A DNA stretch of 55,573 nucleotides. It comes from a bacterium. GTDB lineage: Bacteria > Patescibacteriota > Minisyncoccia > Phycocordibacterales > Phycocordibacteraceae. This document shows positions 1 to 55,573 of this stretch, piece by piece; positions within the stretch are counted from its first letter, which is position 1, and each line of letters starts with the position of its first letter. The position numbers and the translations under genes are program-made. The notes beneath the pieces are model-generated. The model searched no databases. It was not told the DNA's origin and was given only the letters and a program-made list of their open reading frames with translations. The stretch covers positions 1 through 55,573 of the forward strand of contig JAJZTG010000005.1 in assembly GCA_021849125.1 (NCBI GenBank), read 5' to 3'.

Positions 1-96
1 ACTGTCCGCCGTGGTGGGTGATGACCATATAGTGCTTTCATTTTAGCACGAAATACACGAATAAAGAAGCACACGCCCGCCGCTCCGCAGCGGGCG

Positions 97-105
97 TGCT
101 ATAGT
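97..105 (+). promoter_or_regulatory. -10-like box TGCTATAGT upstream of the first CDS
   Basis: Same TGCTATA(G/C)T motif recurs at 588-596 and 2323-2331 upstream of other + strand genes. Confidence 0.4.
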
Positions 106-177
106 CTCCCCAGGAGCTCCTTGCAGAAGATCGTACGGATCTCCCACTCCCGAAACCAGGAAAGTTAGGAGGCTGTT

Positions 178-510
178 ATGAACCAAGTCTTCACCAAGAA
201 GAAGCTGGCTGCTGCGCTGACGTTAGCGTTCGTCGCCGGCGGTGCTGCTCTGCTCGCCGTGGCGCCAGTGCCCGGTCTGGTTGCCGCAGCACAAGCTGAC
301 CAATCCGCAAACGCGAGCCAAAACGCGGACTGGGACTCCACCAAAGGCGACATCTGGGCCAACGACAAAAGGCCAACGCCTTCCCCGGCCCTTGGTAGCG
401 ATTCCAAGGCACAAACCGCCAACGAAGGCTGGACGGATTGGCCGAACAACGACGGTGTCACTGCCGACGGCATCGTGAAGTCCGACCCGAGCATCAAGTT
501 CATCATCTGA
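178..510 (+). CDS. small secreted protein of unknown function
   Basis: AGGAGG 6 nt upstream of ATG. N-terminus KKKLAAALTLAFVAGGAALLAVAPVPGLVAAAQA looks like a Sec signal peptide. Followed by hairpin GCACCCTCC-CACA-AGGAGGGTGC plus T-run at about 549-580. Confidence 0.6.
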   Translation: MNQVFTKKKLAAALTLAFVAGGAALLAVAPVPGLVAAAQADQSANASQNADWDSTKGDIWANDKRPTPSPALGSDSKAQTANEGWTDWPNNDGVTADGIVKSDPSIKFII

Positions 511-683
511 CTGCCCGAGCCCGCGGCCAAGCAACCCGCTTAGCCGCCGCACCCTCCCACAAGGAGGGTGCAATTCTTTTATATATGTGCTATAGTCCTC
601 CCATCGCGTGCGACCAGTAAGAAGCGACTAACCCTTCGCGAAAGCGAACACCGCTCCCGAAAGCCTGCACCGCTTTATATTTC

Positions 684-1802
684 ATGTCTGAAGAAAAGAA
701 GGTTGTCGCACCGGCAGCCACCATTCATCTCTCGGAAGGTCACCCGATGGCCGCATTCGTCGAGTCCATCCCGACCCCGCCTTCCTCGGGCGACCTCGTC
801 GAGGGCACGATCATCGCGATCTCTCGCGGTCGTGTCTACGTCGCGCTCCCGCCGTTCGGTACCGGCCTCATCTACGGCCGCGAGTACCTGAACGCCGCTG
901 ACGTCCTCCGCAAGGCGAACCCGGGCGATACGATCAGCGCCAAGGTCGTCGATCCCTCTGGCCGTGACGGCTACATCGAGCTCTCCCTCAAGGAGGCGCG
1001 CCAGGCAGCTATCTGGGGCGAAGCCGAGACTGCGATCCTTTCGCAGACCCCGTACTCGCTCATCGTCGAGGAAGCGAACAAGGGCGGTCTCATCCTCTCG
1101 TGGCAGGGCATCCAGGGCTTCCTCCCGGCTTCCCAGCTCTCGAGCGAGCACTATCCGCGCGTGCCGGAGGGCGACAAGGACAAGATTCTTGGCGAACTCA
1201 TGCTCCTCGTCGGCAAGCCGCTTTCGGTCCGCATCATCACCGCAGACCCGAAGGAGAACAAGCTCATCTTCTCGGAGCGCACGGGCAACGAGGCTGAAGA
1301 GAAGGGTTCCCTCATCGACAAGTACCAGGTGGGTGATATCGTCGAGGGCGAAGTCACAGGTATCGTCGACTTCGGTATCTTCGTGAAGCTCGAGCAGGGT
1401 CTCGAGGGTCTCGCACACATCAGCGAGCTCGACTGGGGCCTCGTCGAGGATCCTCACGCGCTCTTTGCCGTAGGCGATACGGTCCGCGTGAAGATCATCG
1501 AGATCAAGGACGGCAAGATCTCCCTCTCGGTGAAGGCGCTCAAGGATAACCCGTGGCACACCGCCGACGAGCGTTACAAGAAGGGCATGGAGGTTCCGGG
1601 CGTCATCATCAAGTACAACAAGCATGGCGCACTCGCTTCCATCGAGGAAGGTGTCGCCGGTCTCATCCACGTGAGCGAGTTCGCCTCCCCGGCTGAGCTT
1701 CGCGAGACGCTTGAGCTCGGTAAGACCTATCCGTTCACGATTGCCCTCTTCGAGCCGAAGGAGCAGCGCATGACGCTCACCTATACGGCCAAGAAGAAGT
1801 AA
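684..1802 (+). CDS. rpsA: ribosomal protein S1-like protein (several S1 RNA-binding repeats)
   Basis: 372 aa with repeated G-x-V-x-G-x-V...GxFV/GL.H.SE motifs typical of S1 domains. Strong terminator hairpin follows at 1819-1863. Confidence 0.85.
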   Translation: MSEEKKVVAPAATIHLSEGHPMAAFVESIPTPPSSGDLVEGTIIAISRGRVYVALPPFGTGLIYGREYLNAADVLRKANPGDTISAKVVDPSGRDGYIELSLKEARQAAIWGEAETAILSQTPYSLIVEEANKGGLILSWQGIQGFLPASQLSSEHYPRVPEGDKDKILGELMLLVGKPLSVRIITADPKENKLIFSERTGNEAEEKGSLIDKYQVGDIVEGEVTGIVDFGIFVKLEQGLEGLAHISELDWGLVEDPHALFAVGDTVRVKIIEIKDGKISLSVKALKDNPWHTADERYKKGMEVPGVIIKYNKHGALASIEEGVAGLIHVSEFASPAELRETLELGKTYPFTIALFEPKEQRMTLTYTAKKK

Positions 1803-1818
1803 CTATTCGTAGTCAGAC

Positions 1819-1863
1819 ACGAAACACCCGCGGCGCCGTACGGCGCCGCGGGTGTTTCGTTTG
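1819..1863 (+). terminator. rho-independent terminator after the S1-like gene
   Basis: Perfect hairpin ACGAAACACCCGCGGCGCC-GTAC-GGCGCCGCGGGTGTTTCGT followed by TTT. Confidence 0.7.
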
Positions 1864-1929
1864 ACGTCATGCATGCTCGACGATAGGCTCTCAGAAGATT
1901 GCCCATTCACCAGACGAGGAGTGTTAACC

Positions 1930-2277
1930 ATGTCTACCAAGGCTACCCTGTATATTGTCCGTTTTACCGCTCGTTCGACGATGCCTGAAGGTGTCGAGCC
2001 GTTTAACCTCTGGGGCGAACTCAGAGAAGCCATGAACACGCCGTCCAAATTCGTCATTTATACACCCGCAACGTGCTTCTCGGTACCCAACGCCCCTCAT
2101 CCGTTTACTACGCAAGAAGTGCGGATATCATTTATCCAGAAACCGTCTGACCGGGAACTCTCTGCGCTGCTGTCCCGGCTTGAGGAAGCGGTGCGTGTAA
2201 ACGGGCGCTACTCGACCCGCGGCCTCACCGCGCTCGACGCATGGTCAGGTTTCGAACTCACCATCACACGCGAATGA
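1930..2277 (+). CDS. hypothetical protein (115 aa)
   Basis: GAGGAG 8 nt upstream of ATG 1930. ORF ends before terminator ACGGCGCCC-TCG-GGCGCCGT+TTTTT. No recognisable motifs. Confidence 0.5.
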   Translation: MSTKATLYIVRFTARSTMPEGVEPFNLWGELREAMNTPSKFVIYTPATCFSVPNAPHPFTTQEVRISFIQKPSDRELSALLSRLEEAVRVNGRYSTRGLTALDAWSGFELTITRE

Positions 2278-2338
2278 ATCGTCTCTTCATTTTGTCACGG
2301 CGCCCTCGGGCGCCGTCGTTTTTGCTATACTCGCACTC

Positions 2339-2944
2339 ATGAAGCAAGTGGTGATCATCCATGGCGGGGATACGTTCAAGAGCTACGACGATTACCTCTC
2401 ACACCTCAAGGAAAAGAAAATCGAGAGTCTGGACTACTTCATCGGGTATCCGGACTGGAAACAGACCTTCCAACTCTATCTCGGCTTTGGCGGGAACTAT
2501 CAAGTCATCTCCCCACGGATGCCCAACAAGCAGAATGCGAAGTATCTCGAATGGCAGATCTGGTTCGAAAAACTCATCCCTTTTCTGGAAGATGGTGCTA
2601 TTCTCGTCGGACACTCGCTGGGTGGGAGTTTCTTGGTGCGGTACCTGGCAGAAAACAGGCTGCCGATCCGCCTTGATGGTATCTTCCTCGTCGCCGTACC
2701 ATACGACGCGGACGATGAGCTTACTGAGGAATTCGCCGCACCGGCTTCCTTCTCGCTTCTTTCCGAGCAATGCGCCAATATCTTCCTGTATTACAGCGAG
2801 GACGACCCTGTCGTACCCTTTACTGAGCTCGCGAAGTACCAAGCGGCACTTCCTCAGGCGACCGTACGTACTTTTACCGATCGCGGACACTTCTTCGCTC
2901 AAGAAACCTTTCCTGAACTCGTCGAGGACATCAAGGGTCTCTAG
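2339..2944 (+). CDS. alpha/beta-fold serine hydrolase (YdeN/RBBP9-like family)
   Basis: About 200 aa with nucleophile elbow GHSLGG and a C-terminal D...H (FTDRGHF). -10 TGCTATACT at 2323-2331 lies 7 nt before the ATG (leaderless). Confidence 0.75.
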   Translation: MKQVVIIHGGDTFKSYDDYLSHLKEKKIESLDYFIGYPDWKQTFQLYLGFGGNYQVISPRMPNKQNAKYLEWQIWFEKLIPFLEDGAILVGHSLGGSFLVRYLAENRLPIRLDGIFLVAVPYDADDELTEEFAAPASFSLLSEQCANIFLYYSEDDPVVPFTELAKYQAALPQATVRTFTDRGHFFAQETFPELVEDIKGL

Positions 2945-3059
2945 ACAAGGTCAAATCTTGTTCAGATATAAAAATGAAGACCGCCGGAACTGCTTGGGTG
3001 GGTATCTAATCCAATCCCAATCCGGCGGGAGCACAGGGGCTCGGGATTATCGTAACAAA

Positions 3060-3656
3060 TCAGCGCGTATTCGCGAACATGGTCGCCGCTTCGACACCCT
3101 CGGCCGCGAAGAGCTGCACCGCTTCGACCGTCTTCTTGAGCGCTTTCTTGAGGGTCGCTTCTTCGGTCGGCTTGAACTTGCCGATCACGTGCTTCACCAC
3201 TTTCTCCTCTCCGGAGACTTTCTTCGCCTGGTTCTTCTTCCCTGCGGCGCTTATACCGATACGGATGCGCGTGAAATCTTTCGTCTTTACGGAGCGCATG
3301 ATGCTTTCGATGCCTTTGTGCCCGCCGCTTCCCCTGCCTACGACCATCTTGATGGTGCCAAGCGGCAGATCGAGGTCATCTTGGAGCACGACCATGCTTT
3401 TTGCGGCTTTAGGCGTCTTCACGAACGCGGCAACCGCTTTCCCAGAAAGGTTCATCATCGTCTCGGGCAAGACCAGCGTCGCTTTCTCGCCTTCTACCTC
3501 TCCTTTTGCCACGAGCGCATTGCTCGTCTTGTTAAAAACGAAATTATCGAAGCCTTCCTGTTTCGCGAGAAGCTCGACCGCCATGCGCCCCGCGTTGTGT
3601 CGCGTCTTTTCGTACTCTTTGCCCGGATTTCCGAGCCCAACGATGACGAGTGCCAT
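3060..3656 (-). CDS. pth: peptidyl-tRNA hydrolase
   Basis: MALVIVGLGNPGKEYEKTRHNAGRM... is the canonical Pth N-terminus. I chose the internal ATG at 3656 within the longer ORF 3060..4004. Confidence 0.9.
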   Translation of the reverse strand: MALVIVGLGNPGKEYEKTRHNAGRMAVELLAKQEGFDNFVFNKTSNALVAKGEVEGEKATLVLPETMMNLSGKAVAAFVKTPKAAKSMVVLQDDLDLPLGTIKMVVGRGSGGHKGIESIMRSVKTKDFTRIRIGISAAGKKNQAKKVSGEEKVVKHVIGKFKPTEEATLKKALKKTVEAVQLFAAEGVEAATMFANTR

Positions 3657-3844
3657 TGCATGAAATGATATCACGAGTACGAACATGCAGTACCCAGAGC
3701 GAATCACGAACCGCACACCATGTGCGATAGGTCGTGACAGGGTGCGACACGAAATCGCGACCTTGCGGAGTCGACGAAGTAGTGTCGCGGGTACCCGCAC
3801 AGACCGACAAGCAAATGGTGTGCGGTTCGTGATATGCAAAAATG

Positions 3845-3872
3845 TTGACGCGCAAAACCGTTCGCGTACAAT
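3845..3872 (+). promoter_or_regulatory. sigma70-like promoter of lepB (TTGACG-16 nt-TACAAT), leaderless
   Basis: -35 TTGACG at 3845-3850 and -10 TACAAT at 3867-3872. The ATG at 3879 lies 6 nt after the -10 box with no SD. Confidence 0.6.
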
Positions 3873-3878
3873 GCACGC

Positions 3879-4454
3879 ATGCAAGACAACGGAAAGGGTC
3901 TTCTGAAGGATCTTTTCACGCTCGCGTTCCTTATTATCGTCGTCGTCATACCGATCAGGCTCTTCGTCGTCTCCCCGTTCGTAGTCGATGGCGAGTCGAT
4001 GCACCCCACCTTCGAGAATCTCGACTACCTCATCGTCAATGAACTCATCTACGTTTTCAAGTCCCCTGCTCGTGGCGACGTGATCGTCTTCCGCTACCCG
4101 GGAAATCCTTCGATCTTCTACATTAAGCGCGTCATCGGCCTCCCTGGCGAGACCGTCTCGATCGTAAAAGGTTCTGTCTCTATCACCGCAGCCGACGGTG
4201 CCACGTTCGAACTTCCCGAGCCCTACATCGTCTACGAGGACGCCACCTATACCAAGAAAGTTACCTTGGGTCCGGACGAATATTTCGTTATGGGTGATAA
4301 TCGCCCGAACAGTTCCGACAGCCGCGTATGGGGGGTTCTGCCTGTAAAGAACATCATCGGCCGCGCCGACCTGCGTCTTCTCCCGCCCTCAGAAAGCGGA
4401 TTCTTCCCGGGTACGACGCAGTACAACCTCGCTTCGACCACGCCTGCCTCATGA
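3879..4454 (+). CDS. lepB: signal peptidase I
   Basis: N-terminal TM segment, catalytic-Ser box VVDGESMHPTF, box E GDNRPNSSDSR. Confidence 0.9.
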   Translation: MQDNGKGLLKDLFTLAFLIIVVVIPIRLFVVSPFVVDGESMHPTFENLDYLIVNELIYVFKSPARGDVIVFRYPGNPSIFYIKRVIGLPGETVSIVKGSVSITAADGATFELPEPYIVYEDATYTKKVTLGPDEYFVMGDNRPNSSDSRVWGVLPVKNIIGRADLRLLPPSESGFFPGTTQYNLASTTPAS

Positions 4455-5599
4455 TGCGCACCACCATCCCGGCCGAAGAGATCCTGCATAAGGCGCATAG
4501 CGTCGGTCAATACTACGGCTTCCGCCCGCTTGCCGATCTCACCGCAAAAGCACGTGGTGCGGCCCGCGCAAAGGGCTATCCTGAAACGCTCGCGGGCATC
4601 ACGCTTGATCCTTCTGCTGAGTCTGTCGCGAGCTTTCTCAAGCAGTGCCAGAACATCGAGGCAGTGCCGTCGAGCCGTCAGCCGCTCTTCCTTTGGCATA
4701 CCAACATCGCTGCCGGACGCGCGCCTCAGAAAAAGGCGGTCGTGCAGTTCCACACGATCGGCGCCGATCGCGCGCTTGCTGATGCGGCGATCATCCGCGC
4801 GGCGCTCGCGCTTGTCCGTGACCTCTATCACGAGGAGCCAGTCCTGCGCATAAACTCGATGGGCGACAAAGAGACGCGCGCCCGCTACGCGCGCGAGCTT
4901 GGCAACTTCTTCAAGAAGCGTGCAGGCACACTCTCCGAAGAATGCCTTTCCCGTGCGAAAAGCGACGCCTTCGATGCGGCAGAATACATCATCGCGAACG
5001 AATGCGCGGATGAGCTCCCTGCGCCGACCGAACACCTCTCCGACGCGAGCCGCAAGCGTTTCGAAGACCTGCTCGAATACCTTGAGATGACCGAGACGCC
5101 GTACGAGCTCGCGCGCACGCTCCTCTCCCGCGGCAACGCGTGGAATGACCTCTGCTTCGAGATCCTCGCGGGCGAGAAGCGTGTCGCCTGGGGTTCGCGC
5201 TACAACGAGCTTGCGCGCCATTTCTTCAAGACGCCGTCACCGTTAACCGCGACTGGCGTCGTACTCACCTTTGCAAGCGGCGGTACGGCGGTCGTGAAGA
5301 AGGCACCGAGTCCGCGCATCCGCTTCTCGTTCGTCCACATCGGCGACGAAGCGAAACGCCTGTCGATCAAACTCGCTGAAGATCTGCGGAAAGCGCGTGT
5401 GCCCTTGGTGCAGCATATCGGCGTCGAGTCCCTCACCGAGCAGATGCTCCTCGCCGAACATGCTTCGACTCCGTATCTCCTCATCATGGGCCGCAAGGAA
5501 GCTCTCGAGTCTTCTGCCATCCTTCGCCATCGCGAGAATCAGACCGAGACCACCATCCCGCTTGCAAGCCTTATTGAACGGCTTAAGGCAACGGCGTAG
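4451..5599 (+). CDS. histidyl-tRNA synthetase-like protein with degenerate catalytic motifs and an intact anticodon-binding domain
   Basis: RINSMGDKETRARYARELGNFF resembles the HisRS LNS(I/L)G...R..Y region. The C-terminal about 90 aa resembles the class IIa anticodon-binding domain. Start ATG 4451 overlaps the lepB stop (ATGA). Motif 2, motif 3 and the LRPEGT box are all altered (see finding). Confidence 0.6.
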   Translation: MMRTTIPAEEILHKAHSVGQYYGFRPLADLTAKARGAARAKGYPETLAGITLDPSAESVASFLKQCQNIEAVPSSRQPLFLWHTNIAAGRAPQKKAVVQFHTIGADRALADAAIIRAALALVRDLYHEEPVLRINSMGDKETRARYARELGNFFKKRAGTLSEECLSRAKSDAFDAAEYIIANECADELPAPTEHLSDASRKRFEDLLEYLEMTETPYELARTLLSRGNAWNDLCFEILAGEKRVAWGSRYNELARHFFKTPSPLTATGVVLTFASGGTAVVKKAPSPRIRFSFVHIGDEAKRLSIKLAEDLRKARVPLVQHIGVESLTEQMLLAEHASTPYLLIMGRKEALESSAILRHRENQTETTIPLASLIERLKATA

Positions 5600-5636
5600 A
5601 CAATCCGTAGCCCCTTGTGGTAGGATGTCCTCTATT

Positions 5637-5900
5637 ATGGCAGCAGCAGAAGCAATACGAGTCGAAGTGCGCCGCGGCAAGAACGAGAGTTCGATGTCGC
5701 TTATCCGCCGCTTCACCCGCCGCGCCCAGGGCCTCGGCGTCGTTCGCGCCGTGCGCGATGGCCGCTACTGGGAGCGCGACAAGTCGAAGAACGTCGAGCG
5801 CAAGCGCGCCCTCGTCTCCCTTGCCCGCCGCAAGAACTACAACGAGCTCGTGAAGCTCGGCAAGATCGACCCGACTGCGCGCAAGACGCGCCGCCGCTAA
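5637..5900 (+). CDS. rpsU: 30S ribosomal protein S21
   Basis: IRVEVRRGKNESSMSLIRRFTRR...ERKRA...ARRK, a basic 87-aa S21-like sequence. AGGA lies 11 nt upstream of ATG 5637 (ATG 5625 is an alternative). Confidence 0.85.
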   Translation: MAAAEAIRVEVRRGKNESSMSLIRRFTRRAQGLGVVRAVRDGRYWERDKSKNVERKRALVSLARRKNYNELVKLGKIDPTARKTRRR

Positions 5901-5909
5901 AGGCCCGGG

Positions 5910-6371
5910 ATGGCTGGTATCGACACTCGAAACATGACGCGGCGCTCAGTGCCGCGTTTTCCATATGCCCGCGTCGCCGACGAGGTTCTTCCCGACTGGG
6001 ATGTCTCCCTCGTATTCGTCGGTCCGAAGAAAGCACGCGATCTGAATATTGAGTTGCGTGGCAAATCATACATCCCGAACGTCCTCTCCTATGCGCTCGG
6101 GGAAAAGAATGGCGAGATCTTCATCTGCCTCGAGGAAGCCGAGCGTCAGGCGCCCGAACACGAGATGGATGCGCGCACCTTCGTCCTTTTCCTGTTTATC
6201 CACGGATTACTTCATTTGAAGGGACAGGCTCATGGCGCTACTATGGAGAGATGCGAAAAGGAACTCCTTGCGAAATACGCTCCGGGTCCGGCGCGCAAAT
6301 CCTCTCATGGCACGACGCATAGCAACCGGAATCGACATAGGCACCTACCAGGTAAAGGTAGTGGTCGTTGA
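5910..6371 (+). CDS. ybeY: endoribonuclease YbeY (rRNA maturation factor)
   Basis: HGLLHLKGQAHG matches the H-x3-H-x5-H zinc motif. The 3' end overlaps ftsA by about 65 nt. Confidence 0.85.
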   Translation: MAGIDTRNMTRRSVPRFPYARVADEVLPDWDVSLVFVGPKKARDLNIELRGKSYIPNVLSYALGEKNGEIFICLEEAERQAPEHEMDARTFVLFLFIHGLLHLKGQAHGATMERCEKELLAKYAPGPARKSSHGTTHSNRNRHRHLPGKGSGR

Positions 6372-7464
6372 GGAATTCTCCGATAAGAGTCGGGGACGTC
6401 AGCTGCGCATCATCGGTACCGGCCTTGCCGAATCGAAAGGGCTTCATCACGGCTACATCGTCAACAAGGAAGAAGTGACTGCCAGCATCCTCAAAGCGAA
6501 GGAACAGGCTGAAGCCACCGCTCGGGTCCCGATCCGCTCCGCATTCCTCGCGGTAGGAGGCATCTCGCTCGACGAGGCGCGCGCGACTGGTTCCGCGATC
6601 ATCTCCCGTGCGGACCAGGAAATCACCGCGCTCGACATTGATAAGGCGATCAAGAGCGCACGCGAAGCAGCTGCACCAGGTTTCCTCAACCGTCAGGTCC
6701 TCCACAGCATTCCGGTCGAGTACCGTGTCGATGGAGCGAAGGTGTTCGGCGACCCGGTCGGCATGAAAGGCGTCCGCCTCGAGATCGATTATCTCTTCGT
6801 CACCTGCCTCGCCCAGCATGCGGACATGCTCGCAAAGGCGGTCGAGGACGCCGACATCGAGATTGTCGATCAGATGGCGTCGCCTTTGGCTGGTTCCTAC
6901 GTGCTTCTCGAGGGCGAGCAGAAGATGAAAGGCTGCGTGCTTGCGAATATCGGCGCTGAGACTGTCTCGATCGTGGTTTACGATGAGGGTATCCCTATTT
7001 CCGTGAAGGTCTTCCCGACCGGCTCGAGCCACATTACCGACGACATCGCGCTCGGTTTCCGCATCTCGCTTGAAGAAGCGGAGCGGGTGAAGCTCGGACG
7101 CCTCTCCGGTACGATGTATCCGCGCAAGAAGATCGATGATCTCGTCTTGGGTCGCCTCTCGGCGATGTTCACGCTCATCGACAAGCACTTGAAGTCGCTC
7201 GGCCGCCGCGGCCCTTTGCCTGCCGGCATCATCATCTCGGGCGGAGGTGCCGGTATCGGGAACGTAAGCGACATCGCGAAAGGCTCGCTGAAGCTTCCAG
7301 CGCGTCTCGCCGAATTCCGCATCTCTTCCGACACTAAGATGCGTGATGCGACCTGGGCCGTCTCCTACGGTCTGGCACTCTGGGGCCTTACTGGTGACAC
7401 GAACGCCCCTAAGAAGAGCTTTTCTGCTTCCTTCAACAAGTTCATTCAGCAATTCCTCCCTTAG
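6307..7464 (+). CDS. ftsA: cell division protein FtsA
   Basis: Actin-like ATPase N-terminus IATGIDIGTYQVKVVVVE and ISGGGAG phosphate-2 motif. Lies immediately upstream of ftsZ. Confidence 0.9.
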   Translation: MARRIATGIDIGTYQVKVVVVEEFSDKSRGRQLRIIGTGLAESKGLHHGYIVNKEEVTASILKAKEQAEATARVPIRSAFLAVGGISLDEARATGSAIISRADQEITALDIDKAIKSAREAAAPGFLNRQVLHSIPVEYRVDGAKVFGDPVGMKGVRLEIDYLFVTCLAQHADMLAKAVEDADIEIVDQMASPLAGSYVLLEGEQKMKGCVLANIGAETVSIVVYDEGIPISVKVFPTGSSHITDDIALGFRISLEEAERVKLGRLSGTMYPRKKIDDLVLGRLSAMFTLIDKHLKSLGRRGPLPAGIIISGGGAGIGNVSDIAKGSLKLPARLAEFRISSDTKMRDATWAVSYGLALWGLTGDTNAPKKSFSASFNKFIQQFLP

Positions 7465-7569
7465 TTCGCTCAAAACGGGGTTCAGACGACAATTCGCATC
7501 CCGATATTGTCAATATTTGCATACTGGTCGGTTCTGTTATGATGGCGGTAATCAGCCAATTTTTAAGCC

Positions 7570-8853
7570 ATGTCTAAACGCGTTGAACCAGAAATCGAGA
7601 CATTTGCCCGCATCCGCGTGGTCGGTGTCGGAGGGTCCGGCAAGAATGCCGTCAATCACATGATCGAGTCGAAGGTGCGTGGCGTCGAGTTCATCGCGGT
7701 GAACTCCGATGCACAGGACCTGCATCGCTCGCTCGCTAAGAAGAAGATCCATATCGGCAAGAATCTCACTCGCGGGCTTGGCACCGGCATGAACCCGGAG
7801 CTCGGCAAGCGTGCAGCGGAAGAGACGCGTCAGGAGATCCAGGAAGCGCTTCAGGGTTCGGACATGGTCTTCATCACGGGCGGTATGGGTGGCGGCACCG
7901 GCACAGGCGCCTCGTCGGTCGTCGCGAAGATCGCGAAGGAATCCGGCGCGCTCGTTATTGCGGTCGTGACCAAGCCGTTCTCTTTCGAAGGTGCCCAGCG
8001 TAAGGACATCGCGGAGCGCGGCCTTGCCGATCTCAAGAAGGAAGTAGACGCCTTCATCGTGATCCCGAACGACAAGCTTCTCTCGGTGGTCGACATGAAC
8101 ACCACCGCCAAGAGCGCCTTTGCCATGTGCGATGAGATCCTTCGCCAGGCTGTCGAAGGCGTATCCGACATCATCACCACCCCAGGCGAGATCAACACCG
8201 ACTTCAACGACATCAAAGCCATTATGGAAGGCGCGGGCCCGGCCCTTATGGGTATCGGCATTTCCGAAGGAGACGACCGCGCTTCGACGGCCGCTAAACA
8301 AGCAGTTAATTCCCCACTTCTCGATGTTTCGATCGGTGGAGCGAAAGGCATCCTCTTCGTGGTCGCTTCGAACGACGACCTCGGCATCATGGAGGTCCAG
8401 GAGGCTGCAAAGGTTATCAACGAGTCGGTCGACAAGAACGCGAAGATTATCTTCGGCATGATGAAGGACGAAAAGCTCAAGAAGGGCCAGATCCGCATCA
8501 TCGTCATCGCGACCGGCTTCCCCGAGAGCGCTGCGCATGCAACCCCGCATGTCGCTGGCTCGGAGCGTTCGCTCTTCTCGATGGCACCGGCTGAGCGTGA
8601 AGAAGAACGTGGCCGCATCTATCACGAAGTCCTCAAGCGCGATGACCATGGTGAACCTGAAGAGACAGCCTCAAAGGAGAAACCTGACCTTAAGAAAAAG
8701 GAGCAGAAGGCCCAGCCTCTCGCTTCTCTTGAAAAAGAAGAGCCGATCGTGACGGCTGTCCCCCACAAGCGCGATGAGCTCGCGACGCCTTCACCGGAAG
8801 ATGATGGCGCCTGGGGAGCGATACCGGAATTCCTCCGTCGTCACAAGAAGTAA
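7570..8853 (+). CDS. ftsZ: cell division GTPase FtsZ
   Basis: VVGVGGSGKNAVNHM and the tubulin signature GGMGGGTGTGASSVVA. Acidic/basic C-terminal linker and tail. Confidence 0.97.
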   Translation: MSKRVEPEIETFARIRVVGVGGSGKNAVNHMIESKVRGVEFIAVNSDAQDLHRSLAKKKIHIGKNLTRGLGTGMNPELGKRAAEETRQEIQEALQGSDMVFITGGMGGGTGTGASSVVAKIAKESGALVIAVVTKPFSFEGAQRKDIAERGLADLKKEVDAFIVIPNDKLLSVVDMNTTAKSAFAMCDEILRQAVEGVSDIITTPGEINTDFNDIKAIMEGAGPALMGIGISEGDDRASTAAKQAVNSPLLDVSIGGAKGILFVVASNDDLGIMEVQEAAKVINESVDKNAKIIFGMMKDEKLKKGQIRIIVIATGFPESAAHATPHVAGSERSLFSMAPAEREEERGRIYHEVLKRDDHGEPEETASKEKPDLKKKEQKAQPLASLEKEEPIVTAVPHKRDELATPSPEDDGAWGAIPEFLRRHKK

Positions 8854-8948
8854 CCTATACGAAAAACGTGTTGCGCGGCCGCCCCTCCGGGGCGGCCGCA
8901 TTCTTTTCCCCATTGCCCTGCTTTTGACCCCGCGTATACTAGGGGCAT

Positions 8949-9872
8949 ATGCATGACCTTATTATCGTGGGCGGCGGCCCCGCAGGCGTCGCAGCAGGCG
9001 TCTATGCGGCACGCAAACAGCTTAAGACCGTACTTATAAGCGAAGAGATCGGTGGCCAGTCCGTCGTCTCAGAAGGCATCGAGAACTGGATCGGTACCCC
9101 GAAGATCAGTGGTGCCGACCTCGCCAAAGCGCTCAAGGACCATCTTGAAGCGCTCAAGGGCGACATCGTAACGCTTGAGCTTGGTGAACGCGTCGCCTCA
9201 CTGGAGAAAACCGGCGACGACTTCCTCGTAAAGACGAAGTCCGGCAAGGAATTCACCGGCCGCTCCGTGCTTATCGCTTCCGGCGCAAGCCGCCGCAAGC
9301 TCGCTATCCCGGGCGCTGACAAGTTCGAGCACAAGGGTGTCACGTACTGCGCCTCCTGCGACGGCCCTGTCTTCGCTGGGCAGGATGTCGCGGTCATCGG
9401 CGGCGGCAATGCCGGCTTCGAGACCGCAGCGCAACTCCTCGCCTACGCGAAATCCGTTACGCTCATCCATCGCCACAAGGATTTCAAGGCAGACCCGGTG
9501 ACCGTCGAGAAGGTATCCGCACACCCGAACATGCGCGTTATCCGCCACGCGGAGCCGACCGCGGTTATGGGCGACCAGTTCGTCACCGGCCTCACCTATC
9601 TCGACAAGGACACGAATGAGACCAAAGAACTCCCGGTTACCGGCATCTTCGTCGAGGCGGGCGTGATGCCGAGTACCGACTTCGCTCACGGGCTTGTTGA
9701 TTTTGACCCGGTGGGCCATATCGTAACCGACCCGCGCACGCAGCGCGCAAGCATCGAAGGTATCTGGGCTGCCGGCGACTGTACCGATGAGCTCTACCAC
9801 CAGAACAACATCGCGGTCGGCGATGGTGTGAAAGCGGTCGAGGATCTCTACCTCTGGCTCAAGAAGCGCTAA
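8949..9872 (+). CDS. trxB: thioredoxin-disulfide reductase
   Basis: FAD motif IVGGGPAGVAAGVYAARK, redox CASC (YCASCDG), NADPH motif VIGGGNAGFE, GDC motif. Confidence 0.92.
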   Translation: MHDLIIVGGGPAGVAAGVYAARKQLKTVLISEEIGGQSVVSEGIENWIGTPKISGADLAKALKDHLEALKGDIVTLELGERVASLEKTGDDFLVKTKSGKEFTGRSVLIASGASRRKLAIPGADKFEHKGVTYCASCDGPVFAGQDVAVIGGGNAGFETAAQLLAYAKSVTLIHRHKDFKADPVTVEKVSAHPNMRVIRHAEPTAVMGDQFVTGLTYLDKDTNETKELPVTGIFVEAGVMPSTDFAHGLVDFDPVGHIVTDPRTQRASIEGIWAAGDCTDELYHQNNIAVGDGVKAVEDLYLWLKKR

Positions 9873-9895
9873 TCAATATCTCCGTCTGAAATGCA

Positions 9896-9927
9896 AACGG
9901 CCGGCGCATATGCGCCGGCCGTTTTTC
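9896..9927. terminator. palindromic (bidirectional) terminator after trxB
   Basis: AACGGCCGGCGCATATGCGCCGGCCGTT followed by TTTT. Confidence 0.7.
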
Positions 9928-10118
9928 TGCGGAGAGGGTGGGACCGATGATTACACCTTTTCTCCCTCGCCTCTCGTACTCGCCTTCGCTCGCACGAGGG
10001 CTGGGCACCGCCTCGCTGTCCTCGCCTGCTGGCTCGGACATGCTCCGGCGTTCGAATCCCCCACGCAAGACGCGCAGGCGTCTTGCTCCTCTCCGTAGCT
10101 TTCACTGCGTTCAATCAG

Positions 10119-10205
10119 CGGAGAGGGTGGGATTCGAACCCACGGTCCAGTTACCCGGACGCCGCATTTCGAGTGCGGTGCCTTCGACCACTCAGCCACC
10201 TCTCC
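10119..10205 (-). tRNA. tRNA-Ser (anticodon CGA)
   Basis: Reverse complement folds as GGAGAGG/TG/GCTGAGTGGTCGAAGGC/A/CCGCA-CTCGAAA-TGCGG/long variable arm/GTGGG-TTCGAAT-CCCAC/CCTCTCC/G. CCA is not encoded. Confidence 0.9.
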
Positions 10206-10774
10206 GTATGGATACCCCGTCATCCTATCATAAACAGGAAAAGATGCAGCCCGCGCCCCTTAAGGGGCGCGGGCTGCATCTTACGTAAAAGGAGCTTATG
10301 CAGCTGCCTCCTCCGTGGTCTCTGCCGGCATAGCCTCGGCCGTAGCCTCGGTGGTCTCCTCGACCGGCGTGTTCGTCATCTCGTCCATATTTTGAATATG
10401 TGTCCGGTTCTGCATTAAAAACGCAAAACCAGTCCAACACTTAAGATAAGACTGGCAAAATTCGACCTACATTTATATCTTACCACGACCCCTCCCATTT
10501 TTCAATCCTCAGCAAGACCCTGGGTATAGCGCAAAAACGCCACAAAGCCTGGCCATTTTATGAATATGCGGTAGTATCAACAGGACGGCCCTACCGTCTA
10601 ACGGCTAGGACAGCGCCCTTTCACGAGCGTAGAGAGGGGCTGAAATGCGAGGTGACGCAAGCATTTCAGGGCCGGAGGCCGACGGGCCGAGGCGGGGTCG
10701 CGCAAATTTTCAGCAGAAAATTATGCGTGACCGATCGAATCGAACCCGCTGGCGTGATTCACAACAAATAAATT

Positions 10775-10846
10775 GGCCCTATCGTCTAACGGCTAGGACA
10801 GCGCCCTTTCACGGCGTAAATCGGGGTTCGATTCCCCGTAGGGTCA
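10775..10846 (+). tRNA. tRNA-Glu (anticodon UUC)
   Basis: GGCCCTA/TC/GTCTAACGGCTAGGAC/A/GCGCC-CTTTCAC-GGCGT/AAAT/CGGGG-TTCGATT-CCCCG/TAGGGTC/A. Confidence 0.9.
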
Positions 10847-10883
10847 CATTAATCAATGCTAAGTTTCGTCGACGGACGCTCTG

Positions 10884-10892
10884 TGGTATAGT
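10884..10892 (+). promoter_or_regulatory. extended -10 box TGGTATAGT for tRNA-Val
   Basis: Located 12 nt upstream of tRNA-Val nucleotide 1. Confidence 0.5.
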
Positions 10893-10904
10893 CTCTTCAC
10901 CCTT

Positions 10905-10977
10905 GCGCGGTTAGCTCAGTTGGTAGAGCATCTCATTGACGTTGAGAGGGTCAGGGGTTCGAGTCCCTTACCGCGCA
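10905..10977 (+). tRNA. tRNA-Val (anticodon GAC)
   Basis: GCGCGGT/TA/GCTCAGTTGGTAGAGC/A/TCTCA-TTGACGT-TGAGA/GGGTC/AGGGG-TTCGAGT-CCCTT/ACCGCGC/A, followed by a hairpin and T-run. Confidence 0.92.
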
Positions 10978-11187
10978 CAAGATAAAAGGCTCTGGATGCG
11001 AAGCATCTGGGGCCTTTTATTGTGACGCGGCAAGGGACTCGAAAGGTGTAGCAAGCTGGGCCAGCAGGCGAAGCAGCGAGCCCTGGGTTGCGGAAATTCC
11101 CGAGCGACGGCGAGGGAATTATCTGTGACCGTGCCCTTACCACGCCATATGTCGAACGAGACTGCTAAATCGTGCTATAACAAAGCC

Positions 11188-11961
11188 ATGCGCCCTAAGA
11201 AATCTCCTGCGGCACGAAAAGAAAAAGTCTATATTTACGGCAAGCACGCGCTCGTCGAGGCTCTCTCGAACACCCCTGGCGTAATCCGCAAAGCCTTCCT
11301 CGCGCCCGACCTCCACGACCCTAAACTCCGCAAACTCCTCGAAGAGCACCAAATCCCCGTCTCCCCTCTTGGCGCAAGCCAGGGCAAGGAGCTTGCTGGT
11401 CGCGACGCGGTGCACCAGGGTGTCATCGCAGTCATGGATCCTTCTGCGCTTCTGGTCCCTTTTGATGAATTCATCGCGAACCTCGATTTCTCGAAGAAGC
11501 CGGCGCTCGCACTTCTGGGTGAAGTGCAGGACCCGCACAACGTGGGCGCGATCATCCGCTCGGCCGCAGCCTTCGGTATCTCGGGCGTTCTCATTCCCGA
11601 ACACAATCAGGCAGGCATCACGGGCACAGTCGTGAAAACGTCGGTCGGCATGGTCTTCCGCGTACCGCTCGTCTCGATCGGCAATGTGAACCACACGCTG
11701 AAGACGCTCAAGGAGAAGGGCTTCTGGGTCTATGGCCTCGCGATGCAGGGTTCAGCCGCGCTCGGTGCAGAAATTTTCGACACGCCGAGCGTCTTCGTCG
11801 TCGGTAACGAAGGCGCTGGTATCCGCGAGAAGACGCTCGAAGCGTGTGACGTCACGCTCTCGATCCCGATGCATCCGCGCACGGAGTCTTTGAACGCTGC
11901 GGTCTCCGCCGCCGTCGTCTTTTACGAATGGTCCACCAAACATCCTGAATCACTCGCGTAA
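11188..11961 (+). CDS. rlmB: SpoU/TrmH-family RNA 2'-O-methyltransferase (RlmB-like)
   Basis: YGKHALVEAL substrate-binding N-domain. SPOUT motifs LGEVQDPHNVGAIIRSAAAFG, VVGNEGAGIR and IPMHPRTESLNAAVSAAVVFYE. TGCTATAAC lies 6 nt before the ATG (leaderless). Confidence 0.85.
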   Translation: MRPKKSPAARKEKVYIYGKHALVEALSNTPGVIRKAFLAPDLHDPKLRKLLEEHQIPVSPLGASQGKELAGRDAVHQGVIAVMDPSALLVPFDEFIANLDFSKKPALALLGEVQDPHNVGAIIRSAAAFGISGVLIPEHNQAGITGTVVKTSVGMVFRVPLVSIGNVNHTLKTLKEKGFWVYGLAMQGSAALGAEIFDTPSVFVVGNEGAGIREKTLEACDVTLSIPMHPRTESLNAAVSAAVVFYEWSTKHPESLA

Positions 11962-12089
11962 GAGCACACTAAAAAATCCACCTGCTTCGTTGCTCATTCC
12001 GCTCCTCGCTCACCGTATGCTTGATACGATTCGCTCTGATGCTCATTCACGCCTCGCATCTGGAGCTTTTTTGCCGTACTCTTAGTCTT

Positions 12090-12953
12090 ATGGCCAACGA
12101 TCAACACCTCATCTCCCTTCCGTGGCAGGACTACGAGCTTCTCGACTCGGGCGCCAACATGAAGCTCGAGCGCTTCGGCGAGGTCGTCGTCGCACGCCCT
12201 GAAACGCAAGCCTTGTGGGCAAAGGAGCGCCCGGAGCTTTGGGAAAAGGCGCACGCGGTCTTCTCTTTCCGCGACAAGCGCGGTACGTGGGACCTGAAGA
12301 AGCCCGTACCCGACTCGTGGGAGCTCGGCTGGGGCGACGTGCGCTTCACCGCTGCGCTCACGGGCTTCAAGCACACCGGTGTCTTCCCCGAGCAAGCACC
12401 GAACTGGTCGTGGTCGGCCGAGCAGATCGCAAAGCTCGAAGCGCCGAAGGTGCTGAACCTTTTCGGCTACACCGGGGTTGCAACGTCGGTCGCCGCAAAA
12501 GCCGGCGCATTCGTAACGCATGTCGATGCCTCGAAGCAGTCGCTCGACTGGGCACACGACAACGCACGCCGCTCCGGCATCGGCGAAGACAAGGTGCGCT
12601 GGCTCCTCGACGACGCACTCTCTTTTGCGAAGCGCGAGGCGCGTCGCGGGAACCGTTACGAAGGCATCATTCTCGATCCTCCCGCCTTCGGGCGCGGCGC
12701 TAAAGGCGAAGTCTGGAAGATCGAAGAGGCGCTTCCCGAACTCCTTGCAACCCTTCGCGGACTTCTTTCAGACAAACCCGGTTCGTTTTTCCTCCTAAAC
12801 GGCTACGCCGCTGGCTACGCGTCGCGCTCGTTCGCGCAAGCGATCGAAAGCACCTTCGGCGACATGCAGGGTGAAAGCGGCGAGCTTCATATAAAGGAGT
12901 CTTCTTCCGAGCGCGTTGTCCCGGCCGGCATCTACGTGCGTTTTGTGCGCTAA
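12090..12953 (+). CDS. class I SAM-dependent RNA methyltransferase (RlmI/RlmK-like)
   Basis: LNLFGYTGVATSVAAKAG...HVDASK...LLDDA...IILDPPAFGRG are Rossmann SAM-binding and DPP motifs. Confidence 0.75.
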   Translation: MANDQHLISLPWQDYELLDSGANMKLERFGEVVVARPETQALWAKERPELWEKAHAVFSFRDKRGTWDLKKPVPDSWELGWGDVRFTAALTGFKHTGVFPEQAPNWSWSAEQIAKLEAPKVLNLFGYTGVATSVAAKAGAFVTHVDASKQSLDWAHDNARRSGIGEDKVRWLLDDALSFAKREARRGNRYEGIILDPPAFGRGAKGEVWKIEEALPELLATLRGLLSDKPGSFFLLNGYAAGYASRSFAQAIESTFGDMQGESGELHIKESSSERVVPAGIYVRFVR

Positions 12954-12963
12954 ACTGTTTCTC

Positions 12964-13833
12964 ATGCATTCCCACCACCAGCACACGGTCATCCTTTACC
13001 ACGCGAAGTGCCCCGACGGCTTCGGGGCAGCCTATGCCGCTTGGAAAAAATACGGCGACACGGCAGAGTACATCCCGGTAAAGCACGGCGGGCCGGTCCC
13101 TGAGCACATGGACGGCCGCGAGATCATCATGGTCGACTTCTGCTTCCCCAAAGAGGAGATGGAGATGCTCCGCAGCACTGCCGAATCGGTAACCGTACTC
13201 GATCACCATGAAGGCATACGGGCGGTCGCGACGAGCTTCCCAGGCGTATTCGATCCTACCCGCTCAGGAGCATCGATCGCATGGGCATACTTCCATCCGG
13301 ACACGTCGATGCCGAAACTCATCAACTATCTTGAAGACGGCGATTTGTATCACTACACACTTCCTGAGACGCGAGACATCTTCTCATTCTTGCAAGTGTA
13401 TCCCTATACATTCGAAAAATGGGATGAACTTGTCATGACTCTTGAAGATCCTAGTACAAGAGAGAAGTTTCTGACTAAAGCTCGAATCTATACTGAGTAT
13501 TTCGAACTCCTGGGTGCCGAGGCAGCCTCAGGCGCGAGACTTGTCTCTTTCGAGGGTTATCAATGCTATTTTGCGAACTCACACCCTTCAACCACGATGA
13601 AGTCATATGTGGCCCATATTTTGTACGAAAAACTCCCGCCGATCTCTATCATGGTATCCGCGCGTCCTGATGGATTTGGTGTCTCAATCCGAAGCGATGG
13701 TTCCGTAGACGTCGCAAAAATCGCTCAGAAGTACGGCGGCAACGGCCATCCAGGTGCAGCAGGATTTTTCATCCCGAACGGTAAGGAGATGCCGTGGGTC
13801 GAAATCGAAGACCATGAAGATTCTAGCCATTGA
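12964..13833 (+). CDS. DHH/DHHA1-family phosphoesterase
   Basis: YHAKCPDGFGAAY, VLDHHEG (DHH motif) and GGNGHPGAAGF (DHHA1 GGGH-type motif). Confidence 0.8.
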   Translation: MHSHHQHTVILYHAKCPDGFGAAYAAWKKYGDTAEYIPVKHGGPVPEHMDGREIIMVDFCFPKEEMEMLRSTAESVTVLDHHEGIRAVATSFPGVFDPTRSGASIAWAYFHPDTSMPKLINYLEDGDLYHYTLPETRDIFSFLQVYPYTFEKWDELVMTLEDPSTREKFLTKARIYTEYFELLGAEAASGARLVSFEGYQCYFANSHPSTTMKSYVAHILYEKLPPISIMVSARPDGFGVSIRSDGSVDVAKIAQKYGGNGHPGAAGFFIPNGKEMPWVEIEDHEDSSH

Positions 13834-15061
13834 AACCTCCTGCGACGAGACGGCAATCGCGATCGTCGAAGCAACAGGAAGCGAGCACGACGCGCAGTTC
13901 CACGTGCTCGGGAACGCGCTTCTCTCCCAGATCGAGCTCCATCGCGAGTACGGCGGCGTCTTCCCGGCACTTGCTAAACGCGAGCATGCGAAGAACCTCG
14001 TCCCCATCCTCGAAGCTGCCCTTGAGGAAGCGGAGCTCCTCCACGAAGACACGCAGGCGATGAGCGAGGAGACGCGCGATACGATTGCCGCGCTCCTTGA
14101 GCGCGAGCCGGGCCTCTCCGAAGCGTTCTTCGATTTCGTCACCGAGTGCGAAGTGCCCCAGATCGATGCAATCGCGGTGACCGTAGGACCCGGCCTCGAG
14201 CCTGCGCTCTGGGTCGGTATCAATTTTGCAAAGGCGCTCTCGCTCGCCTGGGGCAAGCCTATCGTCGCAGTGAATCACATGGAGGGACACATCATGGCAG
14301 CACTCGCCGAGACGCATGACGATTCGCTTTCTATAAAAGATGTGGCAATGCCGGTCCTCGCCCTTCTCATCTCCGGCGGGCACACCGAGCTCGTGCTCAT
14401 GAAAGAGTGGCTCAAGTATGAACTCGTAGGGCAGACGCGCGACGACGCCGTCGGCGAAGCGTTCGACAAGGTCGCGCGCATGCTTGAACTTCCGTACCCA
14501 GGCGGTCCGGAGATCTCGAGGCTTGCCGAAGCATCTAGGACACGCGGTCTCTTACATGCCGAACGCGATCAAGCAGATGTGAAAGTCGGACTTTCACATT
14601 CTCAGGAGTGTGAAAGTCCGACTTTCACATCTGATCTGAAGCTACCTCGTCCGATGCTTCACGACGCAACCTGCGACTTCTCTTTCTCGGGCCTCAAGAC
14701 CGCCGTCCTTACGCTCCTTAAGAAATATCCAGAACTCGATGCGTCGGAGCGAGAGCGCCTCGCGCAAGAGTTCGAAGATGCGGTGACCGAAGTGCTCTGG
14801 AAGAAGACGGCTCGTGCGCTCGATGAGACGGGTGCGAGCACGATCGTGCTCGGCGGTGGCGTATCCGCAAACAAGCATATCCGTCGCCTCTTCACTGATG
14901 CCGTTAGAAGCGACTACCCGCACGTGGAACTCCGCATCCCCACCTCAACGCTGACGACCGATAACGCGATAATGATCGCGCTCGCTGGTTTCTACCACGC
15001 ACTGCGCGAAGAATTCGTGACCGATATTACTGCCGACGGTAACCGTTCGCTCGCCGCATAG
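13814..15061 (+). CDS. tsaD: tRNA N6-adenosine threonylcarbamoyltransferase TsaD (carries insertions)
   Basis: MKILAIETSCDETAIAIV, VNHMEGHI, ISGGHTEL, DFSFSGLKT and GGGVSAN motifs. At 415 aa it is longer than is usual for the family, and it contains a palindromic in-frame insert (see finding). Confidence 0.9.
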   Translation: MKILAIETSCDETAIAIVEATGSEHDAQFHVLGNALLSQIELHREYGGVFPALAKREHAKNLVPILEAALEEAELLHEDTQAMSEETRDTIAALLEREPGLSEAFFDFVTECEVPQIDAIAVTVGPGLEPALWVGINFAKALSLAWGKPIVAVNHMEGHIMAALAETHDDSLSIKDVAMPVLALLISGGHTELVLMKEWLKYELVGQTRDDAVGEAFDKVARMLELPYPGGPEISRLAEASRTRGLLHAERDQADVKVGLSHSQECESPTFTSDLKLPRPMLHDATCDFSFSGLKTAVLTLLKKYPELDASERERLAQEFEDAVTEVLWKKTARALDETGASTIVLGGGVSANKHIRRLFTDAVRSDYPHVELRIPTSTLTTDNAIMIALAGFYHALREEFVTDITADGNRSLAA

Positions 15062-15100
15062 GCTCGCGAGAACCGCGTATTTGCGGTATTATTTTGCCCA

Positions 15101-17263
15101 ATGGATGAGAAATTCCTCAAGCCCTACAACCCGAACGAAACGGAGGGGCGCATCTACGAAGCCTGGGAAAAAAGCGGGCTCTTCAATCCGGACACCTGCA
15201 TCGCCGAAGGCGTCACCAAAGACGACGCTCTGACCTTCTCGATGGTCCTTCCGCCCCCGAACGTCACCGGCCGCCTCCACATGGGCCATGCGCTCATGCT
15301 CGCGATCGAAGACGCGATCATACGCTTCAAGCGCATGCGCGGATTCCGTACCCTTTGGATCCCTGGCACCGACCACGCCGCGATCGCGACCCAGTCAGTC
15401 GTCGAGAAGCAGGTAAAGAAAGAGGAGGGACTGAGCCGTCACGACCTCGGCCGCGAAGAGCTCATGAAACGTGTTCAAGCGTTTGCGGCGGAAAGTCACG
15501 ACACTATCATCGGGCAGCTGAAGACGATGGGCGCATCGCTCGACTGGAGCCGTGAAGCCTTTACGCTCGATGAGACGCGCAGCCGCGCTGTCCGCACGGT
15601 CTTCAAGAAGATGTATGACGCCGGACTCATCTACCGCGGCCTCCGCATCGTGAACTGGGATCCGAAAGGCCAGACGACCATCTCCGATGACGAGATTGTC
15701 TACGAGGAACGCACCGCCAAGCTCTACACCTTCCGCTACAGTAAAGACTTCCCTATTCCGGTCGCGACGACCCGTCCTGAGACGAAGGTGGGTGATGTCG
15801 GTGTTGCGGTTCATCCGGACGATGCACGCTACAAGGAATACGTCGGGAAAGAATACGACGTCGTCTTCTGTGACGTGCCGCTTCACATCAAGGTGGTCGC
15901 CGATAAGGATGTGGATCCGGCCTTCGGTACGGGCGCGGTCGGCATCACCCCGGCCCACAGCAAGATCGACTGGGAGATCGCCGATCGCCACGAGCTTTCG
16001 CACGAAGTCATCGTCATCAACGAGTACGCGAAGATGACCGTACCTGGACGCCTCGAGGGTAAGAAAGTTACCGAGGCGCGCGAGGAAATCGTCGAGTGGC
16101 TCAAGAGCGAAGGCTTGCTTGAGAAAGAGGAAGAGACGCCGCAGCAGGTCGCGACCGCAGAGCGCACGGGCGGCATCATCGAGCCGTTGCCGAAACTCCA
16201 GTGGTGGATCGACGTAAACAAAGAAGTGCCGGGCCGGGGCATGACCCTCAAGGAACTCATGCTCGATCCGGTGAAGACCGGCGCGATCACGTTCGTCTCC
16301 GAACATTTCGAGAAGGTCTACGTGCATTGGATCGAGAACCTGCGCGACTGGTGCATCAGCCGCCAGATCTGGTACGGCCACAGGATCCCCGTGTGGTATC
16401 GCGGTGAGGAGGCCGTCGCAGGTGAAGCGCCTGCTGGCGACTGGGCGAAAGACGGCTGGACGCAGGACGAGGACACGCTCGATACCTGGTTCTCTGCGGG
16501 CATCTGGACCTTCTCCACGCTCGGCTGGCCTGAATCGACCAAAGACCTTGCGACCTACCACCCGACCGATCTCATAGAGACCGGGTACGATATCCTCTTC
16601 TTCTGGGTCGCCCGCATGATCCTCATGACCGAGTTCACGCTCGGCCAGGTGCCGTTCAAGACCGTCTACCTCCACGGCCTCGTGAGGGACGCGCAGGGGC
16701 GCAAAATGAGCAAGTCGCTCGGCAACAACATGGATCCGCTCGATGTCGCCGCGAAGTTCGGCGCTGACGCCGCGCGCATGGCGCTCGTCGTCGGCAATAC
16801 CCCAGGTACCGACATGCGCATCAGCGAAGATAAGATCAAAGGCTATAAGCTTTTCGCGAACAAGCTCTGGAACATCTCGCGCTTCATACTTGAAAACACG
16901 CAGGGTGCTGATCTGGCGGCTCCGCTTTCCGAACAAGACCAGGCGCATCTCGCGACTCTCGATGATATCGCGAAAGATGTGACAGCCGATATCGAAGCGT
17001 ACCGCATCTATCTCGCTGCCGAGAAGCTCTACCACTACGTCTGGCACGAGCTTGCTGACAAGATCCTTGAGGAATCGAAGCCGATCATCCAGGGTGACGA
17101 TGCCGCCGCGAAAGCATCGCGCCAAGCGCTTCTCCTCACTCTTCTCGACCGTTCGCTCAAACTCCTTCACCCGTTCATGCCGTTTGTGACCGAAGAGATC
17201 TACCAGTCGATGCCGACCAAAGACGCGTCCTTCCTCATGGTCGCGAAGTGGCCGGAAGCATAG
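15101..17263 (+). CDS. valS: valine--tRNA ligase (no C-terminal coiled-coil extension visible)
   Basis: PPPNVTGRLHMGHAL (HIGH region), TRPET, KMSKSLGN. Confidence 0.93.
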   Translation: MDEKFLKPYNPNETEGRIYEAWEKSGLFNPDTCIAEGVTKDDALTFSMVLPPPNVTGRLHMGHALMLAIEDAIIRFKRMRGFRTLWIPGTDHAAIATQSVVEKQVKKEEGLSRHDLGREELMKRVQAFAAESHDTIIGQLKTMGASLDWSREAFTLDETRSRAVRTVFKKMYDAGLIYRGLRIVNWDPKGQTTISDDEIVYEERTAKLYTFRYSKDFPIPVATTRPETKVGDVGVAVHPDDARYKEYVGKEYDVVFCDVPLHIKVVADKDVDPAFGTGAVGITPAHSKIDWEIADRHELSHEVIVINEYAKMTVPGRLEGKKVTEAREEIVEWLKSEGLLEKEEETPQQVATAERTGGIIEPLPKLQWWIDVNKEVPGRGMTLKELMLDPVKTGAITFVSEHFEKVYVHWIENLRDWCISRQIWYGHRIPVWYRGEEAVAGEAPAGDWAKDGWTQDEDTLDTWFSAGIWTFSTLGWPESTKDLATYHPTDLIETGYDILFFWVARMILMTEFTLGQVPFKTVYLHGLVRDAQGRKMSKSLGNNMDPLDVAAKFGADAARMALVVGNTPGTDMRISEDKIKGYKLFANKLWNISRFILENTQGADLAAPLSEQDQAHLATLDDIAKDVTADIEAYRIYLAAEKLYHYVWHELADKILEESKPIIQGDDAAAKASRQALLLTLLDRSLKLLHPFMPFVTEEIYQSMPTKDASFLMVAKWPEA

Positions 17264-17292
17264 CCTCATAAGAGGCCTGTTACAATACAAGC

Positions 17293-17994
17293 ATGACTCT
17301 CGCCACCCTTGGGTACGCGTTTTTGGGCGGGCTCTTGCCGTCCCTGATCTGGCTCTACTTCCTCCTCCAAGAAGACGCGCGGCACCCAGAGCCGAAGACC
17401 CTCATCGCGCTCACTTTCGTGACGGGTATGGCCGCAGTACCGCTTGCGATCCCGCTGGAGCAGCTTGCCGCGCACACCTTTGGCAAAGGAATTCCTTTGC
17501 TCGTTTCTTGGGCCATCATCGAAGAAGTTCTCAAGTTCAGCATGGCGGCTATCTTCATACTCTGGCGTCCGGCCGTCGACGAAGCGGTCGATTTCGTGAT
17601 CTACATGCTCACGGTCGCGCTCGGTTTTGCTGCGGCGGAAAACATGCTCTTTCTGCTTGCGCCGATCTCTGACGGTCACATCGCTTCGAGCATCCTCACT
17701 GGCGATATCCGTTTCTTGGGTTCGACTCTTCTCCACGTCGTCGCATCGGCGACCATCGGTTTCGCTATCGCCTTCTCAAGAAAATACTCTTTCCCGACCC
17801 GTGTCTTTTCTGTCGTAAGCGGACTTATCCTCGCTATCACGTTGCATACGGCCTTCAACGCCCTTATCATAGAAGCAGGCACTTCGACTACTCTTGCTGC
17901 GATATCTCTCGTCTGGACCGCCGCGGTGATCTTCTTCGCCGCGTTCGAGGTGTTAAAATATTTCCAATACCGTAATCAACCAACTAATCCTTAA
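17293..17994 (+). CDS. prsW: PrsW-family intramembrane metalloprotease
   Basis: Multi-pass membrane protein with WAIIEEVLKF (EExxK), GFAAAENMLF and HVVASATIG motifs. Confidence 0.75.
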   Translation: MTLATLGYAFLGGLLPSLIWLYFLLQEDARHPEPKTLIALTFVTGMAAVPLAIPLEQLAAHTFGKGIPLLVSWAIIEEVLKFSMAAIFILWRPAVDEAVDFVIYMLTVALGFAAAENMLFLLAPISDGHIASSILTGDIRFLGSTLLHVVASATIGFAIAFSRKYSFPTRVFSVVSGLILAITLHTAFNALIIEAGTSTTLAAISLVWTAAVIFFAAFEVLKYFQYRNQPTNP

Positions 17995-17999
17995 TCATC

Positions 18000-18503
18000 A
18001 TGGCCACGAAACGCTCCTTCTTCGAACGACTCTCCGGCACCGCCTCTATCGACGATGCATTCGACGCGTTTGATGACGAACTCCCTACGGCAAGCCTTCC
18101 TGTCCGCGACGACTCGCGTGGCTCCGAGCTCCCGACCACAACGATGCTCCCTGAGGAAGGTTCCGCTAACGGCGAAGGCCAGCTCCCTGTCGACGTCTAC
18201 CAGACGCCTAACGACATCATCGTCCGCTCTTTCGTCGCAGGCGTCCGTCCCGATGAGCTCAATATTTCCATAAGCCGGGACATGGTGGAGATCGAGGGCA
18301 CCCGCTCCGAGCGCGAGCAGATTTCCGGCCCTGATTACTTCTCACGTGAGCTCTTCTGGGGCTCGTTCACCCGGACGATCCTTCTCCCTCAGGAAGTCGA
18401 CGTGGAAGCTTCCACCGCAAGCGCCAAGGACGGGCTTCTCACTATCATCCTCCCCAAGCTCGACAAGGCACGCCAGACCAAGATCAAGGTCAAAGCGGGC
18501 TAA
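18000..18503 (+). CDS. Hsp20/alpha-crystallin small heat-shock protein
   Basis: LPVDVYQT...I.V...AGV..D.L.I......V.IEG.R......F.R...LP..VD...A..KDGLLTI.LPK pattern. Confidence 0.85.
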   Translation: MATKRSFFERLSGTASIDDAFDAFDDELPTASLPVRDDSRGSELPTTTMLPEEGSANGEGQLPVDVYQTPNDIIVRSFVAGVRPDELNISISRDMVEIEGTRSEREQISGPDYFSRELFWGSFTRTILLPQEVDVEASTASAKDGLLTIILPKLDKARQTKIKVKAG

Positions 18504-18506
18504 GCC

Positions 18507-19589
18507 CTATTTCAACGTTATAGTCATAAGCGTGAGCGGCGTGTCTGTCCACGCTACCGTAAAGGGCAAACGACGTATGCGGAGTCCGTCTGACGTGATT
18601 ACGCTCACCCGCCACTGCCCCTCCTTGTCTACCGTTACTGTCGAATAGCCTCGATATCCGTCATCGCGACCGCCTGCAATCGGGTACGTGATCGCCGCCT
18701 TAAGCACCCAGGTCTTCGTACGCGGGTCGTACCACTCCCATCGATGCGTGATAGCGGTCGTAAGCGCTGTCGGCGCGAAAACGGCCGAGTATGCGGCAAG
18801 CGGCTCACCCGGAGCGACATGTAAGGTTCGCGGGAAATTAAGGAACCGTACTCTCCACGATTCCTCTTCGCTCACAGCTTGATAGGTTCCGGCGACACGC
18901 GAAACATCATGATAAATACCTGCTGCCGGTGCGGCGAGCGGTAAGGGCGGCAGGACGCTAGTGAAATAAAAGAGGTTCATGAGCGCGAGGACTCCGAACG
19001 CGCCTAGACGGATGCGCCATATATCGTGCGTAAACCGCTCGCGTACAAAAAGGCGCAAGAGCACCGTAAAGAGAGCGAAGACCGCGATCGCCCCCAGACC
19101 GCTCGCGAGGAACGTCCATCGGCTTATGGTGCCGGTCACGATAGGGATCGCGAATATCGCGTATGCATAGAGTGCAAGGAAGAACAGCACGCTCGTGAAT
19201 ACCAGCCGGCCGTGGTAGCGACGGAAATACTCGTTTCCGAGAAACACTGCGATGAGAAAAAGCACGAACGGCCACGACGAACTCCAGTCCGCCGCGCGTC
19301 CGTAGAAGATGACGAAACCGCTCCAGAAACCGCCGAGAGCGAACTGGGTCGCAAGCGGGAGGAGAAGTCGTGCTCGCGGTGACGGCTTTCCTTGCTCGGC
19401 ACGTATCTCAAGCGCATGCCAGAGCGGGATCGTGACGAAGCAGATAGTGATATAGCCTATGAAGACCGCTTGCGTTTGCCAGAGATCGATACGGCTGAAA
19501 ACCAGGTTATCCGTGACGAAGCCGGCGACCATCGCTAAGGCGGAGAGGTGGCGCTCGTGATTCTTAAGCCAAGAAAAAATCGACTGCAT
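18507..19589 (-). CDS. polytopic membrane protein with a C-terminal beta-rich extracytoplasmic domain (DUF2914-like)
   Basis: About 8 hydrophobic segments, then a C-terminal domain ending GQWRVSVITSDGLRIRRLPFTV. I chose start ATG 19589 because codons upstream of it overlap the terminator of the preceding gene. TATACT -10 lies upstream. Confidence 0.6.
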   Translation of the reverse strand: MQSIFSWLKNHERHLSALAMVAGFVTDNLVFSRIDLWQTQAVFIGYITICFVTIPLWHALEIRAEQGKPSPRARLLLPLATQFALGGFWSGFVIFYGRAADWSSSWPFVLFLIAVFLGNEYFRRYHGRLVFTSVLFFLALYAYAIFAIPIVTGTISRWTFLASGLGAIAVFALFTVLLRLFVRERFTHDIWRIRLGAFGVLALMNLFYFTSVLPPLPLAAPAAGIYHDVSRVAGTYQAVSEEESWRVRFLNFPRTLHVAPGEPLAAYSAVFAPTALTTAITHRWEWYDPRTKTWVLKAAITYPIAGGRDDGYRGYSTVTVDKEGQWRVSVITSDGLRIRRLPFTVAWTDTPLTLMTITLK

Positions 19590-19607
19590 ATGTCTCCAGT
19601 ATACAAA

Positions 19608-19638
19608 AGAAAAAACCGATGGCGCTTGCGCCATCGGT
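19608..19638 (-). terminator. rho-independent terminator of the 19653..20459 gene
   Basis: On the minus strand ACCGATGGCGC-AA-GCGCCATCGGT is followed by TTTTTT. Confidence 0.7.
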
Positions 19639-19652
19639 CTGGTGCTTACACA

Positions 19653-20459
19653 TCAGCGAGAGATAAACCCACCGGCATATCCGCGTTGAGGAACGCCAAA
19701 GATCCGGACGAGCCCTTGCTCCGGACCCCACGATTCCATGAACGCGATGATCGTGCGCTTTTCCGCATATCCGGTGAGGGTATATTTCTCCGCAGATCGC
19801 ACATGATCACCGTGTCGCAGAAGTACGGCGAAGCCGCCCATCGCCGCAGCGAACTGCGCTGCAAGGTACTCGAACGAGTACCCTTTTCCGAGATGCTGGT
19901 GACGGAAATCTTTCACCCGCTGATTGCCTATCATGACTTCAGGCGCAGCGGTGAATGCGCATCGGAAATCGTTCACAGATGCCCAGATGTCACTTCCGAG
20001 TCTGCCCGTCTCTTTCGACATCTCGCTAACCCGCATATGTATGATTTCCTCAGGTTCGACACCTTCGCACATGCCGCAAGCGGCAGCTGCGAAACAATGA
20101 TCGAACGCCGCAACGACGCGAGCGTCAGGACCGGGTGCCAGTCCGAGCAGAGCATGAAGCTGCCCGATACTTGAAGCCTCCCAGAACCGATCGGGACCGA
20201 GCGCAAAACCGGGATCGCCTTCTCGATGATGGTCAATGGTTGTCGTCGAGGACGGCATGCCATGGAACGCACACTCGATCACGACAAGCTCGCATTCGTT
20301 GGGTACGGTAACAGGATCGATCCGATAAGAGTTTCCCGGGGTGGCCCGGACCCCTCCCACGGTCGCATAGGCAAACGGAATGCCGTTTTGAGCGAGTAAT
20401 CGCTCTACTGCTTGCATCTCAGGGTCATCTGCCCCTAGCAAGAATAGCTGTATCGCCAT
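19653..20459 (-). CDS. hypothetical protein with DHH-like motifs
   Basis: 268 aa with LLGADDPEM near the N-terminus, TTIDHHREGDPG, and C-terminal GVPQRGYAGGF. The resemblance to DHH phosphoesterase motifs is weak and judged by eye. Confidence 0.5.
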   Translation of the reverse strand: MAIQLFLLGADDPEMQAVERLLAQNGIPFAYATVGGVRATPGNSYRIDPVTVPNECELVVIECAFHGMPSSTTTIDHHREGDPGFALGPDRFWEASSIGQLHALLGLAPGPDARVVAAFDHCFAAAACGMCEGVEPEEIIHMRVSEMSKETGRLGSDIWASVNDFRCAFTAAPEVMIGNQRVKDFRHQHLGKGYSFEYLAAQFAAAMGGFAVLLRHGDHVRSAEKYTLTGYAEKRTIIAFMESWGPEQGLVRIFGVPQRGYAGGFISR

Positions 20460-20543
20460 TTCAATCTCCTCACGTGATGTATGTTGTCGAGAACTGTATT
20501 ACCTGTTTTTAAAGTAACACACGAACGCAATTGCGTCAAAATG

Positions 20544-20616
20544 TGCTTGGAGTCGGGCTTGAACCGACGACCCCTTCCTCTTCAGGGAAGTGCTCTACCA
20601 ACTGAGCTATCCAAGC
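20544..20616 (-). tRNA. tRNA-Phe (anticodon GAA)
   Basis: GCTTGGA/TA/GCTCAGTTGGTAGAGC/A/CTTCC-CTGAAGA-GGAAG/GGGTC/GTCGG-TTCAAGC-CCGAC/TCCAAGC/A. Confidence 0.92.
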
Positions 20617-20621
20617 GTCTT

Positions 20622-20912
20622 TTACGGGGCTTTGCCCGCTTTATAGGAGTTTATCAGGTTTTGTATTTCAGCGGAAGTCGGGATCCCAAAGAGGCCGGTC
20701 GTGGTCGCTCCGGGAGTCGCGGAGAACTTATCGACAATCGGCTGGAAGTATTGCTGGTAGAGGTAGAGCGGGAGCGCGAGGACGATAACCCAGATGACTA
20801 TCTTGACGATAAAGCCGAGCCATTGATGACGCCGGATAGCGTGGAGCATCTGATGGTTATCCTTGGCAAGAGCTTTTATCTCGTCGAGCTCGCGTTTCAA
20901 TTCCGGATCCAT
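20622..20912 (-). CDS. small membrane protein (96 aa) of unknown function
   Basis: N-terminal amphipathic helix, then one TM segment (WLGFIVKIVIWVIVLALPLYLY). TATACT lies 7 nt before the ATG. Sandwiched between tRNA-Arg and tRNA-Phe. Confidence 0.5.
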   Translation of the reverse strand: MDPELKRELDEIKALAKDNHQMLHAIRRHQWLGFIVKIVIWVIVLALPLYLYQQYFQPIVDKFSATPGATTTGLFGIPTSAEIQNLINSYKAGKAP

Positions 20913-20938
20913 GCGAATAAGTATAACAGATAGTTCTG

Positions 20939-21010
20939 TGCCCCCGGCAGGAATCGGACCTACATCAGCTCGTTAGGAGTGAGCCGTTCTATCCATTGAA
21001 CTACGGGGGC
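20939..21010 (-). tRNA. tRNA-Arg (anticodon CCU)
   Basis: GCCCCCG/TA/GTTCAATGGATAGAAC/G/GCTCA-CTCCTAA-CGAGC/TGAT/GTAGG-TCCGATT-CCTGC/CGGGGGC/A, with one A-C mismatch at 31-39. Confidence 0.85.
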
Positions 21011-21190
21011 GAAGCGAGGCAAAAAGCAACACTATGCGATTGTTTTTTCGCCGAGTGAGCCTCCGTATCTGCGTTTTGCAGATACGGAGGCGAAGTGAAG
21101 AGAAGAGTAACACGAAGTGATTACTTTTCCTCCGAACGAGCTCCCGTATCGAGACCTTGAAGATACGGGGGCGTGGAAGCAGGGTAACAC

Positions 21191-21224
21191 AAAACGCGCC
21201 CTGCGGAGAGCAGGGCGCGTTTTG
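21191..21224. terminator. bidirectional terminator downstream of the glutaredoxin-like gene
   Basis: AAAACGCGCCCTGC-GGAGA-GCAGGGCGCGTTTT. Confidence 0.7.
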
Positions 21225-21235
21225 TGAAAGAAGAC

Positions 21236-21475
21236 TTACGCGATGCCGAGTGCCGAAACGAGACGCTCTTGATCGAAACCGATGATCATCTCGTCGCCGA
21301 CGAAGATAACCGGAACGCCCATCTGACCGGACTTGCTTATCATCTCCTGGCGCTTCTCGAGGTCCTGAGCTACATCGTAGTCAGTGAAAGCGATGCCCTT
21401 TTCCTTGAGGAAATCCTTGGTCATCTGGCAGAAGTGGCACGTAGGCGTGCTGTAAATCGTAACGTTTTTATCCAT
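21236..21475 (-). CDS. glutaredoxin-like (NrdH/YruB-type) thioredoxin-fold protein
   Basis: 79 aa with YSTPTCHFCQ (CxxC) and GVPVIFVGDEMIIGFD. Confidence 0.85.
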   Translation of the reverse strand: MDKNVTIYSTPTCHFCQMTKDFLKEKGIAFTDYDVAQDLEKRQEMISKSGQMGVPVIFVGDEMIIGFDQERLVSALGIA

Positions 21476-21529
21476 GTATTGATGTGATTACCCTGCAAGT
21501 ATATCACTCCTAGTTATCCACAGCTAGCA

Positions 21530-21901
21530 CTGGTGCGGGTACCGGGGTCTCAACCGAGGGATTGGGAATCCGTAGGATTTCAGAACGGTATTCGCACTTT
21601 GTGCGGGATACGAGAATCGAACTCGTGCCTAGTGCGCGGGAATGAAAGTCTGTAGGGCTTTCATCGGTTTTCCGTAGGAAAACCGGTTCTGCCACTTAAC
21701 CTAAGCTGTGCGGGTACCGGGAATCGAACCCGGGTCTCAACCGAGGGATTGGGAATCCGTAGGATTCCCAACGGTATTCGCACTTTGTGCGGGATACGAG
21801 AATCGAACTCGTGCCTAGTGCTTGGGAAGCACTCATTCTGCCACTAAACTAATCCCGCACAAAAAGCGAATGCCGGTTCTGCCGACTCAAACCATACCCG
21901 C
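21530..21901 (-). repeat. duplicated tRNA-like module: two copies of about 180 nt, including split and degenerate tRNA-like pieces around tRNA-Gly
   Basis: 21534-21706 and 21709-21901 align over most of their length. Only 21788-21858 folds as a canonical tRNA (see finding). Confidence 0.6.
21788..21858 (-). tRNA. tRNA-Gly (anticodon CCC)
   Basis: GCGGGAT/TA/GTTTAGTGGCAGAAT/G/AGTGC-TTCCCAA-GCACT/AGGC/ACGAG-TTCGATT-CTCGT/ATCCCGC/A. Confidence 0.88.
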
Positions 21902-21902
21902 A

Positions 21903-22241
21903 TTAAAACCATGAGAACAGTTTTTGCCACCAGGACAAGGGCGTGGTCGTCGTCGCCGGTGTTGGTGGCACTACTACGATAACCTCTTCCCCAGGACGCG
22001 CAACCCCGAAGGCGGTCCGGATCGCTGCTTCCTGTCCGCGTGGCGTCGCGAGTGCCGCAAGATTGCCTTCGACCTGCGTCTTACGCTCCTCCATCGTCTG
22101 ATACTGCCGTTTTGCATCGTTTGCCTGCGAAACGGCGATATGCGCCTTCTCCGCAAGACCCCAGATGAGCGAGACCAGCCAGAAAATGATGAGGAGCAAG
22201 AAGCCGATGAGCATCCCTCGTTGCCACTCTTTCGCGCGCAT
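21903..22241 (-). CDS. FtsB/DivIC-like septum formation initiator (bitopic coiled-coil protein)
   Basis: One N-terminal TM segment followed by a coiled-coil (AKRQYQTMEERKTQVEGNLAAL) and the ...AIRTAFGVARPGEEVIVV tail typical of the family. Confidence 0.6.
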   Translation of the reverse strand: MRAKEWQRGMLIGFLLLIIFWLVSLIWGLAEKAHIAVSQANDAKRQYQTMEERKTQVEGNLAALATPRGQEAAIRTAFGVARPGEEVIVVVPPTPATTTTPLSWWQKLFSWF

Positions 22242-22254
22242 ACGGACCAGTATA

Positions 22255-24051
22255 CTACCCTTCCGTCTGGACCATCTTCATGAAGACCTCTTCAGGGATA
22301 TGGACCTTCCCGGTCCCCCGCTCGAGCATCTTCTTCTTGCCGCGCTTCTGCTTGTCGAGGAGTTTGTTCTTGCGCGAGACGTCGCCGCCGTAGAGATACC
22401 CGGTCACGTCCTTACGCATCGCCGAAAGCGACTTCGAGGCGACGATACGCCCCAAGGCGCGTGCTTGGATCTTGGTGACGAAGAGCTGCTTGGGCAAGGT
22501 CCCGTGGAGCTTCTCGACCATTTTCTCGGCTTCCTCTTGCATACGCCTGCGTGCCACCACGCGTGCGAATGCCGGTACCGGCTCCTCAGCGACAAGGATG
22601 TCGAGACGGACGACGTCAGCTGGACGCTCGGGCATAAGCTCATACGAAAGCGAGGCGTAGCCGGATGAGATGTTCTTGAGCGTGTCGAAGAAGCCGCGCA
22701 TAAGTTCCCGAAGCGGCATTTCCACGACCATCTCGATACGGCCATCCTGGAAGGTTTCCGTCGAGACCGTTTCCGCCTCATGGTCATACAGGAGCTGTAC
22801 GAGACTCGAAAGAACGTCTGGCGGAACGATGATGATGACCTTGGCCCATGGTTCTTCAATCATTTCGATCTGGCCATGCTCGGGGAATTTGGCGGGCGTA
22901 TACACGACCTCGCGCACGCCGTTTGTGGTGGTCACCGAGTACGAGATGGTCGGGATTGTGACGATGAGTTGCAGCCCGAACTCACGACGCAAACGCTCCG
23001 TGACGATCTCGAGATGCAAGAGACCGAGGAAGCCGCAACGGAAGCCGCGCCCGAGGACGCCTGAAGACTCTTCTTCAAAGGAAAGCGAGGAATCGGAGAG
23101 ACGCAGACGTTCGAGCGACTGGCGCAGGAGCGGAAGGTCATCCTGGCTCTCCGGATAGACCGATGCCCACACGACCGGACGTGGACGCTCATAGCCCGCA
23201 AGCGGCGGAAGTGCCCCTCTCACCGCACCGACCGTATCGCCCACCGCCACCACGCCCGGCTCCTTGATACCGGTGACGATATAGCCGATCTCACCGGCCG
23301 AAAGCGAGTCCGCAGGGGTCTCTTCGGGCGTAAAGATACCGGTTTCAAGCGCGACGAATTCCTTCCCTGCCGCATGAAAGACGAGCGGCTGCCCCTTCTT
23401 GAAGACACCGTCGAACACGCGCAGGTAGACCGCAACGCCGCGATGTTTCGAATACGAGAAGTCGAAGACGAGACCGCGTGGCTCGTTCCCTTCAAAACCC
23501 GCAAGCGAGTGCGGAGGAGGAATCCGCTTGATGATCGCATCAAGCAGTTCGATGACGCCCGCTCCTGTCTTGCCCGACACGGCGATGACCTCATCTTTGG
23601 AAACCTTGAGGAGGTCGGCAAGCTCGCTCGCTACCTCGTCGGGGCGAGCAGCAGGCGCGTCGATCTTCGAGACGACCGGAATCACGACACATCCTTGCTC
23701 TTGTGCTGCGGCAAGCGTCGTCAAAGTCTGCGCTTGCACCCCTTGCGTCGAATCGACCAAAAGGAGCACTCCTTCCACGGCTTTCAAGGCGCGTGAGACT
23801 TCGTACGAAAAGTCGATGTGACCCGGCGTGTCGATGAGATTGAGCGTATGGTTCTGATACTGCATGCGCACCGGCTGCATCTTGATGGTGATGCCGCGCT
23901 CGCGTTCCAGGTCCATGCGATCGAGCACCTGGTTACGCATCTTGCGTTCAGGGATTGCCCCAGTGCGTTCAAGCATGCGGTCAGCCAAGGTCGACTTACC
24001 GTGGTCGACGTGCGCGATGATGGAAAAGTTTCGGATAGAAGATTGGGTCAC
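22255..24051 (-). CDS. lepA: translation elongation factor 4 (LepA)
   Basis: [32 protein letters not shown], and the LepA-specific C-terminal domain. GTG start overlaps the murJ stop. Confidence 0.97.
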   Translation of the reverse strand: MTQSSIRNFSIIAHVDHGKSTLADRMLERTGAIPERKMRNQVLDRMDLERERGITIKMQPVRMQYQNHTLNLIDTPGHIDFSYEVSRALKAVEGVLLLVDSTQGVQAQTLTTLAAAQEQGCVVIPVVSKIDAPAARPDEVASELADLLKVSKDEVIAVSGKTGAGVIELLDAIIKRIPPPHSLAGFEGNEPRGLVFDFSYSKHRGVAVYLRVFDGVFKKGQPLVFHAAGKEFVALETGIFTPEETPADSLSAGEIGYIVTGIKEPGVVAVGDTVGAVRGALPPLAGYERPRPVVWASVYPESQDDLPLLRQSLERLRLSDSSLSFEEESSGVLGRGFRCGFLGLLHLEIVTERLRREFGLQLIVTIPTISYSVTTTNGVREVVYTPAKFPEHGQIEMIEEPWAKVIIIVPPDVLSSLVQLLYDHEAETVSTETFQDGRIEMVVEMPLRELMRGFFDTLKNISSGYASLSYELMPERPADVVRLDILVAEEPVPAFARVVARRRMQEEAEKMVEKLHGTLPKQLFVTKIQARALGRIVASKSLSAMRKDVTGYLYGGDVSRKNKLLDKQKRGKKKMLERGTGKVHIPEEVFMKMVQTEG

Positions 24052-25730
24052 GGTTGAGCTGGCTCTTCGGCTGACGGCGAAAGGACGCCGAGACGCTCGG
24101 CATGCGGCCGGAGCAGCCGACCGACGGCGCTTGTCACGATACGGAATTCCTCGTTCTCGAGATAGAAAAGCGCGGCTGCCGAAGCGGTAAGGCCCACGAT
24201 ACCAGCAAGCACACCTTGTGTGAAGACGGCAACCAAGGTGGTGAGTGGCGCAATGCCGCCCTCGATCATGAGAGTCGCATACGCCGCGACACCGCCTGCA
24301 ACTGCTGCGACGATACCGTCAGCAAGCGAGCGCGTAAGCGTCTTTCCGATACCGGGCGCCACGCCATGCAGGGCAACGAGCGAAAGCGCGGCTAGGAATA
24401 TCTGGCCTAACGTGGCAGCAAGCGCGACGAGCAAGATCGATGCGCCTGTGACATCTCCGACCTTGAAAAGCCACGCGAGAGCCGCAGGAAAACCGTCTGC
24501 GGGAAGTCTGAGGAACGCATAGGCTAGACCTGTCGTAAGGAACATGCCGGATAGCTGGTACAAGAACGGCCGCCACGACTGACGCGCAGCATAGAGCGCC
24601 CGCGAGAAAAGGAGCACTAGCCCTTGCGCGGCAAGCCCCACGGCAAGGATGGCGAGAAGCGCTGCAGTAAGCCGTGTCGCTTCCCAATCGAATGCTCCCG
24701 TACCGAGGATGACGCGTACGAGGTGAGCACGCAGCACGACGATGAGCCCGATCGCGACGGCAGACCAGAGGATGATATGGCGTGCGCTCACCGAGATGAT
24801 ACGTCGGAACTCATCGTGCTTGTTGAGCGCGGAAGCTTCGGAGAGCGCCGGGAATGCCGCGACAGCATACGAAGCACCGATGAGAGAAAGCGGTACTGCC
24901 TGCAGATTTCCAGCGAAAGTAAAAACCGACACTGCGCCTGTACCGATACGCGACGCAGCAGCGGTCAAGACGAGCGCGGTCACCGAACCCATACCGAGTG
25001 CGAGTGAACGCGGTACCGAGTCGCGAACGAGCGGCAGGAGGTAGCGCGGGTTTGGAATACGGAAGCGTAGCACGATACCGGCTTCTAGCATCGTCGGCAT
25101 ATTGACGAGCAGATGCGCAACCGCACCCAAGATTACTCCGACACCGATGCCAGCAAGACCCCAGAGCGGATAAAGAAAGACTATACCGAGGATGATACCG
25201 AGGTTGTAGAGGACCGGCGAGAGTGCAAAGAGCGCGAAGCGACGATGCACCTGCGTTACGCTGCCGAGCACACCCGAGAGACCGAGCAGGATCGGCTGCA
25301 AGAGAAGCATCCGCGCAAGTAGCACGAAACTTTCGCTTTCTTGCGAGGCGGCAAGACCCGGATATAGAAACGTGAGGAATTGCGGCATATAGACCGCGAG
25401 TGCCAGGCAGATTACACCTCCGAGCGCGAAGAGAAACGATGCGGACTCAGAGAGCAGGCGCTCCGTCTCCTGCTTATCCGCATGCATGATGCGCGGGATG
25501 ATGACGTACGCTGAGACGAGCGAAGCCACGAGCGCGAAGACCAGGTCCGGCACGCGGAATGCCGCATAGTACAGGTCGAGCGTCTGCCCCGCACCGAAGA
25601 CGTGCGCGAAGGTGCGGTCGCGCAGGAGCGCAAGAACCTGAGATGCTAAGGTGAGCGCGGCAAGCAGATACGCAGCCTGATGCAGGCCGCGTATCGGTGA
25701 AGCGATGCGCTCGAGAAATCTCCGTACCAT
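24048..25730 (-). CDS. murJ: lipid II flippase MurJ (MviN family)
   Basis: 560 aa with about 14 TM segments. N-terminal ...LALLRDRTFAHVFGAGQTLDLYYAAFRVPD is characteristic of MurJ. Confidence 0.9.
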   Translation of the reverse strand: MVRRFLERIASPIRGLHQAAYLLAALTLASQVLALLRDRTFAHVFGAGQTLDLYYAAFRVPDLVFALVASLVSAYVIIPRIMHADKQETERLLSESASFLFALGGVICLALAVYMPQFLTFLYPGLAASQESESFVLLARMLLLQPILLGLSGVLGSVTQVHRRFALFALSPVLYNLGIILGIVFLYPLWGLAGIGVGVILGAVAHLLVNMPTMLEAGIVLRFRIPNPRYLLPLVRDSVPRSLALGMGSVTALVLTAAASRIGTGAVSVFTFAGNLQAVPLSLIGASYAVAAFPALSEASALNKHDEFRRIISVSARHIILWSAVAIGLIVVLRAHLVRVILGTGAFDWEATRLTAALLAILAVGLAAQGLVLLFSRALYAARQSWRPFLYQLSGMFLTTGLAYAFLRLPADGFPAALAWLFKVGDVTGASILLVALAATLGQIFLAALSLVALHGVAPGIGKTLTRSLADGIVAAVAGGVAAYATLMIEGGIAPLTTLVAVFTQGVLAGIVGLTASAAALFYLENEEFRIVTSAVGRLLRPHAERLGVLSPSAEEPAQP

Positions 25731-25755
25731 GCAGGTATGATACCTCGCCTGCCGG

Positions 25756-36094: not shown

Positions 36095-36154
36095 TAAGAC
36101 ATAATAGCAAAAACACGCGGTCCGGCTACGCCGGACCGCGTGTTTGCCTCAGGC

Positions 36155-36715
36155 TTAGAACTGCACCTTCACCGGCTCGGCGGCTGCCGCGTTGTCGAGC
36201 TCGAAGAGATCCATCTCCTTGAAACCGAACATACCTGCGATGAGGTTCGTCGGGAACGACTGGACACGCGTATTGAGCGTCATCACCATGCCGTTATAGA
36301 AACGGCGCGCCGCCTGGATCTTGTCCTCGGTGTCGCCAAGCTCTTTCTGGAGCTGGAGGAAGTTCTGATTCGCCTTGAGGTCCGGGTACGCTTCGGAGAC
36401 CGCGAAGAGCGACTTCAAAGCACCCGAGAGCTGGTTTTCCGCAGCAGCGTGCGCAGCCGGAGACTCGGAGCCGACCCCCATAGCAGCAGCGCGCGCCTTG
36501 GTGACGTTCTCAAAGGCAGTCGACTCGTGCGCGGCATACCCCTTCACCGTCTCGACGAGATTCGGGATGAGATCATAGCGGCGCTTGAGCTGGACGTTGA
36601 TGTCCGCCCACGCTTCCTTGGCACGGTTGGTAAGGGAAACGAGACCGTTGTACGCGAGCACGAGCCAAAGCGCCACGACGGCAACGACGATAAGGATGAT
36701 TGAAGTTGTAGTCAT
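36155..36715 (-). CDS. lemA: LemA family protein
   Basis: N-terminal TM segment then YNGLV...E.AWADI.VQLKRRYDLIPNLVETVKGYA.HE...F..VT.AR. Start is at internal ATG 36715. Confidence 0.9.
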   Translation of the reverse strand: MTTTSIILIVVAVVALWLVLAYNGLVSLTNRAKEAWADINVQLKRRYDLIPNLVETVKGYAAHESTAFENVTKARAAAMGVGSESPAAHAAAENQLSGALKSLFAVSEAYPDLKANQNFLQLQKELGDTEDKIQAARRFYNGMVMTLNTRVQSFPTNLIAGMFGFKEMDLFELDNAAAAEPVKVQF

Positions 36716-36737
36716 ATGCTTCAAGTATACTACAAAA
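36716..36737. promoter_or_regulatory. 22-nt divergent intergenic region carrying a palindromic -10 core (GTATAC) for lemA and recG
   Basis: CAT-atgcttcaaGTATACTacaaaa-ATG. TATACT lies 6 nt before the recG ATG, and the reverse complement reads TAGTATAC upstream of the lemA ATG. Confidence 0.45.
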
Positions 36738-38903
36738 ATGCGCCCCGACGACCTGATCGAGAAGCACTTCACCCGCTTGAAGCCTGACCAGAAACGCGCC
36801 TTAGGGAAGCTTGGGATCCGCACCGTCCGCGACCTCCTCTACCATTTCCCTGCGCGCTACGAGAACGCCGGGCCGACCGGCACGATCACGAGCGTCACGC
36901 CGGGTACGGACGTGACGCTCTACGGCACCGTGCGGAAGCCTGACGTGCGGAAAACCTGGAAGAGCCGGCGGCCTATCGCGGAAGCCTGGCTCGAAGACGC
37001 TTCCGGCAGGATCAAGATGATGTGGTTCTCGCAACCCTACATCGCGAAGTCGCTCCACGACGGCATGTTCGTGAAAGTAACCGGACGCATCGCGGGCGAA
37101 GGTGCCAAAGCCTACCTCGCGAACCCGGAGATCGAGCGTTCCGGCGTGCGCCCGGATGAAGTGCATGATTCGCTTTTTACAGAAAGCACCGTCGAAGAGG
37201 ACACGGTGCTTCACCCGGTCTACCCCGAGAGCAAAGGCGTCTCCTCGCTCTGGCTCACGCACGCGGTCCGCAAAGCATTCGAGGCGAAAGCGCACGAGCA
37301 TATCCCTGACCCGATCCCCTCGGACATTCTCACGCGTTACAAGCTCCCCTCTCTTCCCTCTGCGCTCGTTTTCATCCACACGCCACGAACGCTGGGGGAC
37401 GCCGAAGCTGCGAAGAAGCGTTTCGCCTTCGAGGAGATTTTCGCGCTCCAGGTAATGATGCAGCAACGCCGACGCGAACACCTGTCTGAAAAGGCGCTTC
37501 CCGTCACCGTCGACCGTGATGCGCTCAAGGACTTCGTCTCCTCGTTCCCCTTCCCGGCGACCGAAGGCCAGATGCACGCGATCAAGACTATCGCCCTCGA
37601 CTTCGAGAAACCCCACCCGATGCTCCGCCTCCTTGAGGGCGACGTAGGCAGCGGCAAGACCGCTGTCGCCGCGGCGACTGCCTATCTGGTCGCCACGTCA
37701 GTACCGAAAGGCCGCATTGCCGGCACCTTGCAGGTCGCCTATCTCTGCCCTACCGAGATTCTCGCTAAGCAGCACTTCTCGACCTTCGTCTCGTACTTCA
37801 AGGATCATCCGATCCCGATCGGGCTCATCACCGGAAGCGAATGTCGCGTATTCCCTTCGAAGGTGCGCTACGAGGAGTCCGCAAAGATCTCGAAACCGGC
37901 CTTCAAGAAGCGTGTTGCCGACGGCACCATCCCGATCGTCATCGGCACGCATGCGCTCGTCGAGAAATCCCTCTCATTCAAATACTTCGCCTATGCGATC
38001 ATCGACGAGCAGCATCGCTTCGGCACGATGCATCGCCAGAAGCTCGCGACCAAGGGCGCCGTCGCGCCGCACCTCCTCTCGATGACTGCGACGCCCATCC
38101 CGCGCACGCTCGCCCTCACGCTCTACGGCGACCTCGACCTCACGCTTCTTGACCAGATGCCGCTCGGCCGAAAGCCGGTAAAGACTGCGGTCCTCGGCCC
38201 TGAAAAACGCGAGGAGGCGTATGCACGCGTGCGCGAAGAGCTCGCGGCCAGCCGACAAGCCTACGTCATCTGTCCGCGCATCGACGAACCTGATCCCGAG
38301 AAAGAGCTCGCGCTTCAGGCGAAGTCGGTGAAAGCCGAAGCGGCGCGCCTTAAGAAAGAAGTATTCCCCGACGCGACGATCGACATCCTGCACAGCAAGA
38401 TGCGCCCGACGGAGAAAGAAGAAGTCATGAAGCGCTTCGAGAACGGTAAGACAGATATCCTGGTCGCGACCTCGGTGGTCGAGGTCGGTGTGAACGTCCC
38501 GAACGCCACCGTGATCCTCATCGAAGGCGCCGAACGTTTCGGCCTTGCTCAGCTCCATCAGCTCCGCGGCCGCGTGATCCGCTCCTCACACCAAGCCTAT
38601 TGTTTCGCATTACCCGAATCATTCGGTCCAGCAACCAAAGAGCGTATGAAAGCATTCACCGAAGCTAAAAACGGTTTCGAGCTTGCCGAGTACGACCTCG
38701 CGCTCCGCGGCTCAGGCGAGCTTGCGGGCGGACGCCAGTGGGGCGTCTCCGATATCGCCATGGAAGCGCTACGGAACCTGAAGCTCGTCGAAGCAGCGCG
38801 CGCCGAAGCAGCGAAACTCGTCGAGACCGACCTTGACCTCTCCCGTCACCCGGCACTACGCCTGCGCACTCGCGCGGCTGACGAGAAGATGCATCTTGAA
38901 TGA
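36738..38903 (+). CDS. recG: ATP-dependent DNA helicase RecG
   Basis: Wedge/OB N-terminal region, helicase motifs GDVGSGKT, DEQHRFG, MTATPIPRT, VATSVVEVGVNVPNA and QLHQLRGRV. Confidence 0.93.
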   Translation: MRPDDLIEKHFTRLKPDQKRALGKLGIRTVRDLLYHFPARYENAGPTGTITSVTPGTDVTLYGTVRKPDVRKTWKSRRPIAEAWLEDASGRIKMMWFSQPYIAKSLHDGMFVKVTGRIAGEGAKAYLANPEIERSGVRPDEVHDSLFTESTVEEDTVLHPVYPESKGVSSLWLTHAVRKAFEAKAHEHIPDPIPSDILTRYKLPSLPSALVFIHTPRTLGDAEAAKKRFAFEEIFALQVMMQQRRREHLSEKALPVTVDRDALKDFVSSFPFPATEGQMHAIKTIALDFEKPHPMLRLLEGDVGSGKTAVAAATAYLVATSVPKGRIAGTLQVAYLCPTEILAKQHFSTFVSYFKDHPIPIGLITGSECRVFPSKVRYEESAKISKPAFKKRVADGTIPIVIGTHALVEKSLSFKYFAYAIIDEQHRFGTMHRQKLATKGAVAPHLLSMTATPIPRTLALTLYGDLDLTLLDQMPLGRKPVKTAVLGPEKREEAYARVREELAASRQAYVICPRIDEPDPEKELALQAKSVKAEAARLKKEVFPDATIDILHSKMRPTEKEEVMKRFENGKTDILVATSVVEVGVNVPNATVILIEGAERFGLAQLHQLRGRVIRSSHQAYCFALPESFGPATKERMKAFTEAKNGFELAEYDLALRGSGELAGGRQWGVSDIAMEALRNLKLVEAARAEAAKLVETDLDLSRHPALRLRTRAADEKMHLE

Positions 38904-38990
38904 TTTTGTCCGCCCCTGGACGAGGGACTTGGAACCGCCTAGGTATACGTAGGCGTACGGCCATCGGCCTCGTTCGAAATAAAACTGGAC

Positions 38991-39066
38991 TGGTGGGCAT
39001 GCCTGGACTCGAACCAGGAACCGCCGAGGTATAAGCTCGGTGCTCTAACCATTGAGCTACATGCCC
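38991..39066 (-). tRNA. tRNA-Ile (anticodon UAU), CCA encoded
   Basis: GGGCATG/TA/GCTCAATGGTTAGAGC/A/CCGAG-CTTATAC-CTCGG/CGGTT/CCTGG-TTCGAGT-CCAGG/CATGCCC/A-CCA. Confidence 0.85.
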
Positions 39067-39363
39067 TAAGTGAGACCAGAAACATGATGTATTTAAGCAT
39101 GTTTCTGCGCCGAACGCAGGGTAGGTATGCTTACATACATGCCCAGTATATTTCTCTCTCGCCCTCGCCCGTAAGCTCTGCGCTCTAACCATTGAGCTAG
39201 GGGCGGATATGTCCATACTATACCAACCGCCAGGTTGTGGACAGGCGGCCTATTGCCAAAACATAAAGGTAGTGGTACTGTTCCAGACAGTTTTTGCAGC
39301 CCTAAAAGCGCAAAAACTGTGGGACTGTACATTCAACTCAACAAATATAGGAAGGAGTTCACT

Positions 39364-39795
39364 ATGAGCGTAGCAACAGTTGTGGCGGGTACTCAAGGAT
39401 CCGCACGGGAGACTTCACGGTATCTCGGCGGCCTGAACCATACCGACCGCATGCAGGTCCATTTGCGCTACCACACCGGGGCAAAGGTCACACAGGGTCA
39501 TCTGACAGCCTTGCGCGACCTGACCGACGGCAAGGCCGTAATCGCCGATGCCGATGGTAACGCTGTTCCGGAACACCGGGTTGTCATTTGTCCGCAACAC
39601 GACACAAAGACACTCACCGCCGGCATGATTTCGTCTGGCTTTCACGACGAAACCAACGGTGTCTGGTTCATCGCCAATCCCCGTGGTCGCGAACAGCTGG
39701 TAACGGCGGCGAGCGTCAGGGATGCATCCCAGTACTGCCCTGACAGCGCAAACGATCCTCGTTGCGCCAACTGCCAAAACCGCATGATGTCCTGA
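39364..39795 (+). CDS. hypothetical protein (143 aa), Cys-containing C-terminus
   Basis: Strong SD AGGAAGGAG 7 nt upstream. Terminator at 39815-39845. C-terminal CPDSANDPRCANCQ. Confidence 0.55.
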   Translation: MSVATVVAGTQGSARETSRYLGGLNHTDRMQVHLRYHTGAKVTQGHLTALRDLTDGKAVIADADGNAVPEHRVVICPQHDTKTLTAGMISSGFHDETNGVWFIANPRGREQLVTAASVRDASQYCPDSANDPRCANCQNRMMS

Positions 39796-39814
39796 AGACC
39801 TTCCCTACCGAAAC

Positions 39815-39845
39815 AAATCCGGCACCTAGGTGCCGGATTTTTCAT
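39815..39845. terminator. bidirectional terminator between the 39364 gene and ftsH
   Basis: AAATCCGGCACC-TA-GGTGCCGGATTT flanked by A- and T-runs. Confidence 0.7.
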
Positions 39846-39853
39846 TTTGTTAT

Positions 39854-41776
39854 TCAGTTCTCGTCTTCCTCTTTCTTCTTCGGCGTGATGCCGCTCGCGA
39901 TGAGGACTTTTTCAAACTCTTCGCGTTCGAGCGTTTCCTTTTCCATGAGCTCCTTCGCGATCGCGTCGAGCGCGCCACGATAGTCTTCCAATACCTGCTC
40001 AGCGCGTTTCTTCGCCTCATCGATGATGCGCGAAACTTCCGCATCGATCTCAGCCGCGACCTTCTCCGAATACGGCTCGTGCCCGAGCTCGCGCTCGCCG
40101 AAGGCGATCGGCCCGAGCTTATCGCTCATGCCGTAGCGCACGACCATATCGCGCGCGAGCGCGGTGATGACTTGGAGGTCATTTGAGGGGCCCGTAGTGA
40201 CATCATCGAAGAGCGTCTCTTCTGCGACGTAGCCGCCCAGCGTTGCCGCGATATCATCGAGGAACTGCTTTTTGGACTGCATCTTCTTGTCATCAAACGG
40301 AAGCTTGAGCGTGTAGCCGGCAGCGTGCCCGCGGCTGATGATGGAAATCTTGTGCACCGGATCGGCATGCTCCAAAACCGAAGAGACGAGCGCGTGACCG
40401 GCTTCGTGGTAGGCAGTGAGCTCTTTCTCGCGCTTGCCGAGAAGGTGGCTCTTACGCTCCGGACCGAGCATCACCTTCTCAATCGAGCGGATGAGGTCGT
40501 ACTGCGTGACTTCCTTACGGTCCTCGCGTGCGGCAAGGATCGCCCCCTCATTCATGAGCGAGTAGAGCTCAGCACCAGAGAAGCCTGGCGTGCGCTCAGC
40601 GATGACCGAAAGCTGTACATCAGGACCGAGCGGCTTCTTGCGCGCATGGATCTTGAGTATCTCTTCGCGATCGCGGCGATCGGGCAGGTCGATGGTGACG
40701 CGGCGATCGAAACGGCCCGGGCGAAGGAGCGCCGGATCAAGCACGTCGGGGCGGTTCGTCGCGGCCATGACCACGACCTTTTCGTTCGGCTCGAAGCCGT
40801 CCATCTCGACGAGGATCTGATTCAGCGTCTGTTCGCGCTCATCGTTGCCGCCGCCCATGCCGGTGCCGCGCGCACGCCCGACCGCGTCGATCTCGTCGAC
40901 GAAGATGATCGCTGGGGCAGCCTTCTTGGCCATCTGGAAGAGATCCCGCACGCGGGAGGCACCCACACCGACGAACATCTCGACGAACTCAGAGCCGGAG
41001 ATAGTAAAGAACGGCACGCCTGCCTCCCCTGCTACCGCACGCGCAAGCAACGTCTTACCGGTACCCGGTGCGCCCATAAGGAGAATGCCTTTCGGAATCC
41101 GCGCACCGATATCGAGGAACTTTTTCGGGTTCTTGAGGAAGTCGACGATCTCGAGGAGTTCTTCTTTCGCTTCGCGAGCACCCGCAACGTCGGCGAACGT
41201 CACCCGCTGCGACACATCGGCCGGATCGATGACACGCGCCTTCGACTGCCCGAAACTAAGAGCCTGCATACCAGCGCCCTTCACCTGGCGCGAAAGGAAC
41301 CAGAAGAGGAAGCCTATGAAGAGGAGCGGCAAGAGTATCGGCGCAAGCGTGAGGAACCAAAACTCAAGAGCGGACTGTCCTTTGATCGTGATAGACGCCT
41401 TAGAAAGCTCTTCGGGCGTTACGCCGTAGGTGGCGAGCGTTTCCGGCAAGCCTGCGGAAGGATCCTTACGCGAAGTCTTGAGCGTACCGTCGGCATACTC
41501 GAGGTCGAGCGAGTCGCCCTTCACGGTGATGGTACTGATCTTCCCTGCCGACATGTCGGCCGCAACGGTAGAAAGCGGCACGATTTCATTCTTCTTCGTG
41601 AGGTCGGTCACGAGCGAGTAGAGGCTCATGAGAAGCAGGAAGGTGATGACGGTGGTCAGCAGGCTGCTCGCAAACGACGGCCCCTTACCAAGCGGTGACC
41701 ACTTGGGCCGCTTAGGTCCTTTCGATGATTTGATGGCTGGCTTTTTCTTCGAGCCTTTTGGTGGTAGAGATGGCAT
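39854..41776 (-). CDS. ftsH: ATP-dependent zinc metalloprotease FtsH
   Basis: Walker [43 protein letters not shown] zinc site. Confidence 0.97.
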
Positions 41777-41799
41777 AAAAAATACTATACTCTATAGGC

Positions 41800-42243
41800 A
41801 TGATTCTCGTCGAATACAAGAAGGCCTTCCTGAGGTTCGCGCCTATCGAGACGTTTGCCGCAGGTATCGAACTTTCAGGCCAGGAGGTCAAAGCGCTTCG
41901 AAGCAAGCTCGGCTCGCTCGATGGCTCACGCGTGGTGGTGCGCGGCGGCGAGGCCTTTATCGTTGGCATGACGATCCCTCCCTACCAAGCGGCAAACCTG
42001 CCAAAGGGGTACGACCCAGAAGCCCCGCGGCGCCTCCTCCTCACCAAGAAAGAAATCGCGCATCTCGCTACGGAAGAGGCCAAGAAAGGGTTGACAATCG
42101 TGCCACTTGAGGTGTATTCTAGCGGCAGACTCATCAAGGCAAAGATCGCGATCGTCCACGGCAAAGGCAAAGCCGACCGCCGGGAGGACTTGAGGAAACG
42201 CGATGCCGCGCGCGAGACCGCGCGCGTGCTGAAAAACCGCTAA
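41800..42243 (+). CDS. smpB: SsrA-binding protein SmpB
   Basis: 147 aa with ...FETGIEL.G.EVK pattern (IETFAAGIELSGQEVKALR), LLLTKKEI and a basic C-terminal tail. Lies immediately upstream of ssrA. Confidence 0.93.
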   Translation: MILVEYKKAFLRFAPIETFAAGIELSGQEVKALRSKLGSLDGSRVVVRGGEAFIVGMTIPPYQAANLPKGYDPEAPRRLLLTKKEIAHLATEEAKKGLTIVPLEVYSSGRLIKAKIAIVHGKGKADRREDLRKRDAARETARVLKNR

Positions 42244-42395
42244 GCCGACATCAGGTGATTCCGAGAAAAGACTCTGCGCAGGGCGACAGCCCGAGCAGGA
42301 GGAAAATTTCGAGCCAGAAATTATTCCGTGCTTTTCGCAGGAATCACCTGATGTCGGTACTCACGAAAAGGACAGGATGCTATCGTGTACTTCTC

Positions 42396-42805
42396 GGGGG
42401 TGACCGGCTTTGACGGTCTGTACTTTGAAAGACGTGCGACGCAGTGCACTCTCGCCTACCACTTAAATCTAGCGAGAAAACATACTTGCAAAGAACACTC
42501 TTGCAAGCGTAAAGTCCCCGTACTTCGGTATGAAGGATTTTGCGTTCGCCTACGCGTAAACCGCTTTTTACCGGTTACGCCTAGCGCGACGTCTTCTTCC
42601 AGTCGGCGCCCACAGCGCTGGGTGAGGGCGGAATCTTCTGTGAGCTAGGATCGCGGCCGTCCGCCCGCGTTCCGAAACAAGGACTCATCGTGGAGTGGTT
42701 TCGTCTCGATTTTTACACCCACGACCAGATTTCAATTGGGACTATGCGTCGTAGACTCGCTTTCATAGCCAGATTCGGACGGGGGTTCGATACCCCCCAC
42801 CTCCA
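42396..42805 (+). ncRNA. ssrA: tmRNA (SsrA)
   Basis: 5' GGGGGTGACCGGCTTTGACGG and 3' GGACGGGGGTTCGATACCCCCCACCTCCA form the tRNA-like domain. A candidate tag ORF starts at GCA 42488 and ends ...DFAFAYA-TAA at 42557-42559. Adjacent to smpB. Confidence 0.88.
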
Positions 42806-42818
42806 CAAAGCAGCAAGA

Positions 42819-42840
42819 GGTCCGCGCAAGCGGACTTTTT
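42819..42840 (+). terminator. terminator after ssrA
   Basis: GGTCCGC-GCAA-GCGGAC followed by TTTTT. Confidence 0.65.
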
Positions 42841-43004
42841 GCTTTGTGGAGTGGAGCGAGCCGACTGCTCGGCTCGTGTGGGGTATCGAGAGGCGGAGCG
42901 TTGCGCGTGAGCGCCGCGAGCCGGGGTCGAGAGCGCTTAGCGGATTGTGAACACTTGGAACAATACGCTTAGCGACTCGTGACCAACCCGCACCTTCATA
43001 TTCT

Positions 43005-43044
43005 ACAATAACGAACCCGCTTGAGCGGGTTCGTTATTGTTTTA
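43005..43044. terminator. strong hairpin at the left edge of the AT-rich island
   Basis: ACAATAACGAACCCGC-TTGA-GCGGGTTCGTTATTGT followed by TTTTATTT. Abuts the stop codon of the 43042..43512 gene. Confidence 0.65.
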
Positions 43045-43512
43045 TTTCGAAGTATCGATAGCTATTTCGAGAGGTACTATCGCAACATTTTTAAAAGTGT
43101 TGGTATCGACATCCTTGAAATCGACAAGCACTTCGTAGTCACCTGTGATACTCACTGGTATATTTTCAAATCGCGTTCGTACTCGCATATTACGAATACC
43201 CTTTTCAATAGCGACCCTTCTTTCAGAATTGAAGTTCGTCTTACCTTTTGGATCTTGTAAGCGAATACGGATATCAAACGCGCTTGGACGCCCCGCGTCA
43301 GGTCGGAAAAATCGACTAACAACCTCAAAAGGAAGCGAGAAAACAATGCCATCTTTCTTCTCTTCTTTAACTTTCTCCATTACATCTTTCGGAACATTGA
43401 TTGTTATTTTCTCGATAAGATTTGAGAGACTGATATTATTGGTTTCTTTGTCTATTACAGAAGTTGAGCAAACTGCGGACCAAATATGTGTTATTCCTAA
43501 TTCTTTTTGCAT
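43042..43512 (-). CDS. hypothetical protein (156 aa, predicted beta-rich), third gene of the island operon
   Basis: Full-length ORF in the AT-rich island. ATG lies 4 nt after the upstream stop (TAA-AACC-ATG). No motif I recognise. Confidence 0.55.
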   Translation of the reverse strand: MQKELGITHIWSAVCSTSVIDKETNNISLSNLIEKITINVPKDVMEKVKEEKKDGIVFSLPFEVVSRFFRPDAGRPSAFDIRIRLQDPKGKTNFNSERRVAIEKGIRNMRVRTRFENIPVSITGDYEVLVDFKDVDTNTFKNVAIVPLEIAIDTSK

Positions 43513-43516
43513 GGTT

Positions 43517-43918
43517 TTAGATTGTTACTGTTTGAGCGGTATTCCTCGGCATTGACCAAATCCCTCCCCACTGGTTTACACTCATAAAACCCGATGCCGA
43601 ACTAGAAACCGATTCTAAAGCGTACTCGTATGCCGGAACCCCTTCCAAATGAAGCTTGGGGGCCTCCAATGTAGCTCCAACTGCTCTAGCAATCTTCTTT
43701 AGAAGAGGATGGCTTGGGAGGACAGCTCCTGTCTCCGCTCTGGCAATACTAGACTGTGTGGTCTGTGCAAGTTCAGCAAGACGCGCTTGAGTAAACCCGC
43801 GTGAGATACGAGCTTTTGTAATAATTGCACTTACATCCGCATCGTAGCGATCTTCCCATTTTCTCTCTCGTGAAGAGAGAATTTTCTTAGTTACGGTATG
43901 GATATTTTTTATGCTCAT
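43517..43918 (-). CDS. XRE-family helix-turn-helix protein (133 aa)
   Basis: ISRGFTQARLAELAQTTQSSIARAETGAVLPSHPLLKKIARAVG matches the HTH_3/XRE pattern. Has an about 30-aa N-terminal and an about 50-aa C-terminal extension. Confidence 0.75.
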   Translation of the reverse strand: MSIKNIHTVTKKILSSRERKWEDRYDADVSAIITKARISRGFTQARLAELAQTTQSSIARAETGAVLPSHPLLKKIARAVGATLEAPKLHLEGVPAYEYALESVSSSASGFMSVNQWGGIWSMPRNTAQTVTI

Positions 43919-43926
43919 GGTTTTAT

Positions 43927-44274
43927 TTATTTTTGTAACTTCTTCGCGGCCGCTTCACGGACTTTTTTTGGGAGAATACGCCCTCTCTTCCTTTGAATAT
44001 CGACGACCCAAAACATGCAGTCACGCAATGATCCTATTGGCACAGTTTGACCCAAGAGACGAAACGAACCAATCACTAACTCCTGGAGAGGCTTGGGAAG
44101 CAAATCCTTTAATACTTCCGCTTTCCTCAATTGAAGGAGCTGCTGCCCTTGCACCTCCTGCATCTTTGAATCAATCTGCTCAATGTCAGTTGTTTCAAGA
44201 TGCTCTAGTTGCTCTTCAGCACAAGACGTGAGTGCTACGCTGATTAGCATTGGCTTCTTGTCCAAATCTGACAT
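43927..44274 (-). CDS. hypothetical protein (115 aa), first gene of the island operon
   Basis: Acidic, coiled-coil-like N-half and basic C-terminus (IQRKRGRILPKKVREAAAKKLQK). TGCTATATT -10 lies 7 nt before the ATG. Confidence 0.5.
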   Translation of the reverse strand: MSDLDKKPMLISVALTSCAEEQLEHLETTDIEQIDSKMQEVQGQQLLQLRKAEVLKDLLPKPLQELVIGSFRLLGQTVPIGSLRDCMFWVVDIQRKRGRILPKKVREAAAKKLQK

Positions 44275-44647
44275 TTTTCTAATATAGCACTACCGCTATA
44301 TTTATACAACTACCCACTCTGCGCATAAACAGAGACGTTACCATGTGACCTTTCTTCCTGCGTGCGGTTATAGAAGGCAGAGGGGTTTGAAACTTGGCGG
44401 AGGTGGAGGCAGGTAAGGTTTGTCTGAGTTTTTTGCTTTCCGCACACTCGACATCCTTACCTCCTCCCCTCTCGGCCATCCTTATCTTCTTCAACTTCAA
44501 CCCTTCTACCTTGTCCTTTCTCGTCAGATGCATCTACACCTATCACTACCTCTTCCGCGTCTGACACCCCTGTTCCTTCTTCTTTTTCTTCCTCCCGTTC
44601 CTTTTCTTCCAAGACCAGCTTTGCTGGTCTTTTTGTATACTGCTTGT

Positions 44648-45202
44648 ATGAAACCCCTCCCCCGCTCGTGGTTTGAAGAAGACGCAGTCACCCTGGCACC
44701 CAAGCTCCTCGGCAAGATCGTGAAGAAAGGCTCGTGCGTAGGCGTCATCGTCGAGACGGAAGCCTACACCACCGACGCTGCGTCGCACGCAGCAAAGGGC
44801 GGCGAACGCGGACGCCTCATGCGCGAAACCTTCGGACACTGGTACGTCTACTTCACCTACGGTATGCACTGGTGCGCAAACGTAACGACGAACAAGGGCG
44901 GCACGGGCGCCGTACTCATCCGCGCGGTCGAGCCGACTGAAGGGTTTGCCGCAATGAAGCGCCGCCGCAAGACCGATGCGCCGAAGAACCTCACGAACGG
45001 CCCGGCGAAATTCTGCCAGGCTTTCGGCATCACCGGCAAAGAGAACGACTTGCCCGTGGGTGGCGACTTCGCGATTTATGACGCACCAGAGAGGGCAAAG
45101 AAAGACATCGGCACTTCCGGCCGCATCGGTATCAAAAACGGGACCGAACTCCCCTGGCGTTTTTACATAAAAGGCAACCCGTTCGTGAGCCGGGCAAAAT
45201 AA
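44648..45202 (+). CDS. mpg: DNA-3-methyladenine glycosylase (Mpg/AAG family)
   Basis: FEEDAVTLAPKLLGK, VGVIVETEAYT..DAASHA, YVYFTYGMHWCANV, AVLIRAVEP and NGPAKFCQAFGI match the family. Hairpin, then TATACT, then ATG 8 nt later. Confidence 0.88.
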   Translation: MKPLPRSWFEEDAVTLAPKLLGKIVKKGSCVGVIVETEAYTTDAASHAAKGGERGRLMRETFGHWYVYFTYGMHWCANVTTNKGGTGAVLIRAVEPTEGFAAMKRRRKTDAPKNLTNGPAKFCQAFGITGKENDLPVGGDFAIYDAPERAKKDIGTSGRIGIKNGTELPWRFYIKGNPFVSRAK

Positions 45203-45248
45203 AAGCTGTCCCGAAGGACGACTTGAGAAGAGCTAAATGGTCAGGCCA

Positions 45249-45905
45249 TCATGCTAGGTGATGAGTGCATATGCTTCCGCGAGATTTTTTTGCCTGATAC
45301 AACATCTTGTCGGCAATCTGATAGACCTCTTGGAATGCGTGCATCCCTACACCCATCACGACACCCACCGACAGAGATACCGTTCTAGTGAGCCCTGGGT
45401 GTTCGATTTCAGACGCCAAATGCTTCAAGCGTTCAACAACGATCTCGACTTCACTCGGAGCAGCAGCAAGAACCAGGAAGAACTCATCACCGCCCAGACG
45501 AGCGATTGAACATTCTCCTTGCCGTAGGGTATGCCTCAGGATCTCAGCGATCTCTTGAAGCACGTAGTCCCCAACCGGATGACCGCCCTCATCGTTAATC
45601 TGCTTGAAGTTATCGATATCAAAGGCCACTACGCAGATATCACCACGCGTGACTCGATACCGCTCCTCCCAGCGTACTTCGAGGCCTCGCCTGTTGAACA
45701 AGCCAGTAAGCGGGTCTCTCTGCGCGAGTTCGACCATCACGCAACCCTTGCACTCTTCTTGCCTCTTTACGGCGAGTCGTATGAGCAATTCACGCAACTG
45801 TCCGCCATCCAAATTGAGTTTCCCCACGATGTCCCGCAGAGCTTCCTCATTGGTACCGGCTTGAATGATCGCATTGACGACTTGTTCGTACGTTTTATCA
45901 CACAT
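45249..45905 (-). CDS. standalone GGDEF-domain nucleotide cyclase (218 aa)
   Basis: RDPLTGLFNRRG, AFDIDNFKQINDEGGHPVGD, ARLGGDEFFLVL. No RxxD I-site (reads RQGE). Only about 65 aa of N-terminal sequence, with no recognisable sensor domain. Confidence 0.85.
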   Translation of the reverse strand: MCDKTYEQVVNAIIQAGTNEEALRDIVGKLNLDGGQLRELLIRLAVKRQEECKGCVMVELAQRDPLTGLFNRRGLEVRWEERYRVTRGDICVVAFDIDNFKQINDEGGHPVGDYVLQEIAEILRHTLRQGECSIARLGGDEFFLVLAAAPSEVEIVVERLKHLASEIEHPGLTRTVSLSVGVVMGVGMHAFQEVYQIADKMLYQAKKSRGSICTHHLA

Positions 45906-46015
45906 CCCACTCTCCTTTTAATCGTTGAGTTGAAATACTTCCTTCTGATTTAGATAATAAATCATATACTACCTTTAGTCAAGATTCTTGTGCCTGGCTC
46001 GCTCTATAAAAATCT

Positions 46016-46375
46016 ATGATAGAGTCGGAACAGACCAGTGTACAAACGAGGTGGGTTATGAAAACAGATACTGAGATCAGTATGGCGCGCGAGCGTCTTC
46101 AAAAGACAACTGTTTTGCATCTAGAGGGCCCAGGGGTTCTCTTTCTCATGGTGAGCAGGGTGTTGCAAGGCAATTCTTGCACGCTCGTAAAGCTTTCTGA
46201 CGTAAAAGTGGATACTCGAATCGCGGTAGCGGAGAGGCTGAAAAGTTTGCTCGAGCAGATGCAGATCACAGAACTCCCATCGGAAGAAAGGAACGCTATT
46301 CTGATAGAGATCCTCTTTTGGGCGGCAAGCCAGATCGCAAAGCCTCACATCCAGCAAGACCGACAGAACAAATAA
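46016..46375 (+). CDS. hypothetical protein (up to 119 aa)
   Basis: ORF divergent from the GGDEF gene. TATAAA box upstream and terminator AACCTCCGG-GCAA-CCGGAGGTTTTTT downstream. Start is uncertain (ATG 46016 or 46058). Confidence 0.4.
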   Translation: MIESEQTSVQTRWVMKTDTEISMARERLQKTTVLHLEGPGVLFLMVSRVLQGNSCTLVKLSDVKVDTRIAVAERLKSLLEQMQITELPSEERNAILIEILFWAASQIAKPHIQQDRQNK

Positions 46376-46403
46376 GAACCTCCGGGCAACCGGAGGTTTT
46401 TTG

Positions 46404-48188
46404 TTATCGTCGCGCCTTCGCGCGGGCGGTCTCGGTCAAATGCTGCTTGCGCAGGCGGACCGACTTCGGGGTGATCTCGAGGTATTCGTCCTCGGCAATG
46501 ATCTCCAGCCCGCGCTCGATGGTGAGCTCGTAGGGCGGCGTGAGATAGATCGCCTCGTCGTTACCCGAAGCACGCATATTGGAGAGCTGCTTCCCTTTGG
46601 TCGGGTTCACCACCATCTCCTCGCCTTTCGACGTATTGCCGATGACCTGACCTTCGTAGACTTCTACAGCCGGACCGATGTAGAGAACTCCTCGATCCTG
46701 GAGGTTCCAGAGCGAGAAACCGAGCGCCTTGCCGGTCGCCATCGAGATCATCGAGCCGACGTTGCGATGGCGAATCTCGCCTGCAAACGGTTCGAAACCG
46801 ACGAAACGAGAGGAAAGGATGCCTTCGCCCTTGGTATCAACGATGAAAATGCTCTTGTAGCCCAAGAGGCCGCGGGTCGGACCGTGGAACGTGAGGCGTA
46901 CCGTCGTCTCGTGCTGCACGAGATTCTGCATGACAAAGCCACGCACCCCGAGCTTCTCGATGATCGCACCCTGAAACTCGGTCGGGGTGTCGATGATGAC
47001 TTCCTCGAACGGCTCTTTCTTCACGCCATCCTCCTCACGGATGATGACCTGCGGCTGCGAGACCTGCAGCTCGTACCCTTCGCGGCGCATGTTCTCAAGA
47101 AGGACCGCGATGTGGAGCTCGCCGCGGCCCGATACGTGGAAGGAGTCCGAGCTGTCGAAATCGACCTTGAGACCGACGTTCACCTCGAGCTCCTTCTCGA
47201 GACGCTCGCGGATCTGGCGGCTCGTGACGAACTTCCCTTCCTTGCCGGCAAACGGCGAATTGTTCACGAGGAAGTCGAGCGCGATGGTCGGCTCGTCGAC
47301 CGCGATCGCCGGAAGCGGGGTCGCGTTCTCGTCGGTCGTCACCGTCTCGCCGATATAGATGTCCGGAAGACCGGCAATCATCACGATGTCGCCCGCCGAA
47401 GCCTCCGACACCTCGACACGCTCGAGCCCTTTGAAGGCGAAGATCTTGGTCGTCTTGCCGGAAATCGTCTCTCCTGAGACCGTCTTCAAGAAGACCTGCT
47501 GATTGGGACGGATGGTGCCCTGATAGATACGGGCTGCGGCCATGCGGCCGAGGAAGTTGTCGTAGGCGAGGTTAAACGGCTGCGCCATAAGGGTCGCCGT
47601 AGCGTCAGCTCCTTCGTTTGCAGGCGGAACCTTCTCGAGGATGAGATCGAGGAGCGGCGTGATGTCCTTGCGCTCATCGTCGAGATTCCTCATCGCGAGA
47701 CCATCGCGACCGATCGAGTAGATGACCGGGAAATCGCACTGTTCGTCAGAAGCCCCGAGCTCCATGAAGAGCTCAAGCACCTGGTCGTGCGCCTTTGCCG
47801 GGTCAGCAGCCGGCTTATCGATCTTGTTCAAGACGACGATCGGCTTGAGGCCAAGATCAAGCGACTTCTTCAAGACGAAGCGGGTCTGCGGCATCGGACC
47901 CTCCTGAGCATCCACCACAAGGAGCACCGAGTCGATCGATCGGAGCACGCGCTCCACCTCAGAACCGAAGTCGGCGTGTCCCGGCGTATCGACGATATTG
48001 ATCTTCGTACCCTTGTATTCGACTGCCGCATTTTTGGCGTAAATGGTGATACCACGCTCGCGTTCGAGCGCGTTAGAGTCCATTGACGTGCCTTCAGCGA
48101 CGGCGCCTGTCTGCTTCATGATGGCGTCGGTAAGCGCCGTCTTCCCGTGGTCGACGTGCGCGATGATAGCGATGTTTCGGATTTCCAT
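46404..48188 (-). CDS. typA: translational GTPase TypA/BipA
   Basis: [35 protein letters not shown]-like domains. Confidence 0.96.
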
Positions 48189-48288
48189 AAAAATAAAAAG
48201 CCCGTGGGCGGTTTTTCAACTATATAACATAAATATAAAAATGAGAAGGCCGCGCGAAGCGCGGCCTTAACCTGACTGCCAAGAAGGT

Positions 48289-48570
48289 TTATTTGCCTAA
48301 CAGACGCTGAACGCGATTGGCGTCATGCGACGGATGCAGCCGACACTGCTTAACGAATACTGCTTGAACCTCTTTCGGCTGCTTCGACAGAAAACTCCGA
48401 CTTTCCTTGAACGGACTCCATGTGCTACCCCGGTCGAAGTCGCTCGGGGCGTTCATGAGCGCACACGCCAGTATGGCCATATCTTCATCGGAATTACCAC
48501 CTGCTTCGACAATGATCCTTACGACGAGCTCCATCCGAGCGCATATATCCCCGTACGTCTGCTGAGCCAT
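48289..48570 (-). CDS. hypothetical protein (93 aa)
   Basis: ORF between the NRAMP gene and typA on the same strand, followed by hairpin AAGGCCGCGC-GAA-GCGCGGCCTT. No motifs. Confidence 0.4.
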   Translation of the reverse strand: MAQQTYGDICARMELVVRIIVEAGGNSDEDMAILACALMNAPSDFDRGSTWSPFKESRSFLSKQPKEVQAVFVKQCRLHPSHDANRVQRLLGK

Positions 48571-48626
48571 TACGATCTCCTCAAAAATGACATCTGTCGA
48601 GACAGTACAAGACTAGGCAGATCGCG

Positions 48627-50018
48627 TCAATAAAAGAGCGTCACGATGGCCGCGATACCTGAGATCGCCATGACGACGATGGTCGTCCAGCCGAATATCG
48701 AACCGAGCCGTCCGTTCGCGTGCTCGCGCATGATCTTCTTGTCCCCCGAGAGCTTCACGACGAAATAGAGGATGATCGGCGCAATGAAACCGTTCGCTAC
48801 TGCGGCGTAAATGAGACCCTTGATCGGATCAAGATGCATGAGCCCCGCGACGATACCGAGCACTACCGAGACGATGATGACGCCATAAAACGCACGTGCT
48901 TCCTTGAGCTTACGATAGAGACCGTACTTCCAGCCGAAACTTTCCGAAAGCGCATAGGCGGTCGAGCCTGCAAAGACCGGGATCGCAAGCATGCCGGTAC
49001 CGATGATACCGAGCGCAAAGAGGAGATAGGCGAAGGTACCGAACGGCTTCAGAGCAAGCGCTGCCTGATCAGCCGTGGCGATATGAGTAATGCCGTTTGC
49101 ATACAGCGTTCCTGCACACGCCGCGAAGATGAAGAAGGAAATGAGATTCGAAAATGCCATCCCGCTCCAGACATCGACACGCATGCTCTTTATCGCCGCT
49201 GGCGTCGCCTCCGCACGGCGCTTCTCGATAGACGTCTCGCCGCGAAGGATGTCTTCCTCCACTTCCTGAGAAGTCTGCCAGAAGAAAAGGTACGGTGAGA
49301 TGGTCGTACCGAGGATCGCGCAGATGAGGAAGAGCTGGTCGCTTGAGAAAGTGATCGAAGGTACAAACGTGCGGTAGAGGACCTCGCCCCAATCAAGATG
49401 CACGGCGAGCGCCACTACCACGTAGGCCAGGAGAGTGAACGTGAGGTACTTGAGATACTTCGCGTACGCCGCATAGCTTACGAACACCTGAAGCAGGAGG
49501 CTCACTGCTGCAAAAAGTATGATAAGCACATCGAACTGTATGCTCGGCAAAAGCAGTCGCGATGCCGCCGCCATCGCGCCCAGGTCGGCGGCGATGTTGA
49601 GCGTATTGGCAAGAAACAGAAGCCCTGTCGCAAGATAGAGCGCTCCCGGCGAGAAATGTTTACGGATATTCGCCGCGAGCCCCTGTCCGCTCACGATCCC
49701 GATACGGGCGCACATCTCCTGTACTACCGACATGAACGGGTAGGTGAAAAGCGACGTCCAGATAAGCTGAAGGCCGTACTGCGCGCCCGCTTGCGAGTAG
49801 GTGGCGATGCCCGACGGATCATCATCAGCAGCGCCGGTGGTGAGGCCGGGACCTAACGTCTTCAGATACGATTTGGTACCCTTAAAAACTTTCCCTTCAA
49901 CGATACGCTTTTCCCCCTCCTCTACAAGAGTAACCCCCTCTTCGAGAATCCTCGCCGGCATTTCGAAAGCTTCTTCGACTTCTCTTTCTATCTTTTTCGG
50001 CGCGTCCGGTTCTGTCAT
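48627..50018 (-). CDS. NRAMP-family divalent metal cation transporter
   Basis: GPGLTTGAADDDPSGIATYSQAGAQYG (DPGN-type motif region) and about 11 TM segments. Confidence 0.88.
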   Translation of the reverse strand: MTEPDAPKKIEREVEEAFEMPARILEEGVTLVEEGEKRIVEGKVFKGTKSYLKTLGPGLTTGAADDDPSGIATYSQAGAQYGLQLIWTSLFTYPFMSVVQEMCARIGIVSGQGLAANIRKHFSPGALYLATGLLFLANTLNIAADLGAMAAASRLLLPSIQFDVLIILFAAVSLLLQVFVSYAAYAKYLKYLTFTLLAYVVVALAVHLDWGEVLYRTFVPSITFSSDQLFLICAILGTTISPYLFFWQTSQEVEEDILRGETSIEKRRAEATPAAIKSMRVDVWSGMAFSNLISFFIFAACAGTLYANGITHIATADQAALALKPFGTFAYLLFALGIIGTGMLAIPVFAGSTAYALSESFGWKYGLYRKLKEARAFYGVIIVSVVLGIVAGLMHLDPIKGLIYAAVANGFIAPIILYFVVKLSGDKKIMREHANGRLGSIFGWTTIVVMAISGIAAIVTLFY

Positions 50019-50088
50019 TGCCCATAATCATAGCGCACCGCGTGCAAGGCTACGACCTTGCACGCGGCTGTCTGGGGGAATGCACCAT

Positions 50089-51549
50089 CTATTTCTCCAA
50101 ATCCAAGACGTCGTCGATGCGGATCTGCTCGACGAAATCGCCTACGTGCGATACGAGGACCATTGCTCCTTCGTACTGATCGAGCGCTTTGGCAATCACC
50201 GGTAGGTGACGGAAGTTTATGTGGTTAGTCGGCTCGTCGAGGATGAGGAGTCCGGGACGCTCGAGCACGAGCGAGGCGAATGCGACCAAGCCCTTCTGCC
50301 CTTCCGAAAGGCTCCCGATCTTCGTATGGATGACATCTCCCGTGATGAGAAAGCTTGCGGCCACGCGACGGAGCTTCTGTTCGTCCGGCTGCCCCATGAC
50401 CGACTCGAGCGCGTCGAAGACGGTCGCATTGAAATCGAGCGTGGAGAAGTCTTGACGGTAGTAACCCACCTTCACGCCCTCTGCGATAGTCGTGCCCTCG
50501 GCTACGCCGCGTGCGATGGACTCAAGAAGCGTTGTCTTGCCGATACCGTTCGGACCCCTCAGAAGCAGGTGATTGTTCTTGCGGAGCGCGACACTTGCCT
50601 TCTTCTCTTTCGGTCCTTTCGGCGTCTGGATCGTATAGGAATCGAGTGAGAGGACGACGCCCGAGAGCCCTTCCTGCACAGGGATGACGAACGGTCGGAT
50701 GGTCTTGTCCTCCTTGCGTACGTCGACCACGTCTTCTTCCATCTCCTCGATTTCGTCGCGCATGCGCTTTGCCACGAGGCGCATCTTGCCGCCCTTGTGC
50801 GAGAAGAAGTTCGCCTTGTCCTTGTTCTCCTGGATCTTCTTTGCGAGCTGCGCGTTCTTGCGATTCTCCTTCTCGATACGCGCGAGGATGTCGCGCTGCA
50901 CGTCGTGATAGTTGCCCGCATACTGTTCGATCTTGTGCGTGTACACATCGAGGTAGAGGACGCCGGTCGTAAACGCATTCAGGAACTCTGCCTCGTGGGA
51001 AATAACCACGACCGTCTTGTCATAATCCTTCAAGAACTGCGTGAGGTGCTCGATGCCAGCCTTGTCGAGATTGTTCGTCGGCTCGTCGAGAAGGAGGAGG
51101 TCGGGCTCCTGGATAAGCGCGGAGGCAAGAAGAAGGCGCGCCTGCTGGCCACCCGAGAAACTCTTCACCGTACGATCATGCAGTTTCTCGTGATGCTTGA
51201 GGTTCACGACCTCCAAGACGTCGTCGATCTTCGGATCGATATCGTAGACTTTCTTATCGAAGAACGTCTGGAAGAAATCGCGTACCGAGAGCTCCATCTT
51301 CTCGCGCGGGATCACCTGATGCGCGATCGCGACCTTCATACCATGCGCCCGCGTGATCTCACCGTCGACTGGTTCCTTTTCGCCGGTAATGAGCGAGAAG
51401 AGCGTGGACTTCCCCGCGCCGTTCTGCCCCATCACCGCCATCTTCATCCCGCGACGCAGCGTGAAAGAGACCTCGTCGAGGATCGGCTTGTTGTGTCCGT
51501 ATCCGAAAGAGACCTCTTCGAACCGGATGATGCTCTCATCTCGTGCCAT
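50089..51549 (-). CDS. ABC-F family ATPase (two tandem ABC domains, no TM domain)
   Basis: Walker A GQNGAGKST and GPNGIGKTT, signatures FSGGQQARL and LSEGQKGLV, Walker B LLLDEPTN and LILDEPTN, and an inter-domain linker. Confidence 0.9.
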   Translation of the reverse strand: MARDESIIRFEEVSFGYGHNKPILDEVSFTLRRGMKMAVMGQNGAGKSTLFSLITGEKEPVDGEITRAHGMKVAIAHQVIPREKMELSVRDFFQTFFDKKVYDIDPKIDDVLEVVNLKHHEKLHDRTVKSFSGGQQARLLLASALIQEPDLLLLDEPTNNLDKAGIEHLTQFLKDYDKTVVVISHEAEFLNAFTTGVLYLDVYTHKIEQYAGNYHDVQRDILARIEKENRKNAQLAKKIQENKDKANFFSHKGGKMRLVAKRMRDEIEEMEEDVVDVRKEDKTIRPFVIPVQEGLSGVVLSLDSYTIQTPKGPKEKKASVALRKNNHLLLRGPNGIGKTTLLESIARGVAEGTTIAEGVKVGYYRQDFSTLDFNATVFDALESVMGQPDEQKLRRVAASFLITGDVIHTKIGSLSEGQKGLVAFASLVLERPGLLILDEPTNHINFRHLPVIAKALDQYEGAMVLVSHVGDFVEQIRIDDVLDLEK

Positions 51550-51638
51550 ATATAGGAATCACCCTAACGTATTTTGCATATAAATCCTAGATTCCGCGCT
51601 CACCCACGGGTTTCCTATTCTAAGGAAAGACGTGTAGA

Positions 51639-52388
51639 GTGCAGGTGATGAAGGCAAAACCGACCGAGGAGGACGTCTACCCGATGCGCCTCAATAAATA
51701 CCTTGCTCGCCAGGGCATCACGACTCGCCGCGCGGCCGACGAGCTCATCGCACGCGGTCGCGTCATGGTGAATGGCCAGGTGGCAACACTCGGCACGAAG
51801 GTCGAGGAAAGCGACAAAGTCGAGGTTGCGAGCGGCGCGACGCCGAAGCGTTACAGCTATTTCGCCTACCATAAGCCGATCGGTGTCATTACCCACTCGC
51901 CGCAGCGCGGCGAGAAGGATGTGAAGCAAGACGCGCGTGAGCGCGGCGTGCTCGACGTCTTCCCGGTCGGCCGGCTCGACAAGGATTCGAGCGGCCTTAT
52001 GATCCTCACCAACGACGGTCGCGTCACCGACCGGCTCCTGAACCCACGCTACGATCATGACAAGGAGTACCAGGTGCGCACGCTCGAGACACTACGCGAG
52101 AGTTTCAAGAAGACGATGGAGGGTGGCGTCAACATCGAAGGCTATATCACCGCACCGTGCACGGTGCGCAAGACCGGACCGAAGAGTTTCAATATCACGC
52201 TCTCAGAAGGCAAGAAGCACCAGATCCGCCGCATGGTTGCCGCGCTTCATAATCAAGTCACGGAACTGAAGCGTGTCCGTATCATGAACGTCCGCCTCGA
52301 GGATCTCGCGCCGGGGGACGCGAGGCCAATCATGGGCGAGGAACTCGCGACTTTCCTCGAGAAGCTAGGGCTCTCCTCTCCTCGATAA
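51639..52388 (+). CDS. RsuA/RluB-family pseudouridine synthase with N-terminal S4 domain
   Basis: RLNKYLARQGITTRRAADELIARGRVMVNG (S4), catalytic VGRLDKDSSGLMILTNDG, KKHQIRRM. Start may be GTG 51639 or ATG 51648. Confidence 0.88.
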   Translation: MQVMKAKPTEEDVYPMRLNKYLARQGITTRRAADELIARGRVMVNGQVATLGTKVEESDKVEVASGATPKRYSYFAYHKPIGVITHSPQRGEKDVKQDARERGVLDVFPVGRLDKDSSGLMILTNDGRVTDRLLNPRYDHDKEYQVRTLETLRESFKKTMEGGVNIEGYITAPCTVRKTGPKSFNITLSEGKKHQIRRMVAALHNQVTELKRVRIMNVRLEDLAPGDARPIMGEELATFLEKLGLSSPR

Positions 52389-52436
52389 GTCTTTGCGCTA
52401 GACCCATCCTTTGCTTACCAGCGACTACGGCCGTGG

Positions 52437-53159
52437 TTATTTCTTCGTCGAGTTTCTCTGGAGGAAGAAGCCGATACCGAGTATCACGACCAGGATGCCG
52501 AAGATCCAGGATTCGATATTCGGAACGGTGACCAGCGCTGCCGCTGCGGCAAACATCTGTGCCGCACGTGTCGAAGTCGCCGTTACATCCGCGCTCACCA
52601 CGGTTTCGTCTGTTTGCGGAACCTGCGTCTCGACACCGGTAATCTTCTGCTCGCGTGTTCCTTCTGAGGAAGGACGGGTTGCCGGGACTTGCGGAGAAGC
52701 GATCTCGAATGACGCTGTCACCGATCCTATCTGCTGGTTTACGTCGTTCGCATCAAGCAGTTTTGAGGCAGTATTGACCGTGACGGATCCGGATCCGCTC
52801 TTTTTCGCTCGCAGGATAAGCGTTCCGAACTGCGAGCTTGAACGCACTCCGCCCGTGTACCCTCCGGTCTTTACGAGAAGCCCTGCGGCATTATCGATCG
52901 TGTCATATCCTGCCATCTTAAGCGGGAGCAAGGAATCATTCATCGAGAACGACACTACTTCGAATACGTCGGGAGAAAAAGTGGCGTTGAGCATCGCCGT
53001 ATAGATCGTGCTGGTTGCCGGATCGACCGCGACCTTGAGCGTAATAGTGTCGCCCACCGCATAAGAACCGGTCGACGGAGTCACGGAGAACGAGGCTGCG
53101 CTTGCCACAGACGGCAATGCGAGCATGAGACCCAAGATGAATGTAAGCGATGTTTTCAT
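52437..53159 (-). CDS. cohesin-like domain protein with signal peptide and C-terminal membrane anchor
   Basis: Signal peptide MKTSLTFILGLMLALPSVASA. About 140-aa domain FSVTPSTGSYAVGDTITLKVAVD...YTAMLNATFSPDVFEVVSFS...GTLILRAKKSGSGSVTV fits the cohesin pattern by eye. Ser/Thr/Pro linker. C-terminal TM segment IFGILVVILGIGFF plus a basic tail. Confidence 0.6.
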   Translation of the reverse strand: MKTSLTFILGLMLALPSVASAASFSVTPSTGSYAVGDTITLKVAVDPATSTIYTAMLNATFSPDVFEVVSFSMNDSLLPLKMAGYDTIDNAAGLLVKTGGYTGGVRSSSQFGTLILRAKKSGSGSVTVNTASKLLDANDVNQQIGSVTASFEIASPQVPATRPSSEGTREQKITGVETQVPQTDETVVSADVTATSTRAAQMFAAAAALVTVPNIESWIFGILVVILGIGFFLQRNSTKK

Positions 53160-53160
53160 A

Positions 53161-55573
53161 TTATTTCGTTGACCAGTTAATAAGTATGCGGTTGAAGTCG
53201 AAGAGGTCCACGACACCGTCTCCGTTGAGATCAGCGGCGAGATTGAGCCCCTTCATCCCCCATTGCACCAAGAGCTTGTTGAAGTCGAGGATATCGACCT
53301 TCCCGTCTCCGTTGGCGTCGCCCTTGGCAACCACGTTAGAAATAAAGTTCGACAGGACGCCACCGATGCTGCCTCCGCCGCCTCCGCCGGTACTGCCTCC
53401 AGAGACAACCGGCGTCGATGCCGCGGTGACGGTAGATTGCGCGGTCGAAGACAGGCCGTACTTATCCGCGAGCAGGAGCGAGATCGTATAGTTCCCTGCT
53501 GCGGTATACGTATGAGTCAGACTATTCCCGATAACAGCCGTGTCGAGGGTCGAGGTCGTACCATCTCCGAAATTCCACGTGTAGTGCCATGAATCGACCG
53601 AGGAGACGCTGTTGGCATCAGTGCTCGTGTCGGTAATCGTCGCGACGAGGTCGTGCATTGCCGTGAGGAACGAAGCAATCGGGGCGTAGTTCACAAGCGA
53701 CGTGAGCGGCGTCGGTGTCGTGACCGTTACGGTCGTAGTGCCGTTCGGCAGTACTATCGACCCGCTGGTCATTACGCCATTCGTGACGATCGCATCAGTC
53801 AGTGTCGTGTTATTGAGGATCGAATTCGTGATCGATGTCGTCGTTCCGGTTATCTGGACATTCGAGAGGGTCGAGGATGCGACTGATCCGCCAGAAAGGG
53901 TCGAGGTCGCGATGGTCGAGTCAGTAATGAGCGTGTTCGTGATCGTGGACGCGGTCGAGGTGGCGTTCATGAGGGTCGAGGTCGCGATGGTCGAGTCGGT
54001 GATCACGGAGGATGTCGAGGTCGCGTTGGTGAGTATCGAGGTGTCGATGGTGGACGCGGTCGAGGTGGCGTTCATGAGGGTCGAGGTCGCGATGGTCGAG
54101 TCGGTGATCACGGAGGATGTCGAGGTCGCGTTGGTGAGTATCGAGGTGTCGATGGTGGACGCGGTCGAGGTGGCGTTCATGAGGGTCGAGGTCGCGATGG
54201 TCGAGTCGGTGATCACGGAGGATGTCGAGGTCGCGTTGGTGAGTATCGAGGTGTCGATGGTGGACGCCGATATGTTCGAGGTCGTGACCGTGGAAGTAGC
54301 GATGGATGAATTATCGACCGTCGAGTATGTCACGTCAGAGAAATTGATGGTTGAGCTCCCTGTTACCGTCGTGCCGGTGAGATTGTTCAGGCCGCCTACC
54401 GGATCGACCGAGGAATCGGTGACATTACAGCCGACTGCGTAGTAATTCTTTACGAACGAGTTCGTAATCGTACAGCTTGTAAGGACTGAATTTGTAATGG
54501 TTGAATTTACCGCATTCGTCTGGGAAAGCGTCGCATTCGAAAGCGTGACTGAATTGAGGAGCACGTCGGTCAAGCTCCACGGACCAGTGACCGTTGAGTT
54601 CGTGACCGTCGAGCTGCCTGTGATGCCGAGTATCGCCGTCTGGGTAAGGCTCGGGGCGTAGAAATCGTAAAGTATGCCGCCGACGGTGGAGTTCGTGATC
54701 AACACTTGCGAATCGGAGATGATGAACGGCCCGATGTGCGAAGTCGCAGTCGCATTACCCAGGTTATCGATGGCTTTTACGTGGAAGTAGTACGTCGTGC
54801 CGAACGTCAGTGCTTGAGTCGTCGTAGTGCCAGTCGCGTCTACCGTATTGTCTGGGATCGTCGTCGAGACTGAATCGAGGACGAAGGAGTAGCCCGCGAG
54901 CCCGGATCCGCTGTCTACAGAATCGGTCCAATTGAAAACGCCTGAAGTCACAGCTGACACTATTCCGGCAGTATGCGTCGAAGACGATGCGACGGGTGCT
55001 GTAAGCGGCGCGACGACGTTCACCGTGCGGGTCGAGGTCGCCGTGTTCCCTGATGGGTCGGAGGCTGTGTAGGTCAGAACGTACGTTCCAAGAGTTGCGG
55101 TATCTACCGAACCGGAAGTTGCAACCGAAACCGGTCCGACTTCAGCATCAAGTGCTGTTGCTCCAGCATCCGTATACGTCGTACCTTGTACCGTCGTCGC
55201 TGGATTGCTGCCGGTGACGGTTATGACCGGCGGGGTGACATCGAGAATGGTGAGCGTACCGGAAACGAAGTTGATCGTGTAACTGCTCGAGGCAGTGAGA
55301 GTGCCTTGGGTGATCGCGTAGGTGCCGACGTTCTCGCCAGAAACACGAGACAAAGCGCCAGTGAGAGTGTCAGCGCCCACGAGAGCCCCGCTGGTGATTT
55401 GATACGTGAGCGCAGGATCGGCAGCGCCGTACACCTTGCTCTGATTGTCAGCGGTTACCGTCAAAGAAACGGCGGTGACCGTGAGCGAATTCCCCACGAA
55501 GGTGGTGGTGTAATTCCCGCCGAAGTCGAGGGTACCCTGCGTGATCGCATAGGTGCCGACGTTCTCCCCTGCT
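53161..55573 (-). CDS. very large secreted repeat protein with C-terminal dockerin (5' end lies outside the window)
   Basis: The C-terminal duplicated motif GDANGDGKVDILDFNKLL...ADLNGDGVVDLFDFNRILINW is a type-I dockerin-like pair. Also has a PKD-like WNFGDGTTS, an Ig-like TVQGTTYTDAGATALD, MBG-like YGAADPALTY...GENVGTYAI repeats, and Thr/Ser/Asn-rich beta-helix-like repeats. The ORF is open to the window edge. Confidence 0.8.
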   Translation of the reverse strand, partial: AGENVGTYAITQGTLDFGGNYTTTFVGNSLTVTAVSLTVTADNQSKVYGAADPALTYQITSGALVGADTLTGALSRVSGENVGTYAITQGTLTASSSYTINFVSGTLTILDVTPPVITVTGSNPATTVQGTTYTDAGATALDAEVGPVSVATSGSVDTATLGTYVLTYTASDPSGNTATSTRTVNVVAPLTAPVASSSTHTAGIVSAVTSGVFNWTDSVDSGSGLAGYSFVLDSVSTTIPDNTVDATGTTTTQALTFGTTYYFHVKAIDNLGNATATSHIGPFIISDSQVLITNSTVGGILYDFYAPSLTQTAILGITGSSTVTNSTVTGPWSLTDVLLNSVTLSNATLSQTNAVNSTITNSVLTSCTITNSFVKNYYAVGCNVTDSSVDPVGGLNNLTGTTVTGSSTINFSDVTYSTVDNSSIATSTVTTSNISASTIDTSILTNATSTSSVITDSTIATSTLMNATSTASTIDTSILTNATSTSSVITDSTIATSTLMNATSTASTIDTSILTNATSTSSVITDSTIATSTLMNATSTASTITNTLITDSTIATSTLSGGSVASSTLSNVQITGTTTSITNSILNNTTLTDAIVTNGVMTSGSIVLPNGTTTVTVTTPTPLTSLVNYAPIASFLTAMHDLVATITDTSTDANSVSSVDSWHYTWNFGDGTTSTLDTAVIGNSLTHTYTAAGNYTISLLLADKYGLSSTAQSTVTAASTPVVSGGSTGGGGGGSIGGVLSNFISNVVAKGDANGDGKVDILDFNKLLVQWGMKGLNLAADLNGDGVVDLFDFNRILINWSTK
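53945..54259 (-). repeat. three perfect tandem copies of a 105-nt (35-aa) coding repeat
   Basis: Unit GTGGACGCGGTCGAGGTGGCGTTCATGAGG... recurs at 53945, 54050 and 54155. It encodes TSILTNATSTSSVITDSTIATSTLMNATSTASTID three times. Confidence 0.9.

Follow-up and report, generated by a model that had tools for sequence, protein, structure and literature searches.

Modules with target-matched ends downstream of tRNA and tmRNA genes in Paceibacteria: candidate small insertion elements with conserved structured cores

Results

Organization of the tRNA-Ser(CGA) locus

The DNA analysed here (the window) is a stretch of 55,573 nucleotides, contig JAJZTG010000005.1, from a metagenome-assembled genome (MAG). 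Between trxB and a tRNA-Ser(CGA) gene lies a module whose two ends are copies of the 3′ end of that tRNA, one inverted and one direct. In the sense of the tRNA, the locus reads as follows.

10118–10205, (−): tRNA-Ser(CGA), the host gene (ARAGORN; Rfam tRNA, 59.6 bits)
10098–10117, (−): spacer from the tRNA end to the module, assigned from sequence; no terminator hairpin by terminator scan, unlike most family members
10088–10097, (−): acceptor part of the left (inverted) arm, complementary to the acceptor 3′ strand and discriminator
10065–10086, (−): hairpin insert with a 9-bp stem and a 4-nt loop, exactly at the acceptor/T-stem boundary of the left arm
10050–10064, (−): T part of the left arm, complementary to the T-stem 3′ strand and T-loop
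9958–10049, (−): A-type core, a divergent copy, assigned by alignment with the tRNA-Val module, the A-core consensus with its covariation, and folding
9946–9957, (−): small hairpin GGUG-UAAU-CAUC just 5′ of the right arm, equivalent to the GYG-UAMU-CRC hairpin of relatives
9926–9943, (−): right (direct) arm; T-stem 3′ strand, acceptor 3′ strand, discriminator and 3 nt, 17/18 identical
9895–9924, no strand assigned: flank outside the element, a perfect 15-bp terminator-like palindrome between trxB and the displaced tRNA end

The module copies the last 25 nt of the gene, from the T-loop to the discriminator plus one nucleotide. A sequence-only reading of this DNA had pointed out that 9929–9943 repeats the tRNA end at 10118–10132, and the repeat is indeed exact: the 15-mer GCGGAGAGGGTGGGA occurs at these two places in the window and nowhere else in it, with no match in 100 shuffles, and the identity extends to an 18-nt direct repeat (9926–9943 versus 10115–10132, 17/18). 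The inverted copy, split by a perfect 9-bp hairpin, is likewise as that reading described (10050–10064 and 10088–10097). In its T part, all 11 nt of GTTCGAATCCC (10050–10060) are complementary to 10129–10139, CCTCTCCG (10088–10095) is the inverted copy of the acceptor 3′ strand and discriminator, and the hairpin stem (10065–10073 / 10078–10086) stands between the two parts. As had been proposed, the two ends pair when either strand is folded. The core retains GCCGGAGC...GCGAGGCGG, a covarying GCC/GGC pair and two internal hairpins. The palindrome at 9895–9924 was not called by the terminator scan.

Further copies in the window

Modules follow four of the ten tRNA/tmRNA loci in the window. The other three are listed below, two of them with their parts.

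11020–11146, (+): A-type module after tRNA-Val (10905–10978), assigned by alignment and by interior motifs in common with the tRNA-Ser(CGA) module
33430–33615, (−): B-type module after tRNA-Ser(GGA) (33616–33703), assigned by repeats, inverted copy and B motif
33586–33600, tRNA-Ser(GGA) module: terminator hairpin in the spacer
33566–33580, tRNA-Ser(GGA) module: left arm
33547–33565, tRNA-Ser(GGA) module: hairpin
33533–33546, tRNA-Ser(GGA) module: T part
33463–33489, tRNA-Ser(GGA) module: B-core motif
33430–33447, tRNA-Ser(GGA) module: right arm
42807–42998, (+): A-type module after ssrA (42396–42806), with a degenerate layout and a consensus A core
42807–42846, ssrA module: terminator
42847–42854, ssrA module: left arm
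42855–42876, ssrA module: hairpin
42877–42892, ssrA module: T part
42893–42984, ssrA module: consensus A core
42985–42998, ssrA module: decayed right arm

The layout had already been recognized at tRNA-Ser(GGA) and ssrA, and both cases stand. At tRNA-Ser(GGA) the direct repeat is perfect (18/18, 33430–33447 / 33613–33630) and the inverted copy (33533–33580) is split by a hairpin; at ssrA the arrangement is degenerate. The copy after tRNA-Val and the repeat structure after tRNA-Gly(CCC) were overlooked in the sequence-only reading. The left arm of the tRNA-Val module (11020–11043) has no hairpin insert and its right arm (11134–11146) is decayed; a terminator-like hairpin recognized by eye (10984–11018, no call in the terminator scan) separates the tRNA from the module. 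The repeat structure that follows tRNA-Gly(CCC) is more complex, and ARAGORN calls a tRNA in this unit, which is thus tRNA-like enough to be detected. Beyond the ssrA module lies a low-GC stretch with an XRE-type ORF.

A family in candidate-phyla-radiation genomes

Throughout, the evidence on the family is comparative and drawn from MAGs. The trxB relatives of the window belong to Kaiserbacteria/Paceibacterota MAGs of the candidate phyla radiation (CPR), and in trxB-anchored loci from other species modules of this kind are found at a tRNA-Glu, tRNA-Ser or tRNA-Val gene. Modules are 130–190 nt long and contain one of two conserved, interchangeable core types, A (at tRNA-Ser(CGA), tRNA-Val and ssrA) or B (at tRNA-Ser(GGA)). 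In a species-representative genome collection the B-core motif, counted only where intact, matched at least 120 species-level genomes, and the matches listed were all from Patescibacteria (Kaiser-, Nomura-, Zambryski-, Taylorbacteria and others) or unclassified MAGs. A tRNA of the same sense lies upstream in 90 of 127 instances, at a median distance of about 120 nt (range about 80–340); these tRNAs represent 29 anticodon types, and one further copy follows tmRNA (L163). Downstream of the 90 tRNAs, the inverted 12-mer is present with at most two mismatches in 80 instances and the direct 13-nt copy is exact in 44. For 25 motif instances with full upstream sequence ARAGORN found no upstream tRNA, among them a later unit of a tandem array (L125) and the L163 tmRNA copy.

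We compared these figures with 76 tRNA genes from loci that had not been selected for the element. Within 250 nt downstream, 12 have an inverted 12-mer copy and 11 a direct 13-mer copy, and on the upstream side there are none of either kind. With no match in 100 shuffles and 0/76 in the upstream control, the matching of each module to its own host gene is not due to chance, as the sequence-only reading had argued. The same architecture is seen in independent assemblies from many studies. It also occurs in tandem arrays, of three units in L125 and two in L197, as a composite in which a B core is nested in an A core (L147), and once after a tRNA-Ile adjoining a 16S gene. A near-identical assembly (L202) diverges from the window inside the direct copy. 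One locus (L122) had been considered as an off-target insertion after 5S rRNA; Rfam shows no 5S or other RNA gene there, and the candidate was dropped.

The A-core pattern is too GC-rich, and hence too unspecific, for scanning the genome collection. Across the examined loci, 17 of its 129 instances adjoin a tRNA, all in CPR genomes or unclassified MAGs, and the remainder are mostly chance matches in high-GC bacteria.

In the tRNA sense, the layout runs from the tRNA end through a spacer and left arm to core A or B and then the right arm. Most copies have as spacer a terminator-like hairpin, the stem of which continues into the arms. In the left arm, a complementary copy of the acceptor 3′ strand, with the discriminator and a few bases of the trailer, precedes one of the T-stem 3′ strand and T-loop; the inverted copy thus spans the target from T54 past the discriminator and a few bases into the trailer. 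A hairpin of 22–25 nt marks the acceptor/T-stem boundary in 47 of 50 well-matched family members, at the point where the tRNA body leaves the acceptor/T helix in the tRNA itself. The right arm comprises part of the T-loop, an optional 15-nt hairpin (GYG-UAMU-CRC), the T-stem 3′ strand, the acceptor 3′ strand and the discriminator. Beyond the MAGs of Kaiserbacteria type, in Nomura-, Zambryski- and Taylorbacteria and in unclassified MAGs, many A-type copies are short-armed, and a conserved GCAAACUGCUUUGC-type hairpin forms the axis on either side of which target and inverted copy lie.

Conserved cores and single-strand structure

Judged by comparison of copies, the conserved part of the module is its interior of about 75–110 nt, which the sequence-only reading had overlooked, while the ends appear to be rewritten for each target. 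The B core contains AAGGTGTACTGA-NNNN-GTA-NNNN-TCGA; the 4-bp stem of this motif is found in 35 distinct covarying versions, and the B alignment has double, pair-preserving changes at 13 of 19 alifold pairs. The A-core consensus is R-GSC-RSAGC-[hairpin]-GCGAG-GS′C-GGGGUC-GMGA-[hairpin]-UYGUGACC, in which GCC/GGC and GGC/GCC were jointly swapped in 21/21 CPR-like instances listed, as read by eye.

Predicted folding is stronger on one strand. The tRNA-Ser(CGA) module folds at −92.1 kcal/mol (z = −6.85) in the tRNA sense and at −78.6 (z = −4.3) on the plus strand, and 26 of 29 B modules are more stable as the tRNA-sense strand (mean −4.6 kcal/mol, p = 9e-6). The same 29 B modules have 77 G-U pairs on the tRNA-sense strand versus 32 on the opposite one, a bias to which transcription-linked C-to-T mutation of the sense strand could have led without any selection. 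Because the core helices covary and tRNA-sense folding is predicted to be the better, these results point to a single strand in the tRNA sense, RNA or DNA, as the functional form. Under any explanation of the modules, cores A and B are strong candidates for new structured nucleic-acid motifs.

Decay of the arms

Differences between the right arm and the tRNA were found at 44 positions. There the left arm matches the tRNA at 36, the right arm at 3 and neither at 5, and the left arm alone has changed at a further 89 positions. The arms thus decay neutrally after insertion, without compensation, and the acceptor/T "minihelix" is not an RNA structure that selection maintains. The minihelix of 7+5 bp pointed out in the sequence-only reading is not conserved as RNA, since the left arm follows a diverged right arm at just 3 of 44 positions, and the compensatory changes sought in the minihelix are contradicted by the 36 positions at which the left arm still matches the tRNA. 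In many copies the core motif is perfect although the arms are truncated or decayed.

Insertion point and retargeting

Comparison of filled and empty sites at related tRNA-Ser loci, which had been suggested as a check, revealed both states across species. Orthologous tRNA-Ser(CGA) and tRNA-Glu sites are filled in some species and empty in others; in one genome (L022) the end of tRNA-Ser(CGA) lies 29 nt from trxB, with no module. Whether or not a gene is filled is associated with its encoded CCA, which is present in 31 of 111 empty genes versus 6 of 93 filled genes (p = 5e-5). CAA follows directly after 47 of the 93 filled genes. CCA stands after the distal arm in 9/47 cases and after the proximal tRNA in 1/47. 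The right arm matches the tRNA up to discriminator +0 to +3 in 39 cases, and up to just past the T-stem in a minor class of 10. From these CCA counts and end points, the insertion junction is placed directly after the discriminator or C74. On the same data, the distal arm is the original gene end, and the spacer and terminator belong to the inserted DNA. At tRNA-Ser(CGA), the CCA statistics and the empty orthologous site in L022 make it probable that the gene originally had its 3′ end in the right arm (9926–9943).

Cores that are 91–98% identical, non-conserved hairpin extensions included, occur in different genomes next to tRNAs for Glu, Gln, Arg, Tyr, Lys, Leu and Val, and the spacers, hairpin inserts and arms around them are different. 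Since point mutation cannot alter about 50 arm positions and leave the core nearly unchanged, the arms must be re-templated from, or converted by, the target. A metagenome scan for the empty allele of the tRNA-Ser(CGA) site gave 0 matches, and among the genomes compared no near-identical pair differing by one module alone was found.

Searches for known RNAs and mobile-element genes

ARAGORN and Rfam RF00005 report no tRNA over 9926–10097, 11020–11146, 33430–33580 or 42847–42998 (E ≤ 10 where scanned). Searches against Rfam 15, of the window at gathering score and of the modules at E ≤ 10, returned tRNA/rRNA and sub-threshold noise and no other family. The region after tRNA-Ser(CGA) is therefore neither a tRNA nor a member of any Rfam 15 family. 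Canonical A and B copies from four other loci (L224, L036, L008 and L274) likewise returned only tRNA/rRNA and sub-threshold noise at E ≤ 1, and no hammerhead, HDV-like or twister core was seen by eye. The modules contain no ORF, and the 55-kb window has no gene for a transposase, recombinase or reverse transcriptase; Pfam results covering essentially its whole length show housekeeping genes only. Among 93 filled tRNA sites in about 200 loci no parent insertion sequence was found, and, apart from one case at 750 nt, the distal copy lies within about 360 nt. The B motif has 0 matches in 2.9 million viral contigs. Three A-motif matches in viral contigs lie inside coding sequence and were set aside as chance. 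No description of such modules was found in a full-text literature search of incomplete coverage. The statement of the sequence-only reading that no described element has this architecture accordingly stands, with neither an Rfam family nor a paper found.

Discussion

The modules are probably, in our judgement from sequence comparison, a family of 130–190-nt non-autonomous insertion elements of Paceibacteria (CPR) that land after the discriminator of tRNA and tmRNA genes. The family is apparently widespread in candidate-phyla-radiation bacteria and new to description. The divergence of the copies within the window from one another counts against this reading, insofar as recent transposition here is concerned. 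So do the lack of a transposase, recombinase or reverse transcriptase gene in the window and the failure to find a near-identical genome pair that differs by a single module. The mechanistic details are held with less confidence than the nature of the modules as elements. The element may travel via a single-stranded intermediate, tRNA-sense DNA or RNA, in which the two arms would pair and rebuild the acceptor/T helix of the target. The folded arms would then serve as a recognition or processing site, like a folded att site or a guide, for a putative trans-acting enzyme. Insertion would take place after the discriminator, and each new target would serve as the template for the arms. The location of the hairpin insert and the boundaries at the discriminator are equally compatible with an RNA stage handled by RNase P/RNase Z and with a folded single-stranded DNA site of the att kind. 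A more specific version, which we put forward only tentatively, is a new kind of nucleic-acid-guided mobile element in which the folded core would move from one tRNA gene to another as a single strand, the arms would be rebuilt for each tRNA and targeting would be programmed by base pairing instead of by a sequence-specific recombinase. The single strand would in that case possibly be an RNA released at both ends by the tRNA 3′-processing machinery.

An alternative that we regard as unlikely is that the modules are host-beneficial structured RNAs in tRNA 3′ trailers, whose functional core would be freed by RNase P and RNase Z by way of the helix built by the arms. Covarying core helices and better folding in the tRNA sense are what such a gene would show, and the hairpin insert lies exactly where the tRNA body leaves the acceptor/T helix, with boundaries at the discriminator on both sides that coincide with the RNase Z site. 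The copy after tRNA-Ile adjoining the 16S gene and the ARAGORN call on the tRNA-like unit after tRNA-Gly also fit. The cores are intact despite decayed arms, which could mean that the core is retained for a host function instead of mobility, but inter-arm compensatory change, at just 3 of 44 positions, is not what a maintained arm helix predicts. The details of the mimicry also count against this alternative: other sequence stands in place of the T-loop, the discriminator is paired and the modules do not reproduce the G3-U70 pair of tmRNA. In most copies a terminator-like hairpin stands between tRNA and module, a promoter-like site was not found, the distribution is sporadic, with orthologous tRNAs filled or empty, and two unrelated cores are interchangeable. 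A host RNA gene does not exclude an RNA intermediate of a mobile element, with which it is compatible.

tRNA and tmRNA 3′ ends are classic integration sites, and here the insert lies between direct repeats of the tRNA 3′ end. For this reason attL/attR scars of integrase-encoding prophages or islands, whose interior was lost later, have to be weighed, and the low-GC stretch with an XRE-type ORF beyond the ssrA module could be read in their favour. Nevertheless, we think such an origin very improbable. A uniform size of 130–190 nt and the same two cores in at least 120 genomes and at 29 anticodon types count against it, and 29 tRNA types are beyond recognition by a single integrase. There is no integrase in or near the modules of the 55-kb window, and viral contigs are without the B motif, the A-motif matches there being due to chance. 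Uniform size, conserved cores and the lack of integrase, cargo or viral copy thus separate the modules from ordinary integrase-island scars. Of the integrative-element idea in the sequence-only reading, small insertions at tRNA/tmRNA 3′ ends survive, and scars of ordinary integrase-borne islands do not. Just as improbable is local template switching at the T-arm and terminator hairpins, which would yield a direct-inverted-direct triplication with no mobile element. The order of the copies is as expected and the turning points fall at natural palindromes, one in the terminator loop and one, TCGA, in the T-loop, but conserved cores and hairpin inserts are common to distant genomes and different tRNAs, the third copy stops before the proximal trailer and terminator, and CCA follows the distal arm in 9/47 cases versus the proximal tRNA in 1/47. 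We reject triplication without an element because cores are common to different genomes and the third copy lacks the trailer; template switching could still explain homogenisation of the arms after insertion. As MAG sequence, the window could contain an assembly artefact, and the near-identical assembly L202 does break away inside the direct copy, yet the absence of matches in shuffles, the recurrence in independent assemblies and the upstream control (0/76) leave chance matches or artefact a negligible probability.

Several known systems share features with the modules, and of each known family that could be tested the modules fail one defining feature. Like tRNA-targeting integrative elements and their non-autonomous derivatives, such as genomic islands and cis-mobilisable elements of the CIME type, they enter tRNA or tmRNA genes at the 3′ end, leave the gene intact and have their far side marked by a direct repeat of the gene end; they differ in being about 170 nt long, without integrase or cargo, in carrying an extra inverted copy of the target, and in that one module family uses at least 29 tRNA types with arms rewritten for each target. 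With REPIN/RAYT and the PATEs of IS200/IS605 they have in common that they are small, non-coding, multi-copy and intergenic near terminators, with strand-asymmetric hairpins. However, no Y1/HUH gene was found in the 55-kb window and the cores are unrelated to REP sequences. An internal guide in IS608 reads the target by base pairing, the internal sequence pairing with the flank. In the modules, by contrast, the complement to the flank is 20–25 nt rather than about 4 nt, and the module end repeats the target. The MITE-like idea of the sequence-only reading holds for the inverted arms and conserved interiors and fails in that these repeats are copies of the target, with no family-wide terminal inverted repeat.

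Folded att sites offer another parallel. The attP(+) of CTX-phi mimics dif, and in integron attC, as in the former, an inverted pair folds and rebuilds the chromosomal target duplex with bulged elements; after integration of the CTX-phi type the order is direct, inverted, direct. The modules too contain inverted arms that could reconstitute the target duplex between T54 and the discriminator, but whereas those sites serve XerCD or IntI and a single target, the mimicry of the modules differs from copy to copy and neither a phage nor a cassette accompanies them. Target choice is programmable in the bridge (seek) RNAs of IS110/IS1111, which resemble the modules as structured non-coding segments of similar size that match both target strands. 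In contrast to that system, no DEDD recombinase adjoins any copy and no such Pfam family occurs in the window; the module matches are 13–25-nt copies of one flank only, and a two-loop bridge architecture is not evident.

Among tRNA-like structures, viral TLS, mascRNA, YrlA and the tmRNA TLD are comparable in that the modules could likewise stack an acceptor-like and a T-stem-like helix with a hairpin at the junction. Unlike these, the module has no functional T-loop, its discriminator is paired, its sequence is copied from the neighbouring gene and its arms have not evolved in a compensatory manner. The Xanthomonas sRNA sX4 (RF02223) gives a sub-threshold Rfam match over tRNA-Ser and the downstream segment complementary to its 3′ end; at 26–35 bits against a gathering score of 70, this match is driven by the tRNA and leaves the cores uncovered.

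Genomes of the candidate phyla radiation, among the largest uncultivated bacterial lineages, otherwise have few mobile elements. Near-identical cores with target-matched arms imply that target specificity is rewritten from the target itself, and if this relies on base pairing, the modules would be a naturally programmable insertion system alongside bridge RNAs and IS608-type guides. They occupy 16% of tRNA genes in unselected Kaiserbacteria-type loci and are presently unannotated. Their presence changes the target genes, which lose the encoded CCA and are supplied with a new terminator-like hairpin, and it can cause false tRNA calls and contig breaks.

Encoded CCA and module insertion

When all tRNA genes of the Paceibacteria loci L001-L200 were tallied, CCA was found to be encoded by about 28% of the module-free genes but was nearly absent from the module-bearing ones, whose trailer mostly begins with CAA. 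This difference indicates that insertion makes CCA-encoding genes CCA-less, and such genes then rely on the CCA-adding enzyme. In L274 (about 1851-2250), the tRNA-Ile(GAT) immediately 3' of a 16S rRNA gene is followed by an A-type module with complete arms and hairpin, a site expected to be heavily transcribed.

B-motif instances without an upstream tRNA call

No ARAGORN tRNA lies upstream in 25 instances of the B motif (the conserved stretch of the B-type core) with full upstream sequence, among them L088, L096, L122, L139, L148 and L156, a unit further along the L125 tandem array and one copy after the L163 tmRNA. In the six tRNA-less instances scanned with Rfam, the sequence preceding the module yielded no RNA gene. 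Such instances may reflect truncation of the host gene or off-target insertion. In L122, the sequence upstream of the module terminates in TGGGGTCAC, which is identical to the tRNA-Glu end mimicked by that module.

Variant structures in and around the window

Downstream of tRNA-Gly(CCC), the repeats are arranged in a more complex way:

21533-21858, minus strand: tRNA-Gly(CCC) with downstream repeat structure
21787-21858, minus strand: tRNA-Gly(CCC) gene
21708-21781, minus strand: mini tRNA-like unit downstream of the gene, called as tRNA-Gly by ARAGORN

Unlike ARAGORN, Rfam made no tRNA call on the mini unit. Its ends (GTGCGAATACCG/CGGTACCCGCAC) are inverted, its 10-bp hairpin carries a UACG loop, and its T-arm is intact. 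The unit is followed by a degenerate tRNA-Gly copy, the final ~34 nt of which match the real tRNA-Gly(CCC) gene, after which the unit recurs once, its T-loop deleted. This arrangement may represent a third, coreless module type.

The window's sequence up to the direct arm at tRNA-Ser(CGA) is shared with an independent assembly, L202 (ENA ERZ27237442, contig k141_664201), which matches window 1-9932 at 99.95% identity and departs from the window within that arm, past TCTGCGG, continuing as unrelated sequence:

L202 9946-10419: divergent part, corresponding to window 9933 onward

A 71-aa ORF without a Pfam match is present in this part, and no tRNA was found there. The break could mean that the locus was rearranged, that this displaced tRNA end received another insertion, or that the contig is chimeric.

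Directly past the A-type module at ssrA, GC content is low:

43040-44420: low-GC stretch (about 49%)
43517-43918, minus strand: XRE-type HTH protein

The stretch has zero called genes. It contains three minus-strand ORFs, the middle of which encodes the HTH protein. At about 44397-44410, GGAGGTGG is a further copy of the sequence complementary to the acceptor 3' strand of the tmRNA. The stretch may be the remnant of a small island at ssrA.

Other RNA genes of the genome include:

38991-39066: tRNA-Ile with anticodon UAU and encoded CCA
28230-28556: RNase P RNA (Rfam)

The former combination is uncommon among bacteria, and the RNase P RNA, at 114 bits, barely exceeds the threshold of 100 bits set by Rfam.

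Follow-up and report, generated by a model that had tools for sequence, protein, structure and literature searches.

In Archaea, tRNA genes can be split, as in Nanoarchaeum, or broken by multiple introns, as in the Thermoproteales. MITEs and palindromic elements of the IS200/IS605 type are short, protein-less sequences with inverted repeats or hairpins that are presumably mobilised in trans. In bacteria, group I introns occur in the anticodon loops of tRNA genes (for context, see bioRxiv 10.1101/2020.01.27.920355), and tRNA genes are also the targets of Islander-type islands, which restore the gene but leave a displaced piece of it behind (PMC4383910). We searched the literature for nested tRNA genes and for interrupted tRNAs in bacteria of the candidate phyla radiation and found nothing relevant.

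Here, we describe a bacterial locus at which an intact tRNA-Gly(CCC) gene sits between the two halves of another. We propose that this is probably the work of a DNA-level cassette which takes the place of the resident tRNA-Gly(CCC) gene again and again, with relics left behind, and not an RNA-processing device. The whole stretch of DNA that was analysed, 55,573 nt in length, is referred to as the window, and loci of sister Paceibacterota genomes are given as L numbers.

The locus resembles an Islander event in that a tRNA gene has been hit, the incoming DNA keeps a working tRNA, and a displaced fragment of the old gene marks the event; in addition, sister genomes carry recombinase-bearing islands at tRNA-Gly genes. 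We draw a distinction, however, on several counts. Both a 5' fragment (positions 1-24) and a 3' fragment (38-72) of the old gene persist here, whereas an Islander leaves a single displaced 3' piece in the form of a direct repeat. Instead of a host-element hybrid, a whole foreign allele with matching acceptor strands is the working gene here. The old gene is broken after its D stem and before its anticodon loop, and 6 nt have been replaced, in contrast to the Islander crossover in the anticodon or T loop. The insert is only about 130 nt and has no integrase of its own, and the recombinases encoded close by in sister genomes belong to the large serine and not the tyrosine type.

With archaeal split or intron-bearing tRNAs, the locus shares two pieces linked by a long complementary helix (here 14 Watson-Crick pairs and one G-T of 17) and an interruption in the anticodon-arm region. 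It differs in that the joined pieces give no complete tRNA, the 5' anticodon-stem strand being missing, and in that the host is a bacterium and the intervening sequence a complete tRNA gene. Like a MITE, the cassette is short and protein-less with terminal inverted repeats (24 nt at 88%), but it lacks a target-site duplication at its junctions (6 target bases are lost instead), is single-copy (the exact TCCTACGGA hairpin tip occurs three times in the window, all within the locus), bears a functional-looking tRNA gene and targets one specific gene. As with group I introns, a bacterial tRNA gene is broken in its anticodon arm; the insert is nevertheless far too small, no group I core was found with Rfam, and exon ligation restores no tRNA.

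By reading the sequence, we also considered integron attC sites, whose RYYYAAC and GTTRRRY cores are absent from the junctions (GCAGAAC followed by CGG, and CCCAA followed by TCCC), and Xer/dif, hix-like and IS200/IS605 hairpin models, none of which fits these junctions.

Layout of the nested locus

Read along the minus strand from 21901 to 21709, the locus consists of a type-A outer 5' part, a 17-nt leader, the inner tRNA-Gly(CCC), a trailer, a 10-bp hairpin and a type-A outer 3' part. An earlier note, made from the sequence alone, had named these main elements, and direct reading found every one of them in place on that strand:

21876-21901, minus strand: 5' fragment of the outer (old) tRNA-Gly(CCC), GCGGGTA-TG-GTTTGAGTCGGCAGAAC; acceptor 5' strand and D arm
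21859-21875, minus strand: leader CGGCATTCGCTTTTTGT, the 5' arm of hairpin A, which pairs with the trailer and lengthens the inner acceptor stem
21788-21858, minus strand: inner intact tRNA-Gly(CCC), type-B allele, with a cloverleaf (ARAGORN; Rfam RF00005, 67.9 bits)
21772-21787, minus strand: trailer CAAAGTGCGAATACCG, the 3' arm of hairpin A (from the inverted repeat and the fold)
21749-21771, minus strand: hairpin B, TTGGGAATCC-TAC-GGATTCCCAA, with a 10-bp stem and TAC loop; belongs to the inserted module
21743-21748, minus strand: TCCCTC, degenerate remnant of the outer anticodon loop, which aligns with TTCCCAA of the L002 outer gene
21709-21742, minus strand: 3' fragment of the outer tRNA-Gly(CCC), GGTTGAGACCCGGGTTCGATTCCCGGTACCCGCA; 3' anticodon-stem strand, variable loop, T arm, acceptor 3' strand and discriminator A

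The outer 5' fragment begins 1 nt past the stop codon of an upstream 112-aa ORF (an exact look-up of which returned no record), has an altered D loop (GAGTC) and is 100% identical to type-A alleles over positions 1-13; it also aligns with L002. Its GCGGGTA is complementary to the outer acceptor 3' strand, as had been claimed. Between leader and trailer, counting the A73 discriminator, 14 Watson-Crick pairs and one G-T form among 17 positions; by our own binomial estimate, 14 or more matches in 17 would arise by chance with a probability of about 1e-6. A repeat search extends this inverted repeat through the 7-bp acceptor stem to 24 nt at 88%, in agreement with the 17 of 19 paired flanking positions counted in the earlier note. 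RNAfold predicts the nested architecture for 21901-21709, with -89.4 kcal/mol; none of 200 shuffles does as well (z = -7.2). A promoter scan of 20400-22400 found nothing. Judged on its sequence, the inner tRNA-Gly(CCC) is the sole functional-looking gene of the locus.

Coding capacity of the outer gene

The breaks in the outer gene fall at sequential positions 24/25 and 30/31, hence canonical positions 26-31, which reach from the D-stem end to the first anticodon-loop base, have been replaced by the insert. The 5' anticodon-stem strand is absent from the outer genes of the window, L002, L004, L005 and L026, and the outer type-A gene is dead.

It had been suggested that the arrangement might be an unusual intron or processing substrate. 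The replaced strand and a series of negative searches speak against this. ARAGORN with its intron option (-i0,200) found no interrupted outer tRNA, even at lowered thresholds; six hypothetical splice products, from the window and L002, gave no proper tRNA, while the intact A3 control was detected; and an Rfam search of 20300-22100 at E <= 10 found no intron or ribozyme family and no group I core, permissive thresholds adding only chance-level microRNA and sRNA matches and a weak tmRNA-like match on the outer T arm. An intron or split-tRNA reading is thus not supported. Hairpin B is present as described, but homology with L002 assigns its TTCCCAA, which had been taken for a Gly-CCC anticodon loop, to the inserted module, the remnant of the outer loop being TCCCTC. 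All three Gly isoacceptors are present in relatives, so that an extra outer tRNA is unneeded.

Two further predictions at the locus were rejected. A second ARAGORN "tRNA-Gly" (21708-21781, anticodon at position 29) is poor, with two acceptor mismatches and a degenerate D arm, vanishes at -ps90 and is absent from the Rfam tRNA-model list at E <= 10; at -ps80, a "tRNA-Val(tac)" over module 2 is spurious, its structure being poor. That tRNA finders give a spurious second tRNA-Gly here is an issue for annotation.

Comparison with sister genomes

The nested layout recurs in other samples and species that were assembled independently, namely L002, L007, L014 (identical to L182), L026 and L128. The break points are common to the window, L002, L004, L005, L007 and L026, and the outer alleles broken at them differ (A2, A3, C and B-like). 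The outer 3' piece of the window agrees at 35/35 nt with the A2 allele of L020, an intact gene, over its positions 38-72, and the intact A3 allele of L010 matches both outer pieces of L002 (1-24 and 31-72) at 100%. The inner gene differs in allele from the outer one. With the outer fragments matching intact sister genes in this way, the earlier proposal of a tRNA gene interrupted by another tRNA gene is supported. In L021 and in the tRNA-Ile of the window, the break lies inside the anticodon loop. Only about ten loci are informative for these comparisons.

In most of 53 related loci, a single tRNA-Gly(CCC) lies downstream of lepA and the 112-aa ORF, and a single gene would appear to be the ancestral state. 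Carriers of the nested arrangement are scattered in the LepA tree, in two clades interleaved with simple loci. Between genomes with saturated third-codon positions in lepA (about 45% identity; 0.44-0.47 for the same pairs), the non-coding parts of the module keep an identity of 88-100%. The leader is identical at 17/17 positions in L007 and L128 and at 15/17 in L002; the trailer matches L002 at 14/16, with one compensatory change from C-G to T-A; and hairpin B is homologous to an L002 hairpin, with 3 compensatory pairs. Double changes in 10 of 24 pairs leave both hairpins paired, which none of 500 shuffles equals, and most carry a TCC-TAC-GGA tip in the same orientation. The inverted repeat is conserved in L002 and present with a different sequence in L026, and the nested architecture is also predicted in L002, L026 and L021, with 18 pairs changed on both sides.

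The remaining parts are less constant. L128, L007 and L014 retain the leader and inner tRNA but have no trailer, which indicates that the inner gene does not need the trailer helix. The outer halves are mismatched in L026 (5/7 acceptor pairs) and truncated in L004, L005, L070 and L128, and short hairpin A gathers mismatches in L004 and L005. A metagenome search with the pattern AGAACCGGNNTTCGYTTTT gave at least about 120 matches, mostly by chance; among the matches listed, only L128 and L182 are relevant.

The second module

The earlier note had reported a second copy of the module, and a second module exists, at 21708-21534:

21686-21708, minus strand: start of module 2, CA and a D-arm-like piece GCTTAGGTTAAGTGGCAGAAC, with no 5' acceptor strand (sequence read)
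21665-21685, minus strand: C, short hairpin A (GGTTTTCC-TAC-GGAAAACC) and G (hairpin prediction and comparison)
21642-21664, minus strand: hairpin B' (ATGAAAGCCC-TAC-AGACTTTCAT); the X module is 51/54 identical to L004
21602-21641, minus strand: displaced 3' part of a type-B tRNA-Gly(CCC), with the anticodon loop mutated to TTCCCGC
21534-21601, minus strand: second copy of the trailer, hairpin B (5' arm degenerate), TCCCTC and the outer 3' fragment (direct repeats and alignment)

The two extra hairpins that had been noted are both there, and a 5' acceptor strand is indeed lacking. The reported deletion in the T loop of the second outer 3' fragment is real, although the alignment gives its length as 12 nt and not 11. 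The description of a whole module duplicated in degenerate form is only partly right: the 3' 105 nt are a tandem duplicate, but the 5' part is a separate, conserved two-hairpin module, here called X, which comprises the D-arm piece, hairpin A and hairpin B and also occurs in L004, L005 and L070 (51/54 identical in L004). Between the modules, direct repeats of 64 nt (94%) and 39 nt (97%) recur at a period of 186-187. From its 3' anticodon-stem strand onward to the 3' end, the displaced type-B piece matches the inner gene at 100%, and the junction from tRNA end through CA to D arm is the same in module 2, L004 and L005.

Module 2 may be the relic of an earlier round. A tandem duplication of about 187 bp would have come first; the duplicated inner gene would then have been disabled by the tRNA-less X module and by loss of its 5' acceptor strand.

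Other tRNA loci and recombinase islands

Other tRNA loci of the window bear partial tRNA copies, a remark of the earlier note that proved correct. The tRNA-Ile(TAT) gene is nested within an older tRNA-Ile, tRNA-Glu has a 5' pseudo-copy, and both tRNA-Ser genes carry 15-nt direct repeats of their own 3' ends. The 3' end of tRNA-Val is copied in inverted form across its terminator, forming a palindrome with arms of about 45 bp, and palindromised tRNA fragments flank tRNA-Ser and tRNA-Arg.

tRNA genes are insertion hot spots in these genomes. Large serine recombinases are abundant, and in sister genomes islands carrying them adjoin tRNA-Gly genes. In L007 and L014, and only there, such an island lies directly beside the nested tRNA: the outer 5' half, the leader and the inner tRNA are followed at once by an island with a 454-aa large serine recombinase (PF00239, PF07508, PF13408), which in L007 also encodes Cas1/Cas2; both contigs end inside the island. 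In L081-L083 and L206, a 92%-identical recombinase adjoins tRNA-Gly(GCC) across the same spacer, L207 being an empty site. In L081 and L206, the island abuts the tRNA 3' end with no leader and no outer 5' half, and comparison of L206 (occupied) with L207 (empty) gave no clean attachment site.

Within the 55-kb window, tblastn searches for large serine recombinases, Xer-type tyrosine recombinases, Y1 and mutator-type transposases, reverse transcriptases and Cas1 brought up no homolog. Scans of viral contigs with N-type, X-type and trailer patterns gave chance matches or none, and no free or extrachromosomal copy of the cassette; the 3' end of the inner tRNA matched one unrelated phage tRNA array.

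Discussion

What might have placed one tRNA-Gly(CCC) gene inside another? As the layout is common to sister genomes, we favour a small gene-replacement cassette over an intron. Hairpin A with a complete tRNA-Gly(CCC) of another allele at its tip, one G and hairpin B would make up a palindromic cassette, which appears to have replaced canonical positions 26-31 of a resident type-A tRNA-Gly(CCC). With its 5' anticodon-stem strand lost, the resident gene is dead, and only the inner gene seems tRNA-competent. RNase P, whose RNA is encoded at 28230-28556, and RNase Z would release the inner tRNA from the leader-trailer helix, and CCA, which is not encoded in the inner gene, would be added after processing. 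The host may tolerate the cassette because it supplies its own copy of the tRNA that it destroys.

We infer that the cassette spreads horizontally among related Paceibacterota, entering whatever tRNA-Gly(CCC) allele resides at the locus. One option is a site-specific recombinase acting in trans; another is recombination ending in the blocks conserved across all alleles, namely the D arm and the anticodon loop. The break points are the edges of these blocks, so the true recombination ends may lie anywhere within them. Against a cassette, the window yielded no recombinase or transposase, the scans no free copy, and informative loci number only about ten. There is neither a target-site duplication nor the signature of a conservative crossover, and six target bases have been replaced; the insertion matches no standard integrase or transposase mechanism cleanly. 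The paired double changes and oriented tips could equally mean selection on RNA or on DNA structure.

More tentatively, the cassette may be a protein-less, self-propagating element, with its tRNA-Gly(CCC) and two TCC-TAC-GGA-tipped hairpins, that invades its cognate gene at a fixed site between D stem and anticodon loop, kills the resident and leaves the host dependent on the invader's copy. This would be a gene-for-gene, addiction-like selfish element, mobilised in trans (for example by large serine recombinases) and causing recurrent turnover in Paceibacterota.

We think it unlikely that the locus is instead the scar of a large integrative island which had its own integrase, carried tRNA-Gly(CCC) at one end, entered the resident gene and later lost its interior, its ends being left as the leader-trailer inverted repeat. 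The P and P' half-sites of serine integrases look like the ends of an inverted repeat, and a recombinase island follows straight on from the outer 5' half, leader and inner tRNA of L007 and L014; the related recombinase beside tRNA-Gly(GCC), with the same spacer and an empty counterpart in L207, points the same way. At L081 and L206, however, the islands join the tRNA 3' end without leader or outer 5' half, which suggests that the island enters downstream of an existing tRNA and does not bring the nested structure with it. Moreover, the L007 and L014 contigs stop before the right end of the island, the loss of six target bases is unlike conservative recombination, and the X module is present without any island.

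A purely local origin, in which a tRNA gene with much structure and high transcription underwent tandem duplication and template switching during replication (quasi-palindrome extension), with vertical inheritance and decay thereafter, strikes us as improbable. Template switching makes complementary arms without selection, modules 1 and 2 do form a 186-187-bp tandem repeat, and the inverted tRNA-Val end (arms of about 45 bp) and the palindromised fragments flanking tRNA-Ser and tRNA-Arg are what such a process could leave. Yet the inner and outer alleles differ, and the inner gene thus cannot be a copy of the outer one. Nor does this origin sit well with the same module lying within different outer alleles, its conservation far beyond saturated synonymous sites, its patchy distribution in the LepA tree, or the conserved, oriented TCC-TAC-GGA tip of both hairpins.

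Slightly less credible again is a functional RNA, either a pre-tRNA with a tRNA as its "intron", in which the leader-trailer helix would hold the outer halves as in a split tRNA, or a structured processing or regulatory RNA made of hairpins A and B. Leader-trailer pairing in general disfavours RNase P and RNase Z, the outer 5' anticodon-stem strand is absent, and the splice products are not tRNAs. The outer halves form 5/7 acceptor pairs in L026 and are truncated in L004, L005, L070 and L128, and copy 2 has lost its T loop; the inner gene does without a trailer in L007, L014 and L128; short hairpin A has mismatches in L004 and L005; and no Rfam family matches. In support of an RNA are the very stable predicted fold (z = -7.2), the same architecture predicted in L002, L026 and L021 with its 18 two-sided pair changes, the conserved hairpin tips of mostly constant orientation, and module conservation above neutral expectation.

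That repeats were collapsed or chimerically joined in assembly is very improbable, although the window comes from a metagenome-assembled genome and its repeats of 64 nt and 39 nt, spaced by 187 nt, are near-identical, since the same architecture occurs in L002, L007, L014 (identical to L182), L026 and L128, and X modules in L004, L005 and L070.

Returning to the gene-replacement cassette, the locus adds a new variant to insertion targeted at tRNA genes. To the two known uses of a tRNA gene by mobile DNA, hybrid restoration and introns, it would, if the reading is correct, add a third, whole-gene substitution on a palindromic stem, and it would bear on the old idea that attack by mobile elements gives rise to split or interrupted tRNA genes. 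It would also account for the very different tRNA-Gly(CCC) alleles found at one conserved locus among close relatives. The tRNA genes of small-genome candidate-phyla bacteria would then be repeatedly replaced by incoming copies that disable the resident.

Results

Here, we show that a resident tRNA-Gly(CCC) gene in a patescibacterial host (Paceibacterota/Kaiserbacteria-like, a metagenome-assembled genome) has been disabled by a palindromic insert of ~130 nt bearing an entire tRNA-Gly(CCC) as its replacement. The locus and its neighbours are:

24051-22255, minus strand: lepA, downstream of murJ in gene order
22241-21903, minus strand: 112-aa membrane ORF, between lepA and the tRNA-Gly locus
21901-21534, minus strand: tRNA-Gly locus, between the 112-aa ORF and a glutaredoxin/NrdH-like gene
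21475-21236, minus strand: glutaredoxin/NrdH-like gene, followed by tRNA-Arg(CCT), a 96-aa ORF and tRNA-Phe

The inner gene (21858-21788) scores well as a tRNA (Rfam, 67.9 bits). On its 5' side lie GCGGGTA-TG-GTTTGAGTCGGCAGAAC and a leader, CGGCATTCGCTTTTTGT; on its 3' side follow a trailer, CAAAGTGCGAATACCG, the hairpin TTGGGAATCC-TAC-GGATTCCCAA, TCCCTC and GGTTGAGACCCGGGTTCGATTCCCGGTACCCGCA. Over 17 positions, the leader and trailer form 14 Watson-Crick pairs and one G-T pair, in a helix that runs on into the inner acceptor stem (24 nt, 88%), and the 193-nt unit is predicted to fold with the inner tRNA at the tip of a long stem within the outer halves (-89.4 kcal/mol, z = -7.2). Module 1 (21901-21709) and module 2 (21708-21534) share direct repeats of 64 nt (94%) and 39 nt (97%) with a period of 186-187. 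All elements that the earlier note described here were found in the sequence, with the T-loop deletion of the second module being 12 nt long, not 11. A second tRNA-Gly called by ARAGORN (21708-21781) is spurious, having two acceptor mismatches, a degenerate D arm and no Rfam match, and vanishing at a slightly stricter threshold.

In nearly all of 80 lepA loci from other species, a single tRNA-Gly(CCC) occupies this position, followed by nrdH, tRNA-Arg(CCT) and tRNA-Phe. Its allele is very variable between close relatives (with acceptor stems GCGGGTA, GCGGGAT, GCGGAAT, GCGAGTG, and GCGGATA), and its anticodon and T stems are mosaic. The outer 3' piece in the window is identical at 35/35 nt to positions 38-72 of an intact “A2” allele (related locus L020), and the outer pieces of another related locus, L002, match positions 1-24 and 31-72 of an intact “A3” allele (L010) at 100%; the outer sequence is therefore a once-normal tRNA-Gly(CCC) gene. 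The inner gene is a different allele (“B”), which bears out the earlier suggestion of a tRNA gene interrupted by another tRNA gene.

The outer gene is non-functional. Its 5' anticodon-stem strand is absent in every case, its acceptor strands pair at 5/7 positions in L026, and the old 5' acceptor strand is lost in L004, L005, and L070. The alternative of an unusual intron is not supported, as ARAGORN with its intron option found no interrupted tRNA at the locus, no proper tRNA was obtained among six splice products constructed for the window and L002, with the intact A3 control detected, and an Rfam search of the region returned no intron and no ribozyme. The leader-trailer helix is not required by the inner gene, since L128, L007, and L014 have the inner gene and leader without an adjacent complementary trailer. 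The Gly isoacceptors, whose inventory the earlier note had tied to the need for the outer gene, were found in relatives, where tRNA-Gly(GCC) and tRNA-Gly(UCC) are encoded at another locus, so that no additional Gly tRNA is needed.

The nested form also occurs in L002, L007, L014 (identical to L182), L026, and L128, with L021 being a variant whose insert lies within the anticodon loop. The insert breaks the outer gene at identical sites throughout the nested loci (sequential positions 24/25 and 30/31), and the six target bases replaced are canonical position 26 and the 5' anticodon-stem strand. The shared layout runs [5' acceptor strand]-[D arm ending GGYAGAAC]-C-hairpin A-G-hairpin B-TTCCCAA-[3' anticodon-stem strand, T arm, 3' acceptor strand]. 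Hairpin A is long, with the inner tRNA at its tip, in module 1, L002, and L026, and short, with a CC-TAC-GG tip, in module 2, L004, L005, and L070; the hairpin tips share an oriented TCC-TAC-GGA. By homology with L002, hairpin B of the window (21771-21749) is part of the insert, and the TCCCTC after it is what remains of the outer anticodon loop. In L128 (8235-8324), two perfect, GC-rich hairpins (CCCCGAC...GTCGGGG and AGCCGAC...GTCGGCT) break up the outer D loop, and the odd GAGTCGGC in the outer D loop of the window (21888-21881) looks like a remnant of this same insertion.

In the short (“X”) form, which lacks the 5' acceptor strand of the old gene, a complete tRNA-Gly(CCC) lies directly upstream, joined via “CA” to the D-arm piece. 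Module 2, previously read as a degenerate copy of module 1, is indeed a tandem duplicate of 187 bp, but its 5' part is not a random copy: the X form recurs in L004, L005, and L070, and this part thus belongs to a conserved module. We infer the order of events, with module 2 as an older relic that was duplicated in tandem and in which the tRNA-less module then disabled the inner gene.

Third-codon identity of lepA between the window and L002, L004, L007, and L014 is saturated at 0.44-0.47. By comparison, L007 and L128 have an identical 17-nt leader and L002 one that matches at 15/17 positions, the trailer matches that of L002 at 14/16, and the 54-nt X module matches that of L004 at 51/54. Carriers fall in two separate LepA clades, interleaved with simple intact loci, and the same leader and inner gene lie within outer types A2, A3, and C. 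Pairing in both hairpins is maintained through double-sided changes at 10/24 pairs, a level reached in 0/500 shuffles and in no slid control (three sequences only; RNAalifold was applied as well). In palindromes, DNA-level homogenisation is possible without selection. Short hairpin A is partly decayed in L004 and L005.

Other tRNA loci of the window bear partial copies as well, in line with the earlier note's mention of duplication at other tRNA loci:

38991-39066 (region 38929-39206), minus strand: tRNA-Ile(TAT), between pieces of an older tRNA-Ile
10588-10640, plus strand: 52-nt 5' pseudo-copy of tRNA-Glu, through the anticodon loop
10775-10847, plus strand: real tRNA-Glu
10957-11046, plus strand: inverted copy of the tRNA-Val 3' end (TTCGAGTCCCTTACCGCGCAC) beyond its own terminator hairpin
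9929-9943 and 33433-33447, minus strand: 15-nt repeats of tRNA-Ser 3' ends

The older tRNA-Ile is broken within the anticodon, its pieces overlapping by 2 nt (TA); its 5' piece (~39206-39172; acceptor CCGCCCC, D arm, ...GAGCTTA) comes immediately after a promoter-like TATAGT box, and its 3' piece (~38945-38905; TATACCTAGGCGGTTCC...GGGGCGGA) is degenerate. The tRNA-Glu pseudo-copy follows a TAGTAT box ~135 nt upstream of the real gene, the spacer holding a hairpin and an inverted T-arm-like piece. The tRNA-Val palindrome has arms of ~45 bp centred on the terminator loop. Each tRNA-Ser gene has an exact direct repeat of its own 3' end ~170 nt downstream, and between them lie a hairpin and an inverted T-arm/acceptor copy interrupted by a GC-rich hairpin. 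These units resemble miniature tRNA-3'-end insertion elements or scars of attachment sites; L036, L037, and L054 have units of a similar kind, and relatives have similar 3'-end repeats at their tRNA-Gly, tRNA-Arg, and tRNA-Phe genes.

The stretch upstream of tRNA-Arg(CCT) (21011-21180, minus strand) mixes short pieces of tRNA-Arg (GCCCCCGTA, an anticodon arm in inverted form, GGCTCACTC) with perfect hairpins that have CCGTATC/GATACGG arms in common (I5 at 21059-21091, and CCCGTATC...GATACGGG). At 21513-21522 (minus strand), and at this position in most related loci, a conserved TGTGGATAAC motif (DnaA-box-like TTATCCACA on the other strand) precedes a GGTATACT-like -10 box; here and in nearly all relatives, the two lie ahead of the glutaredoxin/NrdH-like gene. 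L240 (596-900) and L242 (597-880), the two relatives closest in NrdH identity, have a CRISPR-like mini-array after tRNA-Gly(CCC), with 4 or 5 copies of a ~22-nt repeat starting with the tRNA 3' end (GGTCGCACCACAAGAGTACTTC) and unique spacers of ~35 nt, and then an inserted ORF of 165-174 aa.

The window encodes no recombinase of the families tested. In both L007 and L014, the inner tRNA is followed by a gene for a large serine recombinase. L081-L083 and L206 have a 92%-identical recombinase next to tRNA-Gly(GCC), with the same conserved spacer, and L207 is the corresponding empty site. The island in L007 (8374-11183) also carries Cas1/Cas2, and that in L081 (6288-9162) a diversity-generating retroelement (bAvd and reverse transcriptase).

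Discussion

The conservation of the module, its patchy carriers and the varied outer types argue against vertically inherited neutral debris, and favour a recently spread unit or one under constraint. How might such a module enter a gene? It would spread horizontally, entering any resident allele, either through a recombinase supplied in trans or by recombination with end points within the D arm and anticodon loop, blocks common to all alleles; such end points would also account for the seeming precision of the break points.

No description of such nested tRNA genes turned up in literature searches. Resemblance to archaeal split or intron-bearing tRNA genes is limited to the helix between the pieces, which here fail to make a tRNA. 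The window cassette resembles a MITE in its inverted repeats, but is single-copy and lacks a target-site duplication. Among known systems, the nearest is the integrative element that targets a tRNA gene, restores it and leaves behind a displaced fragment (PMC4383910). Here, in contrast, the site is the D-stem/anticodon-loop junction, the substitute is a whole gene and not a hybrid, the two pieces of the old gene are both still present, and the insert is small, without an integrase, and built as a palindromic stem.

The feature is real and recurrent, and most likely a gene-replacement relic or cassette rather than an intron. As partial copies and recombinase islands adjoin them, tRNA genes, and tRNA-Gly especially, are insertion hot spots of this lineage. 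Because the module is conserved and one site is used repeatedly, these loci point to an undescribed mechanism behind it.

What the first reader, a model, noticed from the sequence alone, without database searches (positions are those of the whole stretch)
42806..42998. Third module of the same architecture downstream of tmRNA (inverted copy with inserted hairpin plus an imperfect direct copy of the ssrA 3' end)
Directly seen. After the ssrA 3' end (…TTCGATACCCCCCACCTCCACAAAGCA, 42786-42812) and its terminator hairpin comes TGCTTTGTGGAG-TGGAG[CGAGCCGACTGCTCGGCTCG]TGTGGGGTATCGA (42840-42892). This is the reverse complement of the ssrA T-arm and acceptor 3' strand plus 8 nt of flank, interrupted by a hairpin at the same relative position as in the tRNA-Ser modules. 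About 90 nt further on, AACCCGCACCTTCA (42985-42998) is a 10/12 direct match to CCCCCACCTCCA of the ssrA 3' end. The AT-rich island starts immediately afterwards. A direct repeat of the tmRNA 3' end is the classical signature of tmRNA-targeted integration, but the inverted copy is not explained by that model.
Basis: partly seen in the sequence, partly recalled or inferred. Interest (0 to 1): 0.62.

Follow-up and report, generated by a model that had tools for sequence, protein, structure and literature searches.

The report
Mini insertion element in tmRNA gene
The stretch after the tmRNA gene is one copy of an apparently undescribed family of about 170-base, protein-less, folded insertion elements of tiny "candidate phyla radiation" bacteria. 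Each copy sits in the T-loop of a tRNA or tmRNA gene, restores the gene's end, and carries an inverted copy of that end.

Summary
After ssrA (42396-42806) come:
- a terminator hairpin;
- an inverted copy of the tmRNA T-loop, T-stem, acceptor 3' strand and trailer (42840-42889), split by a 20-nt hairpin;
- a 104-nt conserved core (42881-42984);
- a degenerate direct copy of the tmRNA end (42987-42998).

This is not a local oddity.
- About 15 of the 40 tRNA/tmRNA genes of this genome carry the same layout.
- A covariance model of the core finds 1-31 copies in 30 of 41 related genomes.
- In a GTDB-wide sample, 53 of 69 cores lie within 120 nt 3' of a co-oriented tRNA/tmRNA gene.
- The core has strong compensatory covariation and matches no Rfam family.
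- Most relatives' ssrA loci lack the module. Those that have it carry different subtypes, each with an inverted copy matching its own tmRNA.

Best reading: a non-autonomous mini-element inserted in the T-loop. It supplies a replacement 3' end plus terminator. The weak direct repeat is the displaced original end. That repeat bounds the mini-element, not the AT-rich island.

The mechanism is inferred only. The two inverted target copies may fold into a hairpin that mimics the duplex target, as in CTX phage attP or integron attC. No dedicated enzyme was found and no RNA was seen over the module.

The parts
42396..42806 (+). ssrA (tmRNA). T-stem 5' strand 42781-42785, T-loop TTCGATA 42786-42792, T-stem 3' strand 42793-42797, acceptor 3' strand CACCTCC 42798-42804, discriminator A 42805. 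CCA is not encoded.
   Evidence: ARAGORN; Rfam RF00023, 99 bits. RNA contigs of runs X3 and X4 match 42417-42771 with 0 mismatches.
42787..42812 (+). Copy A: the proximal, functional tmRNA 3' end (T-loop 3' part, T-stem 3' strand, acceptor 3' strand) plus 7 nt of trailer. This is the segment that is copied in inverted form.
   Evidence: I5, I7. In the family, the 5' extension of the inverted copy complements the proximal trailer (72/117) rather than the distal one (43/117).
42820..42840 (+). Terminator-like hairpin GTCCGC-GCAA-GCGGAC followed by TTTTT. It is the tip of the long A / inverted-A hairpin.
   Evidence: Read directly; folds. Not listed by the consensus scan.
42840..42856 (+). Inverted copy, first segment (g1). 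TGCTTTGTGGAG is the exact complement of 42801-42812 (end of the acceptor strand, discriminator and trailer). It is followed by TGGAG.
   Evidence: I5.
42857..42876 (+). Inserted hairpin hp0: CGAGCCGA-CTGC-TCGGCTCG. It is a conserved family feature: a 9-bp stem of free sequence, loop CTGC in type A, followed by GT.
   Evidence: among 70 modules CTGC is by far the commonest loop of the strongest >=6-bp hairpin just before the core (18 modules; GGG next, 5), on roughly 9-bp stems that differ by fully compensated changes. Some of those strongest hairpins, including the one picked for this copy, are the upstream terminator or other hairpins rather than hp0; hp0 of this copy was read directly.
42877..42889 (+). 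Inverted copy, second segment (g2). After TGT, GGGGTATCGA is the complement of TCGATACCCC (42787-42796), that is the T-stem 3' strand and most of the T-loop.
   Evidence: I7: 14 nt, 93%.
42881..42984 (+). Conserved core, subtype A1. It has a GAGAG linker, helix Pa (GGC/GCC) closing hairpin hp1, and helix Pb (GGTCG/CGTGACC) closing the long hairpin hp2. It ends in GTGACC.
   Evidence: Model R1: 64.6 bits, E = 4e-15. Covariation on alignment A2: 88% of cells paired against 68% in shuffles, and 23 of 31 pairs with compensatory change. In the A1 clade with the His and Leu(caa) copies of this genome. No Rfam match.
42987..42998 (+). Degenerate direct copy CCCGCACCTTCA of CCCCCACCTCCA (42794-42805). 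It is read as the displaced original tmRNA 3' end and the right boundary of the element.
   Evidence: 10/12. Its position is fixed by the family layout: 65 of 70 modules have a direct repeat directly after the core.
43005..43040 (.). Perfect 17-bp bidirectional terminator directly after the direct copy. Inferred to be the original ssrA terminator, now shared with the convergent toxin-antitoxin operon of the AT-rich island.
   Evidence: (I4). In other modules the distal copy is also followed by a terminator.

Best explanation
The region 42787-42998 is one old copy (core subtype A1) of a family of non-autonomous, protein-less insertion elements of about 150-190 nt. They occur in Patescibacteria, mainly in this organism's order, and their target is the T-loop of tRNA and tmRNA genes.

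In the integrated state the order is:
1. the gene up to the T-loop;
2. a replacement 3' end with its own trailer and terminator, which is the functional end;
3. an inverted copy of that end, split by a conserved 9-bp/CTGC hairpin;
4. a conserved two-hairpin core ending in GTGACC;
5. the displaced original 3' end with the original terminator.

So the weak direct repeat at 42987-42998 is the displaced fragment that closes the mini-element. It is not the boundary of the AT-rich island.

Shown: the layout, its recurrence at many different tRNA/tmRNA genes, the covarying structure of the core, the patchy presence among relatives, and the tandem arrays.

Inferred:
- The element moves or moved as a single strand or small circle. 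In it the end and its inverted copy pair into a hairpin that imitates the duplex target.
- It recombines with the T-loop through an enzyme supplied in trans. This is analogous to the folded attP(+) of CTX phage or to integron attC sites.
- This would explain why an inverted target copy is kept.

The confidence given (0.6) is for the reading as a whole. I put membership of the family and the role of the direct repeat at about 0.85, and the folded-hairpin mechanism at about 0.3.
For: - Recurrence in this genome. About 15 of 40 tRNA/tmRNA genes show an inverted copy at +25 to +60 and a direct copy at +150 to +180. All 12 strong core copies lie just 3' of tRNA/tmRNA genes.
- Recurrence elsewhere. 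R1 finds 1-31 copies in 30 of 41 relatives. A GTDB-wide pattern scan gives more than 120 hits, nearly all in Patescibacteria. Of 69 cores, 53 lie within 120 nt 3' of a co-oriented tRNA/tmRNA gene, against a chance fraction of 0.4% (binomial p about 1e-111). 46 of 53 have the inverted copy and 36 of 53 the direct copy.
- Patchy presence. Most ssrA loci of relatives have a plain terminator. Modules at ssrA in G004, G017, G025, G029, G033 and G035 are of different subtypes and each matches its own tmRNA end; G023 has a core hit beside its ssrA that I did not read. The close pair G005/G014 differ at tRNA-Cys and tRNA-Leu(taa). Identical tandem copies occur.
- Retargeting. One core subtype (A1) sits at tmRNA, tRNA-His and tRNA-Leu in this genome, each with its own matching copies.
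- Folding. There is strong covariation, and a G.U pair is conserved in 9 of 11 cores. z = -9.
- Which copy came with the element. The inverted copy complements the proximal trailer. The distal copy is degenerate and is followed by a second terminator.
- T-loop insertion. Direct repeats often start inside the T-loop (GTGAC|CGATT...). In the read-through fold the gene's 5' strands pair with the distal copy and the element forms a separate rod.
- The logic of a regenerated target plus a displaced fragment is that of tDNA islands (PMC4383910).
Against: - No enzyme is tied to the element. This genome has no reverse transcriptase and no TnpB. It has only one conserved Xer-like tyrosine recombinase. 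Its one Y1 HUH gene is flanked by unrelated palindromes.
- No excised form, empty site of the same strain or circle junction was seen. DNA contigs of runs X1 and X2 only show the filled site.
- The direct repeat varies from 8 to about 49 nt. Sometimes it includes the trailer and terminator, which fits local duplication as well as an element-borne copy.
- Pairs between the end and its inverted copy show no G.T over A.C excess (12 against 10). The inverted copy is not better kept than the direct copy. So nothing shows selection on that hairpin in integrated copies.
- The 297-nt tRNA-Pro block including its module is 100% identical between G005 and G014, while flanking coding sequence is about 88% identical. 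This fits constraint on a function as well as recent transfer.
Confidence: 0.6

Rival explanations
1. The module is a functional structured RNA made with the tmRNA/tRNA, not a mobile element. It would be a tRNA-like helper or processing domain. Its closing helix imitates the acceptor and T stems of the neighbouring gene, for example as an entry site for RNase P or RNase Z, or as an alternative 3' end. It would be kept by selection.
For: - Compensatory covariation and a conserved G.U pair on the tRNA-sense strand.
- Strict co-orientation with the gene.
- Some copies have no T-run between the gene and the module, so they must be co-transcribed.
- 100% identity of the tRNA-Pro module between two species whose flanks differ by about 12% (0.88^215 is about 1e-12).
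- The possible orthologues at ssrA in G000 and G017 differ by double compensatory changes.
- In the read-through fold the distal copy can close the tRNA-like domain.
Against: - A terminator precedes the module here.
- RNA contigs of this very strain cover the tmRNA but not the module. This is weak evidence because depth is low.
- Copy number ranges from 0 to 31 per genome and the set of tRNAs affected is patchy. There are tandem arrays and truncated copies.
- The distal copy decays, and here it makes only a wobble-rich closing helix.
- 11 of 41 relatives lack the type A core altogether.
Confidence: 0.2
2. There is no element. The direct-inverted-direct layout is a by-product of replication template switching between two natural palindromes, the terminator and the T-arm. 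This would be a tandem inversion duplication of the gene's 3' end.
For: - The zig-zag order, with turning points at the terminator loop and in the T-loop, is what such duplications give.
- Some direct repeats include the trailer and terminator (Glu-ctc 49 nt, Cys in G017 36 nt).
- tRNA-Gly(gcc) on contig C1 shows inverted plus direct copies joined by a 9-nt loop without any core.
Against: - It cannot explain a conserved, covarying core of about 95 nt and a conserved 9-bp/CTGC hairpin at hundreds of different tRNA loci in many genomes.
- It cannot explain proximal and distal trailers that differ.
Confidence: 0.06
3. The module is the att scar (attL side) of the AT-rich toxin-antitoxin island, left by an integrase that targeted ssrA.
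For: - tmRNA genes are classical island targets (PMC4383910, PMC3146451).
- G+C drops to 42% right after the direct copy.
Against: - The displaced fragment lies before the island, so it does not enclose it.
- There is no direct copy of the tmRNA end and no second core at the far side. The only thing there is a 14/17 inverted match in a low-complexity tract (44393-44409).
- The genome's only tyrosine recombinase gene, the Xer-like one, lies on another contig.
- The same module occurs at about 14 other tRNA genes without any island.
Confidence: 0.03

Closest known systems
tDNA-integrating genomic islands and prophages (tyrosine-integrase elements in tRNA/tmRNA genes, T-loop sublocation; Islander definition, PMC4383910; phage Ms6, PMC1762012), and their integrase-less cis-mobilizable derivatives
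   Same: Insertion inside the 3' part of a tRNA/tmRNA gene. The element restores the gene. A displaced 3' fragment remains as a direct repeat at the far end. Successive elements pile up at one gene (G017 ssrA).
   Different: The element is 150-190 nt and has no integrase or any other gene. It carries an inverted copy of the target and a conserved folded core. One core lineage occurs at many different tRNA species within one genome, so target specificity is not fixed.
Folded single-strand recombination sites: attP(+) of CTX phage (two inverted dif-like sites about 90 nt apart that fold into a hairpin used by host XerCD) and integron attC sites. Stated from my own knowledge.
   Same: Two inverted copies of the target sequence separated by tens of nucleotides can fold into a duplex that imitates the target. 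Structure is conserved more than sequence. No recombinase gene is needed in the element. A single Xer-like recombinase is the only tyrosine recombinase in this genome.
   Different: The target is a tRNA/tmRNA T-loop, not dif or attI. No recombinase has been linked to the element. No strand bias was detected in the pairs between the end and its inverted copy. This is a working analogy, not a tested membership.
REP/REPIN elements with RAYT (Y1 HUH) transposases, and hairpin-only derivatives of IS200/IS605
   Same: Short, non-coding, hairpin-rich repeats present in many copies and presumably moved in trans as single strands. A Y1 HUH gene exists in this genome and in 28 of 41 relatives. It is present in 24 of 30 module-bearing relatives against 4 of 11 module-free ones (Fisher p = 0.019, not corrected for phylogeny).
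   Different: The Y1 genes are flanked by their own species-specific palindromes, which are unrelated to the module. REPs do not copy their target, do not give direct repeats, and are not tied to tRNA genes.
Tandem inversion duplications by template switching at quasi-palindromes (described in Salmonella; from my own knowledge)
   Same: Direct-inverted-direct order, with junctions at natural hairpins (the terminator and the T-arm).
   Different: Such duplications contain only local sequence. Here a foreign conserved core and a conserved hairpin sit at fixed places.

Membership tests
tDNA-integrating genomic island (Islander-type) | Regenerated target gene plus a displaced 3' fragment as a direct repeat at the far end | tested here: met
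   The proximal end is intact. The distal copy is 10/12 at 42987-42998. 65 of 70 family members have a direct repeat.
tDNA-integrating genomic island (Islander-type) | Tyrosine (or serine) integrase gene inside the element | tested here: not met
   The element is about 190 nt with no ORF. The genome's only PF00589 hit is the conserved Xer-like gene at C1:99510-100040.
tDNA-integrating genomic island (Islander-type) | Fixed target gene for a given element lineage | tested here: not met
   Core subtype A1 sits at tmRNA, tRNA-His and tRNA-Leu(caa) in this genome and at Leu(caa) and Arg(cct) in G017.
MITE (miniature inverted-repeat transposable element) | Element-specific terminal inverted repeats and a target-site duplication of fixed length | tested here: not met
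   The repeats are copies of each target, not of the element. Direct repeat length ranges from 8 to 31 nt in the window scored and reaches about 49 nt in Glu-ctc.
REP/REPIN with RAYT | The RAYT gene is flanked by the same repeats that are spread through the genome | tested here: not met
   The Y1 gene at C4:46784-47473 is flanked by CCAAGGTCSGACCTTGG, which occurs only there and once more on C4. Homologues in relatives have other palindromes.
Folded single-strand att site (CTX attP(+) / integron attC type) | Two inverted target-like half sites that fold into a duplex substrate | tested here: met
   Segments 42787-42812 and 42840-42889 pair over about 25 bp around the terminator.
Folded single-strand att site (CTX attP(+) / integron attC type) | Recombination by Xer or IntI on one strand; single-stranded intermediate | not testable with these tools
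   Only contigs of public runs were available. No junction reads were seen. There is no strand bias in mismatches.
Any described RNA family (Rfam 15) | Match to a curated covariance model | tested here: not met
   With permissive thresholds only the tmRNA/tRNA ends and chance hits appear.
Retroelement (group II intron, retron, tRNA-primed element) | Reverse transcriptase in the element or the genome | tested here: not met
   No PF00078 hit in this genome and no correlation with module presence. The reverse transcriptase next to a G017 array belongs to a diversity-generating retroelement.
IS200/IS605 with TnpB guide RNA (scaffold plus flank-derived 3' guide) | TnpB or IscB nuclease present | tested here: not met
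   PF07282 is absent from this genome and present in only 2 of 41 relatives.

The most novel reading that the evidence does not exclude
The modules are a new kind of mobile element that needs no gene of its own. It recognises tRNA/tmRNA genes through a target mimic made of its own two inverted target copies. When it lands in a new tRNA it can rewrite that mimic, for example by palindrome-templated correction. It would therefore be a self-retargeting, hairpin-guided insertion element that uses a host enzyme such as the single Xer-like recombinase or the Y1 HUH protein.
Probability: 0.25. Interest if true: 0.9.

Novelty: new variant of a known kind. Interest (0 to 1): 0.68.

Why it matters
These bacteria have genomes of 0.5-1 Mb with very little spare DNA. 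Even so, up to a third of their tRNA genes, and the single tmRNA gene, carry this element.

If it is mobile, it is the smallest known element that integrates into tRNA genes and repairs them. It would show how target specificity can be carried by a folded copy of the target rather than by a protein.

If it is instead a functional RNA, it is an unrecognised, widespread partner of tRNA genes in a major uncultured lineage.

In either case it has practical consequences:
- It produces the tRNA-end fragments and pseudo-att sites that mislead island finders and tRNA annotation in these genomes.
- It shows that the direct repeat next to ssrA here must not be used to delimit the neighbouring toxin-antitoxin island.

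Tried and rejected
- Rfam at permissive thresholds on the tmRNA module and on a type B module: nothing but tRNA/tmRNA ends and chance hits.
- A hammerhead-like CUGA...GAAA motif in type B cores: considered by eye. It does not fit the hammerhead core and has no Rfam hit.
- Reverse transcriptase: absent from this genome. The one beside a G017 array is part of a diversity-generating retroelement, with a template/variable repeat pair visible.
- TnpB guide-RNA analogy (scaffold plus flank-derived 3' guide): TnpB is absent.
- Y1 HUH transposase as mobiliser: present and weakly correlated, but its flanking palindromes are unrelated to the module.
- Phage origin: two pattern scans of viral contigs gave one real array on a contig end and one chance hit. 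This was not informative.
- A second module or direct repeat at the far side of the AT-rich island: none.
- Expression: metatranscriptome contigs cover this strain's tmRNA but not the module, and not the other modules in 9850-11250. Depth is too low to conclude anything.
- Strand asymmetry of wobble pairs between the end and its inverted copy: none.
- Whether the inverted copy is kept better than the direct copy: it is not.
- The apparent result that the inverted copy 'follows' the proximal copy (46 against 6): rejected as evidence of selection, because independent decay of the distal copy gives the same pattern.
- Clustering of cores by genome or by tRNA on a tree: not significant.
- Literature searches found no description of such elements. 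The library is limited, so this is not proof of novelty.

Full report
**1. What is there**

ssrA runs from 42396 to 42806 (ARAGORN; Rfam tmRNA 99 bits).
- Its tRNA-like 3' part reads GGGGG (T-stem, 42781-85), TTCGATA (T-loop, 42786-92), CCCCC (42793-97), CACCTCC (acceptor strand, 42798-804) and A (discriminator). The trailer CAAAGCA follows.
- Next comes a hairpin GTCCGC-GCAA-GCGGAC with TTTTT (42820-42840).
- From 42840, TGCTTTGTGGAG is the exact complement of 42801-42812.
- After TGGAG comes a 20-nt hairpin CGAGCCGA-CTGC-TCGGCTCG (42857-76).
- After TGT, GGGGTATCGA is the complement of 42787-42796.
- The repeat finder recovers both inverted pairs (I5 and I7).
- A 104-nt stretch ending in GTGACC follows (42881-42984), then AA, then CCCGCACCTTCA (42987-98). 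The last is a 10/12 direct match to the tmRNA end.
- A perfect 17-bp bidirectional terminator follows at 43005-43040.

On its own the 10/12 match is weak. One search finds nine others of that quality in the window. Its position is what the family predicts (section 2). The whole stretch from the T-loop to the direct copy folds with z = -9.

**2. It is one member of a large family**

I scanned all 40 tRNA/tmRNA genes of the 578-kb genome for inverted and direct copies of their own last 32 nt.
- About 15 have an inverted copy at +25 to +60 and a direct copy at +150 to +180.
- These are His, Leu(gag, truncated), Lys(ctt, two tandem units), Trp, Leu(caa), Asp, Val(gac), Ser(cga), Ser(gga), Ser(gct), Tyr, Glu(ctc), Gly(ccc) and tmRNA.

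Between the two copies lies one of two conserved cores.
- Type A occurs at tmRNA, His, Leu(caa), Val, Asp, Trp and Ser(cga).
- Type B occurs at Ser(gga), Tyr, Glu(ctc), Lys and Ser(gct).
- Profile searches of the genome find 12 strong cores, and all lie just 3' of tRNA/tmRNA genes.
- The tmRNA copy belongs to subtype A1, together with the His and Leu(caa) copies.

The hairpin that splits the inverted copy is itself conserved across the family. It has a 9-bp stem of free but compensated sequence. The loop is CTGC in type A and GGG in type B. It is preceded by A and followed by GT.

**3. The core is a folded structure**

I made an 11-sequence alignment of type A cores and drew the structure by hand from the single-sequence folds.
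- 88% of cells form pairs, against 68% in column shuffles and about 35% when partners are slid.
- 23 of 31 pairs show changes on both sides.
- One G.U pair is kept in 9 of 11 sequences.

The G.U pair points to the tRNA-sense strand as the folded one. No Rfam family matches.

**4. Distribution**

- The covariance model R1 finds the core in 30 of 41 relatives, with 1-31 copies each.
- It finds the core in only 9 of 201 genomes drawn evenly from the phylum (stricter filters). The family is therefore concentrated in this order.
Nearly all are Patescibacteria MAGs, labelled Kaiser-, Taylor-, Yonath-, Zambryski-, Nomura-, Campbell- and Moranbacteria among others.
- In those loci, 53 of 69 cores lie within 120 nt 3' of a co-oriented tRNA/tmRNA gene and four more lie in arrays. 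At least 30 different tRNA species are affected. By chance 0.4% would lie there.
- 46 of 53 have the inverted copy and 36 of 53 the direct copy.

**5.

Of 30 ssrA loci fetched, most have a plain terminator after the gene.

Modules are present as follows:

| Genome | Relation | What is at ssrA |
|---|---|---|
| G004 | same genus | module |
| G017 | same genus | several modules (see below) |
| G023 | same genus | core hit beside ssrA, not read |
| G025 | other family | tandem modules |
| G029 | other family | module |
| G033 | other family | module |
| G035 | other family | type B module |

- In each genome whose module I read, the inverted copy matches that genome's own tmRNA end (for example GGAGATGG for CCATCTCC).
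- The subtypes differ within the genus. That argues for repeated insertion rather than one inherited feature.
- G017 (L031) carries, in order: two or three A2 modules, a 0.65-kb gene, a terminator, and an A1 module.
- That A1 module has an inverted and a direct copy specific for tmRNA, and the same GTGACCAAC junction as the window copy.
- It may be the orthologue of the window copy, with later insertions piled up in front of it. The two differ by double compensatory changes in the long hairpin.
- The close pair G005/G014 differ at two loci. The Cys module is in G014 only and the Leu(taa) module is in G005 only.
- Their tRNA-Pro module is 100% identical over a 297-nt block, while flanking coding sequence is about 88% identical.

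**6. Geometry: an insertion in the T-loop that brings a spare 3' end**

- Direct repeats often begin inside the T-loop (GTGAC|CGATT-T-stem...).
- The inverted copy covers the whole T-loop, the T-stem 3' strand, the acceptor strand and part of the trailer.
- Its 5' extension complements the proximal trailer (72/117), not the distal one (43/117). The proximal end, its terminator and the inverted copy therefore belong together as one long hairpin.
- The distal copy has its own terminator and decays.
- In the minimum-energy fold of a read-through tmRNA-plus-module transcript, the proximal end pairs with the inverted copy. The tmRNA 5' acceptor strand and T-stem 5' strand pair with the distal copy. 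The element thus behaves as a self-contained rod of about 200 nt inserted in the T-loop.
- This is the logic of tDNA islands, a regenerated target plus a displaced fragment (PMC4383910), at a fiftieth of their size and without an integrase.

**7. Consequence for the island**

It therefore bounds the mini-element and not the island.
- No direct copy of the tmRNA end and no second core lie at the far side.
- A 14/17 inverted match at 44393-44409 sits in a low-complexity tract, and I do not read anything into it.
- DNA contigs of two public runs carry tmRNA, module and island start contiguously with no mismatch.

**8. Mechanism**

Nothing in the genome is obviously dedicated to the element.
- There is no reverse transcriptase and no TnpB.
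- There is one Xer-like tyrosine recombinase, present once in nearly every relative.
- There is one Y1 HUH (IS200/RAYT-like) gene at C4:46784-47473, with an HUH motif and a YIHANP tyrosine. It is flanked by its own palindrome, which is unrelated to the module.
- Y1 genes occur in 24 of 30 module-bearing relatives and 4 of 11 module-free ones (p = 0.019, not corrected for phylogeny).

My preferred model is inference only.
- The free form is a small circle or single strand.
- In it the end and its inverted copy pair into a duplex imitation of the target.
- It recombines in the conserved T-loop through a trans-acting enzyme.
- This resembles the folded attP(+) of CTX phage with host XerCD, or integron attC (from my own knowledge).
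- It is the only model I found that gives the inverted copy a job.

How a lineage changes target is open. Landing in another tRNA through the conserved T-loop, followed by palindrome-templated correction, is a guess.

Points against the model or neutral to it:
- No junction reads were found.
- Mismatches show no strand bias.
- The inverted copy is not better kept than the direct copy.
- Direct repeat length is variable and sometimes includes the terminator.

**9. Rivals**

- A functional co-transcribed RNA remains possible at about 20%. The evidence for it is the covariation, the conserved G.U pair, the perfect conservation of the Pro module, and the copies that lack a terminator.
- Against it are the terminator here, the lack of RNA over the module (weak evidence), and the patchy, array-forming distribution.
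- Pure template-switch duplication cannot explain the conserved core. It may still explain how the target copies are made. A core-less inverted-plus-direct hairpin occurs at tRNA-Gly(gcc).
- The att-scar-of-the-island reading fails on geometry.

**10. Relation to earlier notes**

Note e1-4561105 on the tRNA-Ser(cga) module reached the same family-level reading. I re-derived it independently and added:
- the T-loop junction;
- the proximal-trailer result;
- the read-through fold;
- the comparison of ssrA loci;
- the enzyme inventory;
- the separation of the module from the island.

Note e1-4561108 describes a duplicate of the tRNA-Glu 5' half. R1 hits its spacer (10660-10732, E = 3.4e-7). The same core therefore also occurs in a mirror-image arrangement upstream of a tRNA.

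Noticed in passing
window 10587-10774: The spacer between the duplicated 5' half of tRNA-Glu(ttc) and the intact gene contains a short type A core (R1 hit 10660-10732, E = 3.4e-7). A piece complementary to the T-arm follows it. This is a mirror-image arrangement: fragment, core, complete gene.
   Followed up: partly
G000 contig C4:46745-47500 (outside the window): This is the genome's only Y1 HUH (IS200/RAYT-like) gene, 230 aa, with an HUH motif and YIHANP. The 17-bp palindrome CCAAGGTCSGACCTTGG lies upstream of it, inside it and downstream of it. Homologues in relatives each carry their own species-specific long palindromes in and around the gene (L185-L188).
   Followed up: partly
L031 (G017 C1:501000-504000), 831-2420: The ssrA locus holds an accretion array. 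In order: two or three A2 modules, a 0.65-kb gene for a secreted protein, a terminator, and an A1 module whose inverted and direct copies match the tmRNA.
   Followed up: partly
L047 and L048 (G014 and G005), tRNA-Val/tRNA-Pro(cgg) locus: A 297-nt block comprising tRNA-Pro and its module is 100% identical between two species whose flanking coding sequence is about 88% identical.
   Followed up: partly
L179 (G005 C3:13500-15600), about 270-780: An ORF with an HNH endonuclease motif (...DHINGNRYDNRLENLRILCPNCH...) sits between tRNA-Cys and tRNA-Leu(taa). The close relative G014 has a module at that place instead.
   Followed up: no
L006, L009, L022, L028 (ssrA loci of relatives): Directly after the tmRNA end there is a shared motif TCGACTCGC...GTGG(C/T)AA(G/A)CCAC. 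In three of the four loci a small GIY-YIG-like ORF follows (MYFVYM...LYVGIT...). This is another kind of insert at the ssrA 3' end.
   Followed up: no
L011 and L004 (ssrA loci of G010 and G037): A unit of about 60 nt (AATAACGAGC...TATATTTTGTGAGAATGCC...GTACTCCACAA) follows the tmRNA end. It ends in a copy of CTCCACAA and is repeated twice in tandem in L011. This is a smaller element that copies the tmRNA end.
   Followed up: no
G000 contig C1, 3' of tRNA-Gly(gcc) 96087-96158: There are two acceptor-stem-like hairpins, each an inverted plus a direct copy of a tRNA-Gly 3' end joined by a 6-9-nt loop. Each is followed by a trailer copy and a terminator. Neither contains a type A or B core.
   Followed up: no
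window 44393-44409: A 14/17 inverted match to the tmRNA 3' end (CTTGGCGGAGGTGGAGG) lies at the far side of the toxin-antitoxin cassette, inside a purine/pyrimidine-skewed low-complexity tract. It is probably chance.
   Followed up: partly
L051 (G017 C1:111500-118500), 3544-6021: A diversity-generating retroelement is present. It has a reverse transcriptase with YADDF. A template/variable repeat pair is visible in the translations (NRDDSRWNANVNRLGNDNRWNADNRLLVRN against NRGDSRWNADVSRLGNDDRWDADDRLLVRN). It lies next to a module array, and the adjacency looks incidental.
   Followed up: partly

Follow-up and report, generated by a model that had tools for sequence, protein, structure and literature searches.

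A three-gene operon inserted beside ssrA in a Patescibacteria genome, coding for a RelE-fold protein, an XRE-type protein and a DUF6941-related beta-sandwich: a possible three-component toxin-antitoxin module

A three-gene operon at the 3′ end of ssrA

The window analysed here is the whole 55,573-nt stretch of DNA, and all positions refer to it. Directly downstream of the tmRNA gene ssrA, itself preceded by smpB, it carries a short AT-rich region with three minus-strand genes followed by the plus-strand MPG gene. The features of this region are as follows:

42396-42806, plus strand: ssrA (tmRNA; ARAGORN and Rfam RF00023, 99 bits), whose 3′ end is the insertion point
42843-43000, plus strand: conserved element with high GC content, about 150 nt long, the "ssrA-associated repeats" of the initial annotation
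43005-43040, no strand assigned: perfect hairpin of 16-17 bp found by repeat search, directly after the gene 3 stop codon
43042-43512, minus strand: gene 3, 156 aa, DUF6941-related beta-sandwich and conserved third component (profile and AF2 model)
43517-43918, minus strand: gene 2, 133 aa, putative antitoxin with an XRE-type HTH at about residues 33-85
43520-43648, minus strand: C-terminal extension of gene 2, about residues 91-133, VPAYEYALESVSSSASGFMSVNQWGGIWSMPRNTAQTVTI, about 43 residues beyond the HTH
43927-44274, minus strand: gene 1, 115 aa, predicted divergent Gp49/HigB-type toxin (profile and fold)
44281-44309, minus strand: promoter and putative operator (extended -10, palindrome, weak -35)
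44310-44610, no strand assigned: non-coding spacer next to the right-hand boundary of the insertion, pyrimidine-rich on the plus strand (GC skew -0.25)
44611-44650, plus strand: ancestral junction and right-hand insertion boundary, composed of a hairpin, TTTTGTATACTGCTTGT and the MPG ATG, and matching L032 and L057
44648-45202, plus strand: MPG gene (Pfam PF02245, 1e-53)

The initial annotation had described an AT-rich island next to ssrA and had pointed out that tmRNA genes attract mobile DNA, and both statements hold. ssrA is a classic integration site, and the GC content of the window falls to 0.40-0.47 across positions ~43000-44600, compared to 0.55-0.62 in the flanks. Two related genomes (L032 and L057) display an empty site, in which the tmRNA gene and its terminator are followed by the MPG gene about 40 nt past the tmRNA end, without the trio. 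Their junction right after the tmRNA gene reads hairpin-TTTTGTATACT-GCCTGC-ATG(MPG); this sequence is found again at 44611-44650 of the window, and nucleotide homology to the relatives resumes at 44630-44648. MPG was placed in the relatives by blastn and by alignment. The trio occurs in none of 80 related smpB-ssrA loci. The empty-site relatives, the shared junction, the low GC content and the absence of the trio from these 80 loci thus identify approximately 1.8 kb of foreign DNA that was horizontally acquired at the 3′ end of the tmRNA gene. The insertion resembles ssrA-targeting genomic islands in its exact location at the tmRNA 3′ end, its deviant composition and the empty site in close relatives. 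It differs from them in being only ~1.8 kb long, in lacking any integrase-like ORF within 42807-44610 and in lacking a clear flanking direct repeat of the tmRNA 3′ end in a repeat search; only degenerate resemblance to that end was seen, at ~42985-43000 and ~44575-44605.

Within the inserted DNA and outside the trio, the GC-rich element at 42843-43000 is 74-90% identical at the nucleotide level to sequences immediately downstream of the tmRNA gene in L061, L050 (two copies), L101, L085 and L069. Its consensus fold, derived from 4 sequences, exhibits compensatory changes at 12 of 40 pairs, and it matches no Rfam family. The spacer at 44310-44610 aligns weakly to tmRNA 3′ ends and may be what is left, in decayed form, of the tmRNA 3′ end that was displaced. 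An 84-aa ORF in this spacer has no match in Pfam, PADLOC or PHROGs, and its match in NCBIfam is at chance level (E 0.13).

The three ORFs (44274-43927, 43918-43517 and 43512-43042 in reading direction) are separated by 8 nt (genes 1/2) and 4 nt (genes 2/3), with TAA(..)AAAACC-ATG at each junction, in keeping with the tight coupling reported initially. Neither a promoter of its own nor an SD sequence precedes gene 3 in the window. The promoter TGCTATATT that had been proposed for gene 1 is present as an extended -10 element at 44281-44289 (minus-strand reading); its end lies 6 nt upstream of the ATG and not 7 nt as first counted, a proximity that probably makes the gene 1 mRNA leaderless. Since the -35 element TTGTAT (44304-44309) is weak and matches the consensus at just 3 of 6 positions, a consensus promoter scan misses TGCTATATT. 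Homologous operons in L018, L021, L031, L117, L121 and L122 have TTGACA as their -35 element. A perfect 8-nt inverted repeat, AATATAGC-N6-GCTATATT (44281-44302), overlaps the -10 box, and arms of 8 nt were reached in 0 of 300 shuffles. The same geometry, AATATAAC-N6-GTTATATT, is found upstream of gene 1 in L005, L018, L021 and L121, while L031, L117 and L122 carry the half-sites with a spacer shorter by 4 nt. The palindrome over the -10 box is therefore a conserved putative operator. The 16-bp-stem hairpin said to close the operon is real, with a stem of 16-17 bp. A terminator scan reports it on the plus strand only, with the tail TTTATTT; as its T-run lies on the plus-strand side, it provides no U-tract for the minus-strand operon.

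The RelE-fold protein and the long-tailed XRE protein

Genes 1 and 3 had at first been matched to nothing that could be named, a description that no longer applies to either. Taken alone, gene 1 has no Pfam match at E≤1, no match in a word-based homologue search, no BLASTP hit to its counterpart in the L001 trio and only chance-level matches to PDB sequences; it likewise has no match in PADLOC and nothing above chance in PHROGs or NCBIfam. Its nearest trio is that of L011, with whose first gene it shares 42% identity. Profile comparison by hhalign with Gp49-type first genes is colinear over 92 columns (E 7.6e-4, probability 25%), and the residues invariant in the Gp49 family, E65, R72, K96, P102 and A109, are all present. 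First genes of the trios pass the Pfam threshold of 23.9 bits for Gp49 in L001 (29.6 bits) and L006 (46.6 bits), and PF05973 is carried by 12 of 12 matches to the first-gene profile. A gene 1 profile search retrieves HigB of S. pneumoniae (6af3, 9.7e-15) and M. tuberculosis HigB1 (1e-6). The AF2 model of gene 1 (pLDDT 79, pTM 0.72) has the topology b-a-a-b-b-b-a, containing the b-a-a-b-b-b order of the RelE/HigB fold; it was built from an alignment of Gp49 proteins and is therefore biased to that fold. The best PDB matches of this model are RelE, HigB, HigB2 and M. tuberculosis HigB1, with TM values of up to 0.78. Profile and fold together indicate that gene 1 is a divergent Gp49/HigB-type RelE-fold protein. 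In the alignment, K96 falls on the residue altered in the K95A structures of HigB1 (PMC9098466), and both Gp49 and DUF4258 are toxin families of the RelE/ParE superfamily (PMC11980606).

The XRE-type HTH recognised initially in the middle protein is recovered by Pfam (HTH_31, 1.7e-8; HTH_3, 1.9e-8). Gene 2 and the second gene of the L001 trio share 41% identity, and PADLOC returned generic HTH matches only (N-termini of capH and RmrA). Its C-terminal tail is rich in Ser, Thr and Asn with scattered aromatic residues. Comparable tails are found throughout the trios, in which 31-72 residues follow the HTH domain of the antitoxins (n = 16) and the extensions are variable, polar and aromatic-containing (FWY 9.2%, STNQ 31%). 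In contrast, the two Gp49-XRE pairs without gene 3, which are the only two controls for this comparison, have antitoxins of 91 and 111 aa with extensions of -1 and 17 residues. In the DUF4258 + DUF2283 type of trio, a protein of 93 aa has its DUF2283 domain ending at residue 50. The presence of gene 3 is thus linked to a long antitoxin tail. A hydrophobic-x-hydrophobic pattern occurs within the final 7 residues in 15 of 25 antitoxins versus a background of 33% (p ~0.006), which is a weak lead only since the sequences are non-independent.

The gene 3 family and its genomic contexts

The family of gene 3 is large and comprises 1700 cluster representatives (50% identity) at E≤1e-3. PF22091 (DUF6941) is matched by 58 of 102 gene 3 relatives at E≤0.01 (best 4.5e-7). 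Gene 3 itself scores 15.6 bits against it (E 0.022, cut-off 27), with only its C-terminal half aligning; it is a distant DUF6941 relative and not a member by Pfam's own threshold. No match was found in PADLOC, and nothing above chance in PHROGs or NCBIfam. The AF2 model is confident (pLDDT 95.4, pTM 0.87) and shows an 11-strand beta-sandwich, for which Foldseek retrieved the sandwiches of PDE6delta, RhoGDI, UNC119 and the Wzt carbohydrate-binding domain, together with uncharacterised phage proteins. Similarity to the ligand-binding sandwiches is low (TM 0.4-0.55); the protein A0A2P1JU14 of Anoxybacillus phage A403 superimposes with TM 0.68/0.78 (rmsd 3.3). Pfam DUF6941 and the phage beta-sandwiches are alike to gene 3 in profile and in fold, respectively, with the difference that the phage proteins have no known linkage to toxin-antitoxin (TA) genes and that DUF6941 is without a function in the literature searched. 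Searches for DUF6941, PF22091 and the DUF4258 + DUF2283 combination returned no papers; their coverage of the literature was incomplete, and an earlier description may exist. SecB was considered as an identity for gene 3 and rejected: neither gene 3 nor its 102 relatives match PF02556, the fold is an all-beta sandwich, and no SecB appears among the top 50 PDB matches.

The best PDB fold matches of gene 3, PDE6delta, RhoGDI and UNC119, are eukaryotic lipid-binding sandwiches that grip a client protein by its hydrophobic terminal tail. With TM values of 0.34-0.51 and 8-15% identity, the resemblance is one of fold class only and is evidence neither for homology nor for a common ligand. GDI-like holding of a tail nevertheless provides a useful mechanistic picture of how gene 3 might bind an antitoxin tail.

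Near-invariant residues among gene 3 relatives are H9, W11, C15, D21, N25, S28, E34 and R110. The N-terminal motif HxWSxxCxxSxxDxxTNNxSLxN is strongly conserved and lies outside the part aligned with DUF6941. The near-invariant polar residues among them might reflect catalysis or ligand binding and not the work of a holdase, which counts against a chaperone-like function. Gene 3 could instead be functionally tied to the TA pair as an enzyme or adaptor that targets the antitoxin tail, for example through protease delivery or cleavage, or as a sensor or second effector that activates the toxin. The conserved positions do look more like an active or ligand site than a generic holdase surface, the fold matches are ligand-binding sandwiches, and the synteny described below is equally strong for such a role as for a chaperone. 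However, no protease, sortase or known adaptor is found among the top fold and profile matches, the TM values to the ligand-binding sandwiches are low, and the correlation with long tails suits any tail-directed role and does not discriminate. We regard this alternative as somewhat unlikely.

Co-occurrence of the three genes elsewhere, raised with the initial annotation, was confirmed. A tight trio that ends with a gene 3 relative was seen in 28 of 29 contexts, which are mostly from Patescibacteria. One family member, P0075 (L113), is solitary in a large contig. Gp49 and a long XRE protein precede gene 3 in 19 trios, DUF4258 and a long DUF2283 protein in 6, and a CHAP-like protein and an unknown protein in 3 (Chloroflexota). 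The trio architecture is thus conserved and combines with at least two unrelated antitoxin families. Pairwise divergence of genes 1 and 2 is correlated (rho 0.36, p 0.002); that of genes 2 and 3 is not (mirror-tree, rho 0.12, not significant). A neighbour-joining tree of gene 3, without support values, separates partner classes partially but not cleanly. The uncorrelated divergence of genes 2 and 3 and the solitary P0075 are observations that count against a chaperone-like role.

The same two observations would fit a plain two-gene module of the HigBA/Tad-Ata type with gene 3 as an unrelated hitch-hiker that has its own function, for example one of phage derivation, as would the occurrence of its structural relatives as stand-alone uncharacterised phage proteins. 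Such hitch-hiking is hard to reconcile with the constancy of gene 3, which keeps its position and orientation, with spacing from 4 nt to overlapping, behind three kinds of gene pair in distant phyla. It also sits poorly with antitoxins that are consistently longer where gene 3 is present, and with the lack of a separate promoter or SD sequence for gene 3 in the window. We consider it improbable.

Still less probable, in our view, is that the operon is the regulatory remnant of a prophage or integrative element, in which the Gp49-like and XRE proteins formed a lysogeny-type switch and the rest of the element was lost. The insertion at ssrA with its integrase gone agrees with this idea, as do the PHROGs matches of gene 2, which are phage repressors, and the name Gp49, which comes from phage. 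Yet the trio is intact in many non-prophage contexts, including within ribosomal-protein operons; no gene 3 relatives were found in IMG/VR, among INPHARED phages or among PLSDB plasmids; and in the window the ORFs are intact and the family residues conserved.

A possible three-component module and its likeness to known systems

The RelE/HigB fold and the Gp49 residues of gene 1 indicate that genes 1 and 2, the core of the operon, are an ordinary HigBA/Tad-Ata-type pair. The suggestion that an XRE protein and its partners constitute a TA-type cassette is supported, while the breadth of novelty proposed with it is not: what is new is narrower and lies with the third gene, which is conserved, and with the extension of the antitoxin. 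The operon had also been put forward as a candidate defence module; no described defence-system model in PADLOC-DB 2.0.0 matches genes 1 or 3, and a defence role of the cassette is a guess.

We tentatively favour, short of calling it likely, the reading of the trio as a three-component TA module that works independently of SecB and whose gene 3 operates through the antitoxin tail. Gene 1 would be a RelE-fold toxin, expected to act as a ribosome-dependent mRNA endonuclease, and gene 2 would neutralise it. Gene 2 would also bind the palindrome over the -10 box and so repress the operon. We propose that gene 3 would bind and stabilise the disordered-looking tail of ~43 residues of gene 2, from which it could possibly be titrated away by a trigger, for example a phage protein. 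Gene 3 would thereby fill the role that a SecB-like chaperone plays in TAC systems, with an unrelated fold; because gene 3 is not SecB-like, the analogy with TAC is one of architecture. A broader and more doubtful reading is that DUF6941-related sandwiches define a second, SecB-independent class of "addicted" TA systems, in which competition for the tail, for instance by a phage protein, frees a RelE-type toxin; as part of that reading, the class would occur widely in Patescibacteria and extend to Chloroflexota.

In TAC systems, a chaperone and a degron-like tail make an ordinary TA pair a switch that senses phage proteins. If the module works as proposed, the TAC principle would have evolved convergently with a new fold, and the three-part design would turn out to be a general solution that arose more than once. 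The DUF6941-like family, with its ~1700 clusters at 50% identity, would also gain a function. Candidate-phyla-radiation bacteria are a huge, mostly uncultured group with very small genomes, and the module would offer an inroad into their stress and defence biology. To our knowledge, few defences are known from ultra-small episymbiotic bacteria, in which it would be a possible immune module.

Among known TA systems, the core pair most resembles S. pneumoniae HigBA, Tad-Ata and HigB1/HigB3, in which the gene for a RelE-fold toxin likewise precedes that for an XRE-HTH antitoxin and the promoter has a palindromic operator; the toxin/antitoxin order is also that given for gp49 (PMC11980606). It departs from two-gene Gp49/HigB-XRE modules by its third, translationally coupled gene, by an antitoxin tail of 31-72 residues and by a gene 1 in the window that is too divergent for Pfam detection.

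TAC systems, exemplified by M. tuberculosis HigB1-HigA1-SecB(TA) (Rv1955-1957) and E. coli HigBAC/CmdTAC, provide the closest parallel to the whole trio. They differ from it in that the third protein here is an 11-strand beta-sandwich and not SecB-like, in that the antitoxins here are XRE and DUF2283 proteins whereas the TAC set comprises HigA, MqsA and HicB, and in the hosts of the trio, which are Patescibacteria and Chloroflexota. The likeness probably includes the toxin family, Gp49 (PF05973), to which HigB1, the TAC toxin of M. tuberculosis, belongs. It extends to a third gene that joins several unrelated TA families (here Gp49 + XRE, DUF4258 + DUF2283 and CHAP-like + unknown) and to a ChAD-like C-terminal extension of the antitoxin that is absent from two-gene relatives (two controls). 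ChAD elements of TAC antitoxins are likewise described as variable, polar and aromatic-containing (PMC5105189; bioRxiv 10.1101/2024.02.24.581848), and the order of toxin, antitoxin and third gene is the same in both (PMC5105189, PMC6377645, bioRxiv 10.1101/2024.02.24.581848).

The region downstream of ssrA

GC content drops to 0.40-0.47 across positions ~43000-44600 downstream of the tmRNA gene (ssrA), compared to 0.55-0.62 outside, as the initial annotation had noted by eye. Three minus-strand ORFs, referred to as genes 1 to 3, occupy this low-GC stretch.

Features of the ssrA region
41800-42243, + strand: smpB
42396-42806, + strand: tmRNA gene (ssrA)
42843-43000: conserved GC-rich element, ~150 nt
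43005-43040: perfect hairpin of 16-17 bp, directly past gene 3
43512-43042, - strand: gene 3, 156 aa
43918-43517, - strand: gene 2, 133 aa
44274-43927, - strand: gene 1, 115 aa

The SmpB protein of the window shares 65-86% identity with its counterparts in 80 MAGs carrying the labels Kaiserbacteria, Paceibacterota, Parcubacteria or Patescibacteria, in which FtsH-SmpB-tmRNA is followed by TypA after a variable 0.05-5 kb. Relatives of genes 1-3 were found at the smpB-tmRNA-TypA locus in none of these 80 MAGs. In the two closest relatives (L032 and L057), the tmRNA gene is followed within ~40 nt by a hairpin, then by TTTTGTATACTGCCTGC and the start codon (ATG) of a gene for methylpurine glycosylase. 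The window has this hairpin-TTTTGTATACTGCTTGT-ATG junction as well, at 44611-44650, which indicates that an insertion of ~1.8 kb (42807 to ~44605) separates the tmRNA 3′ end from the terminator that ancestrally followed it. This junction comparison supports the proposed integration of mobile DNA at the tmRNA gene; neither an integrase gene in the inserted ~1.8 kb nor a clear direct repeat flanking it was found.

The sequences initially described as ssrA-associated repeats correspond to the first ~190 nt of the insertion and contain a conserved element separate from the three genes. This element shares 74-90% nucleotide identity with sequences located directly past the tmRNA gene in several Kaiserbacteria-like genomes (L061:6963-7125; L101:3010-3160; two copies in L050, at 8543-8705 and 7277-7371), whereas the host proteins of these genomes are only ~75% identical. 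In L101, the element precedes a direct repeat of the tmRNA 3′ end. Of the 40 pairs in the predicted fold of the element, 12 show compensatory changes; a comparison of 42843-43000 with Rfam gave no match. The element may represent a small mobile element, or else an RNA that is as yet undescribed.

In this lineage, the stretch between tmRNA and TypA is a variable hotspot: it measures 54 nt to ~5 kb in the 80 relatives (L032-L111) and covers 42807-46403 in the window. There it includes a second stretch of lower GC (45249-46375, GC 0.45-0.53) with a stand-alone GGDEF protein of 218 aa and an ORF of 119 aa weakly matching DUF6870. A non-coding segment of 300 nt (44310-44610) separates the operon promoter from the ancestral terminator. 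Its + strand is strongly biased towards pyrimidines (GC skew -0.25), and it might derive, in decayed form, from the displaced 3′ end of tmRNA or from the lost part of the element. Elsewhere, the window carries a tRNA-Ile gene with anticodon UAU (38991-39066) and two tRNA-Gly(CCC) genes side by side, 5 nt apart (21708-21858).

Organization of the operon and its occurrence in other genomes

Gaps of 8 and 4 nt separate the three ORFs, with the context TAA..AAAACC-ATG at both junctions, as first described. No Shine-Dalgarno sequence precedes any of the three genes (43913-43927, 43510-43520, 44272-44289). Since the start codons of genes 2 and 3 lie 8 and 4 nt past the preceding stop codon in a common TAAAACCATG context (43913-43927, 43510-43520), these two genes may be translated by termination-reinitiation coupling, while gene 1 looks leaderless. 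The hairpin seen initially at the operon end is present; a terminator scan reports it on the + strand only, because its T-run sits on that side.

The minus strand 5′ of gene 1 carries TTGTAT-N17-TATATT, with a TG preceding the -10. The promoter sequence proposed by the initial annotation is present, except that 6 nt rather than 7 separate the -10 from the ATG and that a consensus scan did not accept it because of its weak -35. The -10 lies within a perfect 8-nt inverted repeat, AATATAGC-N6-GCTATATT (44281-44302), an arm length reached in 0 of 300 shuffles. Overall, the early observations stand with small corrections. A palindrome with the same half-sites and spacing, AATATAAC-N6-GTTATATT, overlaps the -10 5′ of gene 1 in four class A operons (see below; L005, L018, L021 and L121), and its half-sites recur with a shorter spacer in L031, L117 and L122. 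All of these seven loci but L005 have a TTGACA -35.

Recurrence of the trio, which the initial annotation had left to be checked, was assessed in 29 independent contexts of gene 3 relatives; these come from MAGs and metagenome contigs of Parcubacteria, Saccharibacteria and Chloroflexota. In 28 of the 29, the gene 3 relative closes a tight, single-orientation trio, whose first two genes differ by class; the lone exception is solitary (P0075, L113).

Classes of trios
Class A, n = 19 (including L112 and L114, contig-end fragments in which only the antitoxin C-terminal part and gene 3 are visible): first gene Gp49-type (Pfam PF05973); second gene XRE antitoxin, 121-167 aa
Class B, n = 6: first gene DUF4258; second gene DUF2283, 93-114 aa, the domain stopping at residue 50
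Class C, n = 3, Chloroflexota: first gene CHAP-like, 168 aa; second gene unknown, 182-206 aa

A published list of toxin families of the RelE/ParE superfamily includes both Gp49 and DUF4258 (PMC11980606). In class C (L009:350-1835; L010:1317-2834; L027:751-2253), the conserved first protein matches CHAP weakly and the second has no matches; this pair may be a third, unrecognised toxin-antitoxin-like pair using the same third component. One Saccharibacteria contig carries DUF4258-DUF2283-DUF6941 and Gp49-XRE-DUF6941 trios ~440 nt apart (L007:2712-3712 and 4149-5447; likewise L019 and L020).

Trio cassettes of other Patescibacteria often adjoin or interrupt clusters of translation genes: they occur between rplB and rpsS, following rpsL-rpsG, ahead of tuf or beside rplJ/rplL (L001:86-2770; L006:3166-5417; L014:417-2454; L023:1051-2427; L025:1920-4456), and the window trio adjoins ssrA. 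This setting, which could be a coincidence given the small genomes or a genuine preference in insertion, is notable as the toxin is expected to cut ribosome-bound mRNA.

The putative toxin and its extended antitoxin

Searched alone, gene 1 matches nothing, as originally stated; profile comparison and modelling nevertheless place it among Gp49/HigB-type proteins. The nearest trio (L011), whose gene 3 is 54% identical to that of the window, has a first gene 42% identical to gene 1, and first genes of other trios belong to Gp49 (29.6 bits in L001 and 46.6 bits in L006, cut-off 23.9). The window/L011 pair aligns colinearly with Gp49-type first genes over 92 columns (E = 7.6e-4, probability 25%), and gene 1 keeps the five residues invariant in an alignment with 12 Gp49 proteins (E65, R72, K96, P102 and A109). 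Its model (pLDDT 79, pTM 0.72), built on and guided by the Gp49 alignment, has a b-a-a-b-b-b-a topology with RelE, Streptococcus pneumoniae HigB, HigB2 and Mycobacterium tuberculosis HigB1 as top PDB matches (TM up to 0.78 on target). The gene 1 profile matches HigB (6af3) at 9.7e-15 and HigB1 at 1e-6, K96 aligning with the K95A position of HigB1. Taken together, these alignments and the guided model led us to conclude that gene 1 codes for a putative, divergent Gp49/HigB-type toxin.

The XRE-type HTH recognized from the outset in gene 2 spans residues ~33-85 (HTH_31, 1.7e-8; HTH_3, 1.9e-8) and is followed by a tail of 43 residues, rich in Ser, Thr and Asn and containing Tyr, Phe and Trp. Counted from the HTH recognition helix, the extension of trio antitoxins amounts to 31-72 residues, compared to -1 and 17 for the antitoxins (91 and 111 aa) of two Gp49-XRE pairs lacking a gene 3 relative. 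Genes 1 and 2 very probably form a real toxin-antitoxin pair.

The third component and comparison with TAC systems

A word-based search with gene 3 returned one homologue (44% identity), whereas an exhaustive profile search returned 1700 cluster representatives at E ≤ 1e-3 and 702 at E ≤ 1e-10. Contrary to the initial view that this protein resembles nothing nameable, 58 of 102 relatives match DUF6941 (Pfam PF22091; best 4.5e-7), the window protein itself scoring 15.6 bits, under the threshold of 27. An incomplete literature search found no paper on DUF6941 or PF22091. The AlphaFold model, of very high confidence (pLDDT 95.4, pTM 0.87), is an 11-strand sandwich with one short helix, matching PDE6delta, RhoGDI, UNC119 and the Wzt carbohydrate-binding domain in the PDB (E ~1e-4, TM 0.34-0.54) and uncharacterised phage proteins in a viral structure library (best TM 0.68/0.78).

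Twelve residues (H9, W11, C15, D21, N25, S28, E34, P88, R110, G124, Y126 and P147) are near-invariant across the 102 relatives, which share only ~30% overall identity. They cluster in an N-terminal motif, HxWSxxCxxSxxDxxTNNxSLxN, a pattern that looks like a binding or catalytic site. Given this conserved polar cluster, gene 3 might act as an enzyme or an adaptor. Divergence of gene 2 and gene 3 showed no correlation. A functional link of gene 3 to genes 1-2 is likely.

The trio has the layout that defines toxin-antitoxin-chaperone (TAC) systems: a RelE-type toxin, an antitoxin whose C-terminus carries a variable extension, and a third gene, which in both cases is attached to unrelated antitoxin families. 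In TAC, a SecB-like chaperone binds and protects the antitoxin C-terminal extension (ChAD), and phage protein can act as a competitor for this chaperone (PMC5105189, PMC6377645, bioRxiv 10.1101/2024.02.24.581848). Unlike TAC, however, the third protein proved not to be SecB-like when this defining feature was tested; a SecB-like identity was rejected and the trio is not a TAC member. Most economically, gene 3 would bind the antitoxin tail, TAC logic being carried out by a different fold, although we put the complete model, with gene 3 as a tail-binding stabiliser or sensor, at slightly under even chances. The candidate novel toxin-antitoxin or defence module is thus very probably of toxin-antitoxin type, with a core pair of known kind, to which are added a conserved DUF6941-like third gene and an extended antitoxin that are undescribed as far as our searches reached.
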